A DNA stretch of 44,404 bases from Fidelibacterota bacterium. GTDB taxonomy: Bacteria > Fidelibacterota > Marinisomatia > Marinisomatales > S15-B10. The translations under genes and the position numbers were made by a program. The stretch is taken from assembly GCA_046861655.1 (NCBI GenBank), contig JBHIAI010000006.1:1-44404 (forward strand), given 5' to 3'. Below the pieces are notes generated by a model, which did no database searches, was not told the origin of the DNA, and saw only the letters and a program-made list of their open reading frames with translations. Numbering within the stretch: the stretch's first letter is position 1; each line of letters opens with the position of its first letter. Below are positions 1 to 44,404 of this stretch, in pieces.

Positions 1-2
1 TC

Positions 3-107
3 TACGGTTGTCCCATGCCGGAGCATAGCCATGTCCGCCACACAGGGCCGGGAGAGTGCGAAGAGTGCGGGATGAAACTGGTTCCGGTGAAGCTTAAGAA
101 AACGTAG
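3..107 (+). CDS. 5'-truncated CDS ending in a heavy-metal-binding domain (HMBD-like, CPM...CxxCGMxL)
   Basis: Not in the ORF track. The frame from nt 3 reads YGCPMPEHSHVRHTGPGECEECGMKLVPVKLKKT-stop (TAG 105-107), matching the YxCPMH...PGxCxxCGMxLVP motif seen on CusB-like adaptors and Cu-ATPases. Confidence 0.8.
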   Translation, partial: YGCPMPEHSHVRHTGPGECEECGMKLVPVKLKKT

Positions 108-1361
108 TTGCCATCCCATGCTGGAGCCCCCGGTGTGACACCCTATTTGCTTCTGGGTATCGGCCTCGCACTAGTGTCCTGTTCAGGGCCGTCGCTGATT
201 GTCGAGGATATAGCTTCGCCGGGCGGATCCGGGAGTCGCTATCCCAATCTGTGGGCCACCGGGGAGCAAACTCTCCTCACCAGCTGGCTCGAACCCGGCA
301 CCGGAGACACCTTTTCCCTGCGGATGGCAGAATGGGACGGGGATCGCTGGCAGCCTCCGCATACCGTAGCTTCCGGGGCCAACTTCTTTGTCAACTGGGC
401 CGATTTTCCCTCCCTCTACCAGAGTCGCGGGGACACTCTGGCGGCCCACTGGCTGGTCCGGAGCGCTGGGGGGACCTATGAGTATGATACCCACGTTTCC
501 ATGTCCCCCGACAGGGGTGAGACCTGGTCCGTTCCCATGAAACCTCACCGGGATAACCGGCTTACGGAGCACGGCTTCGTTTCTTTTTTCCCCTTTCCCT
601 CCGCGGATGCAGGCCTGGTATGGTTGGATGGCCGGAACATGGTCCTACCGGGGGGCCCTGAGAAGGAGGATTCCCTCAGGGGTTCCATGTTTCTGTACGC
701 CGCTACCCTGGAGTATGGAGGAAAACTGGGACCTGAAGTGGTCCTGGACAACAGGGTTTGTGAGTGCTGTGCCACCAGTTCTGCCGCGGCAGGAAGTACG
801 GTAGTGGTGGCCTACAGGGATCGTTCGAAGGACGAAGTCCGGGACATCCAGGTGGTCCGGTATGTTTCCGGTTCGTGGAGTGAGCCGGGGAAGGTCCATG
901 AGGATCGTTGGACCCTACCCGGCTGCCCGGTGAACGGGCCGGCTGTGGCCATCCAGGACGGCCGGGTGGCCGTGGCCTGGTTTACCGCCCCCGATGGTGC
1001 GGGCCGGGTGAACGTGGCCTTTTCCCCGGATACGGGAAGAACCTTCCTGGATCCCATAAGACTGGATGACGGGAACCCCCTGGGACGAGTGGATTCCGAG
1101 TGGCTACCGGAAGGCGATCTTCTTGTCAGCTGGATTGAGCTGGTGGACGAAGCGGCTCTGGTGATGATCCGAAGAATTTCCCCTTCCGGGACCCGGGGTC
1201 CCACGATCCCGGTTGGGTCCATCCGTTCCGGCCGTGAAAGCGGCTTTCCTCGCATGGCCCGGCTGGGGAACACCGTGTACCTGGCATGGACCTCCCCAGA
1301 CGTCGAATCCGGTCTGGTCATCAAGCGGATTGGCCCAGGCCGATCTGACGGATCTTCTTAA
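108..1361 (+). CDS. BNR/Asp-box (sialidase-like) beta-propeller lipoprotein with CECC motif
   Basis: Lipobox LVSC after a hydrophobic stretch; Asp-boxes SPDRGETW and SPDTGRTF; FFVNWADFPS, CECC and GCPVNGP motifs. The true start may be GTG at about 135. Confidence 0.75.
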   Translation: MPSHAGAPGVTPYLLLGIGLALVSCSGPSLIVEDIASPGGSGSRYPNLWATGEQTLLTSWLEPGTGDTFSLRMAEWDGDRWQPPHTVASGANFFVNWADFPSLYQSRGDTLAAHWLVRSAGGTYEYDTHVSMSPDRGETWSVPMKPHRDNRLTEHGFVSFFPFPSADAGLVWLDGRNMVLPGGPEKEDSLRGSMFLYAATLEYGGKLGPEVVLDNRVCECCATSSAAAGSTVVVAYRDRSKDEVRDIQVVRYVSGSWSEPGKVHEDRWTLPGCPVNGPAVAIQDGRVAVAWFTAPDGAGRVNVAFSPDTGRTFLDPIRLDDGNPLGRVDSEWLPEGDLLVSWIELVDEAALVMIRRISPSGTRGPTIPVGSIRSGRESGFPRMARLGNTVYLAWTSPDVESGLVIKRIGPGRSDGSS

Positions 1362-1506
1362 CGGATAGACTTCCCTTTTTCGCATCTGCCCGGGCCGATT
1401 ACGGAAGCCTGTGGCGGAACAGGACGTGACCGGTCCGTGAGCCGTGAAAGGTGGCGAAAGTGTTGAATGCAGAGCCTCACGGGAAGTGGCAGAGCCGTTT
1501 TTTTTC

Positions 1507-1536
1507 TTGACATTTAGGTCGGAACATGGGTACCAT
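1507..1536 (+). promoter_or_regulatory. sigma70-type promoter TTGACA-18-TACCAT
   Basis: TTGACA 1507-1512 preceded by a T-tract; TACCAT 1531-1536; about 210 nt upstream of the small membrane protein gene. Confidence 0.6.
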
Positions 1537-1754
1537 AATCGAGCAAGGTGAGGCGGATGATCTCGGGGCTGTTAGGGAATCCGGCAGGTTTTTCCCTCGA
1601 GAGTTCCAGATATCAGACCAAAGAGCGGGATTCCTTCGATCGATCTTTTCTCGGACATCTATTTCGACCACAGGATCGCAGCGGTTTTTGACATTCATGG
1701 GATGGCTTGCCAGGTCATCCATCGTTCATCGAGAACCAAGTAGGAGGGTACACT

Positions 1755-1976
1755 ATGGCTGCTCTAAAGGACACCTTGGAAACGATCACCGGTTGGCTCA
1801 AGGACATCGTTAATTTCGGTTTGGCATTGGTGCTGGTATTTCTGGTGGTGGATATTCTGTTTGCTGGATATACCGGTATCGTTGGCAACCTCGCCAGCTT
1901 TGTCGACAGTTTCGTCCAGGAAGGTGTGGTCGGGTGGATCATCCTCATCGCTATCGTGGCGATCTACAGGTCCTAG
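1755..1976 (+). CDS. Small (73 aa) hypothetical membrane protein, paralog 1
   Basis: Strong SD AGGAGG at 1742-1747 and ATG at 1755 (the ORF track starts it too early). Amphipathic N-terminal helix plus two hydrophobic segments; clear similarity to the next gene. Confidence 0.85.
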   Translation: MAALKDTLETITGWLKDIVNFGLALVLVFLVVDILFAGYTGIVGNLASFVDSFVQEGVVGWIILIAIVAIYRS

Positions 1977-1990
1977 TCAACTGAATAGAG

Positions 1991-2030
1991 AAGTTCGTGC
2001 CCCGAGCCCCGGGGCCCAACTTTCCCTTTT
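1991..2030 (+). terminator. Putative intrinsic terminator or stabilising hairpin between the paralogs
   Basis: GCCCCG/CGGGGC stem extended by AAGTT/AACTT, followed by a TCCCTTTT pyrimidine tail. Confidence 0.45.
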
Positions 2031-2106
2031 AACGGGACCAGGGAGTTATGCCCGGCAGGAGAGTAACAGAGACTGCCAGGATTCATAAATGAGGGAGAAT
2101 TGACTT

Positions 2107-2323
2107 ATGGCGTCAATAAGAGATACGGTCCAGAGTGCAACCGGCTGGCTCCGGGATATATTCGAATTCGGTATCGCCATCGTCCTTTTGTTCGTGGTGA
2201 TCGATATCCTGTTTCCGGAAACCACCGGTGTGGTGGAAAACATCGGCGAGATTGTCAGTGCGTTCTCCACGGAAGGTTGGCCTGATTGCCCTACTGGTCT
2301 TCTTGTGGATTTATAAGCGTTAG
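2107..2323 (+). pseudogene. Small membrane protein paralog 2, frameshifted at about 2275 (pseudogene or sequencing indel)
   Basis: Aligns with paralog 1 up to ...STEG. The in-frame tail WPDCPTGLLVDL is unrelated, but the shifted frame gives VGLIALLVFLWIYKR-TAG (2321-2323), colinear with paralog 1's VGWIILIAIVAIYRS. Confidence 0.75.
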
Positions 2324-2402
2324 ACGGTAGCTTTAATGTAGGTCGTACGGTTCCTCTCCGATAGAAGAGATCGGGATTGTCAATCGGGAGCTGTCGAAAG
2401 AT

Positions 2403-2457
2403 CCCAATCCGTCTCAGCCTGCCAGTCGGCGGGCTGAGCCAGGATTGGGGTTTTGTT
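2403..2457 (+). terminator. Long GC-rich hairpin with U-rich tail
   Basis: CCCAATCC(2403-10)/GGATTGGG(2442-49) outer stem and CTCAGCCTGCC(2413-23)/GGCGGGCTGAG(2428-38) inner stem, followed by GTTTTGTT. Confidence 0.65.
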
Positions 2458-2496
2458 ATGGGGCTTATGCCGGGTGCCGGGGGCATCCCAATTGGC

Positions 2497-2525
2497 TTGA
2501 TTTTCGGGGGTGCCCACTGTAATTT
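2497..2525 (+). promoter_or_regulatory. Promoter TTGATT-17-TAATTT for the yajC operon
   Basis: TTGATT 2497-2502, TAATTT 2520-2525, then SD GGAGG before ATG 2553. Confidence 0.65.
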
Positions 2526-2552
2526 GACCGTCTCATAAGGGAGGTTGCATTC

Positions 2553-2876
2553 ATGGACATTCTTTTTGCTCAAGGTAACGGACCGTCGGGAGGTGGCTTT
2601 CTTGGGCTACTCCCCTTTGTCCTGATCATCTTTGTCATCTACTTTCTCATGATCCGTCCCCAGATGAAGCAGCAGCGGGCGAAAAGGGAGATGCTGGGGA
2701 AGCTAAAGAAGGGGGACAGGGTCATCACCACGGGGGGCGTTTTCGGCACCATCGCGGGATTTAAGGACAAAGATTCCGTAGTGGTATTGAACGTGGACAA
2801 GAATGTGGCCTTGAAGGTAAGCAAATCGGCCATATCGGCCCTGGCCGAACCGGGCAAAGACACCGGGGGGGACTGA
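2553..2876 (+). CDS. yajC: Preprotein translocase subunit YajC
   Basis: N-terminal TM, YFLMIRPQ and LKKGDRVITTGG motifs; strong SD. Confidence 0.97.
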   Translation: MDILFAQGNGPSGGGFLGLLPFVLIIFVIYFLMIRPQMKQQRAKREMLGKLKKGDRVITTGGVFGTIAGFKDKDSVVVLNVDKNVALKVSKSAISALAEPGKDTGGD

Positions 2877-3451
2877 TGGCGGTCCTGCCTGTGATCAAGT
2901 ACGGCGATCCTATTCTCGGCAGGAAAACGCAGCCCCTGGATGATTTTTCGATCCCGAAGCTTCAGGACCTTGTACAGAACATGTTTGATACCATGTATGA
3001 AGAAGAGGGGATTGGATTGGCGGCCAATCAGGTCGGTGTGGATCTCAACCTTATGGTCATTGACATCACTCACGTTTCCCAATCTGGTGAGATGAGTCCG
3101 GAAGAGGGACAGCCTAACCCCAAGGAATTCGATCGGCCCCTCGTTTTCGCCAACGGTGAAATCTTGGAAGGGTGGGGAGGGAACGCCATGGAGGAGGGGT
3201 GTCTGTCTCTTCCGGGGATCCGGGTGGATGTGGAACGTTTCGAGGGTGTCCGTTTTGGTTTTCAAGAACTCTCGGGTGATCCGCCCAGGATCTCCTATGG
3301 AAAAAGGCGCGTGGAGAAATTCCAGGGACTTCTTGCCCGGGTTATCCAGCATGAAATGGACCATCTGAACGGGCTCGTCATCGTGGATCGCGTCAGTTCC
3401 CTTATGCGTCAGCAGTTCAGCCAGCAACTCAAGCAGATTGCTTCTCACTGA
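2876..3451 (+). CDS. def: Peptide deformylase
   Basis: GIGLAANQVG, EGCLS and QHEMDHLNG motifs; TGATG overlap with yajC. Confidence 0.97.
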   Translation: MAVLPVIKYGDPILGRKTQPLDDFSIPKLQDLVQNMFDTMYEEEGIGLAANQVGVDLNLMVIDITHVSQSGEMSPEEGQPNPKEFDRPLVFANGEILEGWGGNAMEEGCLSLPGIRVDVERFEGVRFGFQELSGDPPRISYGKRRVEKFQGLLARVIQHEMDHLNGLVIVDRVSSLMRQQFSQQLKQIASH

Positions 3452-3488
3452 GATTCTCCGCTCCGGTTAGGGGCGAACTCCCGGCCCG

Positions 3489-4439
3489 ATGCGTATCGTG
3501 TTTATGGGTAATCCCGCTTTCGCGGTTCCGAGCTTGTCTGTTTTCTTGTCTTCGGCGCACCAGATCGCGGCGGTGGTCACCAGTCCGGATAGGGAACGGG
3601 GAAGAGGTCGACATCCCGGGCCAACACCGGTGGCGTCGTTTGCCTCAGAGCATGGACTGGATCTGGTTCAGCCCCATGATCTGAATGATCCTTTCGTCGT
3701 ATCTCGCCTCACCGGGATGGGGCCCGACCTTTTTGTTGTGGTGGCTTTCAAGATACTTCCTGAGGTCTGGCTCCGGATCCCGAAGGTGGGAAGCGTGAAC
3801 TTGCATGGGTCTTTGCTGCCAGAGTACAGAGGGGCGGCACCCATCCACTGGGCCCTCATGAACGGGGATTCCGTCACAGGGCTCACCACGTTCATGCTGG
3901 CTCCCGCCGTGGATACCGGGGACACGCTCATGACCAAAAAGGTCGTAATCCTTCCGGACGATACTCTTGGATCGCTGTCTCGCAGGATGTCCCTATTGGG
4001 AGCCCGCCTGCTCAGAGAGACAGTAGACAGACTGGAATCGGGAACGGCGAAACCAGCTCCCCAGGACAGCACTGTGGCAACGAAGGCTCCAAAGATCAGG
4101 TCATCTCATCGAAGAATAGACTGGGAAAAACATGCCCGGGAGGTCCACAACCTCATCCGGGCCCTTTCGCCGGCTCCGGGCGCTTACACCGAATTCAGGG
4201 ACGGAAGGCTGAAAATATTCAGGTCAAGAATGTCTACCCGGGGGGGTCATCCCGGCGAGATTATCTCAGTGAACAAGGAATGCATCGGTGTGGCCTGCGG
4301 CTGGGGTTCCGTAGAGTTGCTTGAGCTCCAGTTGGAGGGGAAACGTCGCATGAGTACGAGGGACTTTCTTGCCGGGACACCGCTGGAAGCGGGAGAGAAA
4401 CTGGGGGAAGAAAGCCCCGTTAAGGGGACGGGGAACTGA
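3489..4439 (+). CDS. fmt: Methionyl-tRNA formyltransferase
   Basis: MRIVFMG start, NLHGSLLPEYRGAAPI, VDTGD; follows def. Confidence 0.97.
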   Translation: MRIVFMGNPAFAVPSLSVFLSSAHQIAAVVTSPDRERGRGRHPGPTPVASFASEHGLDLVQPHDLNDPFVVSRLTGMGPDLFVVVAFKILPEVWLRIPKVGSVNLHGSLLPEYRGAAPIHWALMNGDSVTGLTTFMLAPAVDTGDTLMTKKVVILPDDTLGSLSRRMSLLGARLLRETVDRLESGTAKPAPQDSTVATKAPKIRSSHRRIDWEKHAREVHNLIRALSPAPGAYTEFRDGRLKIFRSRMSTRGGHPGEIISVNKECIGVACGWGSVELLELQLEGKRRMSTRDFLAGTPLEAGEKLGEESPVKGTGN

Positions 4440-4538
4440 CAGGGGGATTCCGCGTATGGGAAACGGTTTCCCCGAGAACCCTGTCATGGGTAGACTACTA
4501 GCAGAACCGGCGTTCCCGGTTTCTGAGGGACACCCAGG

Positions 4539-5303
4539 GTGACCATGAGGTCTCTTATCAGGATCATCATCGTGGTTGTGGCTTTCGCTGGCCTGGGTAT
4601 TCTTCTTCTTGACCGGCTTATCATGCCCGCCTATGTGGCGCATGACCAGGAGCGGTACTTGCCGGATGTGAGGGGACTCTCTTTTGAGGAGGCAAGAGAC
4701 CGCCTGGCGCTGGAAGGATTCGATGCCCTGAAGGGTGACGTTAAGTTCACAGACAGTCAGCCTCCCGGGACGGTCATTGACCAGTATCCCAGGGTGGGAC
4801 GCAGCGTCAAACCCGGCCGGAGAGTCCGGCTCACCGTGGCGGAACGGGAGAGAATGGTTGTGGTTCCAGACCTTGTGGGGAAGTCCATGAGGAGTGCCAG
4901 ATTGGAGATCACCGAGTCAGGGCTCAGAATCGACTCACTTATCACTGAGTACGATGTGGAAGTTCCGAGGGATGTGATCAAGTGGCAGTATCCCCGGGCA
5001 GGGGATCACTTGAGAAGGGGAAGCGGCCTGACTCTTATCATAAGTCAGGGAAAACCGCCCGATTTCTATCAAGTTCCCCAGCTGTTCGGACTGAGTCTGG
5101 CCCAGGCGGAAACGCTGCTGGATGAAGCCCAGCTGGAAGTGGGCAGGATTACGTACCGTCAGAATGAAGATCTGGTACCGTACACCGTCCTGGACCAATC
5201 CGTGGAGGCCGGGACCATCGTGGATCATCCCATAGCCGTTAATTTAACGGTGAGCATCATCAACCTGGATGATGTCTACAAGAACCTAACCACCCCTAGA
5301 TAA
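4539..5303 (+). CDS. PASTA domain-containing membrane protein (three PASTA repeats)
   Basis: N-terminal TM and three (V/L)P(D/Q)(V/L)xG repeats, with VIDQYP, VIKWQYP and VLDQS motifs. Confidence 0.9.
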   Translation: MTMRSLIRIIIVVVAFAGLGILLLDRLIMPAYVAHDQERYLPDVRGLSFEEARDRLALEGFDALKGDVKFTDSQPPGTVIDQYPRVGRSVKPGRRVRLTVAERERMVVVPDLVGKSMRSARLEITESGLRIDSLITEYDVEVPRDVIKWQYPRAGDHLRRGSGLTLIISQGKPPDFYQVPQLFGLSLAQAETLLDEAQLEVGRITYRQNEDLVPYTVLDQSVEAGTIVDHPIAVNLTVSIINLDDVYKNLTTPR

Positions 5304-5305
5304 CA

Positions 5306-5887
5306 GTGGCCAGCTACGTCAACGAAATCTACCGAAAGCTCATGCACATTTCTTCGGCTGCTATTCCCCTGGCCTACGTCTGGCTCCTGGATCGGGAGCA
5401 GCTCGTTTGGATTCTGGGCGTGGCCTCCATCGTCGTCTTCGTGGGCGAAGTGCTCAGGATGAAAATCCCCTTTTTTATGCTCCTTTACCGAAAGCTTTTC
5501 GGGATGTTCGTCAGGGACGAGGAAAACGATTCCTTCACGGCCCTCACCTTCAGTCTGATAGGGGCCCTCCTGACCGTTTTCCTGTTCGAGAAAATGGTGG
5601 CAGTCTACGCCCTCCTTGTCATGGCCCTGGCAGACTCTGTTGCAGCTCTGGTTGGCCTCAGGTGGGGGAGGACCCCCCTGTTTGACAAAACGGTACAGGG
5701 AACCGTCACCTTTCTGGTTATCGCCCTTATTCTGGCCTTCGCAACCCCTGGGATTCCCCGGATACCGGCAGCGGTGGCTGCTGCGGTTGCCACGGTGGTG
5801 GAGCTGTTTCCATCCCCTCTGAACGACAACTTGCTGGTTCCCCTGACCACGGCCGTTACCCTGACGTTGACCCATCTGGTGATATGA
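5306..5887 (+). CDS. SEC59/DGK1/VTE5-family CTP-dependent polyprenol/diacylglycerol kinase
   Basis: RKLMH, ADSVAALVGxxWG, KTVQG and NDNL motifs; multi-TM. Confidence 0.8.
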   Translation: MASYVNEIYRKLMHISSAAIPLAYVWLLDREQLVWILGVASIVVFVGEVLRMKIPFFMLLYRKLFGMFVRDEENDSFTALTFSLIGALLTVFLFEKMVAVYALLVMALADSVAALVGLRWGRTPLFDKTVQGTVTFLVIALILAFATPGIPRIPAAVAAAVATVVELFPSPLNDNLLVPLTTAVTLTLTHLVI

Positions 5888-7974
5888 GTTTCCTGGTCCC
5901 CTCGATTCTCTGGGGCCTTTTCGCTGCCGTCCTACCTCTTATCATTCATCTGGTGAGTGTTCGACGCACCCAGAAAGTGGAGTTCAGCACCATCCGGTTC
6001 ATCAAGTCTTTGGAGCACGATACCATTCGGAAGCTGAAGCTCAGACAGTGGATTCTTCTGGCGCTCAGGACTCTCGCGGTCATCCTCGTGGTTCTCGCGT
6101 TCGCCCGGCCGGTGAAGGTGGGCTATTTCCCTCCCTGGGCAGCGGGCCAGCAGACCAGCAAGCTGGTTTTTCTCGTGGATAATTCCGCGTCCATGTCTGC
6201 CCGGTTTCATGGGGAGAGCCTTCTGGGAAGGTCCAAGAAAACTCTCTTGAAGATTGTAAAGGGAGTGGAAGGAAAACTCAAGATTGACATCTACCAGACC
6301 ACTCCCCTTCTGAAGCGGTACTCAACAGACTCCTCCGACCTCACCGATCTGGAGAGGAACCTTTCTCTCATCAGGGAGAGTCAGGGCCGGGATGAGCTGT
6401 GGAATGCCATTCCCATGGTGTTGAACGAAGCCGCCCAGGGCAGGGGCGTAGCTTTTCGACCGGCGAACTGGGAATTCTACGTGTTCAGCGATTTTCCTTC
6501 GCCCGTTCCCCATGACTGGAGTCCTGTGATCTCCGAGGGGCAGGGGGGTGTCCCAGAGTGGCGCTATTACCTGTTTCCACAGCCTGAGCTGGAGCATAAT
6601 CTTTCGGTGGCGTCGACGAAAGTTTCTTCCCAGCTCCGGTTTCCGGACCAACTGGTCACAATCGTGGGTCAGGTGGAGAATCAGGGATCGGAGTCCCAGG
6701 GAGACGTACCTGTTCAGCTCTACTTTGAAGAGGATCGTGTGGGACAGGTTGTGGCGGATTTCGCTCCTTTTGAGAAGAAAGACTTCTTGTTCCGGGCCTT
6801 TCCAGACGGAGCCGGGCTTGTCCATGGGGTGCTGGAGATTCCCGATGATGATTTTGGTCTGGACGACCGGATGTTCTTTCACTTCTCGGTTCCTTCCAGG
6901 ATTCGATGCAAGGTGGTGGGTCCCTCGGAGGATGAGCTGACTTTTGTCAATCTCGCAGTGGCCTCCATCAATGACGATCGAGAATTTGTGACTCTGGACG
7001 CTCTGTCATCCTACGCCGTCAGCACCCTTTCTCTCGATGACGTAGACGTTCTCATCCTGGTGGATCCGTCCCAGCTCAAGCCCGCGCTGGTGGATGAGAT
7101 CGGCGAATTCTTGAGGAGTGGCGGCGGCGTGATTGCCTTTCTGGGGTCCGACTATGAAACGTGGACTGATTCGGCTTCGGTGTCTACATTGGGCTTTCCC
7201 CAGGTGGGCAACGTGATCCGCCTCGGTGGCGAGTCATTCCACCAGGTGTCGGATATCGACAGGACACACGCCCTTTTTGAGGGGTTTCCCGTGATTGACC
7301 TCGCCGAGGAAATGCCCCGGGTATTCGCCCACGTGCCATTAGATCCAGACAGAACCTTTGATGAGGTGCTAACCCTGTCAGACGGAGATCCCTTCCTGGT
7401 GGAAGCGAGTGAGGGCGGTTCGAACATGTTCTTCTTCACCGCACTACCTGATCTCAGATGGACCGACCTCCCTGTACGGGGGATATTCGTTCCCCTGCTT
7501 CACAGGATGTTGGTCTATCTGGCCACGGATGATGATAAAGCCGCCAGCGTCGAGGTGGGGAGCACGGTGGAAATCCCCCTGGGCCGGGACCTCATATCGT
7601 CTGACTTGAGGCTTGTGAAGCCGTCGCGGTCACCGGTGTTTCTGGTACCCGATTATCGCAAGGAGATCGCGGTCATTGACGAGGTGGACGAGGCGGGGAT
7701 TTACAGGGTGTATTCCGGGGACCGGCCGGTCTCGTCCTTCGTGGCTAACCTTTCCCCGGCAGAAAATCCGGTCAACCGGATGAAAACCAGGAATCTGGCC
7801 AAAGTCTTTTCCTCTAATCGGTCCTGGATCATTGAACATGATGAAAATGCTCTGGAATCGGTTGCAAAAGCCCGTCGCGGTACGGACCTGTGGCCTCTGT
7901 TCGTGGTAGGGGTTCTGGGTATCCTCATGGTGGAAACCTGGGTGGGAAGAGTCCGAAAGAGAGAAGGGGAGTGA
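5884..7974 (+). CDS. BatA-domain / vWA-like membrane protein
   Basis: N-terminal BatA motif (PLIIHL...FSTIRF...LLALRTL...AFARP), DNSASM partial MIDAS, Ig/CARDB-like and GATase-like middle regions, C-terminal LWP-TM-ET. Confidence 0.85.
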   Translation: MSFLVPSILWGLFAAVLPLIIHLVSVRRTQKVEFSTIRFIKSLEHDTIRKLKLRQWILLALRTLAVILVVLAFARPVKVGYFPPWAAGQQTSKLVFLVDNSASMSARFHGESLLGRSKKTLLKIVKGVEGKLKIDIYQTTPLLKRYSTDSSDLTDLERNLSLIRESQGRDELWNAIPMVLNEAAQGRGVAFRPANWEFYVFSDFPSPVPHDWSPVISEGQGGVPEWRYYLFPQPELEHNLSVASTKVSSQLRFPDQLVTIVGQVENQGSESQGDVPVQLYFEEDRVGQVVADFAPFEKKDFLFRAFPDGAGLVHGVLEIPDDDFGLDDRMFFHFSVPSRIRCKVVGPSEDELTFVNLAVASINDDREFVTLDALSSYAVSTLSLDDVDVLILVDPSQLKPALVDEIGEFLRSGGGVIAFLGSDYETWTDSASVSTLGFPQVGNVIRLGGESFHQVSDIDRTHALFEGFPVIDLAEEMPRVFAHVPLDPDRTFDEVLTLSDGDPFLVEASEGGSNMFFFTALPDLRWTDLPVRGIFVPLLHRMLVYLATDDDKAASVEVGSTVEIPLGRDLISSDLRLVKPSRSPVFLVPDYRKEIAVIDEVDEAGIYRVYSGDRPVSSFVANLSPAENPVNRMKTRNLAKVFSSNRSWIIEHDENALESVAKARRGTDLWPLFVVGVLGILMVETWVGRVRKREGE

Positions 7975-9248
7975 TCGGAACAAACCACATGGCCTCGCCT
8001 GAGAACGTGGTGTTGGTTGGGGTGGTTCATCCTGGCATGGTTCGGGAAACGGTCACGGAACATCTGGATGAGCTGGAGCTTCTGGCCAACACGGCCGGCG
8101 CCCAAGTGGTGGGAAGGTTTGTTCAGAAACGGGAGAAAGTCGATGCCCGCTATTTTGTGGGAAAGGGTAAGGCCATGGAAATCGTGGAACAGGCAAAAGC
8201 CCTCGAGGCCCAGACGGTCATTTTTGACGATGAATTAAGTCCGTCTCAGGTCAGGAGTTTTCTGAAGCTGGCCTCGGACCTGAAGGTCATCGACCGAACG
8301 GGGTTGATCCTGGACATATTCATAAAGCATGCCCGGTCCCGAGAGGCCAAAACGCAGGTGGAACTGGCGCACCTGCAGTACCTGCTTCCCCGGCTCACCC
8401 GGCGCTGGACACACCTGGAAAGACAGATGGGCGGAATCGGAACACGGGCCGGTATGGGAGAAACCCAGATAGAGGTGGACCGGCGGTTGATACGGGACAG
8501 AATTGCCAGGCTCCGCCGGGACCTGGAGAGAATCGACCGGGAAAGGAAAACCCAGAGCAAACGGCGCAAGGAGGTGTTCCGGGTAGCTCTGGCGGGGTAC
8601 ACCAATTCGGGCAAATCCACGCTCATGAATGCCCTCACGGGATCCGATGTGTTTGTGGAAGATCAGCTGTTTGCCACGCTGGATACTACGGTTCGATCCC
8701 TTGAAATGGATTCCGCACACCGGGTTCTCCTGAGTGATTCCGTGGGGTTTATCCGCAAGCTTCCCCATACCCTCGTGGCATCGTTTCAGAGCACTCTGAA
8801 AGAGGTGCTGGACGCGGACCTCCTGCTGATCCTCCTGGACGGCAGTTCCCCGCATATGGAGGACCACCTTCAGACCGTACGGGAAGTCCTCATGGTCATC
8901 GGTGCCCACAAGAAGGAATCCCTGATCGTGGTGAATAAGGTGGATCTCATTGGGGACCCGGCCGTTATCCAGGCGTACCAGTCCCGGTTCCCCCATGCCA
9001 TTTTCATATCCGCTCTCAATCATCTTCGGCTGGATGCCCTCCAGCAGGCGATCGTCCAGGTCATGGACGGTTCCTTCCGCACGGCCACGGTTGTCCTTGA
9101 TCATGCCTCCCCCAGGCAAATATCCTCTGTTTACGACCAGGTTGAGGTACTGGAATCCCGGTACGAAAAGGATGGGGTTCATCTGAAGATTCGGGGAAGC
9201 AGGGCCACGGTAGAAAGGATTAAGGCCCTGTCCAAAGACGGTCTATAG
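7971..9248 (+). CDS. hflX: Ribosome-splitting GTPase HflX
   Basis: GETQIEVDRR, GYTNSGKS, LFATLD, DSVGF and NKVD motifs. GTG 7971 overlaps the upstream TGA; ATG 7989 is an alternative start. Confidence 0.97.
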   Translation: MIGTNHMASPENVVLVGVVHPGMVRETVTEHLDELELLANTAGAQVVGRFVQKREKVDARYFVGKGKAMEIVEQAKALEAQTVIFDDELSPSQVRSFLKLASDLKVIDRTGLILDIFIKHARSREAKTQVELAHLQYLLPRLTRRWTHLERQMGGIGTRAGMGETQIEVDRRLIRDRIARLRRDLERIDRERKTQSKRRKEVFRVALAGYTNSGKSTLMNALTGSDVFVEDQLFATLDTTVRSLEMDSAHRVLLSDSVGFIRKLPHTLVASFQSTLKEVLDADLLLILLDGSSPHMEDHLQTVREVLMVIGAHKKESLIVVNKVDLIGDPAVIQAYQSRFPHAIFISALNHLRLDALQQAIVQVMDGSFRTATVVLDHASPRQISSVYDQVEVLESRYEKDGVHLKIRGSRATVERIKALSKDGL

Positions 9249-9324
9249 AAAAATCCCCACAGCTGGTGAGCGTTTTAGGAAACCGGATTTATCACGGTGG
9301 GTACCTCCCGGATGGATCAAACTT

Positions 9325-9358
9325 CCTTTACCCCGCCACGGCGGGGAAGGCCTGTTTT
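9325..9358 (+). terminator. GC hairpin downstream of hflX (terminator or REP-like)
   Basis: CCCCGCC-AC-GGCGGGG (9331-9346) extended by CCTT/AAGG, followed by CCTGTTTT. Confidence 0.45.
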
Positions 9359-9543
9359 CCTCACCCGGAGTACAGTTCCCATTGTTTCTTATTGAAGGTT
9401 CCAAAATGCTGGCACCAACCGGGGGAATTTTTCAAACAGCGTATTGTAATATTAGCCGATATTTTCCACATATGAAAGGGAAGAGTACCCCTGCTTCCGT
9501 GCCACCAGATCTGAGAATGGTGGGATAGCACGCCGAGGACTTC

Positions 9544-10974
9544 GTGTATTTCTGGACAGTCACAATCTATCTATTCATCCTCATCGCTGTGGGTGCTTGG
9601 CGCAGCCGCATGGTGAAAACACAGTCCGATTTTTTTGTGGCCGGTCGCCGGATGGGATCCTTTGTTCTGGTGGGAACGCTGCTGGCCACCTGGATCGGAA
9701 CCGGCAGTATTTTTGGCAATGCAGAGAAAACCTACGAGGTGGGCCTCGTGGGCCTCGTCCTGCCTCTTGCAGGTGTATCAGGGATCGCCATTCTGTCCTT
9801 TGTGGCCGGCCGTGCCCGTCGCTTTGAAGGTTTCACCGTTCAGGACATCCTGGAGGCCCGGTATAACAAGTTTGCCAGGATATTTGGCACCGTAACCGTG
9901 GTGATTGCCTATACCACCATAGTGTCCTACCAGTTCCGGGCGGGAGGTGCCGTCCTTCGTATCATCTATCCCGACCTGGATCCCCAGGGGGCGGTGATTG
10001 TTGCCGCCGTCTTCGTGGTGGCCTATACCGCTCTTGCCGGCATGATATCGGTGGCGTACACCGATGTGGTGAACGGGATACTGATGATTGTGGGACTGGC
10101 CGTTTCGCTTCCCGTTCTCATTCTCAAGACCGGGTCACTGGGCGGCATGCGGGCCCTGGTACCCCCGGACCATTTTCAGATAGTGGGCAGGCTTCCGGGT
10201 TTCGAAATCGTGGGACTCCTCCTGCCGGCCTTTCTTTTGGTCCTGGGGGATGCGAATATGTATCAGCGCTTCTTTTCGGCCAGGGACGAAGGGACCGCCA
10301 GGAAGGCAACCGTCTGGCTGGTGATCGGGGTGGCGGTGGTGGAGATCATGATCATCCTAAACGTCTTTTTCGCCTCGGGTCTTCACCCGGACCTCGAACA
10401 TCCGGGACATATCCTTCTCAGTGCCGCTTTTGTTGACCTCCCCACCTTCCAGGGAGCTCTCCTACTGGCCACCATCGTGGCCATCGTGGTTTCCACCGCG
10501 GACTCCTACCTTCTCGTACCCGCCACAAGCCTGGTCAACGACGTTTATAAGCGGTTTATGAAACCCAAAGCCTCAGGAAAGGAAATTGTTGTCCTTTCGC
10601 GGCTGGTTGTGGTCATCCTGGGAGGGGCCGCTTACCTCCTGTCAACCCTGGAGGACAGATTCCTGGCGGTAGCCTTGTACGCCTATACCGTCTACGGCGC
10701 AGGGATCACTCCCAGTCTTCTGGCTGCCTTCTTCTGGAAACGGGCGTCCACCGCAGGGGCACTCTCTTCCATCGTCTCTGGAACCGTCGCCACGGTGGTG
10801 TGGAAGAATTTTGGGATGGATCAGTCGGTGCCGGAACTCCTGGGATTTCCCGCGGGGACGGTTGTGGACGCCGTCATTCCGGCCGTAGGCGTCTCTCTCG
10901 TCATGCTGGTGGGAGTCAGCCTGCTCACAAAACCCTCCAAGGACAGCCGTCAGCTGAGATTCGAGCCTCGGTGA
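9544..10974 (+). CDS. Sodium:solute symporter (SSF) family transporter
   Basis: DFFVAGR, ATWIG, AYTDV, MYQRFFSA and STADS motifs; about 13 TM segments; SD GAGGA. Confidence 0.93.
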   Translation: MYFWTVTIYLFILIAVGAWRSRMVKTQSDFFVAGRRMGSFVLVGTLLATWIGTGSIFGNAEKTYEVGLVGLVLPLAGVSGIAILSFVAGRARRFEGFTVQDILEARYNKFARIFGTVTVVIAYTTIVSYQFRAGGAVLRIIYPDLDPQGAVIVAAVFVVAYTALAGMISVAYTDVVNGILMIVGLAVSLPVLILKTGSLGGMRALVPPDHFQIVGRLPGFEIVGLLLPAFLLVLGDANMYQRFFSARDEGTARKATVWLVIGVAVVEIMIILNVFFASGLHPDLEHPGHILLSAAFVDLPTFQGALLLATIVAIVVSTADSYLLVPATSLVNDVYKRFMKPKASGKEIVVLSRLVVVILGGAAYLLSTLEDRFLAVALYAYTVYGAGITPSLLAAFFWKRASTAGALSSIVSGTVATVVWKNFGMDQSVPELLGFPAGTVVDAVIPAVGVSLVMLVGVSLLTKPSKDSRQLRFEPR

Positions 10975-11127
10975 ATAGACACCTCCGTACCTTTCTTCTC
11001 CGGTCTGGATTTCATCCCGAACGGTCGTCCTGGATCGTATCCCTGTGACGGACTTCAATGGGTGCCTGGCTTCCAGAATCCGTTTTGACTCCGCCGGTGA
11101 AAATTGTTTTCCTCATCATTTAGAGGA

Positions 11128-11772
11128 TTAGACCTTGGCGACCATGGGTGGGTTGTATTCCGAGGGCCGGGTGTGAGGGAGGGGATTGAGCGCTCGCCGG
11201 TAGTATTCGAAAGTTTTTCCCGTTCCATGCCAGTTTTGAAAGCGCTGGAGTATCCGAACGCCGCCCGAGAATCTCTGCGAAATGCCCTCACGGACATGGC
11301 CGGAAACGAACTGGAAGCCCTTCTTCTTGGCCCAGCTCAGATAGACCCGCTTTAGAGTCTTGGCATAGCCGTTTCCCTTAAACTTCTTCAGAACAGCAAA
11401 GGCATAGGTGTAGAGGGTGTTCTTCTTACCCATATTCGAATCGCACTGGAACGAAGGATCGTTCGAGAAATATTCAAGAGGGACCCCGATGATATAGCCT
11501 ATGATCTCCCCGTTGTTCCGGGCAATAAACGGCAGAGTATGGGGGTAGTTGAAATACTTGCGAATGGCTGACTTGGTGAGTCTTGCGGATTCATTGAACT
11601 CTTCCACCAGGTGTTCAGATATGAGGATAAGCTGTGGAATATCTTCGTCTCCCACCTGCTCCATAAGTTCAATCTGAAAGTTGAAGGAGGACGAAGCGAT
11701 CACCCGGGATCGGGTGGATTGGGCGATTTCCAGGGTTAACTGTTCAGGGCGTCCTGCTTCGGAATCCTTCAT
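11128..11772 (-). CDS. GNAT-family N-acetyltransferase
   Basis: IIGYIIG strand and acetyl-CoA motif A (FAVLKKFKGNGYAKTL); has its own divergent promoter. Confidence 0.75.
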   Translation of the reverse strand: MKDSEAGRPEQLTLEIAQSTRSRVIASSSFNFQIELMEQVGDEDIPQLILISEHLVEEFNESARLTKSAIRKYFNYPHTLPFIARNNGEIIGYIIGVPLEYFSNDPSFQCDSNMGKKNTLYTYAFAVLKKFKGNGYAKTLKRVYLSWAKKKGFQFVSGHVREGISQRFSGGVRILQRFQNWHGTGKTFEYYRRALNPLPHTRPSEYNPPMVAKV

Positions 11773-11796
11773 TCTTCGTCTCTCTGTCCACCGCTT

Positions 11797-11826
11797 AGAA
11801 TAAGACGGGATTCATTACATAGGCAA
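11797..11826 (-). promoter_or_regulatory. Promoter TTGCCT-18-TATTCT for the GNAT gene
   Basis: Reverse-strand hexamers at 11826-11821 and 11802-11797. Confidence 0.45.
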
Positions 11827-11851
11827 TCCATTTTGTTCCCGGTGGTTTCAA

Positions 11852-11880
11852 TTGTATCTCCTTGGCCGCAACCGTAATTT
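11852..11880 (+). promoter_or_regulatory. Promoter TTGTAT-17-TAATTT for pyrF-pyrE
   Basis: TTGTAT 11852-57, TAATTT 11875-80; the GTG start begins at the 9th nt after the -10. Confidence 0.65.
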
Positions 11881-11888
11881 TTCTCCCA

Positions 11889-12734
11889 GTGAGATCATTT
11901 TCCGACATCCTTTCAGAGGAAGTCGAATCTACCCGCTCCCGGTTGTGTGTTGGACTCGATGTTGACCGGGCAAGGTTGAGATCGTCCGGCGGTAGCGATC
12001 TTCGTCCCTTGGTGGATTTCACCCGGATGGTGGTTGAATCCACTCTGGAGTACGCCGTGGCGTACAAGTTGAACTTTGCCTTTTTTGAGCGGTACGGGAA
12101 GCGAGGGCTCCAGTGGTTGGAGGACTTGCTGGGCCACATCGATGGACGGCGTCTCACGGTGGCCGATGCCAAGAGGGGGGACATTGCCAACTCGGCCAAA
12201 CACTATGCGTTTTCCTTGTTCGATGGATTTGGGTTTGACGCTGTTACGGTCAATCCCTATATGGGCCGCGATGCCATAGAACCGTTCCTACAAACCCCGG
12301 AAAGAGGGGTCTTTGTCATCTGTCTGACATCCAATGAAGGCGCATCGGACCTACAATTGTTGCGGGTAGACGGGGATCCCCTGTACGGAAAAGTGATCGA
12401 TCTGGTGAAATCCGTAAACCGCAACCGGAACTGCGGCCTTGTTGTCGGGGCCACAAGAAGTGACGAACTCCGGAGGATTCGACAGCGGGCCGGCGACATG
12501 CCTTTACTCATCCCGGGTGTGGGCAGTCAGGGAGGTGATTTGGCAACAAGCGTTCGAGAAGGCAACCGGGGAGGTGTGGCCCTGATAACAGTTTCCCGGT
12601 CACTTCTTTACTCGGGGGAAAAGGGCGAACGGGCCCTTGCGGAAAGGGCCAGGCGCCTTCGCGATGACATACGTCGCCTCCTGGACCGCCCATCCTCGTC
12701 ACCGGGTGGCGGCCTCTCTTCGGGCGATCGATAA
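11889..12734 (+). CDS. pyrF: Orotidine-5'-phosphate decarboxylase (type 2)
   Basis: LCVGLD, YKLNFAFFE, DAKRGDI, TVNPYMG, GLVVGAT and LIPGVGSQGG motifs. I prefer GTG 11889 because the ORF-track start overlaps the promoter. Confidence 0.95.
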   Translation: MRSFSDILSEEVESTRSRLCVGLDVDRARLRSSGGSDLRPLVDFTRMVVESTLEYAVAYKLNFAFFERYGKRGLQWLEDLLGHIDGRRLTVADAKRGDIANSAKHYAFSLFDGFGFDAVTVNPYMGRDAIEPFLQTPERGVFVICLTSNEGASDLQLLRVDGDPLYGKVIDLVKSVNRNRNCGLVVGATRSDELRRIRQRAGDMPLLIPGVGSQGGDLATSVREGNRGGVALITVSRSLLYSGEKGERALAERARRLRDDIRRLLDRPSSSPGGGLSSGDR

Positions 12735-12735
12735 C

Positions 12736-13305
12736 GTGCAGGATGTTCTGGAGTTGCTGACCTCCCGGGGGGCGATTCTGGAGGGACATTTTCTCCTGAC
12801 CTCCGGGAAGCACAGCGATGTGTATCTGGAAAAATTCCGGGTCCTGGAGGATCCGGAGGTTGTGGATCGGGTGGGTGGGCTTCTGGCTGATGGTTTTTCT
12901 GGTGGAAACGTCACAGCGGTGCTGGGGGCTGCAGTGGGAGGTATCCTCCTGAGTCATGCCGCCGCAAAGGCCCTGGGGACCCGGGGGATTTTCGCTGAAC
13001 GGGTGGAGGGCAAACTGTCCCTGCGGCGGGGGTTTCAGCTGTCGGGGTCCGATGCCGTTCTGATCGTTGAAGACGTTGTTACAACGGGGGGGTCGGTGCG
13101 GGAGCTGATGGATTTGGCCCGGAAACGGAAGGCTCGTGTCGCGGGCGTTTCCTGCCTGGTGGACAGAAGCCCCGGGGGGATATCCTTTGACATACGGACC
13201 CGCGTCCTGGTGAGATATCCGGCGCAAACCTGGGAGGAGGACTCCTGCCCCCTCTGCAGGAAGGGGATTCCCCTGGAGCTCAGGGGGAGTGTGGGAAAAT
13301 CGTAA
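12736..13305 (+). CDS. pyrE: Orotate phosphoribosyltransferase
   Basis: GHFLLTSGKHS, PRPP motif VEDVVTTGGS, CPLC tail; GTG immediately after the pyrF stop. Confidence 0.95.
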   Translation: MQDVLELLTSRGAILEGHFLLTSGKHSDVYLEKFRVLEDPEVVDRVGGLLADGFSGGNVTAVLGAAVGGILLSHAAAKALGTRGIFAERVEGKLSLRRGFQLSGSDAVLIVEDVVTTGGSVRELMDLARKRKARVAGVSCLVDRSPGGISFDIRTRVLVRYPAQTWEEDSCPLCRKGIPLELRGSVGKS

Positions 13306-14221
13306 CTTGAGAATCGGAATGGCCCTTTCAGGCGGCGGGGCCCGGGGTGTGGCTCACCTCGGCGTTCTGCAGGTCCTCCACGAGAACAACAACCCTCTTC
13401 ATAACCTGGCTGGCAGCTCAGACGGGGCAGTGGCGGGGGCTAGGTACGCGGCCACTCTGGATCCGGAATGGATGGAGAATCGCTACAGAGAATTCGTGAA
13501 AAGTGACGTGTTCAAGGCGTTGCGGTCGGACCGCCTCGTAAGATCCTCACCCACGGGGGAACCTGAATCATTTTTCAGTCAGATCGGCAGGATGGTGAAA
13601 GACAAGCTGGTGATCACGATTGCCCTGGGACGCCAGGGTGTCATAGCCCAGGATAAACTGGAAGAGGTCATGCGGTTCCTTCTTCCCGTCAAGGATTTTT
13701 CCGATTTGATGATTTCCCTTAAGGTGATGGTTACCGATCTGAACACAGGGCGGGATCTGGCCGTGTCCGAGGGCGATCTTGTGGAGGCCGTGGTTCAAAG
13801 CGCTTCCATTCCGGGGTACATGTGGCCGTGGAAAAAGAACGGTCAGATCTTGATGGATGGCGGCGTCAGTTGTCCCGTCCCTATAAACGCCTTGCTAAAT
13901 TCCGGGGTGGACTTTACAATTGCGGTCGATATCGGCCGAAGGAAGATGACAATGCTGGAGAATCTCAACGTGGTGACTGTCATCGAGAGGGCGGAACAGA
14001 TAACCCTGAACAGGCTCTCGGATGAACTGGCCGGGAAGGCCGACATCGTGATCCAACCCGAAGTGTCGGGCGCACACTGGGCTGAATTCGAACGACTCGA
14101 AGAGTTCCTGGAAAACGGACGTCAGGCGGCCTCGGACGCTCTGCCTCTCCTCCGGGAACAACTGGCCCGAAGACGGCGGTGGCGGTACCGCTTCCGTCGT
14201 TGGCTGAGAGATAACGTATGA
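13289..14221 (+). CDS. Patatin-like phospholipase
   Basis: ALSGGGARG, GSSxG nucleophile elbow, SASIPG and DGG motifs. Confidence 0.92.
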   Translation: MWENRNLRIGMALSGGGARGVAHLGVLQVLHENNNPLHNLAGSSDGAVAGARYAATLDPEWMENRYREFVKSDVFKALRSDRLVRSSPTGEPESFFSQIGRMVKDKLVITIALGRQGVIAQDKLEEVMRFLLPVKDFSDLMISLKVMVTDLNTGRDLAVSEGDLVEAVVQSASIPGYMWPWKKNGQILMDGGVSCPVPINALLNSGVDFTIAVDIGRRKMTMLENLNVVTVIERAEQITLNRLSDELAGKADIVIQPEVSGAHWAEFERLEEFLENGRQAASDALPLLREQLARRRRWRYRFRRWLRDNV

Positions 14222-16140
14222 TGATGACCAGGGGTTTTCGAGGTGTACTCACCGGGATAACGCTCCTGATGGGGACGGGCGCTGTCTCGGGACAGGGGGA
14301 CTTTCCTGTTCAGGTTTCTGCCTGGGTGAAACCGGACCGGGTGCGGGCAGGCGAGGTTGTTACCGTTTTCACCGAAGCCGTCATGGATCACGACTGGCAC
14401 ATATACGCCATGAACAAGATCTCAGAGGGACCCGTTCCATCCAGAATCACGGTGACCGGTGAAGGTGTGGTGGAGGTAGTGGGAAGGACGGAAGAACCGG
14501 AGCCCATCACACGATTCGATGAGGGGTTCCAGAAGGAAACTCATTTTCATGAGGGGTCTGTCACTTTTGAGACACCGGTGAGAATCTCCTCCTCTCTGGA
14601 ACCCGGGGACTATTCCCTCGCTGTCAGCCTCCTGTATCAGGCCTGCGATCCCTCCATCTGCTATCCGCCAAGGACCGAAACTCACGAACTCGCGTTTCGC
14701 GTGGAACCGGGGGAGGCCCGGCCTGAGAGGACCCAGATCGTGGCCGCCGCCGGTCCCGTTCCGGGCAACGGCGACATCGACCTGCAGGCGGCCAGGAATG
14801 CGGGACTGGGGCCCTATTTGCTCCTGGCCATCTCCATGGGATTCCTGGCCCTTTTGACACCCTGTGTGTTTCCCATGATTCCCATCACCGTTTCTTACTT
14901 TACCAAACGGGAGGCCACCCGGAAAAAGGCCGTGTCGGATGCGGCCCTCTACGGGATCGGAATCGTTCTTACCTTTACCCTCATCGGCTTCATCCTGACC
15001 TTCATATTCGGAGCAGGGGGCATCAATCGCCTGGCTGCCAGTCCCGTCATCAACGCCCTCATCGCCCTCATTTTCATTGTCTTTGCCTTCAGTCTCTTCG
15101 GACTGTTAGAGATTCGTCTTCCGTCCAGCTGGGTCAACGCCCTCAATCGTAGGTCCACCGCCAGCAGGGGGATCATGGGGATCCTGTTAATGGCGGTCAC
15201 TTTTTCCATGACCACCTTCACCTGTACCGTCCCCTTTGTGGGTACGGTTATGGTCGCCGCTCTTCAGGGGGACCTGGTGTGGTCCCTGGTAGGAGTAACC
15301 GCCTTTGCCACGGTGTTTGCCGTTCCGTTCTTCCTTCTGGCTCTGTTTCCCTCTTGGCTGAGATCGCTCCCCAAGAGCGGAAACTGGATGAACTCCATCA
15401 AGATAACCATGGGGTTTCTTGAACTGGCCGCCGCCATGAAGTTCGTCAGCAACGTTGACCTGGTATTCCAGTGGGAATTGATCACTCGCCCTGTGTTCAT
15501 CATCGTCTGGGTGGCCATAGCCGCTATCATCGCCTACTACCTGCTGGGAAGATTCAGGTTTCCCCACGAAGGGGTGACTGAGACCGTTGGCGGCATCCGG
15601 GTGACTTTCTCCATCTTCTTCCTGGCTACCTCCCTCTACCTGTCCCGGGGGCTTCTGGGCTTTCCATTGGGTGAACTGGACGCGTTCTTGCCGCCCCGGG
15701 ATTACGGAAATCCTGCCGCGATTTCCCTGTTTGGGCAGTCGTATAATCCTCAGGAGCAAGAGTGGCACAGCGACTATGAGGCAGCCCTTTCCGTTGCCGG
15801 AGAACGGGGCAAACCGGTGTTTATCGATTTCACTGGCTACACCTGTACCAATTGCCGCTGGATGGAATCGAACATATTCTCCCGCCCCGAAGTCCAGGCC
15901 CTCTTCGAGAAATTTGTTCTGGTTCGACTGTACACGGACGGGATGCAACCCGAACACAAAGCGAATCTGAAATTCGAGCAGGAGCGTTTCGGTACCATCG
16001 CCCTTCCTCTGTACGCCATCATGTCCCAGGATGACCAGATCCTCGGCACCTTCCCCGGCCTGACCCGGGACGCGGACGAGTTCATCGGATTCCTGAACAG
16101 GGGACTTTCGGCCAACCAAGTGGTGGTGTATGGGGATTGA
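14218..16140 (+). CDS. dsbD: Thiol:disulfide interchange protein DsbD
   Basis: N-domain YQACDPSIC, TM domain LTPCVFPMIP and FTCTVP, C-terminal thioredoxin FTGYTCTNC. Confidence 0.92.
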   Translation: MMMTRGFRGVLTGITLLMGTGAVSGQGDFPVQVSAWVKPDRVRAGEVVTVFTEAVMDHDWHIYAMNKISEGPVPSRITVTGEGVVEVVGRTEEPEPITRFDEGFQKETHFHEGSVTFETPVRISSSLEPGDYSLAVSLLYQACDPSICYPPRTETHELAFRVEPGEARPERTQIVAAAGPVPGNGDIDLQAARNAGLGPYLLLAISMGFLALLTPCVFPMIPITVSYFTKREATRKKAVSDAALYGIGIVLTFTLIGFILTFIFGAGGINRLAASPVINALIALIFIVFAFSLFGLLEIRLPSSWVNALNRRSTASRGIMGILLMAVTFSMTTFTCTVPFVGTVMVAALQGDLVWSLVGVTAFATVFAVPFFLLALFPSWLRSLPKSGNWMNSIKITMGFLELAAAMKFVSNVDLVFQWELITRPVFIIVWVAIAAIIAYYLLGRFRFPHEGVTETVGGIRVTFSIFFLATSLYLSRGLLGFPLGELDAFLPPRDYGNPAAISLFGQSYNPQEQEWHSDYEAALSVAGERGKPVFIDFTGYTCTNCRWMESNIFSRPEVQALFEKFVLVRLYTDGMQPEHKANLKFEQERFGTIALPLYAIMSQDDQILGTFPGLTRDADEFIGFLNRGLSANQVVVYGD

Positions 16141-16744
16141 ATCTCAGTCCACTCCCCGTGATGAGATGGGATCGGGGGAGAAAAACAGGAACGATATGAT
16201 GAATCCGGGTAAAGCGGGAATCGTGGTGCTGGGTGTTGTGGTTCTACTGATCGGAGGAATCCTCCTTTCCACAGACAGGAACGGCGGTCGTCCGGGGTCC
16301 AGACTGGAACCGCCATCGGGAGGCAACCCCTTCATAGGGAAGATCGCACCGGACTTCCAGCTTGCGGATGTAGAAGGCAATCAGGTATCTCTGACCGATC
16401 TACAAGGAAAGGTGGTCGTGATCAATTTCTGGGCCACTTGGTGTGCCCCTTGCCGGGAGGAGATTCCGGGCTTCGTGAAACTGCAGGACAAATACGGGGA
16501 TGATCTGGCCATTGTGGGCATCTCCATGGACCTGGACGGTCCCGCGGTGGTTCCCCAGTTCGTGGAGGATTTCGGTATTAACTACATCATCCTGTATGGG
16601 GACGAAGCGGTCTCCCGGGCGTACGGCGGTATCACAGGTATCCCCACTTCTTTCGTCCTGGACAGGAATCTTGTGGTCCGGCGAGTCTACATTGGATACC
16701 GGCCAGATCATCAATTCGAGCAGGATATTGAGTCTCTTATCTGA
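16130..16744 (+). CDS. TlpA/ResA-family membrane-anchored thioredoxin
   Basis: APDFQL, NFWATWCAPC and GIPT motifs; N-terminal TM. The real start may be ATG 16196 (AGGA SD). Confidence 0.92.
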   Translation: MGIESQSTPRDEMGSGEKNRNDMMNPGKAGIVVLGVVVLLIGGILLSTDRNGGRPGSRLEPPSGGNPFIGKIAPDFQLADVEGNQVSLTDLQGKVVVINFWATWCAPCREEIPGFVKLQDKYGDDLAIVGISMDLDGPAVVPQFVEDFGINYIILYGDEAVSRAYGGITGIPTSFVLDRNLVVRRVYIGYRPDHQFEQDIESLI

Positions 16745-16767
16745 GTCATTTTCGACACCTCCGAACG

Positions 16768-16804
16768 AAAAAGAAGCCGGTCTTTACGCGAACCGGCTTT
16801 TTTT
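16768..16804 (+). terminator. Intrinsic terminator-like hairpin after tlpA (possibly bidirectional)
   Basis: AAGCCGGT(16774-81)/ACCGGCTT(16792-99), with an A-tract before and a 7-T tract (16798-16804) after. Confidence 0.6.
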
Positions 16805-16811
16805 CTGGAGG

Positions 16812-19733
16812 TTGCTCAGGTTCGCGGTTCTGGTGAACCTGTTCGGAGGACTTTCCGCAGGGACACAGGAATACTGGCAGCAATGGGTTGACTACCGGAT
16901 GGACGTATCCCTGGACCCCGAGGAGCACCTGCTCACCGGTGAGTCGTCGATTGTCTATGTCAACCGTTCTCCCGATACTCTTGACCACATCTTCATGCAT
17001 CTGTACCCGAATGCCTTTCAGGAAGGATCTGTGAAGTACAGGGAATTCCAGAGGGTCCATTATTCGGGTGGCATTTCCGACGACAATCCCAGCTATATCC
17101 GGATAGACCGGTTCCGGATCGAAGGTCCTGGGAACGCTGTTTCCACCCGGTTCAAAATCGAAGACACCATTCTTTCAGCACCCCTTGATCCCTCCTTGAC
17201 CCCGGGGGACTCCATCATTGTCACTCTGGAGTGGAAGCATAAGGTCAGGAAAAGGGCGGGCCGGATGGGCTATTCCGGACAGCAGTACGATATGGCCCAG
17301 TGGTATCCAAAGATGGTGGTGTACGATGATCTGGGGTGGCACAATGTTCCCTTTCACGCCATCGGAGAATTCTATGGCGAATTCGGCAACTATCTTGTAA
17401 CCCTCGATCTTCCCGCCTCCTACATCGTGGGAGCTTCCGGAGTGGTTGTGCAGGGGGATCCCGGCTGGGAGGCGGTCACCGTCGACACCACCACGGATTT
17501 TTCTGAATGGGTGAGGACTCTCGACACCCTCGAATCCGACAGCACCGCCCGGCGTAAAGTGACCTTTCGTGCTGAAAACGTTCACGACTTCGCCTGGGTG
17601 GCGTCTCCGACCTACGTGTACGAACACGGAAGTTGGGGGGGAATCGACGTACATGTCCTTTTCAACAGATCTGTCGGGTCCCGGTGGAGCCAGGTAGTAC
17701 GGGAGAGGACAGAAAGGGCCCTGGAGTGGCTCACCACCCGGTTTGGGCCATATCCCTATCCCCAGGTTACGGTGACCCACGCCATGCGCGGAGGCGGTAT
17801 GGAGTATCCCATGCTGGTAATGAACGGGAGTGAATCTGAGGGCCTTATTCTACACGAAGTGGGACACATATGGTTCTACGGAATCCTGGGAAACAACGAA
17901 GTGGATGAGCCGTGGCTGGATGAGGGATTCACCACCTTTCAGACCCGGTGGTATCTGGAAAACCGCTATCCGCCCTACGGAATAGATTTTGAGCACTCGG
18001 GAGGGTATTCTGGTTTTCAGAGACGCCACTGGACATTCACCAGCATCTCCGATCGGACCCAGTGGACCGCCATCCGGTTCATGACCGGACCGCATAATAG
18101 CCCCATCGCCACAAAGTCCTACCTCTCCCCCGGGTACAACGTCTACCGGCAGAACGCCTACACCAAACCTTCGCTCATGCTGGAGTGTCTCAGGTACGCC
18201 CTGGGCGAGGATGTGTTCGAAGCCGGTATGCAGACCTACTTTGATCGCTGGAAACTCAAGCATCCCAATGAGCTCCGTTTTCGTCAGGTTATGGAGGAGG
18301 TGAGTGGGCAGGACCTTGGGTGGTTTTTCGATGCCTGGCTGCATCAGAGTTCGTACACAGACTACGCGATTGAATCCTGGAGCAAGAGAAAGCTTGATGA
18401 CGGTTCCTACGAGATTACTGTGGCTATCCTCAACCTGGGGGATATGATGTCACCCCTGGATGTTGAGGTGCACATGGAGAACGGAAAGACCCAGCGTACC
18501 CGGTGGACCAACCACGAGTATCGGTGGAAAGATGAGTTCACATTCACCGTGCCTGGTATCCCCAGGAAGGTTGTTCTGGATCCTGACAACCGGATTCTTG
18601 ACGTGAACCTGATGAACAACCATTCGGGGCTCCCGCCGCACCGGTTCCATTTCAACTGGCCTGGAATGAATTACAGGCCCAGGGACGCCTATGCAGTCTT
18701 ATGGAATCCGGTGTTGTGGTTCCATGAAAGGGATGGGTTCAAGCCGGGGATTGCGGTGGTGAAGGCGTACGGGGATTTCAGCCGTCTTGGGCTGACGGTG
18801 ACCGGGGGGACAAAGTCCGGCGCCGTTCATGGTGAGATAACCTACGGGAGATCCCTCTGGTTTGTCCTGCCGTCTTTGAGGCTTACTCTCAGGGGCTATG
18901 TCCTGGAGGGGGTCAGGGGCGGCGGTGGAGAGCTGAACCTAAGATGGAGCAAGTATTACGGTTACCCCCCCACCCATGAGGTGAAGGGGGGATTCTACGT
19001 GACCGATGCCGTCGACACCGGGTACACGGACCTGTACGAACCTGGTACGGTCACTGTTTTCTACGGGAGTTACGGCGTCGGAGCCAGCCTGGACCGGGTC
19101 GGGGGCAGGTTGGTACTGGAATTTGCCTCCGCCCCGGGGGGTCTGGCGGATTGGCCCTTCGCCCGTCTCTCTTCGCTGGCTACCTTTCACGGCAGGGTGA
19201 GGGACTTCAGGCTCGCTGTCCGGGTGCTGGGCGGGGGTATGAAAAGCGGCCAGGAAGGGATACCTCTACAGGAGAAATTTACCATTCAGGGAGCGGGATC
19301 CGGGGACACGTTCTCCAGACCTTTCCTCCGCCACCCGACTTCCCCTTTCGGATTGAAATATGGGGGCGATTCCGTTCGAAATCGGTTCCATCTGTTCGGG
19401 GACGCAAATCTGAGGGGCTACTATGCCCACGGCTTTTCCGGTGCCGAAAGTGTGGTGTCTTCAACGGTGGAGGCCAGCCGGACCCTCTCCATTTCTAGGG
19501 TGGAAATCTCCGTCCGCTCCTTCGTGGACTTCGGCTGGATCTGGAGCAAAGCAGATAGTCTAAACGGCGTTTTCCTGATGGATGGGGGTCCGGGATTGGC
19601 GTTTCGAAAGAAGTTTCTCGGGGCCCCGTGGACGTTTCGACTTGACCTTCCCGTCTTCTTGAATCAGCCCCTTCCGGAAAGGTCACGGGTGGACGTCTCC
19701 CGGTGGGTCGTGGGTCTGGATATGGGTCTATGA
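16812..19733 (+). CDS. Secreted M1-family zinc aminopeptidase with C-terminal Omp85-like beta-barrel
   Basis: GGMEY and HEVGH-x18-E (H at 17853) motifs; C-terminal amphipathic strands with LRGY, FVDFG and RLD motifs. The start is uncertain, and the ORF-track extension to 16500 overlaps tlpA. Confidence 0.85.
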   Translation: MLRFAVLVNLFGGLSAGTQEYWQQWVDYRMDVSLDPEEHLLTGESSIVYVNRSPDTLDHIFMHLYPNAFQEGSVKYREFQRVHYSGGISDDNPSYIRIDRFRIEGPGNAVSTRFKIEDTILSAPLDPSLTPGDSIIVTLEWKHKVRKRAGRMGYSGQQYDMAQWYPKMVVYDDLGWHNVPFHAIGEFYGEFGNYLVTLDLPASYIVGASGVVVQGDPGWEAVTVDTTTDFSEWVRTLDTLESDSTARRKVTFRAENVHDFAWVASPTYVYEHGSWGGIDVHVLFNRSVGSRWSQVVRERTERALEWLTTRFGPYPYPQVTVTHAMRGGGMEYPMLVMNGSESEGLILHEVGHIWFYGILGNNEVDEPWLDEGFTTFQTRWYLENRYPPYGIDFEHSGGYSGFQRRHWTFTSISDRTQWTAIRFMTGPHNSPIATKSYLSPGYNVYRQNAYTKPSLMLECLRYALGEDVFEAGMQTYFDRWKLKHPNELRFRQVMEEVSGQDLGWFFDAWLHQSSYTDYAIESWSKRKLDDGSYEITVAILNLGDMMSPLDVEVHMENGKTQRTRWTNHEYRWKDEFTFTVPGIPRKVVLDPDNRILDVNLMNNHSGLPPHRFHFNWPGMNYRPRDAYAVLWNPVLWFHERDGFKPGIAVVKAYGDFSRLGLTVTGGTKSGAVHGEITYGRSLWFVLPSLRLTLRGYVLEGVRGGGGELNLRWSKYYGYPPTHEVKGGFYVTDAVDTGYTDLYEPGTVTVFYGSYGVGASLDRVGGRLVLEFASAPGGLADWPFARLSSLATFHGRVRDFRLAVRVLGGGMKSGQEGIPLQEKFTIQGAGSGDTFSRPFLRHPTSPFGLKYGGDSVRNRFHLFGDANLRGYYAHGFSGAESVVSSTVEASRTLSISRVEISVRSFVDFGWIWSKADSLNGVFLMDGGPGLAFRKKFLGAPWTFRLDLPVFLNQPLPERSRVDVSRWVVGLDMGL

Positions 19734-19832
19734 GGAGTACAGGTTTCGAACACGAATCCTGTGTTCCCTGACCTGAAACTTTTGAAGTCGTTTTTCATTG
19801 AAGGTGTGAGTGTAACGGAGGCAAAAAGCGAG

Positions 19833-21245
19833 ATGAAAAAACGGTTAGCGTATTCCTGGTTAAGCATTGTTTTCCTGGTATCCACGGGATGGGGTCAATT
19901 GCCGGCGGCCAGGGAACTCAGCAAGATTTTCACCGAGGTGGCTGAGCGGGTGAATCCGGCGGTGGTGACCATTACCAGCACGAAGGTAATCAAGCCGCCG
20001 GGGATGAGGTTTCGACACCCCTGGGAAGAATTCTTCGGAGAGGATTTCTTTTCCCCTTTTCAGTTTCCCCAGAGTGAAATGGAAGCCCATGTGCTGGGAT
20101 CCGGGGTCATCGTGGACCCCGATCGCGGCTATATCCTGACCAATAACCATGTGGTGGAAGGGGCCGAAGAGGTGCGCATCCTCCTCATGGACGAAAGACG
20201 TCTTGATGCAGAAATCGTGGGAACTGACGCCCCCAGTGATGTTGCCGTTCTAAGAATCGATACGGACGGTCTGGTGGGTGTGACCCCCGGGAACTCCGAT
20301 GATCTGAAAGTGGGGGAATGGGTGCTGGCCATAGGAAGTCCCTTCTCCCGGAATCTGAGTCACTCCGTCACCGCGGGCATCGTGAGCGCTAAGGGTCGCA
20401 GCGGAATCGTGGGAGGGGTGGACTATGAGGACTTTATTCAGACCGACGCAGCCATCAACCCCGGAAACAGCGGAGGTGCCCTGGTAAACCTGGACGGTGA
20501 GCTGGTGGGAATTAACACCGCCATCGCCACCGGGGGGTTTTCCCGGGGCAACGTGGGGGTAGGCTTTGCCATCCCGATCAATCTCGCCAAGCGGGTCATG
20601 GATGATCTCATCGCCGAGGGCCGAGTGGTGCGAGCCTGGTTGGGCGTCTACATTCAGGATGTCAACGACGCTCTGGCCAGGAGCTGGGGACTGTCGGACA
20701 GGGAAGGTGCAGCGGTCACCATGGTAATCGACGGCAGTCCGGCAGACAAAGCGGGATTTGAAGTGGAAGATGTCATCGTGGAATTCGACGGCAAGAAGGT
20801 CAAGAATTCGTCCAATCTCAAGAACCTGGTTTCATCCACCCGGCCGGGTACCCGAGTCACCGTGGATGTGATTCGCGACAGGCGCAGAAAGTCGATCCGG
20901 GTGAAACTCGCAGAGCTGCCTGAAAAAGACGAGATTCTCGCTGCCGCGGAAGAGAGTCCTCACGGTCTGGGTCTCAGGGTGGAGAATCTCTCTCTCCAGA
21001 TGGCCTCCAGACTCGGTTTGGATAAGGGTCAGTCTGGTGTGGTGGTGGTGGAAGTGGAGCCTGTATCGGCGGCGAGTGATGCCGGATTGCAGCGAGGAGA
21101 CGTGATCACCCGGGTGGGCGATCGGGAAATCAACTCTGTGGAAGAATTCTATTCTGCGGTGGAGAAGGAGCAAACAGACGGCACCGTGGTCTTTCTCGTA
21201 AAGCGAGGACAAGGCACTTTTTTCCTGGCCCTTGACGTAAAGTAG
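19833..21245 (+). CDS. degP: DegP/DegQ (HtrA) periplasmic serine protease with two PDZ domains
   Basis: Signal peptide MKKRLAYSWLSIVFLVSTGWG; TNNHV, DVAVL and INPGNSGG motifs; two PDZ domains. Confidence 0.93.
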   Translation: MKKRLAYSWLSIVFLVSTGWGQLPAARELSKIFTEVAERVNPAVVTITSTKVIKPPGMRFRHPWEEFFGEDFFSPFQFPQSEMEAHVLGSGVIVDPDRGYILTNNHVVEGAEEVRILLMDERRLDAEIVGTDAPSDVAVLRIDTDGLVGVTPGNSDDLKVGEWVLAIGSPFSRNLSHSVTAGIVSAKGRSGIVGGVDYEDFIQTDAAINPGNSGGALVNLDGELVGINTAIATGGFSRGNVGVGFAIPINLAKRVMDDLIAEGRVVRAWLGVYIQDVNDALARSWGLSDREGAAVTMVIDGSPADKAGFEVEDVIVEFDGKKVKNSSNLKNLVSSTRPGTRVTVDVIRDRRRKSIRVKLAELPEKDEILAAAEESPHGLGLRVENLSLQMASRLGLDKGQSGVVVVEVEPVSAASDAGLQRGDVITRVGDREINSVEEFYSAVEKEQTDGTVVFLVKRGQGTFFLALDVK

Positions 21246-21314
21246 TCCCCTCCTTTCACGAACGGCTCCTGTGATTCCAGGGTCCACGATTCCCTTTCAC
21301 GACGGTGAAATGGA

Positions 21315-21343
21315 TTGACTTTCGACGGGTGGATAGGTAATTT
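21315..21343 (+). promoter_or_regulatory. Promoter TTGACT-17-TAATTT for the DUF2905-ileS operon
   Basis: TTGACT 21315-20, TAATTT 21338-43. Confidence 0.7.
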
Positions 21344-21376
21344 CCTTGCTCGGTAACTGAGAAAGGGAGGTCTGCG

Positions 21377-21592
21377 ATCGGCAAACTCTTCCTGGTTTTG
21401 ACTATCGTTTTTTTTGTCCTGTGGATTCTTACCACTTTCGGATCTCACATCCCGGTCCTGGGTAAGCTGGGTCATCTGCCCGGAGACGTGCATATCAACA
21501 CAGACAACGTATCCATCCACATTCCCATTGTTTCTTCCCTGGTGGTCAGTGCCATCCTGACCCTGATTCTCCGCCTTTTCGCCCGGATATAG
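21377..21592 (+). CDS. DUF2905 family small membrane protein (probable ATC start)
   Basis: LGHLPGDV...IPIVSSL motif; SD GGGAGG 6 nt before an in-frame ATC-GGC-AAA. TTG 21398 is the alternative start. Confidence 0.8.
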   Translation: MGKLFLVLTIVFFVLWILTTFGSHIPVLGKLGHLPGDVHINTDNVSIHIPIVSSLVVSAILTLILRLFARI

Positions 21593-21595
21593 GGT

Positions 21596-24500
21596 ATGCT
21601 CGACAAAGTCGATCCCAAGGTAGACTTCATCCGTCTTGAGCATGACATGCTCGAATTCTGGGAAAAGAACAAGATTTTCCAAAAGCGGATGTCATCCAAC
21701 CGGGGAAAGAAGAAGTGGTCCTTCCTGGACGGTCCCATCACCGCCAACAATCCCATGGGTGTTCATCACGCCTGGGGCCGGACTTACAAGGACATTTTCC
21801 AGCGCTATTTCGCCATGAAGGGATTCGATCAGCGGTATCAGAATGGATTTGACTGCCAGGGGTTGTGGGTTGAGGTGGAGGTGGAAAAGGAACTGGGTTT
21901 TACCTCCAAGACCGATATCGAGGAGTTCGGTATTGAGAATTTTGTCAACGCCTGCAAGGAAAGGGTCAGGCGATTTTCCCGGGTTCAGACCGACCAGTCC
22001 ATCCGACTGGGGTACTGGATGGATTGGGACAACTCCTACTATACCATGTCAGATGAGAACAACTATACTATCTGGCACTTTCTGAAGGTCTGTCATCAGA
22101 AGGGATGGATCTACAAGGGAGAGGATGTGATGCCCTGGTGCATCGATTGCAGTGCCGCTTTGAGCGAACACGAAATCGCCACTGAAGGATATGCCCAACG
22201 GACGCACCCTGCGGTCACCCTTCGTTTTCCCCTGAAGGAGTCTCCAGGGGAATCGTTACTGGTTTGGACCACCACACCCTGGACCCTCACCTCCAACGTG
22301 GCGGCAGCGGTCCATCCGGATATGGAGTACGTCAAGGTGAAACAGGGAGAACACGTTCTCTATCTTGTGGCCACACGAACGGCCGTTCTTGAGGATCAGG
22401 GCAGCTACGAGGTTCTATCCACCTTGAAGGGCTCCGATCTCGTGGGGAGACGTTACGAGGGACCGTTTGATGAGTTCGAAGCCCAAAGGGGAGTGGATCA
22501 CCCTGTGGTTGCGTGGGACGAAGTGAATGACGCCGAAGGAACTGGGGTGGTGCACATGGCGCCGGGATGCGGTCACGAGGATTTTCAGCTGGCCAAAGAA
22601 ATGGATCTGAATGTCCTCGCCCCCCTGGACGAATTCGGAGATTTCGTTGAAGGGTACAGGTGGCTGACGGGCAGGAATGTTCGGGACGTCGCCAGGGATC
22701 TTATCCGTGCTCTTGAGAAAAAGAACATCCTGTACAGGGAGGAATCCTATACACACCGGTATCCCATCTGCTGGCGGCACAAAACGGACGTGGTGTTCAG
22801 GCTGGTGGATGAGTGGTTCATTTCCATGGATGGGTTCCGTAACGAAATCATGAACGTGGTCAGGGATATCCAGTGGATTCCCGAGTGGGGCCTTGACCGG
22901 GAGCTGGACTGGCTGAAGAACATGGAAGATTGGATGATCTCCAAGAAGCGTTACTGGGGTCTTGCTCTTCCCATTTATGAATGTGATCGGTGTGGGAGCG
23001 TTTCGGTCATAGGCGGATATGACGAGCTCAAAGCGCGAGCCGTTGAGGGCTGGAAAGAATTCGTAGAAGGCGAAGATGGCAAGGGGTATTCTCCCCACAG
23101 GCCGTGGATCGACCGGGTAAGAATCCGTTGCGAGACCTGCGAAGCCGTGGTCTCCAGGATTCCCGACGTGGGCAATCCCTGGCTGGATGCGGGGATCGTC
23201 CCCTATTCCACACTCCACTACCTGGGGGATCGTGCCTACTGGGAGGAATGGTTTCCTGCCGATTTCATAACGGAGAATCTGGCTGGCCAGTTCCGGAACT
23301 GGTTTTATTCACTGCTGGCCATGAGTACGGCTCTGGAAAACCGGGCGCCATTCAAGATAGTCCTGGGCCACGCCCTGGTCAAGGATGAACAGGGACGGGA
23401 CATGCACAAGAGCGCCGGGAATGCCATCTGGTTCGATGAGGCGGCCGAACGGATGGGGGTGGACGTCATGCGTTGGATCTTCGCCAGCCAGAACCCAGAG
23501 CATAATCTTCTCTTCGGCTATGGTCCCGCCCGGGAAATACGCAAGAAACTCATCACCCTCTGGAATGTGTATTCGTTCTTTGTTACCTATGCCGGGCTCG
23601 ATAGATTCGACCCTCACGCAGTGGAGCTTGAGGATCGGGATCTTACCAAACTGGACCTCTGGATTCTATCGAAAATGAATCAATTGATTCTTCGGGCTGA
23701 CTCTGCCTATCAGAGCTTCAGGGTAGACTGGTTCATGCGTCAGGTGGATCGTTTCCTCCGGGACCTGTCCAACTGGTACGTGCGCCGAAGCCGACGACGA
23801 TTCTGGAAGAGCGAAAACGACAGGGACAAGAATGCCGCCTATATGACCCTGTATACGGTGCTGACGGATTTGATAAAGATCCTGGCCCCCGTGGTTCCCT
23901 TCATGACGGAAAGAATCTATCAAAACCTGGTGAGGAACCTGGACGCCTCCTCTCTAGAAAGCGTCCATTTGACCGATTTTCCCGAAGCGTCCCGGGCGAG
24001 GGTGAACGAGGATTTGATCGAGGAAATCGACGCAGTGGTGACTCTTGTGGAAATGGGGCGTCACGCCCGGAACCAGGCCAATCTGAAGATCAGACAGCCC
24101 CTGGCGAAGCTTCAGTTCGCTACGGAAAATGCCCGGGTGGCAGAGGCCATTGGAAAAAACCAGGAACAGATCAAGGAGGAATTGAACGTGAAAGAAGTTC
24201 AGCAGGTGGGCTCGGAAAAAGATCTGGTAAGCTTTCGCCTTGAGCCCAACCTGCCTCTTCTGGGGAAACGGTTCGGGAAGGAAGTGGAGGCGGTGCGAAA
24301 TCTCATCGAAAACACCCCCTATGACGACGTGGCGGACGCCCTTGAGGGAGATGCACCCATCCGGCTGACCGACGATGAGAAACACTATGATCTGGCCCCC
24401 GAAGACATCGTGGTGAAGACGCTGCCCGTGGATGGAAAATCGGCTGTCCGCCGGCAGGCGGATCAGCTTACCGTGGCCGTGACCACCGACCTGTCCGAAG

Positions 24501-24772
24501 AATTGATCCAGGAAGGAAGAGTCAGAGACATGATTCGCCAGGTGCAGACTTTGAGGAAGGAAGCGAACTTCAACGTGGAGGACCGGATCTCGGTCACCTG
24601 CAAAACGACAGATTCCATGACGTCGGCCCTTCTGGCTTTTAAGGAGTACTTCTGCGCCGAGGTACTGGCGGCCGAATTGAAAACCGGGGAGGTGTCGGGA
24701 GATTACAACAAAGATTTCAGCGTCCAGGGAGAGAGTGTCTCCGTGGGTATTTCCAGGATTTCCAACCATTAG
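21596..24772 (+). CDS. ileS: Isoleucine--tRNA ligase, type 2
   Basis: LDGPITAN..GVHHAW, GFDCQGL, WTTTPWTL, WMISKKRYWG, DMHKS, SNWYVRRSRRRF and IRQPL motifs; long C-terminus (1058 aa). Confidence 0.97.
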   Translation: MLDKVDPKVDFIRLEHDMLEFWEKNKIFQKRMSSNRGKKKWSFLDGPITANNPMGVHHAWGRTYKDIFQRYFAMKGFDQRYQNGFDCQGLWVEVEVEKELGFTSKTDIEEFGIENFVNACKERVRRFSRVQTDQSIRLGYWMDWDNSYYTMSDENNYTIWHFLKVCHQKGWIYKGEDVMPWCIDCSAALSEHEIATEGYAQRTHPAVTLRFPLKESPGESLLVWTTTPWTLTSNVAAAVHPDMEYVKVKQGEHVLYLVATRTAVLEDQGSYEVLSTLKGSDLVGRRYEGPFDEFEAQRGVDHPVVAWDEVNDAEGTGVVHMAPGCGHEDFQLAKEMDLNVLAPLDEFGDFVEGYRWLTGRNVRDVARDLIRALEKKNILYREESYTHRYPICWRHKTDVVFRLVDEWFISMDGFRNEIMNVVRDIQWIPEWGLDRELDWLKNMEDWMISKKRYWGLALPIYECDRCGSVSVIGGYDELKARAVEGWKEFVEGEDGKGYSPHRPWIDRVRIRCETCEAVVSRIPDVGNPWLDAGIVPYSTLHYLGDRAYWEEWFPADFITENLAGQFRNWFYSLLAMSTALENRAPFKIVLGHALVKDEQGRDMHKSAGNAIWFDEAAERMGVDVMRWIFASQNPEHNLLFGYGPAREIRKKLITLWNVYSFFVTYAGLDRFDPHAVELEDRDLTKLDLWILSKMNQLILRADSAYQSFRVDWFMRQVDRFLRDLSNWYVRRSRRRFWKSENDRDKNAAYMTLYTVLTDLIKILAPVVPFMTERIYQNLVRNLDASSLESVHLTDFPEASRARVNEDLIEEIDAVVTLVEMGRHARNQANLKIRQPLAKLQFATENARVAEAIGKNQEQIKEELNVKEVQQVGSEKDLVSFRLEPNLPLLGKRFGKEVEAVRNLIENTPYDDVADALEGDAPIRLTDDEKHYDLAPEDIVVKTLPVDGKSAVRRQADQLTVAVTTDLSEELIQEGRVRDMIRQVQTLRKEANFNVEDRISVTCKTTDSMTSALLAFKEYFCAEVLAAELKTGEVSGDYNKDFSVQGESVSVGISRISNH

Positions 24773-25174
24773 ATGGTGAGGCGAACGATGACGAAAAGGA
24801 AACTGTCCAAGAAGAAGCTGGAACATTTCAAGAAGAACATCCTTGAGAAAAGGGAGAAGGCTCTCATCCAGATGGGCTACATCAAGGAGCGTTCTCTCGA
24901 TGACGTAGCCAACCTGGATTCCACCGCCAGGGACTCCACCTACGCCTACCATATGGCGGATGTGGGGACGGATTCCCAGGAACGTGAAAAATCATTTCTC
25001 TGGTACACCCGGGAGAACAGATTCATTCGCTACCTGGATGAAGCCCTGGAGCGGATAGAGAGGGGAACGTACGGTTACTGCATTGAATGCGGTGAAGCCA
25101 TTAGCGAGGAGCGATTGGAAGAGGTTCCCCACACCCAGCACTGCGTGAACTGTAAGAACAAGAATACTCAATAG
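24773..25174 (+). CDS. dksA: DksA/TraR family C4 zinc-finger protein
   Basis: HMADVGTD coiled-coil tip and GTYGYCIEC...CVNC; ileS-dksA-lspA context. Confidence 0.88.
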   Translation: MVRRTMTKRKLSKKKLEHFKKNILEKREKALIQMGYIKERSLDDVANLDSTARDSTYAYHMADVGTDSQEREKSFLWYTRENRFIRYLDEALERIERGTYGYCIECGEAISEERLEEVPHTQHCVNCKNKNTQ

Positions 25175-25175
25175 G

Positions 25176-25637
25176 GTGACCCTCCCTCTGGTCACGTCTG
25201 TGTTGGCGGTCGTCGCCGACCAGGTCACCAAACATCTTGCCCGGACCACCATGGTTCCCCATGAATCCATTCCTGTCCTGGGCAGTTTTTTCCGGCTGAC
25301 CTATGTGGAGAATAGCGGCATTGCCTTCGGTATCAACTTCAGGGGGGGTCCCGTCATTTTCACCGTAACATCTGTGGTGGCGACCCTGGTGGTGATCGGC
25401 TATGCGTGGAAATACCGCCATCGGGAGCTTTCCCTCCGCCTCTCCCTGGCCCTCATTGCCGGAGGAGCTGTGGGAAACGTAATCGACAGGCTCCTTTTCG
25501 GGAAAGTGGTGGATTTTCTCGATTTTTCCTTTGGGGCATTCCACTGGCCCGTGTTCAATGTGGCGGACTCGTGCGTTACAGTGGGCATCATCCTGTTCCT
25601 GTATCACTCGTTTTTCGGACCCACCACGTCCGCGTGA
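25176..25637 (+). CDS. lspA: Lipoprotein signal peptidase II
   Basis: DQVTK, NSGIAFG, GNVIDR, VVDF and FNVAD motifs. Confidence 0.97.
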   Translation: MTLPLVTSVLAVVADQVTKHLARTTMVPHESIPVLGSFFRLTYVENSGIAFGINFRGGPVIFTVTSVVATLVVIGYAWKYRHRELSLRLSLALIAGGAVGNVIDRLLFGKVVDFLDFSFGAFHWPVFNVADSCVTVGIILFLYHSFFGPTTSA

Positions 25638-25652
25638 ATTGATCGCACCCAA

Positions 25653-26567
25653 ATGCCGGTCCTCAATCTGACTGCCGACGTATCGGGGGTTCGTCTGGAT
25701 AGGTATCTCGCGGATGAAATCGAGATCGTGTCCCGGTCGAAAATCAAGCGGGTCATCGAGTCTCAAGGGGTACTGGTGAATGGGCAACAGGTGAAACCGA
25801 GTTATCTCATACAGGGCGGGGAGGTCATCCTGGTAGATATCCCCGACCAGGGGCCTGTCCGGGTGGGAGCCGAGGATATTCCCCTGGACATTATCCATGA
25901 GGATCATGATCTTATTGTTGTGAATAAACAGGCCGGCCTGGTGGTTCATCCCGGGGCCGGAAATAGAACCGGGACTCTGGTGAATGCTCTGGTGTATCAC
26001 TTCGACCGTCTTTCCAAGGGTCACGGACCTCAGCGACCCGGTATCGTTCACCGTCTGGACAAGAATACGTCCGGGGTACTTGTCGTAGCCAAGAACGACC
26101 AGGCCCACCTCTTTCTTGCCCGGCAGTTTGCCCGGCGAACCGTGGAAAAAATGTATCTGGCTTTGGTCTGGGGTCTCCTGAAGGACAGGGAGGGGACGGT
26201 GGACGAGCCCCTGGTGAGACATCCGCGAAAACGGCGAAAATTTACCTGCGACCATGGCGGAAGACCGGCTGTTACCCGGTACCGAACGGAAAAAGAATAC
26301 GGGGACCTGTCCCTGGTGGAATTGTTCCCTCTGACGGGCAGGACCCATCAACTGCGAGTCCACATGTCCTGGATTGGACACCCCATTCTGGGAGACCCGG
26401 ACTACGGTGGGGGACGATCGAGGACAAAACTGATCGGCCGCCAGGCTCTTCATGCCCGTCGCATTACGTTCCTTCATCCCAGTACCGGGGAAAGGGTATT
26501 GTTTTCAGCACCCGTACCGGAAGATTTTCAAACCGTTCTAGATCGCCTGGAGCGAGGGGATGAGTGA
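25653..26567 (+). CDS. rluD: RluA/RluD family 23S rRNA pseudouridine synthase
   Basis: N-terminal S4 domain; NKQAGLVVHP, GIVHRLDKNTSG and TGRTHQLRVH motifs. Confidence 0.93.
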   Translation: MPVLNLTADVSGVRLDRYLADEIEIVSRSKIKRVIESQGVLVNGQQVKPSYLIQGGEVILVDIPDQGPVRVGAEDIPLDIIHEDHDLIVVNKQAGLVVHPGAGNRTGTLVNALVYHFDRLSKGHGPQRPGIVHRLDKNTSGVLVVAKNDQAHLFLARQFARRTVEKMYLALVWGLLKDREGTVDEPLVRHPRKRRKFTCDHGGRPAVTRYRTEKEYGDLSLVELFPLTGRTHQLRVHMSWIGHPILGDPDYGGGRSRTKLIGRQALHARRITFLHPSTGERVLFSAPVPEDFQTVLDRLERGDE

Positions 26568-27843
26568 CCCCAAGCGGGAAACCGTTGAACGGTTCCTGGA
26601 GTACCTGGAAAAAGAAAGGAACTATTCTCCCCTTACCATCCAATCCTACCGGAGGGATCTGACCCAATTCTGCCGGTTCCTGAACACGTATCAAGGAAGG
26701 ACTGTTGGTCATTTTCGCGGGGTTGACAGGTTCACCGGGAGGCACTTCCTGAACTACCTCATGGAGACCGAATTCCAGCTGGGAGGTGGCAGGAAGGGAA
26801 ACCTGAATCAACGATCGGTGGCAAGAAAGCTGGCGGCAGTAAAATCCATGTTCAAGTATCTTGTGAAGGCGGAGGAAATAGCCGTCGATCCCTTATCCTC
26901 GCTGAAGGCTCCCAAACTGTCGCGGAAACTTCCTTCCTTTCTGGAAGAGGGAATCATTCCGGCCCTGGCCAACCTCCCTTTTCCCGAGACCTTTGAGATT
27001 CAGCGGGACCTGGCCATCATGGAATTCTTTTATAGCACGGGGATGCGCCTGGCGGAACTTGTGAGCGTTTCCGTGAGGGACCTTGATTCCGAGGAGAACC
27101 TGGTGCGGGTGGTAGGAAAAGGAAATAAGGAACGAATCATCCCCTTTGGAGATACGGCCAAGAAGAGAATATCCGTTTATCTCAGGGTCAGGGCACAGGA
27201 GTTGGGAACTCCGGAACCCGAGCACCGGTTATTTGTGACCCGGCGGGGAGCATCCATATCGCCCCGGACCGTTCAGCACAGGTTGAAGCAGTTGTTCGAC
27301 CAACTTTCGGTCAGGCTTGCTCCCGTTCCGGAATCCACGGCAGGATGCCGGGACAGGGCCATGGTGGAGCTGACCTATTCCACCCCTCTAAAGCCCCGGG
27401 ACCTGGTGAAGCTCAATGTGAGCCATGTCAAGACGGACAATGGTCATGTGACCGTGACGCGACCGGGAAATCCTGACGAGGTTTATTCCCTTCGGGACCT
27501 TCCGGCGGACAGCATCGCTTCTTACCTGGAAAAGCGCAGGGGCCCGCATACCGGGGATGAACCACCATCGGAGACCTCACCTCTTTTTACCTCCGATGAG
27601 GGAAAACCGATGAATCTGGCGGACATTCAAAGGGTGGTACGGGACTACCGCAAGCGGGGATTCAAATTCAGCCCCCATGTCCTGCGTCATACGTTCGCCA
27701 CTCATCTTGTGGACAGGGGCATGGATATCCGGGCTGTGAAGGAGCTTTTGGGCCACGCCAGTCTGTCATCGACTCAGCTCTACACTCACATGAGGGTGGA
27801 GCAGATGAAGAAGGAGTACGACCGGGCCCATCCCCACGCCTGA
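26560..27843 (+). CDS. xerC: Tyrosine recombinase XerC-like, with internal duplication (427 aa)
   Basis: SAM-like N-domain (YSPLTIQSYRRDL); catalytic R163, K187, H373-x-x-R376, H399 and Y408; C-terminal HPHA. Confidence 0.88.
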   Translation: MSDPKRETVERFLEYLEKERNYSPLTIQSYRRDLTQFCRFLNTYQGRTVGHFRGVDRFTGRHFLNYLMETEFQLGGGRKGNLNQRSVARKLAAVKSMFKYLVKAEEIAVDPLSSLKAPKLSRKLPSFLEEGIIPALANLPFPETFEIQRDLAIMEFFYSTGMRLAELVSVSVRDLDSEENLVRVVGKGNKERIIPFGDTAKKRISVYLRVRAQELGTPEPEHRLFVTRRGASISPRTVQHRLKQLFDQLSVRLAPVPESTAGCRDRAMVELTYSTPLKPRDLVKLNVSHVKTDNGHVTVTRPGNPDEVYSLRDLPADSIASYLEKRRGPHTGDEPPSETSPLFTSDEGKPMNLADIQRVVRDYRKRGFKFSPHVLRHTFATHLVDRGMDIRAVKELLGHASLSSTQLYTHMRVEQMKKEYDRAHPHA

Positions 27844-27855
27844 GGGGAAAACGTC

Positions 27856-29478
27856 ATGACTGTAGACCTCGGATACCTGGGGATCACGGATGCCGGCGAA
27901 ATCGGATACAATCTCCCTCCGGACATTCTTGTGGAAAAAGTCCTGACTCGGGGCGAAGGCAAGTTGGGTATGAACGGGGCTCTCATGGTGGATACGGGCC
28001 GGTATACCGGCCGGTCCCCCAATGACAAGTTCTTCGTTCGAAAGGGTTCCGGAGACTCAAACATTTGGTGGGGTCCCGTCAACCGGCCTGTTTCGGAGGA
28101 GGTATTCCACATACTTCTGAAAAAAGTGGTGGAGTTCTACAACCGCAATGAAGACGGTCCGGGGGCCCTTGTGTTCGACGGGTTTTGTGGAGCCGACAGG
28201 GAATCGGCCCTTCCCGTCCGGTTTGTTGCCAAGAAGGCCTGGCAGGCCTTATTCGTCCATAACATGTTTATCCCACCGGGAAAGGAAGAACTGAAAGGAT
28301 TCCGCCCCGGGTTTACCATCATCAACGCTTCCCCGGTCGTTGACGAGGACTGGGAGAAACACGGCCTCAATTCAGAAACCTTCATCATCTTCAACCTGGA
28401 ACGGCGGATCGGCATCATTGGAGGATCCGAGTACGGTGGAGAAATGAAGAAAGGGATCTTTTCCATCATGAACTATTATCTCCCTCTGGACGGCACCCTT
28501 ACTATGCATTGTGCCTCGAATGTGGACATGAAGGGAGAAAACTGTGCCCTGTTTTTTGGTCTTTCGGGGACAGGAAAGACCACCCTTTCCACCGACCCCG
28601 ATCGTCTCCTGGTGGGCGATGACGAACATGGATGGTCTCAAAGGGGCATTTTCAACCTGGAGGGAGGATGCTACGCCAAGGTCATAAATCTGAGCAAGGA
28701 TTCGGAGCCGGGCATCTGGGGGGCCATCAAGCACGGTGCTCTTCTGGAAAACGTCGTGTTCGATGAGAAAACTAGAAAGGTGGATTTCTCAGACGCTTCC
28801 AAGACCGAAAACACCCGGGTGTCTTACCCCTTGAACCACATCGAGGCGTCCCTGGTATCCCGGGGAAAACCCAGTGTGACCGGTCATCCTAAGACGATTC
28901 TGTTTCTTTCCGCCGATGCCTACGGGATTCTCCCCCCCGTAGCGAGACTGACTCCTGATCAAGCCATGTACCATTTCATCTCCGGCTACACGGCCAAGGT
29001 GGGGGGAACCGAGAGAGGGGTCACGGAGCCCGAGGCCACTTTTTCGCCCTGTTTCGGGGGGCCATTTCTCACCCTTGAGCCCCTGACCTATGCCAAATTG
29101 TTGAGGGAAAAAATGAAAGAGCACGGAACCCGGGTTTATCTTGTGAATACAGGATGGAGCGGGGGATCGGTCGCCTCGGGCGCTGACCGAATGCCCCTGA
29201 AGGTGACCCGCGGCATCGTTACGGCCATCCTTTCAGGAGAGTTGGAGAAAGCCTCTTTTGAATCGGAACCCGTTTTCGGACTGGAGGTGCCCACCTCACT
29301 GGCCGGAGTGGATCGTTCCTTTCTCATGCCAAGAAATGCCTGGTCGGACAAGGACTCTTATGACCGGACCGCAAGGTCTGTTGCGGAGAAATTCAGGGAT
29401 AACTTCAAGCAATATGCAAGAGCTGAACCGTCACTGGAAAAAGCGGGACCACACTCCATTGCTCGGACAGGCTCCTAA
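27856..29478 (+). CDS. pckA: Phosphoenolpyruvate carboxykinase (ATP)
   Basis: TGRSPNDKF, YGGEMKKG, FFGLSGTGKTTLS, GDDEHGW, NLEGGCYAK and ENTR motifs. Confidence 0.98.
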   Translation: MTVDLGYLGITDAGEIGYNLPPDILVEKVLTRGEGKLGMNGALMVDTGRYTGRSPNDKFFVRKGSGDSNIWWGPVNRPVSEEVFHILLKKVVEFYNRNEDGPGALVFDGFCGADRESALPVRFVAKKAWQALFVHNMFIPPGKEELKGFRPGFTIINASPVVDEDWEKHGLNSETFIIFNLERRIGIIGGSEYGGEMKKGIFSIMNYYLPLDGTLTMHCASNVDMKGENCALFFGLSGTGKTTLSTDPDRLLVGDDEHGWSQRGIFNLEGGCYAKVINLSKDSEPGIWGAIKHGALLENVVFDEKTRKVDFSDASKTENTRVSYPLNHIEASLVSRGKPSVTGHPKTILFLSADAYGILPPVARLTPDQAMYHFISGYTAKVGGTERGVTEPEATFSPCFGGPFLTLEPLTYAKLLREKMKEHGTRVYLVNTGWSGGSVASGADRMPLKVTRGIVTAILSGELEKASFESEPVFGLEVPTSLAGVDRSFLMPRNAWSDKDSYDRTARSVAEKFRDNFKQYARAEPSLEKAGPHSIARTGS

Positions 29479-29491
29479 GGGAGGACCTGGA

Positions 29492-29782
29492 ATGAATGTA
29501 GATATCACCCTTCGGCATGGACCATCCGATGACAACATCCGGGAATACGCCATGAAGAAAATCCGGAAGGTTAGCCGCCTTGCCAACAAGGCCATAGGGT
29601 GCCATGTTGTCCTGGACTGGGAGAATAATGAACAGATAGCGGAGATCAATCTTTCGGTTTCAGGAAAACAAATCTTTGTACGGGAATCGACAGATGACAT
29701 GTACCGTTCCGTCGATGGGGCGGTGGACAAGCTCGTCACCAGGTTGAAGAAATTCAAGACCACCCGGTATTCCCACAACTGA
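29492..29782 (+). CDS. hpf: Ribosome hibernation factor HPF/RaiA (short form)
   Basis: SD GGAGG and ATG 29492; MNVDITLRH...DMYRSVDGAVDKL. Confidence 0.9.
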   Translation: MNVDITLRHGPSDDNIREYAMKKIRKVSRLANKAIGCHVVLDWENNEQIAEINLSVSGKQIFVRESTDDMYRSVDGAVDKLVTRLKKFKTTRYSHN

Positions 29783-29867
29783 GCAGGGGTGGAGCCTCTG
29801 TAACTCCCGATTTGAACCTCGCCGACACCCACCCGTTGTTTTCCCGTTACCCCGTTACCGTCCGTCG

Positions 29868-30791
29868 GTGAAGGTTATCATCCCCATTGCGGGTCTGGGC
29901 ACCCGCCTCTTGCCCCATACGATAAAGAGACAAAAATGCCTTTTGCCCGTAGCGGGGAAACCTGTTATCGACCACATCCTGGAGCCTCTTGTATGGGGAA
30001 ATTTTGATCCCATCGTACTGATCACCGGGCATCTGGAGGATCAGGTCAGGGACCACGTGAAGAAATACGATGCCCGTTTCGAGTTTGTGCGACAGCCGGA
30101 TCCCCTGGGATTAGGCCACGCGGTCTTCCTGGGTCTTGAGAATACGGACGAACCTGCCATGATCCAGCTGGGGGACGTGATTTACCACCTCGACTTCGGC
30201 GATTTTTGCCATTCTCCTCATCACAGGCTGGCCGTGGATACCGTACCCGATCCTCAGCGTTTTGGTGTGGTGGAGACCGAAGGAGACAGGGTGGTCAAGC
30301 TCTACGAAAAACCCGAGCATCCTCCCACCAATCTCGCTGTGATTGGTCTTTACTATATTTCGAATCAACGGGTCCTGTGGGAGGCGATTAACGACCTTCT
30401 TCACAGAGGCATCAAGACCCGGGGTGAGATTCAATTGACCGATGCGTTCGGGAAGATGGTCTCCGACGGCGAGTCCATCGGCTTTACCCGGGTGTCTGAA
30501 TGGTTCGATTGCGGCATTCCCGAGACGTTTCTGTCTTCGAACCGCCGGCTTCTCTCCCCCTCTGGTCTGAGGATCGAAAGCTCGGAGATTGTTGACCCCG
30601 TGAGCATTGGGAAGGATTGTAAAATCGTAAATTCTACCGTGGGTCCCCATGTTACCCTGATGGATGGGTGCCGAATTTCCGATTCCACCATCGCGGACGC
30701 CATCGTCCTGTGGAACGCCCGGCTTGATGGCACCAGGGTTTTGCATGCCATCGTGGAGGAGGGAGACCCAGCCGGAGGAGAGGTACAATAG
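29868..30791 (+). CDS. Sugar-1-phosphate nucleotidyltransferase (long form with beta-helix tail)
   Basis: IPIAGLGTRLLP, QPDPLGLGHA, EKP, GEIQLTDA and WFDCG motifs; C-terminal hexapeptide repeats. Confidence 0.9.
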   Translation: MKVIIPIAGLGTRLLPHTIKRQKCLLPVAGKPVIDHILEPLVWGNFDPIVLITGHLEDQVRDHVKKYDARFEFVRQPDPLGLGHAVFLGLENTDEPAMIQLGDVIYHLDFGDFCHSPHHRLAVDTVPDPQRFGVVETEGDRVVKLYEKPEHPPTNLAVIGLYYISNQRVLWEAINDLLHRGIKTRGEIQLTDAFGKMVSDGESIGFTRVSEWFDCGIPETFLSSNRRLLSPSGLRIESSEIVDPVSIGKDCKIVNSTVGPHVTLMDGCRISDSTIADAIVLWNARLDGTRVLHAIVEEGDPAGGEVQ

Positions 30792-30793
30792 TG

Positions 30794-30823
30794 TTGATTT
30801 TCCCGGGGAATGGGGATTAACTT
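30794..30823 (+). promoter_or_regulatory. Promoter TTGATT-18-TAACTT for metK
   Basis: TTGATT 30794-99, TAACTT 30818-23. Confidence 0.6.
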
Positions 30824-30865
30824 TTCTGGCCTTTCTCTTCTCTGAAAGCACCCGAGAGGTACCAT

Positions 30866-32017
30866 GTGAAACGCCTGGTCTTTACGTCAGAATCCGTCAC
30901 TGAAGGTCATCCTGATAAGATATGTGACCAGATATCCGACGCCATTCTGGATGACATCCTGCGTCAAGATCCGGATGCCAGGGTGGCTTGCGAGGTATTG
31001 ACCTCCACGGGTCTGGTTTTGGTGGCGGGAGAGATTACCACTGCCTGCTATTCCGACATTCCCACCGTTGTCCGTCAGACCCTGAAGGAAATCGGCTACA
31101 CCAATCCTGATTTCGGGCTCGATTATCAGGATTGTTCCGTGCTCATTTCGGTTCATGAGCAAAGTAAGGCCATTGCCGTGGGTGTCGAGGAGACGGAAGG
31201 CCACGCCCAGGGGGCAGGGGACCAGGGTCTCATGTTTGGATATGCCTGCGATGAGACTGACGTCCAGATGCCTCTTCCCATTCATCTGGCGCACCGGCTG
31301 GCCAGGCGGCTGGCCAGTGTAAGAAAGGAAAGGGTGCTTCCCTGGGTCCGTCCCGATGGCAAATCCCAGGTATCCGTCCTTTATGAGGACTCCCGGCCGG
31401 TGCGGCTGGAGAAAGTGGTCATCGCCGTTCAGCACGATCCGGACATTGAGAATGAAGCGATTCATTCAGAGATAAAGGAAAAGGTTATTCTCCCCGTATG
31501 CACAGACTGGGTCCACGACGGGACAGAGTTTCTTATCAATTCCACTGGAAGATTCGACAAGGGAGGGCCCGAAGCAGATACCGGTCTGACAGGCCGGAAG
31601 ATCATTGTGGATACCTACGGGGGGATGGCCAGACATGGGGGAGGGTGCTTTTCAGGAAAAGACCCAAGCAAAGTGGATCGTTCGGCCTCCTACATGGCCC
31701 GGTACATAGCCAAGAATTTTGTGTCGGCCGGACTTGCCGAAAGGTGCGAGATTCAGATGGCCTATTCCATTGGGGAGGCCGAGCCGGTGTCCCTTTCCGT
31801 GGATACCTTCGGTACAGGAAGAGTGCCAGACTCACGCCTGGAAACTGTGGTGAGGCGGCACTTCCCCGTTACCCCCAAAGAGATCATCTCTCATCTGGAC
31901 TTAAAAAGACCCATCTACCGTTCAACAGCCGCCTACGGTCATTTCGGCCGAGAGGAGGAGACGTTCACCTGGGAGAAAACGGACAAAGTGGAAGAACTCA
32001 GGAAATATTTGACCTGA
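30866..32017 (+). CDS. metK: S-adenosylmethionine synthetase
   Basis: [33 protein letters not shown] and [12 protein letters not shown] motifs. Confidence 0.98.
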
Positions 32018-32020
32018 ACG

Positions 32021-32158
32021 ATTCACCACAGAGGACACAGAGGAGCACAAAAAGAGAGACTTAGGAACATGGGGCAGGATCACAATAACAGGAATAACAT
32101 AACGGTAGTGTTTCTTGTATCGAGCAGTTTCTCTCTGTGCTCTCTGTGGTTGTTGAAT
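32021..32158. repeat. MITE-like inverted repeat built from 9-bp CACAGAGxx units
   Basis: Left arm ACCACAGAGGACACAGAG (32025-42) and right arm CTCTGTGCTCTCTGTGGT (32133-50) are 16/18 complementary; AT-rich spacer of about 90 nt. Confidence 0.75.
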
Positions 32159-32186
32159 AGAATTCGTTGATAAGGAGTCGTCCATC

Positions 32187-33443
32187 GTGATTGACCATGA
32201 TGTTAAGGATCTGGAATTAGCGGAACACGGAAAAAAGGACATTCTTTGGGCGGACCGGCACATGCCCGTTCTGGCCTCCATCAGAGAGCGATTTACCGAT
32301 GAGAGTCCCCTCAAAGGCATTCAGCTGTCCGCCTGCCTCCACGTGACAAAAGAGACGGCAAACTTGATGAGAACCCTCAAAGCAGGAGGAGCGGAGGTTC
32401 TTCTGTGTGCCTCCAATCCTCTCTCCACCCAAGACGGCGTGGCGGCCTCGCTGGTGAACGATTTCGATGTATCGACGTACGCGGTGAACGGGGAGGACCG
32501 TGAAACCTATTACGATCACATCCGGGCTGCCCTCGACCGGAAACCTCAGATTACCCTGGATGACGGAGCAGACCTGATCAGCACCCTTCATTCCGATTAT
32601 GCCGGTCAGGCTTCAAGCGTGAAATGCAGCATGGAAGAAACAACCACAGGCGTGATCCGGCTGAAAGCCATGGAGGAATCCGGAAGTCTGAAAATCCCGG
32701 TGGTGGCCGTCAACGACGCCAATGCCAAGCATCTTTTCGACAACCGCTACGGGACGGGTCAATCCACCATTGATGGCATAATCCGGGCCACCGATGTTCT
32801 TCTGGCGGGCAAAACCCTGGTGGTGTGCGGGTACGGTATGTGCGGCCGGGGGCTGGCAAGCCGGGCCAGGGGAATGGGCGCCCATGTGGTCGTCACAGAA
32901 GTGGATCCCCTCCATGCCCTTGAGGCGGCCATGGATGGATTCCAGGTCATGCCCATGGATGAAGCCGCCCCCGTTGGGGACATTTTCTGCACGGTCACGG
33001 GAAACACAAAAGTGCTGAACCTATCCCACTTTGAGAGGATGAAAGATGGGACCATCCTGGCCAATTCCGGACACTTCAATGTGGAAATCGATACCGAATC
33101 CCTGGAAATGGTGGCCACTGAGGTGAATCGTAAGGTGAGGCAACATGTGGATGAATACGTTCTGGCTGACGGCAGGCGCCTCTATCTTCTGGGTCAGGGT
33201 CGATTGATCAACCTGGTGGCGGCCCAGGGGCATCCTTCCTCCGTCATGGATATGAGCTTTTCCCTCCAGGCCCTCATGGCAGAGTATGCGGTCAGGAACG
33301 AATTGCCCGTGGCCGTTCATAGGGTTCCTCTGGAGATCGACGAACGGGTCGCCAGCCTGAAACTCAAGGCCAGGGGGATCGGAATCGATACACTCACCGA
33401 AGAGCAACGGGACTACCTGAACTCCTGGGAATCCGGGACTTAG
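32187..33443 (+). CDS. ahcY: Adenosylhomocysteinase (short type)
   Basis: ACLHVT, SNPLST, DDGAD, EETTTG, FDNRYGTGQS, GYGMCG and GHPSSVMDMSF motifs; SD AAGGAG. Confidence 0.98.
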   Translation: MIDHDVKDLELAEHGKKDILWADRHMPVLASIRERFTDESPLKGIQLSACLHVTKETANLMRTLKAGGAEVLLCASNPLSTQDGVAASLVNDFDVSTYAVNGEDRETYYDHIRAALDRKPQITLDDGADLISTLHSDYAGQASSVKCSMEETTTGVIRLKAMEESGSLKIPVVAVNDANAKHLFDNRYGTGQSTIDGIIRATDVLLAGKTLVVCGYGMCGRGLASRARGMGAHVVVTEVDPLHALEAAMDGFQVMPMDEAAPVGDIFCTVTGNTKVLNLSHFERMKDGTILANSGHFNVEIDTESLEMVATEVNRKVRQHVDEYVLADGRRLYLLGQGRLINLVAAQGHPSSVMDMSFSLQALMAEYAVRNELPVAVHRVPLEIDERVASLKLKARGIGIDTLTEEQRDYLNSWESGT

Positions 33444-33473
33444 TCCTCTGTCAAGATGAACCTGATGGAAGGA

Positions 33474-33580
33474 TGTCATTCTGAGGAGAAAAGCGACGAA
33501 GAATCTCCTTTTCCAATGAAAAAGGTTCCCGTTCGTGAGCAGCGAGATTCTTCTCCCGCCCGGGCGGGATCAGAATGACA
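33474..33580. repeat. REP/MITE-like nested palindrome (TGTCATTCTGA...TCAGAATGACA)
   Basis: Perfect 11-bp terminal IR (33474-84/33570-80), perfect 10-bp inner IR GAAGAATCTC/GAGATTCTTC (33498-507/33544-53), and an extra TCCCGCC-CG-GGCGGGA hairpin (33554-69). Confidence 0.85.
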
Positions 33581-33633
33581 ACCAACCATATTCACCATGA
33601 GGGAGCACTAGCTTCCTCGTTCATACCGTTTCC

Positions 33634-36585
33634 ATGAAACGGATCCTCATACCAGTGGTCTTTGCCGGGATATACGTCCAGTCGGGCTGTGACTTTCAGA
33701 ATCCGGCCGATTTTGAACTCCCCACGTGGAACTCCAATGTCACCATTCCCCTGATGCACACTAAGTATCCCCTGGCGGATATCGTGAATGACACCACGAT
33801 TCGGTCCCTTGGGGACACCATCTTTGTCCAGTTCGACGGGGAATTGCCCGCCGATTCCATCAACGAGGACTTTCTTCGAATTCCATTGGACTTGAGCCGG
33901 GAAGCGGAGAGTGCCATCACTCCCCCCAACGCAGCGGACTTTTTCGAAGGGGCCATCCTGAGTATAACCCTGCCCATTCCTATCGGTGAGACCATGGACG
34001 GCACCGTGCCCAACCTGGCCGAACCAGGCACCATGGTCCAGATACCCGACACGGCGGACCAGCGAATCACGGGGACTTCATGGAACCTGGTGGCCAGCGC
34101 GGTGGAAACTGCCCTGGGTGACACCAGTATTTTCATTCCACTGCTGGATTCTGACGAGGTCTTTGGACAGATCCCGTTCATTGAATCCATGCTGGGGATC
34201 GTTATCGGGGGCGCAGACAGCAGCAACTTTTTCCAGTCGAGCGTCCGGAACAAGGACCTCCCCCTTTCGGTGGATAGTACCTGGGCCAGACTGATGACCG
34301 GGGAAGGGTTCCTGGCCCGGCACGATTCTGCCGGTATTGACTCCGGGGAGACCTTCGACAGAACAACATCCCTGGTGGGCGATACCCTGGGCGAGACAGT
34401 GGAAATCACCTTTGGCTTTACGCTTCAAAGGGCGGCCGATTCGGATACGATCACCATACCGGCCAACGACTCCCTCAATATGGAAATGGTGGTTTCCTTC
34501 GGAATCAGGGACATGGAGAGGGCCCTGGTGACTGTATCCGAGTATTCACTGGTTCCCGACCTGGAACCCATTTCGTTCGAGGACGCCAGTGTCAGCGCGG
34601 AGGACTGCCGGGTAAAGGGGGTATACGGGGGGACGTTTAACAGTCCGAGCCTGTCGGGAGAAAACAGTATTGGGATTTCCAACGTCATCAGCACATACCC
34701 CTTTGACATAGATTTCGGGATCACCTTCCCCAATTTCATTTCCCCCAGCGGGGATACCCTTCAGTTCGGGGAGACCCTGTCCCGGGGCAATCCTCCGTTG
34801 AATCAGGACCAGAAGCTGGACAGTTGGAGGTTCGGCAATCCCGAGGGAGCCGATCTGGCCGTCGAAGAAATAGGGCTGGACGTGACGGCCAACACCGTGC
34901 CGGACACGGTGGAGATTTTTCTTGACGGGACAGAGCCCGATTGGACCTTTTCCATGGGTGTTGACGTGCTGCCGCTTTCGTTCTCCACTCTTGAGGCCAA
35001 CCTGGATTGTCCTTTCCCGCCACAGACGCAGGAGATTGAGGGGATTCCCCAGGGATTCACCGGTATGTCCTTCGGCGAAATCATCCTCCGGTTTACCATG
35101 TTCAATCAGATCCGGCTGCCCCTGTTTCTTGATCTGGATCTGACCGGGTTTTCGAGCTCTGGGGATTCCGTGAGCGTTCCGGTCGAGGCCGTTCTGGGCA
35201 TCCCCGATACACCGGAGGATACGGCAAAGACGATTATCAGATTGAGCAGTGTGGGTACCGAAGTGGAAATCTACAACAGCGTCAGCCACGCGGAGCCCGA
35301 CAGTTCTTATGCCGTGTTGGTCGGTGATACGGCTGCGACCGTTGTGGATCTATTGGCTCTCAACCCCTCGGAAATCGCGGTGGAGGCCACCGCAGGGATT
35401 GACGGCAGGGGGGCCATAGATGTGAACGCGGCCATCTGGGGGGAATTCACCCTGAAGGCCCCCTTCATCGTCAGAGTGGATCCCATAACGTTCGTGCCCA
35501 TCACCTCCACCAAGGTGGAGGAGATGCCCCACGAAACACGGAACCAGCTTCGAAGTTCGGTCCGGGCGGCCAGTCTCACTACCCGGGTCAGAAATGGGCT
35601 CCCCCTCGGTGGGGAACTGGCCATCCTGTTTTCCGATCGGGACCTTTTTCCCTTGAACCGTGAAGCGAGCACTCTGTCGGGGGTGAGGGACAGCCTGGGA
35701 TGGCCCCCTACCGATTCCCTGTATGTAGTCACCTCCTGCAGTACCCTGAGCCCATCTCGAGGCGATATCCATATTTTCTCGGTCCTTTCCGACTCCACAG
35801 AGTGCTTTGACGGTGTGGCCTACCTGGTGAGAGGGGTAACCGGTGTCCCCGACACGGTCTATTCCTTCGTGGATACGCTCCTGAAGGTCGTTCTCCCCAG
35901 TCCCAGGAGCCTTTACTCCGACACCACCACAGTGGGAAAACCAGGGATGGTGAAACAGCCCGGAGATACGACGGTGGTCAGCGTTCTCGACAGCAACAGG
36001 ATTAAACTCATCACGAGTCTCGGAGATCACTTTGTCAATACCCGGACCCACTTTCTGGGCACGGGAGGGGATGTGGTCTTTCTTTCCATGAGAGATACTC
36101 TGGAAGTGGCCTCCTTGATGAGTTTTCTGATTGAAAGCACGGGACTCTTGGAAGAGCCCGAAGATGAAATCGTGATCACCTCTCCCAACGGGGGTGAAAC
36201 GATTGTGGTAGGGGATACAGTCGTGGTCCGGTGGCGGTCGCTGGGAGATGAAGTCAAACAGTCCCAGGTAGAAGTCTTCATCTCTGTGTCGGATACGGCG
36301 ACCCCGAGTGTGGACGTGGATGCCGACTGGGCATCCATCACCGGGAACGGGGCCATCGCCAATGTGGATTCTATGGCCTGGGTGCCCACCGGGGATCACG
36401 TGGGCAGTCAGCGATGGTTGAGAGTTTGTACGGAGGATGGCTCCATCTGCGACAATTCGGGATGGTACTTTCAGGTGGTGGGGGGAAGTCGCCTCCGGTT
36501 GATCGGACTGAAACAGGAAGAGAAAGGTTTGAAGAATCGAATAGTCAAGGGCGCCACCAGGAACTCGAGACAGGGACTTGAATAA
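33634..36585 (+). CDS. Large (983 aa) acidic beta-rich hypothetical lipoprotein
   Basis: Lipobox VQSG-C19; beta-strand-like periodicity; C-terminal Ig-like module IVITSPNGGETIVVGDTVVVRW. Confidence 0.8.
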   Translation: MKRILIPVVFAGIYVQSGCDFQNPADFELPTWNSNVTIPLMHTKYPLADIVNDTTIRSLGDTIFVQFDGELPADSINEDFLRIPLDLSREAESAITPPNAADFFEGAILSITLPIPIGETMDGTVPNLAEPGTMVQIPDTADQRITGTSWNLVASAVETALGDTSIFIPLLDSDEVFGQIPFIESMLGIVIGGADSSNFFQSSVRNKDLPLSVDSTWARLMTGEGFLARHDSAGIDSGETFDRTTSLVGDTLGETVEITFGFTLQRAADSDTITIPANDSLNMEMVVSFGIRDMERALVTVSEYSLVPDLEPISFEDASVSAEDCRVKGVYGGTFNSPSLSGENSIGISNVISTYPFDIDFGITFPNFISPSGDTLQFGETLSRGNPPLNQDQKLDSWRFGNPEGADLAVEEIGLDVTANTVPDTVEIFLDGTEPDWTFSMGVDVLPLSFSTLEANLDCPFPPQTQEIEGIPQGFTGMSFGEIILRFTMFNQIRLPLFLDLDLTGFSSSGDSVSVPVEAVLGIPDTPEDTAKTIIRLSSVGTEVEIYNSVSHAEPDSSYAVLVGDTAATVVDLLALNPSEIAVEATAGIDGRGAIDVNAAIWGEFTLKAPFIVRVDPITFVPITSTKVEEMPHETRNQLRSSVRAASLTTRVRNGLPLGGELAILFSDRDLFPLNREASTLSGVRDSLGWPPTDSLYVVTSCSTLSPSRGDIHIFSVLSDSTECFDGVAYLVRGVTGVPDTVYSFVDTLLKVVLPSPRSLYSDTTTVGKPGMVKQPGDTTVVSVLDSNRIKLITSLGDHFVNTRTHFLGTGGDVVFLSMRDTLEVASLMSFLIESTGLLEEPEDEIVITSPNGGETIVVGDTVVVRWRSLGDEVKQSQVEVFISVSDTATPSVDVDADWASITGNGAIANVDSMAWVPTGDHVGSQRWLRVCTEDGSICDNSGWYFQVVGGSRLRLIGLKQEEKGLKNRIVKGATRNSRQGLE

Positions 36586-37951
36586 GGCCAAGCCAATCCT
36601 CGCAGCGGTTCTTTTTCTTGTTGTGTGGGGCCAATTGGTGGCCCAGGCCAAGCGGGATCCAAGAATGGTTGGGATGGGGGGAGCCTACACTACCATCGCC
36701 GATGGCGTCTATGCCGTGGGGGTGAATCCGGCCAATCTGTCCTACCAGCACGATAAGCCCTTCATGTGGCAGATGGCAACCCTCAACTTCGGGATGGTCA
36801 ACAATTTCTTTTCCCTGAATAACTGGACCGGTTTGAGTGGTGCCGATCTGGAACGGAACAGGCAGGAGAAGAAGAAGGAAATCTTCAATCAAATCCAGGA
36901 CGGACTCCGGCTCACCGTCGATACACATCTTTCCCTGCCCGCCCTCAATTACGCATCGGGTAACATGGCCTTTACCAGTGACATCATCGTTGTGGGAGAC
37001 GTGACCATACCGGAGGGGATGTTTCGGTTGATTCTGGAGGGGAACCCGGTAGGCGAGCCCCTCGATATGACTCTGAAATATGAACTGCTGGGCCTGGCGG
37101 AATACGGTTTCTCGTTCGCCGTGCCCTACAGAGTTTTTTCCTGGGGCATGACCCTGAAGTATCTCCAGGGCATGTTCTATCTCGGAATTGATCCCGATTC
37201 CAGCTTCTCGAATCTGGTGACCGACACCACCGCCTTTTATGGAGAAGGAAGGTATTTTATCCGTCAGGGTATTGGGGGGAACGGATTCGGATTGGACCTG
37301 GGCTTTGCCACCCCGGAGCTAAACGGATGGAGGGTTGGAGCGGCGCTTATCAATGTCCTGGGGACCATCTCCTGGAACCGGCCCTCACTGACCAAGGATC
37401 TTCTGGGAGTGGATCAGGAGCGGGGTCTATTCTCCTGGGGAGGGAAGCCCGTGCCCGAAGGATCGGCCATGGTGTACGAATTCAGCATAGACAGCGTCAC
37501 CTTCGTTGACATGACGGAGCGGGATATGGACGACATCTTTACCTCTTCCAAACGGGTTGTCCGGGACACGACGTCCCAGGGAGAGCCCAGACCCTTCACC
37601 ATCCGGTATCCGGCTCTCTTCCGGCTGGGAATTTCCAAACAGGTCGATCCAGACTTCCTCGTAGCGACCGACTTGGTGGCTGGATTTCAGGATCGTCTTT
37701 ATGTCCGGCGACGCTGGAAGTGGTCCGTCGGAGTACGATTCGACCGGTTTCCCAGTTTTCCCCTCAGGCTGGGATACAGTTGGGGTGGGCCTGACCTGAA
37801 GGAACTCGGACTTGGTTTCGGGATACACAGGGGTCCCCTTATCTTCGATTTTGCCCTGGCGTTCCGGAATGGAGTGTGGGTCCACAGTATGAAGGGGATA
37901 TCCCTTTCCATGGGCCTCGCCATCACCAACTTCAAGAGCCGGAAGGAATAG
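36578..37951 (+). CDS. Outer-membrane beta-barrel protein (FadL/PorV/DUF5723-like)
   Basis: Signal peptide ending VA-Q, N-terminal PRMVGMGGAY...NPANL plug motif, many amphipathic strands (GFGLDLGF, LRLGYSW); overlaps the lipoprotein stop by 8 nt. Confidence 0.8.
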   Translation: MNKAKPILAAVLFLVVWGQLVAQAKRDPRMVGMGGAYTTIADGVYAVGVNPANLSYQHDKPFMWQMATLNFGMVNNFFSLNNWTGLSGADLERNRQEKKKEIFNQIQDGLRLTVDTHLSLPALNYASGNMAFTSDIIVVGDVTIPEGMFRLILEGNPVGEPLDMTLKYELLGLAEYGFSFAVPYRVFSWGMTLKYLQGMFYLGIDPDSSFSNLVTDTTAFYGEGRYFIRQGIGGNGFGLDLGFATPELNGWRVGAALINVLGTISWNRPSLTKDLLGVDQERGLFSWGGKPVPEGSAMVYEFSIDSVTFVDMTERDMDDIFTSSKRVVRDTTSQGEPRPFTIRYPALFRLGISKQVDPDFLVATDLVAGFQDRLYVRRRWKWSVGVRFDRFPSFPLRLGYSWGGPDLKELGLGFGIHRGPLIFDFALAFRNGVWVHSMKGISLSMGLAITNFKSRKE

Positions 37952-37959
37952 GGCTCCAG

Positions 37960-39051
37960 CTACTTCCTGGCCAGAATCAACAGCACCACTCCCCCCAGGG
38001 AGAATACCACATTTCCGATCCACGCCGAAAGGAAGGGATCGAGAATTCCTTTGTACCCGAGTGTCTGGCCGATCCGGATGAAGGCATAATAGGCAAAGAT
38101 GACGAACACGCTTATGCCCGCTCCGAAGGCCAGGCTTCCCTTGGCCTTCGATGCCACCAGGGGAAGGGCGAACAGGACCACGATCAAGTTGGTGAAGGCA
38201 AAGGAGATTTTTCCGTGGAGATTCACGTCCCACCGGGTGGTATCCACACCGCTGTCTTTCAGCTCCTGAATGAACAGCTTTAGCTCCGCATAGCTCTTCT
38301 CTTCAGGGGATACGGCCTGACGGGTGATGTCATCAGGGTCGAAGTTTACTGCTAGAAGGGTATCTCCCCTGGAAAACTCGACCCGGGACTCAAACCCGTC
38401 AGGATGGAATTCTCTTATGGCGTACGTGTGGATTCGCCAGGCTTTTCGGTCTTCCACCCATTCCATCCAGTTGGCATCGACCCGGCTGGTAAGGCGGCCC
38501 TTCTCAAGGAATTGCATGGCCACCCCGGTGGCCCGTTTTTGCTCAGGCCGGTAACGATCGATGGCGATGTGAAGCCGATCCGACTTTTGCAGGAAAATGT
38601 TCCGCTTCCGGGTATCGTAAGGTTGCTTTCTGAGTCGGATGGCCCGTTCTTTCTCGATGGCCCTCCGGTTCCGGTTTCCGAGCGTTACCGCCTGATCTTC
38701 GAAAAAGAACGATCCCACGCTGACCACCACAGCGCTGATGAATATTGGTAAGGCGATTCTGTACAGAGAGATTCCCGCCGATTTCATGGCCACCAGTTCA
38801 TTCCGCCTGGAGAGAAGACCTATGGTAAGAATCGTGGACAAAAGCATGGCCATGGGAAGTCCCACCTGAATAAACCAGGGGCACGAATTGAGATAGTATG
38901 CGCCGATAATACCTACGGGGATTTCGGCATCGATAAACCTATCCAGGTTTTCCACAGCATCCACAATGATGAATATGACAACGAAGCTCACAAGGGCCGC
39001 GGCAAGGATGGTGAAAAAATACCCCACAAGATACAAGTCAATCTTCTTCAT
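37960..39051 (-). CDS. lptG: LPS export ABC transporter permease, LptF/LptG family
   Basis: IDLYL, RRNELVAMKSAGIS, 3 TM + periplasmic beta-jellyroll + 3 TM, AWIGN; ATG 39051. LptG versus LptF is not certain. Confidence 0.88.
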   Translation of the reverse strand: MKKIDLYLVGYFFTILAAALVSFVVIFIIVDAVENLDRFIDAEIPVGIIGAYYLNSCPWFIQVGLPMAMLLSTILTIGLLSRRNELVAMKSAGISLYRIALPIFISAVVVSVGSFFFEDQAVTLGNRNRRAIEKERAIRLRKQPYDTRKRNIFLQKSDRLHIAIDRYRPEQKRATGVAMQFLEKGRLTSRVDANWMEWVEDRKAWRIHTYAIREFHPDGFESRVEFSRGDTLLAVNFDPDDITRQAVSPEEKSYAELKLFIQELKDSGVDTTRWDVNLHGKISFAFTNLIVVLFALPLVASKAKGSLAFGAGISVFVIFAYYAFIRIGQTLGYKGILDPFLSAWIGNVVFSLGGVVLLILARK

Positions 39052-39058
39052 GATACAC

Positions 39059-39122
39059 AATTTACAACCCACGCTTTCTGTCTCAAAAACTCCTTTGCCG
39101 GGATATGCGGTTCAACTATATT
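39059..39122. promoter_or_regulatory. Back-to-back divergent promoters (lptG: TTGAGA-16-TAAATT; NhaC: TTGCCG-16-TATATT)
   Basis: Minus strand hexamers at 39086-81 and 39064-59; plus strand hexamers at 39095-100 and 39117-22. Confidence 0.5.
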
Positions 39123-39132
39123 GCCGTTTCCC

Positions 39133-40815
39133 GTGACCGGTGGGACCAAAAAACTCCTCTTTTCAGCGATTATTCTGATACTCATCCTGTGGGAATTTGT
39201 CCTGCCTGGAGCCGCGGTAGGGCCTTCCCATTCCCCGGGCGGGCCCGCCTCTCTTCTGCCTCCTCTCATCGCCATCACCATGGCTCTTGTTACGCGGGAG
39301 GTGATCATCTCCTTATTCTGCGGAGTCTGGATCGGAGCCACCATTCTTTCCGGATACCAACCTCTGGGCGGTCTTACCGCCACCCTGGATACCTTCCTCG
39401 TTCGATCCCTCTCCAGTGAGGACCACGCCACCATTATTCTGTTCAGTCTGGGTTTCGGGGGAATCATCGGTGTGATAGGGGCCAACGGGGGTATGAAAGG
39501 TATTGTGGAAAAGGCATCCCAGTATGCTCGAACCCCCCGGAGCAGTCAGATGGCCAGCATGCTCATGGGCATCGTCATTTTCTTCGACGACTACGCCAAC
39601 ACCCTGTTTGTGGGCAATATGATGCGACCCTTTACCGACAAAATGAAGGTATCCAGGGAGAAACTATCCTACCTGGTGGATTCCACTGCCGCTCCAGTGG
39701 CCAGTCTGGCCATCATCAGCACCTGGTCGGTATTCCAGATGTCCCTTCTGGAGGGTCCTTACGACACCTTCGGGATTCAGGAGAGTCCCTACATCACGTT
39801 CCTGAAATCCATCCCCTTTTCCTTCTACTGCATTCTGACCCTCTTTTTCATGGTTCTTCTGCTCTTCAGCGGGCGGGACTACGGGCCCATGAGGAGAGCC
39901 GAGATCCGTGCCAGGGTCCACGGAAAAGTGCTTGGGGATGATGCCCGGCCCCTCTCCAATCCTCAGTCAGTAGAGAATGAAAAACTGTCCATCCACGCTA
40001 CCCACTGGTCCAACGCCATGGTTCCCATCATGGTTGTTATCGGAGTCACCCTGTTGGGGCTGTATGTGACCGGTCGCAGGGGTCTGGCTCCCGGGGTGGT
40101 CCCCACTGTCAGGAATATCGTGGGATCCTCGAATTCCTATGCCAGCCTGATGTGGGGTTCCTACCTTGCTGGATTCACCGCAATCGGCATCTCGGTAGCG
40201 AGGGGTCTTTTGACCTTACGAAAAGCCGTTGAATCCTGGCTTGCCGGCGTCCGGTCCATGGTCCTGGCCTGCATAGTTCTCGTCCTGGCCTGGAGTCTGG
40301 GAGACATCTGTGGCGAAGTGGGGACAGCGGGTTATCTCATCAAGGAAACCCGGTCTTTCCTTACGGCCGGACTCCTGCCCCCCGTCACTTTTCTGACAGC
40401 CGCGCTGGTGAGTTTTTCCACGGGAACATCCTGGGGCACCATGTCCATCCTGGTTCCCATCGTGATTCCCATGTCCTTCAACCTGGTTGGAGGACAGCCC
40501 GCGGACGTGGTGGGATCCCCTGCTTTCCTGGCTACCTTCGCGGCCATCCTGTCGGGTGCGGTGTTCGGAGACCACTGCTCTCCCATATCTGACACGACCA
40601 TTCTCTCCTCCATGGCCTCAGGGGCGGACCATGTTGATCATGTCCGCACTCAGCTTCCCTACGCTATCACCGTGGGGTTAATCAGCATGATCTCTGGCTT
40701 TTTCCTGGTAGGGATGGGGATCCCCTGGGCAGCGACCATCCTTCTGGGACTTGGGGCGGCCGGTGGCGCCGTCTGGCTTTTTGGTCGCCCCCTGAGAATC
40801 GAACCGTCTGCCTGA
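39133..40815 (+). CDS. NhaC-family Na+/H+ antiporter-like transporter
   Basis: SLLPPLIAI, IFFDDYAN, SREKLSYLVDSTAAP, FSTGTSWGT and GDHCSPISDTTILSS motifs. Start is GTG 39133 or TTG 39121. Confidence 0.92.
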   Translation: MTGGTKKLLFSAIILILILWEFVLPGAAVGPSHSPGGPASLLPPLIAITMALVTREVIISLFCGVWIGATILSGYQPLGGLTATLDTFLVRSLSSEDHATIILFSLGFGGIIGVIGANGGMKGIVEKASQYARTPRSSQMASMLMGIVIFFDDYANTLFVGNMMRPFTDKMKVSREKLSYLVDSTAAPVASLAIISTWSVFQMSLLEGPYDTFGIQESPYITFLKSIPFSFYCILTLFFMVLLLFSGRDYGPMRRAEIRARVHGKVLGDDARPLSNPQSVENEKLSIHATHWSNAMVPIMVVIGVTLLGLYVTGRRGLAPGVVPTVRNIVGSSNSYASLMWGSYLAGFTAIGISVARGLLTLRKAVESWLAGVRSMVLACIVLVLAWSLGDICGEVGTAGYLIKETRSFLTAGLLPPVTFLTAALVSFSTGTSWGTMSILVPIVIPMSFNLVGGQPADVVGSPAFLATFAAILSGAVFGDHCSPISDTTILSSMASGADHVDHVRTQLPYAITVGLISMISGFFLVGMGIPWAATILLGLGAAGGAVWLFGRPLRIEPSA

Positions 40816-40827
40816 TTCTCCTGGCTT

Positions 40828-42030
40828 CTATTCCTTCTTCACCAAATGGAGGCGTTTCAGCCGGGTGGGCCCCGCACCCAGAATCTTGATACGAAACGCG
40901 GGAAATTCAAGCATCTCCCCCCTCTGGGGAATCCTGCCCAATCTGGACAGAAGGAATCCACCGATGGTCTTGTAATCCCCGGACGGTATGCGGAATCCAT
41001 ACCGCTTTTGGAGCTCGGCAACCTCAACCAGGCTATCCACCACCAGGCTCCCGTCAGGGATGTGTGTTATTCTCCGGCCCTCAACGTCAAACACATCCTC
41101 GAATTCCCCGAAAATCACTTCCACCAGATCTTCCACTGTGACCAATCCCACCGTCTTCTTGTTCTCATCGGTGACTATGGCGATACTGGACTTGTTTCTC
41201 TTAAGGATTTCCAGGGCCTGGTTGGCGGGCGTGGTGTGGGAGACAAACAGGGGATCTTTGACGATGGAGTCAACGGACCGGGGCTCGGTGAAAAGATCAT
41301 GGAGAAAGACAACCCCCGCGATGGAGTCCAGACCACCGTCATAAACCGGGAGCTTGGACAAGCCTGTTTCCGATAACACCTGGATGACATCCTCAACCTG
41401 AGATCCGGTGGGTATGGCCACTATGTCTGACCGGACGGTCATGGCATCATATACCGGTCTTGAGCCAAATTCGAATATTTTGGAAATGACCTCCTTTTCT
41501 TCTTCCTCAACCTCTTCACCCGCGTCCGCTTCCTGGAACAGCATCTTGAGATCGTCCCGGGAAAGGGGAGAAGCAAGCCCGCCAATCCGGGGACCCAGGA
41601 ATCTCGAATAGAACCTTACCAACTTCACAAAAGGGATCAGTGCGATTTCCGCAAGTTTCAACAAGGGAGTCACCCCCACAGCCATGATGTTGGCATGCTC
41701 GCGGAAGAATACTTTCGGAATAATCTCGCCAAAAAGGAGAATGATGGCCGCTACGGTTAGGATGGTCGCAGTCTCACTGAGCCCAAATCGAAGCAGAGCA
41801 ACCGTGGAGTAGGAAGCGGTAAGGACATTGGCCAGGTTTGTTCCGATCAGAACGGTGGTGAGAAATCGTTCCGGTTCGGCCAGGTAGCGGGAGGTCGTAT
41901 GGGCGGCCTTGTGCCCCTGCTTGATCCAGACCTCCAGCTGGACCGGATTGGCCTGGACAAACGCGATTTCGCTTCCTGAGAAGAACGCGGAAAGAACCAG
42001 ACCCGTCAGGGCTAGGACAACTTCTGTCAC
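40828..42030 (-). CDS. Hemolysin/CorC-family (CNNM/DUF21-CBS-CorC_HlyC) membrane protein
   Basis: SAFFSGSEIA, LIGTNL and FGEIIPK motifs, CBS pair (SKLPVY, TVEDLVEVIFGE), YKTIGG; GTG 42030 with AGGA SD. Confidence 0.92.
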   Translation of the reverse strand: MTEVVLALTGLVLSAFFSGSEIAFVQANPVQLEVWIKQGHKAAHTTSRYLAEPERFLTTVLIGTNLANVLTASYSTVALLRFGLSETATILTVAAIILLFGEIIPKVFFREHANIMAVGVTPLLKLAEIALIPFVKLVRFYSRFLGPRIGGLASPLSRDDLKMLFQEADAGEEVEEEEKEVISKIFEFGSRPVYDAMTVRSDIVAIPTGSQVEDVIQVLSETGLSKLPVYDGGLDSIAGVVFLHDLFTEPRSVDSIVKDPLFVSHTTPANQALEILKRNKSSIAIVTDENKKTVGLVTVEDLVEVIFGEFEDVFDVEGRRITHIPDGSLVVDSLVEVAELQKRYGFRIPSGDYKTIGGFLLSRLGRIPQRGEMLEFPAFRIKILGAGPTRLKRLHLVKKE

Positions 42031-42050
42031 TTGTTTTTCCTGCTTGCGAT

Positions 42051-42116
42051 AAGTTAGTGGAATTTGGTCTGCTGACGCAAATGATGTTCTCATCCTTTCG
42101 GATGAATTGTTAACTT
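42051..42116. promoter_or_regulatory. Divergent promoters (minus: TTGCGT-18-TAACTT; plus: extended -10 TGT-TAACTT)
   Basis: Minus hexamers at 42080-75 and 42056-51; plus TG at 42108-09 and TAACTT 42111-16, with TTCTCA 18 nt upstream. Confidence 0.5.
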
Positions 42117-42154
42117 ACTCCACCAGGGTATCTTCTGGAAAGACCTCTTCCGTC

Positions 42155-43075
42155 ATGACCGACCGATTGAAACGTGAACGACTCGCCACCGAGCAGCGCA
42201 ATATCCGCTCCGCGGATATCGATACCAGGTCTATTCCGGAGATCCTGAAGATCATAAACGAGGAGGATAAGGGTGTTGCCCCTGCCGTGGAGAAGGTCCT
42301 CCCCCAGGTGGAACAGGCCGTGAATCTTACGGTGGACAGCATCAAGAACGGGGGGCGGGTGTTCTATCTGGGCGCGGGGACGAGCGGCCGCCTTGGGGTG
42401 TTGGACTCCTCGGAAATTCCTCCCACATTCTCGGCGCCCCGCCACATATTCCAGGGGATCATCGCCGGGGGGGAAAAAGCCCTGACAATGTCCATTGAAG
42501 GAGCCGAAGACCGGGCGGAAGATGCCGTCAGAGACCTCAAGAAAGGTGGACTGAAGTCCGGAGATGTCCTGATCGGCATCGCCACCAGCAGCACCACACC
42601 CTATGTTCTGGAGGGCCTCAGGTATGGCAGTTCCGTGGGGAGCCGGACGGTGTTTCTTATCTGCAATCCTGCCCCGCTCGTTCCCGTTGATGTGGATGTT
42701 CTGGTAGCCATCGACGTGGGCAGAGAAGTCATTACCGGGTCCACCCGCATGAAATCCGGGACCGCCACGAAGATGGTTCTCAACATGATTTCCACTGCCA
42801 CCATGGTGAGACTGGGTAAGGTGTACGGGAACCTCATGGTTGACCTGAAGGCGGTAAGTCAGAAGCTGGTGGACCGGGCGACCCGGATCATCCGTCTTCT
42901 GACATCCCTGTCTTATGAGGAGGCCGGGGATCTTCTCAGGCAGGCGAATCTGGAGACCAAGACTGCTATTGTCATGCACCACAAGCGCTGTTCCTATGAG
43001 GAGGCGGTCAGACTTCTGGACCAGTTTGATGGTTTCCTGAGGCCTATTGTTGAAGGGAATATCAAGGGTTCCTGA
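42155..43075 (+). CDS. murQ: N-acetylmuramic acid 6-phosphate etherase
   Basis: TEQRN, GAGTSGRLG, EGAED, GSTRMKSGTATKMVLNM and GKVYGNLMVD motifs. Confidence 0.96.
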   Translation: MTDRLKRERLATEQRNIRSADIDTRSIPEILKIINEEDKGVAPAVEKVLPQVEQAVNLTVDSIKNGGRVFYLGAGTSGRLGVLDSSEIPPTFSAPRHIFQGIIAGGEKALTMSIEGAEDRAEDAVRDLKKGGLKSGDVLIGIATSSTTPYVLEGLRYGSSVGSRTVFLICNPAPLVPVDVDVLVAIDVGREVITGSTRMKSGTATKMVLNMISTATMVRLGKVYGNLMVDLKAVSQKLVDRATRIIRLLTSLSYEEAGDLLRQANLETKTAIVMHHKRCSYEEAVRLLDQFDGFLRPIVEGNIKGS

Positions 43076-43083
43076 TCGCATTC

Positions 43084-44223
43084 ATGGTCGAAGACCGATT
43101 ATCGGGGCTGAAAAACAAGCGGCCCCTGTGTATGATAGGGCTGATGTCCGGTACGTCCATGGATGGCCTGGACATCTGTCAGGTGGAGGTTGACTTCCGG
43201 GGAGATTCTGTTGACTTTGACGTTAAGGGGTACAGGACCCAACCTTTTCCTTCCCGTCTCCGGGAGGCCATAGCCGCGGCCCTGACCGGAAAGGCCGAGG
43301 AGATATCCAGTCTTCACTACCGTCTGGGAAGGTTTTATGCTGAAAGAGCCTCAAGGTTCATCCTGGAGTCGAAGTCAAATCACATCGATGCAGTAGCCAT
43401 GCATGGGCAGACCCTGTACCATTCAAGCGGTGAGCACACGTTGCAGGTGGGGGAACCCTCGTTCCTGGCGGAAGCCCTCGGGGTGCCCGTGATATCCGAT
43501 TTCCGGGCCCGGGATATCGCTGTAGGAGGCACGGGCGCTCCTTTGATCCCTATCGTGGACAAATGGATTTTCCAGAGGGAAAAAGAGGCTGTTATCTGTC
43601 TGAATCTTGGCGGAATCGGCAACATAACCTACCTTCCGTCCCGTCTTTCGGGTCATCCCGTCGTGGGGTTTGACACCGGGCCCGGGATGTGTCTTCTGGA
43701 CGAGGCCGTCTGGAAATTAGGGAGGAAGAAGCTGGACCGAGGAGGATCTCTGGCCCTGAAGGGACAGCCCATGGAAGATTGGGTGGACAGATGGATGGAG
43801 GATGAATTCGTCCGGATGAAACCGCCCAAGTCGACGGGAAGGGATCGGTTCGGGACGGCTTGGCTGGATGCAAACCTCCCTGGGAACCAGGAGAACAGAC
43901 TGGAGGATACCCTTGCCTCATTATCTCTTTTTACCGCCAGGTCGGTTGTCTTAAATTGCAGACAGTTTACCGATCTCCGGCCGGTAAAGGCCGTTATCGT
44001 CAGCGGCGGCGGCGTTCATCATGGTTGCATGATGGAGATGTTGAACCGGGAATTCGCCCCGGTGGACGTTGTTCTTTCCAGCGACCTTGGAGTGGATTGT
44101 GACATGAAGGAAGCCCTGGGATTTGCCCTCCTTGGGGCGGCGTTCCTGAAGGGAATCCCGGGAAACCTGCCATCCGTAACCGGCGCCTCCCGGCCTGTCT
44201 TACTTGGGAAACTAACTCCTTAG
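43084..44223 (+). CDS. anmK: Anhydro-N-acetylmuramic acid kinase
   Basis: IGLMSGTSMDG, HGQT, DFRARD, GAPL, NLGGIGN, FDTGPG, PKSTGR and KEA motifs. Confidence 0.96.
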   Translation: MVEDRLSGLKNKRPLCMIGLMSGTSMDGLDICQVEVDFRGDSVDFDVKGYRTQPFPSRLREAIAAALTGKAEEISSLHYRLGRFYAERASRFILESKSNHIDAVAMHGQTLYHSSGEHTLQVGEPSFLAEALGVPVISDFRARDIAVGGTGAPLIPIVDKWIFQREKEAVICLNLGGIGNITYLPSRLSGHPVVGFDTGPGMCLLDEAVWKLGRKKLDRGGSLALKGQPMEDWVDRWMEDEFVRMKPPKSTGRDRFGTAWLDANLPGNQENRLEDTLASLSLFTARSVVLNCRQFTDLRPVKAVIVSGGGVHHGCMMEMLNREFAPVDVVLSSDLGVDCDMKEALGFALLGAAFLKGIPGNLPSVTGASRPVLLGKLTP

Positions 44224-44231
44224 GTAATCCC

Positions 44232-44404
44232 GTGGATTTCAATCCCTACGTCTTCAGGGAATACGATATCAGGGGAAAGGTGGCTGAGGATTTCCCCCGG
44301 GAATTCGTTGAAGATTTGGGCCGGGCGTTCGGGACGTTCGTGAAAAGACGGGGAGCACGGGAAATCGGAATGAGTGGGGACATCCGGCTGACCACCCCGC
44401 GTCT
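44232..44404 (+). CDS. Phosphomannomutase/phosphoglucomutase (3'-truncated by window end)
   Basis: Not in the ORF track. GTG 44232 gives MDFNPYVFREYDIRGKVAEDF...LGRAFG...GDIRLTT, the FRxYDIRG N-terminus of AlgC-type PMM/PGM. Confidence 0.9.
   Translation, partial: MDFNPYVFREYDIRGKVAEDFPREFVEDLGRAFGTFVKRRGAREIGMSGDIRLTTPR

Follow-up and report, generated by a model that had tools for sequence, protein, structure and literature searches.

The xerC gene of an uncultured hydrothermal-vent bacterium of the phylum Fidelibacterota codes for a chromosome-dimer recombinase in which half of the catalytic domain is duplicated in place, the second copy having lost its catalytic residues while being kept under selection. 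XerC and XerD are among the most uniform bacterial housekeeping enzymes, and their catalytic domain is treated as a single compact unit. In the window, i.e. the whole stretch of 44,404 nucleotides that we analysed (contig JBHIAI010000006.1), the canonical N-terminal half of that domain (called A1) is followed by a degenerate copy (called A2) and only then by the box-II half (called B; Table 1).

Our main reading, which we consider somewhat probable, is that a single in-frame tandem duplication of A1 would have given A2, which lacks the catalytic Arg and Lys and the other conserved basic residues and is under purifying selection. A2 would loop out as a non-catalytic, non-DNA-binding module, and A1 (R163, K187) and box II (H373, R376, H399, Y408) would together form the usual active site. 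A2 may be kept as a part of the fold or as a protein-protein (regulatory) surface; it is likely a structural or regulatory add-on, not a second DNA-binding unit.

Table 1. Coordinates of the xerC gene, its neighbours and the parts of its product in the window
Feature	Coordinates	Strand	Basis
RluA-family (RluD-like) pseudouridine synthase gene, upstream neighbour	25653..26567	+	TIGR00005, 300.5 bits
xerC ORF, 427 aa + stop	26560..27843	+	No internal stop
N-terminal core-binding (SAM-like) domain, residues 1-125	26560..26934	+	PF02899 at residues 9-104, E 1e-15
Short insertion (residues ~69-82) that adds about 10 aa to the core-binding domain	26764..26805	+	Predicted beta-hairpin
A1 (residues 141-251), N-terminal half of the catalytic domain in its canonical form	26980..27312	+	Colinear with all orthologs
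Catalytic R163 codon	27046-27048	+	Invariant column
Catalytic K187 codon	27118-27120	+	Invariant column
A2 (residues 252-366), the insert, a degenerate tandem duplicate of A1	27313..27657	+	Self-similarity; absent in relatives
B (residues 367-427), catalytic half containing box II, with H373, R376, H399	27658..27840	+	Invariant columns
Nucleophile Y408 codon	27781-27783	+	Invariant column
pckA (ATP-dependent PEP carboxykinase), downstream neighbour	27856..29478	+	TIGR00224, 706 bits

Identity and context of the 427-residue protein

Family score, phylogeny and synteny identify the 427-residue protein as the XerC of its clade. It scores 339.7 bits with the XerC equivalog model TIGR02224 (cut-off 335.15), the match being split into two stretches because of the A2 insert, and PF00589 likewise matches in two stretches. 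The XerD model TIGR02225 gives 300.6 bits, under its cut-off of 329.6. In a tree built on the non-insert columns, the protein falls within the XerC clade, separated from XerD with 100/100 support. The first 8 nt of xerC overlap the 3' end of the RluA-family gene before it, and the rluD-xerC-pckA order is common to this gene and to the ~300-aa positional orthologs of the same family and order. Of the 19 xerC loci of relatives, all have rluD upstream and 15 have pckA downstream.

The protein shares the SAM-like core-binding domain, the R-K-H-R-H-Y set and the gene neighbourhood with canonical XerC (TIGR02224), which acts with XerD at dif and is controlled by FtsK, and XerD, an FtsK gamma domain and a dif-like site are found here too. 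R163 lies in 'STGMR', K187 in 'GKGNK' and the four other catalytic residues in box II; all six are invariant in a 20-sequence alignment. The residue numbers given in the preliminary description of this DNA hold. In contrast to the canonical proteins, which have one contiguous catalytic domain of ~170 aa and ~300 aa in total, this one has 427 aa, and its catalytic domain is split by 115 aa that form a degenerate duplicate of the first half. It also has an added ~10-aa insertion in the core-binding domain, which is present in all five A2-bearing proteins and in none of the 18 aligned insert-free XerC orthologs. The AF2 model predicts a helical core-binding domain (pLDDT 77-93), with strands at 71-74 and 78-81 in this insertion.

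Similarity between A1 and A2

In a self-alignment of the protein, residues 149-242 match residues 264-357 with 27% identity over 94 aa (36.2 bits, E 8e-9). None of 1000 shuffled versions of copy 2 reached this score, the best of them attaining 24.3 bits, and a profile-profile comparison (hhalign) of copy 2 (4 sequences) with copy 1 (20 sequences) gave a probability of 99.5% (E 1.3e-22, 104 columns). The repeat of residues ~149-250 at ~264-365 proposed in the preliminary description is thus borne out. The two copies are adjacent and in register with an offset of 115 aa, and both open with P-x-P-E-[ST] and close in the same helix. A2 is a diverged copy of A1, which would most simply have arisen by one in-frame tandem duplication.

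A2 has kept the fold-type residues, and the equivalents of R163, K187, K190, R192, R236 and R241 are replaced. Alignment of the residues places K278 at the R163 position and P302 at the K187 position (GKG to RPG), in agreement with the earlier claim that copy 2 lacks the catalytic Arg and the hairpin Lys. Across the five A2-bearing proteins, the R163-equivalent position reads K/G/G/R/R and the K187-equivalent one P/P/P/P/R. The hairpin has turned acidic and carries a new conserved motif, PGxPDEVYxLxDLPA (302-316). From these comparisons of sequences, we count the duplication, its limits and its degeneracy as established.

The net charge of A2 is 0, +1, +1 and -2 in four close sequences. The idea that A2 might be a DNA mimic was dropped, its net charge being no different from that of A1.

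Distribution and origin of A2

A2 is restricted to one small clade of Fidelibacterota. It is known in five proteins only, which form one clade (100/99), and a single gain therefore suffices. It is limited to two genomes (G000, G001) out of 233 from the order and 401 from the phylum. Positional orthologs of the same family and order that lack A2 have about 300 aa, with A1 joined straight to box II. P0005 diverges first among the A2-bearing proteins, whose sister is an insert-free XerC of the same family (99/88). A1 and A2 of P0005 are 33% identical without gaps, and its A2 retains the Arg and a Lys-rich hairpin, a state that we count as support for a presumed stepwise degeneration of A2.

In a tree of the segments, A2 falls within the XerC clade, not the XerD clade, and A2 and the genus's own A1 lie in a 19-row subclade (85/92; stem 1.53 vs 0.38 changes per site). 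A2 is not placed as the sister of its own A1, the two meeting at a fork without clear order, and an AU test did not reject A2 and its own A1 as one clade (p 0.137). The A2 profile scores 37-62 bits with the A segments of other XerC proteins and 33-44 bits with the A1 of its own genus.

Further searches revealed no additional A2. A scan of genome contigs with the A2 insert yielded 11 loci of 24-51% identity in unrelated phyla, all of them ordinary recombinases. Word-based searches with the P0005 insert and with the degenerate copy of P0120 (see below) found nothing beyond the queries themselves, and a second half-domain was present in 0 of 5 XerC frames of 392-438 aa from other genomes of the phylum. 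An ESM Atlas search with A2 returned generic PF00589 clusters only, of 112-134 aa. The representative search also returned three long proteins, P0006, P0010 and P0028, that are repeat-rich surface proteins and not recombinases.

Related architectures

The N-terminal catalytic half is also found twice in tandem, with one copy degenerate, in 438-443-aa Xer proteins of the P0120 lineage, which form a cluster of 18 drawn from several public sources. The two copies of P0120 are 30% identical over 102 aa (E 1.8e-15). Its duplication is independent, and its degenerate copy is nearest to its own canonical copy (54 bits), not to A2 (31 bits). Polarity is reversed in this lineage, with a dead first copy and a catalytic copy adjoining box II. 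The lineage lacks the core-binding-domain insertion.

Proteins of the P0007 type (828-871 aa; one source names them Candidatus Baltobacteraceae) have the half-domain as a repeat, with five PF00589 stretches that cover only profile positions ~20-118. They are not Xer enzymes: box II and the core-binding domain are missing, and the repeats keep the Arg and a GKGN(R/G)ER hairpin. These arrays would fit a half-domain able to exist without box II.

Integron integrases (IntI) are Xer-like enzymes with an extra I2 element in the catalytic domain, the likeness being a lineage-specific insertion within that fold. The 427-residue protein scores 96.5 bits with the IntI model TIGR02249, whose cut-off is 265. 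In addition, its insert consists of an entire duplicated half-domain rather than a short helix, and there is no sign of a DNA-recognition role. According to PMC8138268, the insertion in integron integrases is essential for the integron to function, and PMC4792948 states that no XerCD-family dimer-resolution recombinase was known with an I2-like domain. The character strings 'duplicat' and 'tandem' have 0 occurrences in PMC8138268, and the literature searched, itself of limited coverage, contained nothing relevant on an internal duplication in a tyrosine recombinase. Within that coverage, the architecture appears undescribed, as had been suggested from the DNA alone.

Constraint on A2

Between the two A2-bearing genomes, dN/dS is 0.22 across the 115 codons of A2 and 0.09 over the remainder of the gene, both figures being rough because dS is saturated (~1.4) and just two DNA sequences were compared. 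This rough estimate, well below 1, argues for retention of A2 under purifying selection; neutral evolution of the insert, which the first description had named as evidence against its proposal, was not seen. In four close sequences, 47 of the 115 A2 positions are invariant, the best windows being helix 1 (263-277) and the hairpin (305-316), and changes in A2 length are indels restricted to a single loop. Identity among the A2-bearing proteins is 37-61% for A2, 56-78% for A1 and 85-93% for box II.

Selection against misfolding upstream of the essential box II could also yield a dN/dS below 1 without a specific function. A2 would then be a tolerated passenger in a permissive surface loop between the A segment and box II, kept only because a frameshift, a stop codon or misfolding at that point would ruin the essential box II that follows. 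The junction does accept other inserts, with 8-10 extra residues in L012 and L017, and the xerC genes of the order show further odd insertions and one duplication of the core-binding domain. Similarly, the faster evolution of A2 than of A1 and the rest of the gene, and the free variation at its catalytic-equivalent positions, agree with a passenger. However, no in-frame loss or shrinkage was seen in the five lineages despite their divergence in A2, the 15-residue hairpin motif has hardly changed among the four close sequences although A2 around it has diverged, and the 'RLAPxP' linker is invariant in all five proteins, all of which make a mere passenger unlikely. Under our main reading of a selected non-catalytic module, the remodelled acidic beta-hairpin (PGxPDEVY) would most likely be the functional element of A2.

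Structure model and pairing with box II

In the AF2 model of the full-length protein, the secondary-structure elements of A2 follow the order of those of A1, with a pLDDT of 75-95. Box II has a pLDDT of 71-76, falling to 49-58 at the C-terminus, lower than both A1 and A2, which could reflect uncertainty in the model over whether A1 or A2 packs against box II. In a structure search with this model, chains comprising the catalytic domain only align from residue 124-126 to 391-423: 5dcf (Z 13.6, rmsd 5.0 Å, 153 residues aligned), 3nkh (Z 10.0, 3.7 Å, 146 residues) and 1ae9 (Z 8.4, 4.3 Å, 138 residues). We infer from these models that A1, not A2, pairs with box II, the pairing being read from the first and last aligned residues at a loose rmsd of 3.7-5.0 Å.

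The suggestion in the preliminary description that the extra module might be a built-in pseudo-partner takes its strongest form in an intramolecular decoy or switch. A2 and A1 would compete for box II, giving an inactive A2-box II and an active A1-box II state, and the toggle would perhaps be set by XerD, FtsK or DNA. A2 directly adjoins box II in the chain, and box II combines the lowest confidence in the model with the highest sequence conservation. Helix 1 of A2 ('RDRAMVELTYST'), a buried-helix motif that forms its most conserved window, fits the XerC consensus better than the same helix in the A1 of the genus, and A2 may therefore still pack against box II. In addition, the independent P0120 lineage has its catalytic copy next to box II, and thus either position can pair with box II. 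Nevertheless, the catalytic-domain matches to the model begin at A1, not at A2. A fold of residues 252-427 by themselves, from a two-sequence alignment, was too poor to use (mean pLDDT 46.1, pTM 0.28) and is neutral on whether A2 can pair with box II. Moreover, control of the housekeeping XerC already runs through XerD and FtsK. We regard such a switch as still less probable than a passenger. A broader proposal, that the half-domain is an autonomous evolutionary module, with a dead copy serving as a decoy that gates dimer resolution and the same solution reached independently with opposite polarity elsewhere, is more doubtful again. The looped-out, non-catalytic A2 next to an A1-box II active site remains our preferred reading.

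XerD, FtsK and the candidate dif site

The genome encodes only one other PF00589 protein, a XerD (TIGR02225, 373.1 bits), and it contains an FtsK gamma domain (PF09397, 103.6 bits). A candidate dif-like 28-mer is located at G000:C76:13030-13057, its left flank being the end of a gene; it is kept in five relatives and has 0 control matches. This candidate has the ordinary 11-6-11 form, is identical in both A2-bearing genomes and, in four relatives with an insert-free XerC, shows at most three base differences, with the same layout and an invariant XerD-side arm. By its form, the 28-mer is probably the dif site, and the 427-residue XerC would still resolve chromosome dimers there with XerD.

The first description had asked whether XerD is encoded and what dif looks like, and had raised the idea of an extra DNA-binding unit with extended dif recognition. 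A2 does descend from a DNA-contacting half-domain, and the other insertion specific to the clade, which has basic residues, is located in the N-terminal domain that binds DNA. Nevertheless, the six conserved basic positions are replaced in A2, its hairpin is acidic and its net charge is that given above. Extended dif recognition is also unsupported, since the ordinary 28-bp site is common to the relatives without A2. A DNA-binding role is therefore very improbable, and this part of the proposal is not supported.

Integrity of the assembly

An artefact of assembly or gene calling, such as a collapsed or chimeric repeat, might be suspected in a fragmented metagenome assembly of 198 contigs, and an unrelated protein, P0011, has an exact, artefact-like internal repeat, but this explanation is refuted: A1 and A2 have no nucleotide similarity (GC3 0.649 vs 0.658), the A2 architecture recurs in four further diverged proteins, the five versions coming from separate assemblies, a contig from another sample (run X3, 27268-27720) spans both insert junctions and one from run X4 (27421-27697) the 3' junction, and no deletion joints across the insert were seen in contigs from other samples. 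The earlier argument, from the divergence of the copies, that the duplication was not made by the assembly was therefore correct.

Implications

Together, the A2 clade, the P0120 lineage with its opposite polarity and the P0007-type arrays suggest that the half-domain can fold and evolve alone. If the dead copy is regulatory or a protein-contact surface, it would represent a new mode of control of Xer recombination. If A2 has no function, it would be a clean natural case of insertion tolerance at the junction of box I and box II in an essential recombinase, and such tolerance would be of use for the engineering of tyrosine recombinases.

Identification of XerC and its tandem half-domain

The protein encoded by the open frame of xerC scores 339.7 bits against the NCBIfam XerC equivalog (cut-off 335.15), with further matches to Pfam Phage_integrase and to the N-terminal SAM-like domain. 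Each recombinase model, Phage_integrase and NCBIfam XerC, matches two separate stretches of it. The gene is flanked by an RluA-family (RluD-like) pseudouridine synthase gene upstream and by pckA downstream, and its start codon overlaps the end of the former by 8 nt, which suggests putative translational coupling. As rluD lies upstream in all 19 related loci and pckA downstream in 15 of them, the XerC genes of these loci are positional orthologs. The protein is the XerC of its clade.

Features of xerC, its bridging contigs and candidate dif sites
Feature	Location	Strand	Remark
xerC ORF	window 26560-27843	+	open frame, 427 aa
Overlap with RluA-family gene	window 26560-26567		8 nt
Clade-specific insertion	window 26764-26805		residues ~69-82
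A1, first copy	residues 141-251		
A2, second copy	residues 252-366		
B, box-II part	residues 367-427		
Contig of run X3	27268-27720		other sample; spans both A2 junctions
Contig of run X4	27421-27697		spans 3' junction of A2
Candidate dif, own genome (L073)	G000:C76:13030-13057		28-mer
Candidate dif, G001 (L074)	C37:3537-3564		identical
Candidate dif, G001 (L076)	C112:6-33		identical

Residues 149-242 of XerC align with residues 264-357 (27% identity over 94 aa, 36.2 bits), a score that 1000 shufflings of the second copy never attained (highest, 24.3 bits), and profile-profile comparison of A2 (4 proteins) with A1 (20 proteins) gave a probability of 99.5% and an E value of 1.3e-22 over 104 columns. 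These results bear out the tandem box-I duplicate proposed in the preliminary description. A1 and A2 are adjacent and in register, with an offset of 115 residues; both begin with P-x-P-E-[ST] and end with the same helix.

Distribution and origin of A2

Among 41 genomes, including that of the window (G000), a match across residues 1-427 was found only in G001, the only other species of its genus (74% identity). XerC proteins aligned from 18 other genomes have ~300 aa (299-326), with A1 running straight into B. Searching the order (233 genomes) with A2 alone retrieved G000 (E 1.7e-75) and G001 (E 1.4e-36), the third match (E 6.1e-13), at 39% identity, lying in the box-I region of a frame of 302 aa. 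Among 5.8 billion protein clusters, a word-based search with A2 yielded three more proteins of 428-436 aa (A2 identity 57-62%), one of which is the G001 protein but for one residue, and HMMER, run exhaustively against 1.84 billion representatives, added a single A2-bearer, P0005 (424 aa), whose A2 is 39% identical and unchanged in position. A profile of the five A2 segments scored 199.7 bits in G000, 192.4 bits in G001 and 72.6 bits in the next genome of a phylum sample (401 genomes). Fidelibacterota is named as the host by one source for P0005 and by another for the G001-type protein; the runs in which the gene occurs all come from one study and bear the label hydrothermal vent metagenome.

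A tree that leaves out the insert columns unites the five A2-bearers in one clade (100/99) with P0005 as its earliest branch, and its sister is XerC of the same family without the insert (99/88). A single gain suffices to explain this distribution. The A2 architecture is rare and restricted to this clade.

That A2 is an artefact is so improbable that it can be set aside: five diverged versions exist, and contigs of two runs span one or both of its junctions (see table), all runs behind the bridging contigs coming from one study and X1 possibly being the window's own source. No deletion joints at A2 were reported.

The half-domain segment tree places A2 within the XerC group (100/100 vs XerD), in a 19-row subclade (85/92) that also holds A1 of the genus itself, its stem being four times the length (1.53 vs 0.38). 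The branching between A2 and its own A1 is not settled by the tree, and the AU test does not reject one clade (p 0.137). GC3 of A2 equals that of the flanks. At the nucleotide level the two copies no longer resemble each other; in P0005, A1 and A2 are still 33% identical, ungapped. The simplest account is that a segment of the gene itself was duplicated in tandem and in frame, and that the second copy then diverged rapidly.

Degeneration and conservation of A2

We compared A2 with the 27 half-domain positions that are invariant or nearly so across XerC and XerD. Positions of fold type are retained (R264, D265, E270, L271, Y273, S274, T275, L282, V299, G303, Y322, L342 and F343), with D281 taking the place of E166, and those corresponding to G161, R163, G186, K187, K190, R192, P195, G197, R236, T237 and R241 are substituted. 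This confirms the proposed loss of the catalytic Arg and hairpin Lys from the second copy. Across the five proteins, the catalytic-Arg position of A2 is occupied by K, G, G, R and R, and the hairpin-Lys position by P, P, P, P and R. In the four close proteins (all but P0005), the hairpin is an acidic motif, PGxPDEVYxLxDLPA, which with helix 1 is the most conserved stretch of A2. The degeneration was stepwise, since in A2 of P0005 the Arg is still present and the hairpin is still basic (RGKHGK). Judging from its residues, A2 is a dead duplicate devoid of the DNA-contact and catalytic set, and the intact active site would be assembled from A1 and B.

Nei-Gojobori dN/dS between G000 and G001 is 0.22 for A2, as against 0.09 for all other parts of the gene together (A1, 0.12; B, 0.05). 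These figures are rough because dS is ~1.4 (saturated) and only two DNA sequences are compared. At the protein level, the five A2-bearers share 37-61% identity in A2, 56-78% in A1 and 85-93% in B. Indels in A2 are limited to one loop, and the RLAPxP linker between A1 and A2 is invariant. A2 has been retained despite its losses, with the acidic hairpin newly fixed. Set beside both the faster divergence and this retention, the idea of a passenger under folding constraint only seems rather unlikely.

All five A2-bearers also have a ~10-aa clade-specific insertion in the core-binding domain, a predicted beta-hairpin absent from the 18 aligned insert-free orthologs. It may be coupled to A2.

Predicted structure

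The AlphaFold2 model of full-length XerC (20-sequence alignment) has a mean pLDDT of 82.7 and a pTM of 0.58. A2 (pLDDT 75-95) is predicted with helices and strands in the order found in A1, and confidence is lowest in B (71-76, dropping to 49-58). Solved chains of the catalytic domain only align to the model from residue 124-126 through 391-423: 5dcf (Z 13.6, rmsd 5.0 Å, 153 residues), 3nkh (Z 10.0, 3.7 Å, 146 residues) and 1ae9 (Z 8.4, 4.3 Å, 138 residues). The model hints weakly that A1 and B might form the usual domain with A2 looped out, as the alignments give ranges only and the fits are loose. Folded by themselves, A2 and B gave an unusable model (pLDDT 46). That A2 is a decoy competing with A1 for B we consider doubtful, somewhat more so than a passenger.

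The remaining Xer machinery

Besides xerC, G000 has exactly one PF00589 gene, XerD (TIGR02225, 373 bits), and it encodes an FtsK gamma domain. A motif scan found the 28-mer ATTGCGCATAAGATATATTATGTCTACT, which we take to be dif, assigning it and the arm of XerC by likeness to the general dif layout; its left flank is a gene end. The site is identical in G001 and occurs with ≤3 mismatches, only in the left arm or spacer, in four relatives with A2-free XerC; reversed-pattern controls gave 0 matches. This machinery is ordinary. Nothing in the comparison indicates an extended site, so that the extended dif recognition suggested initially is not upheld, and an additional DNA-binding unit, although A2 derives from a DNA-contacting half-domain, is very improbable.

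In G001 the two copies of the candidate site have differing right flanks, and the G000 stretch stops ~100 bases past it, possibly at a contig end. The differing flanks could reflect strain variation at dif or the integration of an element there.

Comparable proteins and the role of A2

The same half-domain is duplicated in another Xer lineage, the P0120 cluster (18 proteins of 438-443 aa from several public sources), with the degenerate copy first and the catalytic one second (30% identity over 102 aa, E 1.8e-15); this duplication is independent of A2, because its dead copy is nearest its own live copy. Proteins of the P0007 (871 aa)/P0170 type (828-871 aa), for which one source gives Candidatus Baltobacteraceae, have five tandem box-I half-domains that retain both the Arg and the GKGN(R/G)ER hairpin, and are devoid of box II and of a core-binding domain. 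P0008, P0009 and P0012 (534-675 aa) harbour two tandem recombinase units with a catalytic domain in each, both units being complete in P0009 and P0012. The Xer protein P0011 (407 aa) contains an exact internal repeat of >100 aa, H-x-x-R included, which resembles either a misassembly or a very young duplication. In the sister family, XerC of L079 (G045:C35) and L080 (G041:C1) have a Lys-rich insertion of ~130 aa between the two domains, and that of L081 (G047:C223) has a partly duplicated core-binding domain; XerC seems unusually plastic within the order.

The accessible part of the classification in PMC8138268 lists several catalytic-domain insertions, with 0 occurrences of 'duplicat' or 'tandem', and the accessible part of PMC4792948 states that an I2-like domain is unknown in any XerCD-family dimer-resolution recombinase. 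We found no description of such a half-domain duplication in the literature searched. On balance, we lean towards A2 being an integrated structural or protein-contact module of XerC.
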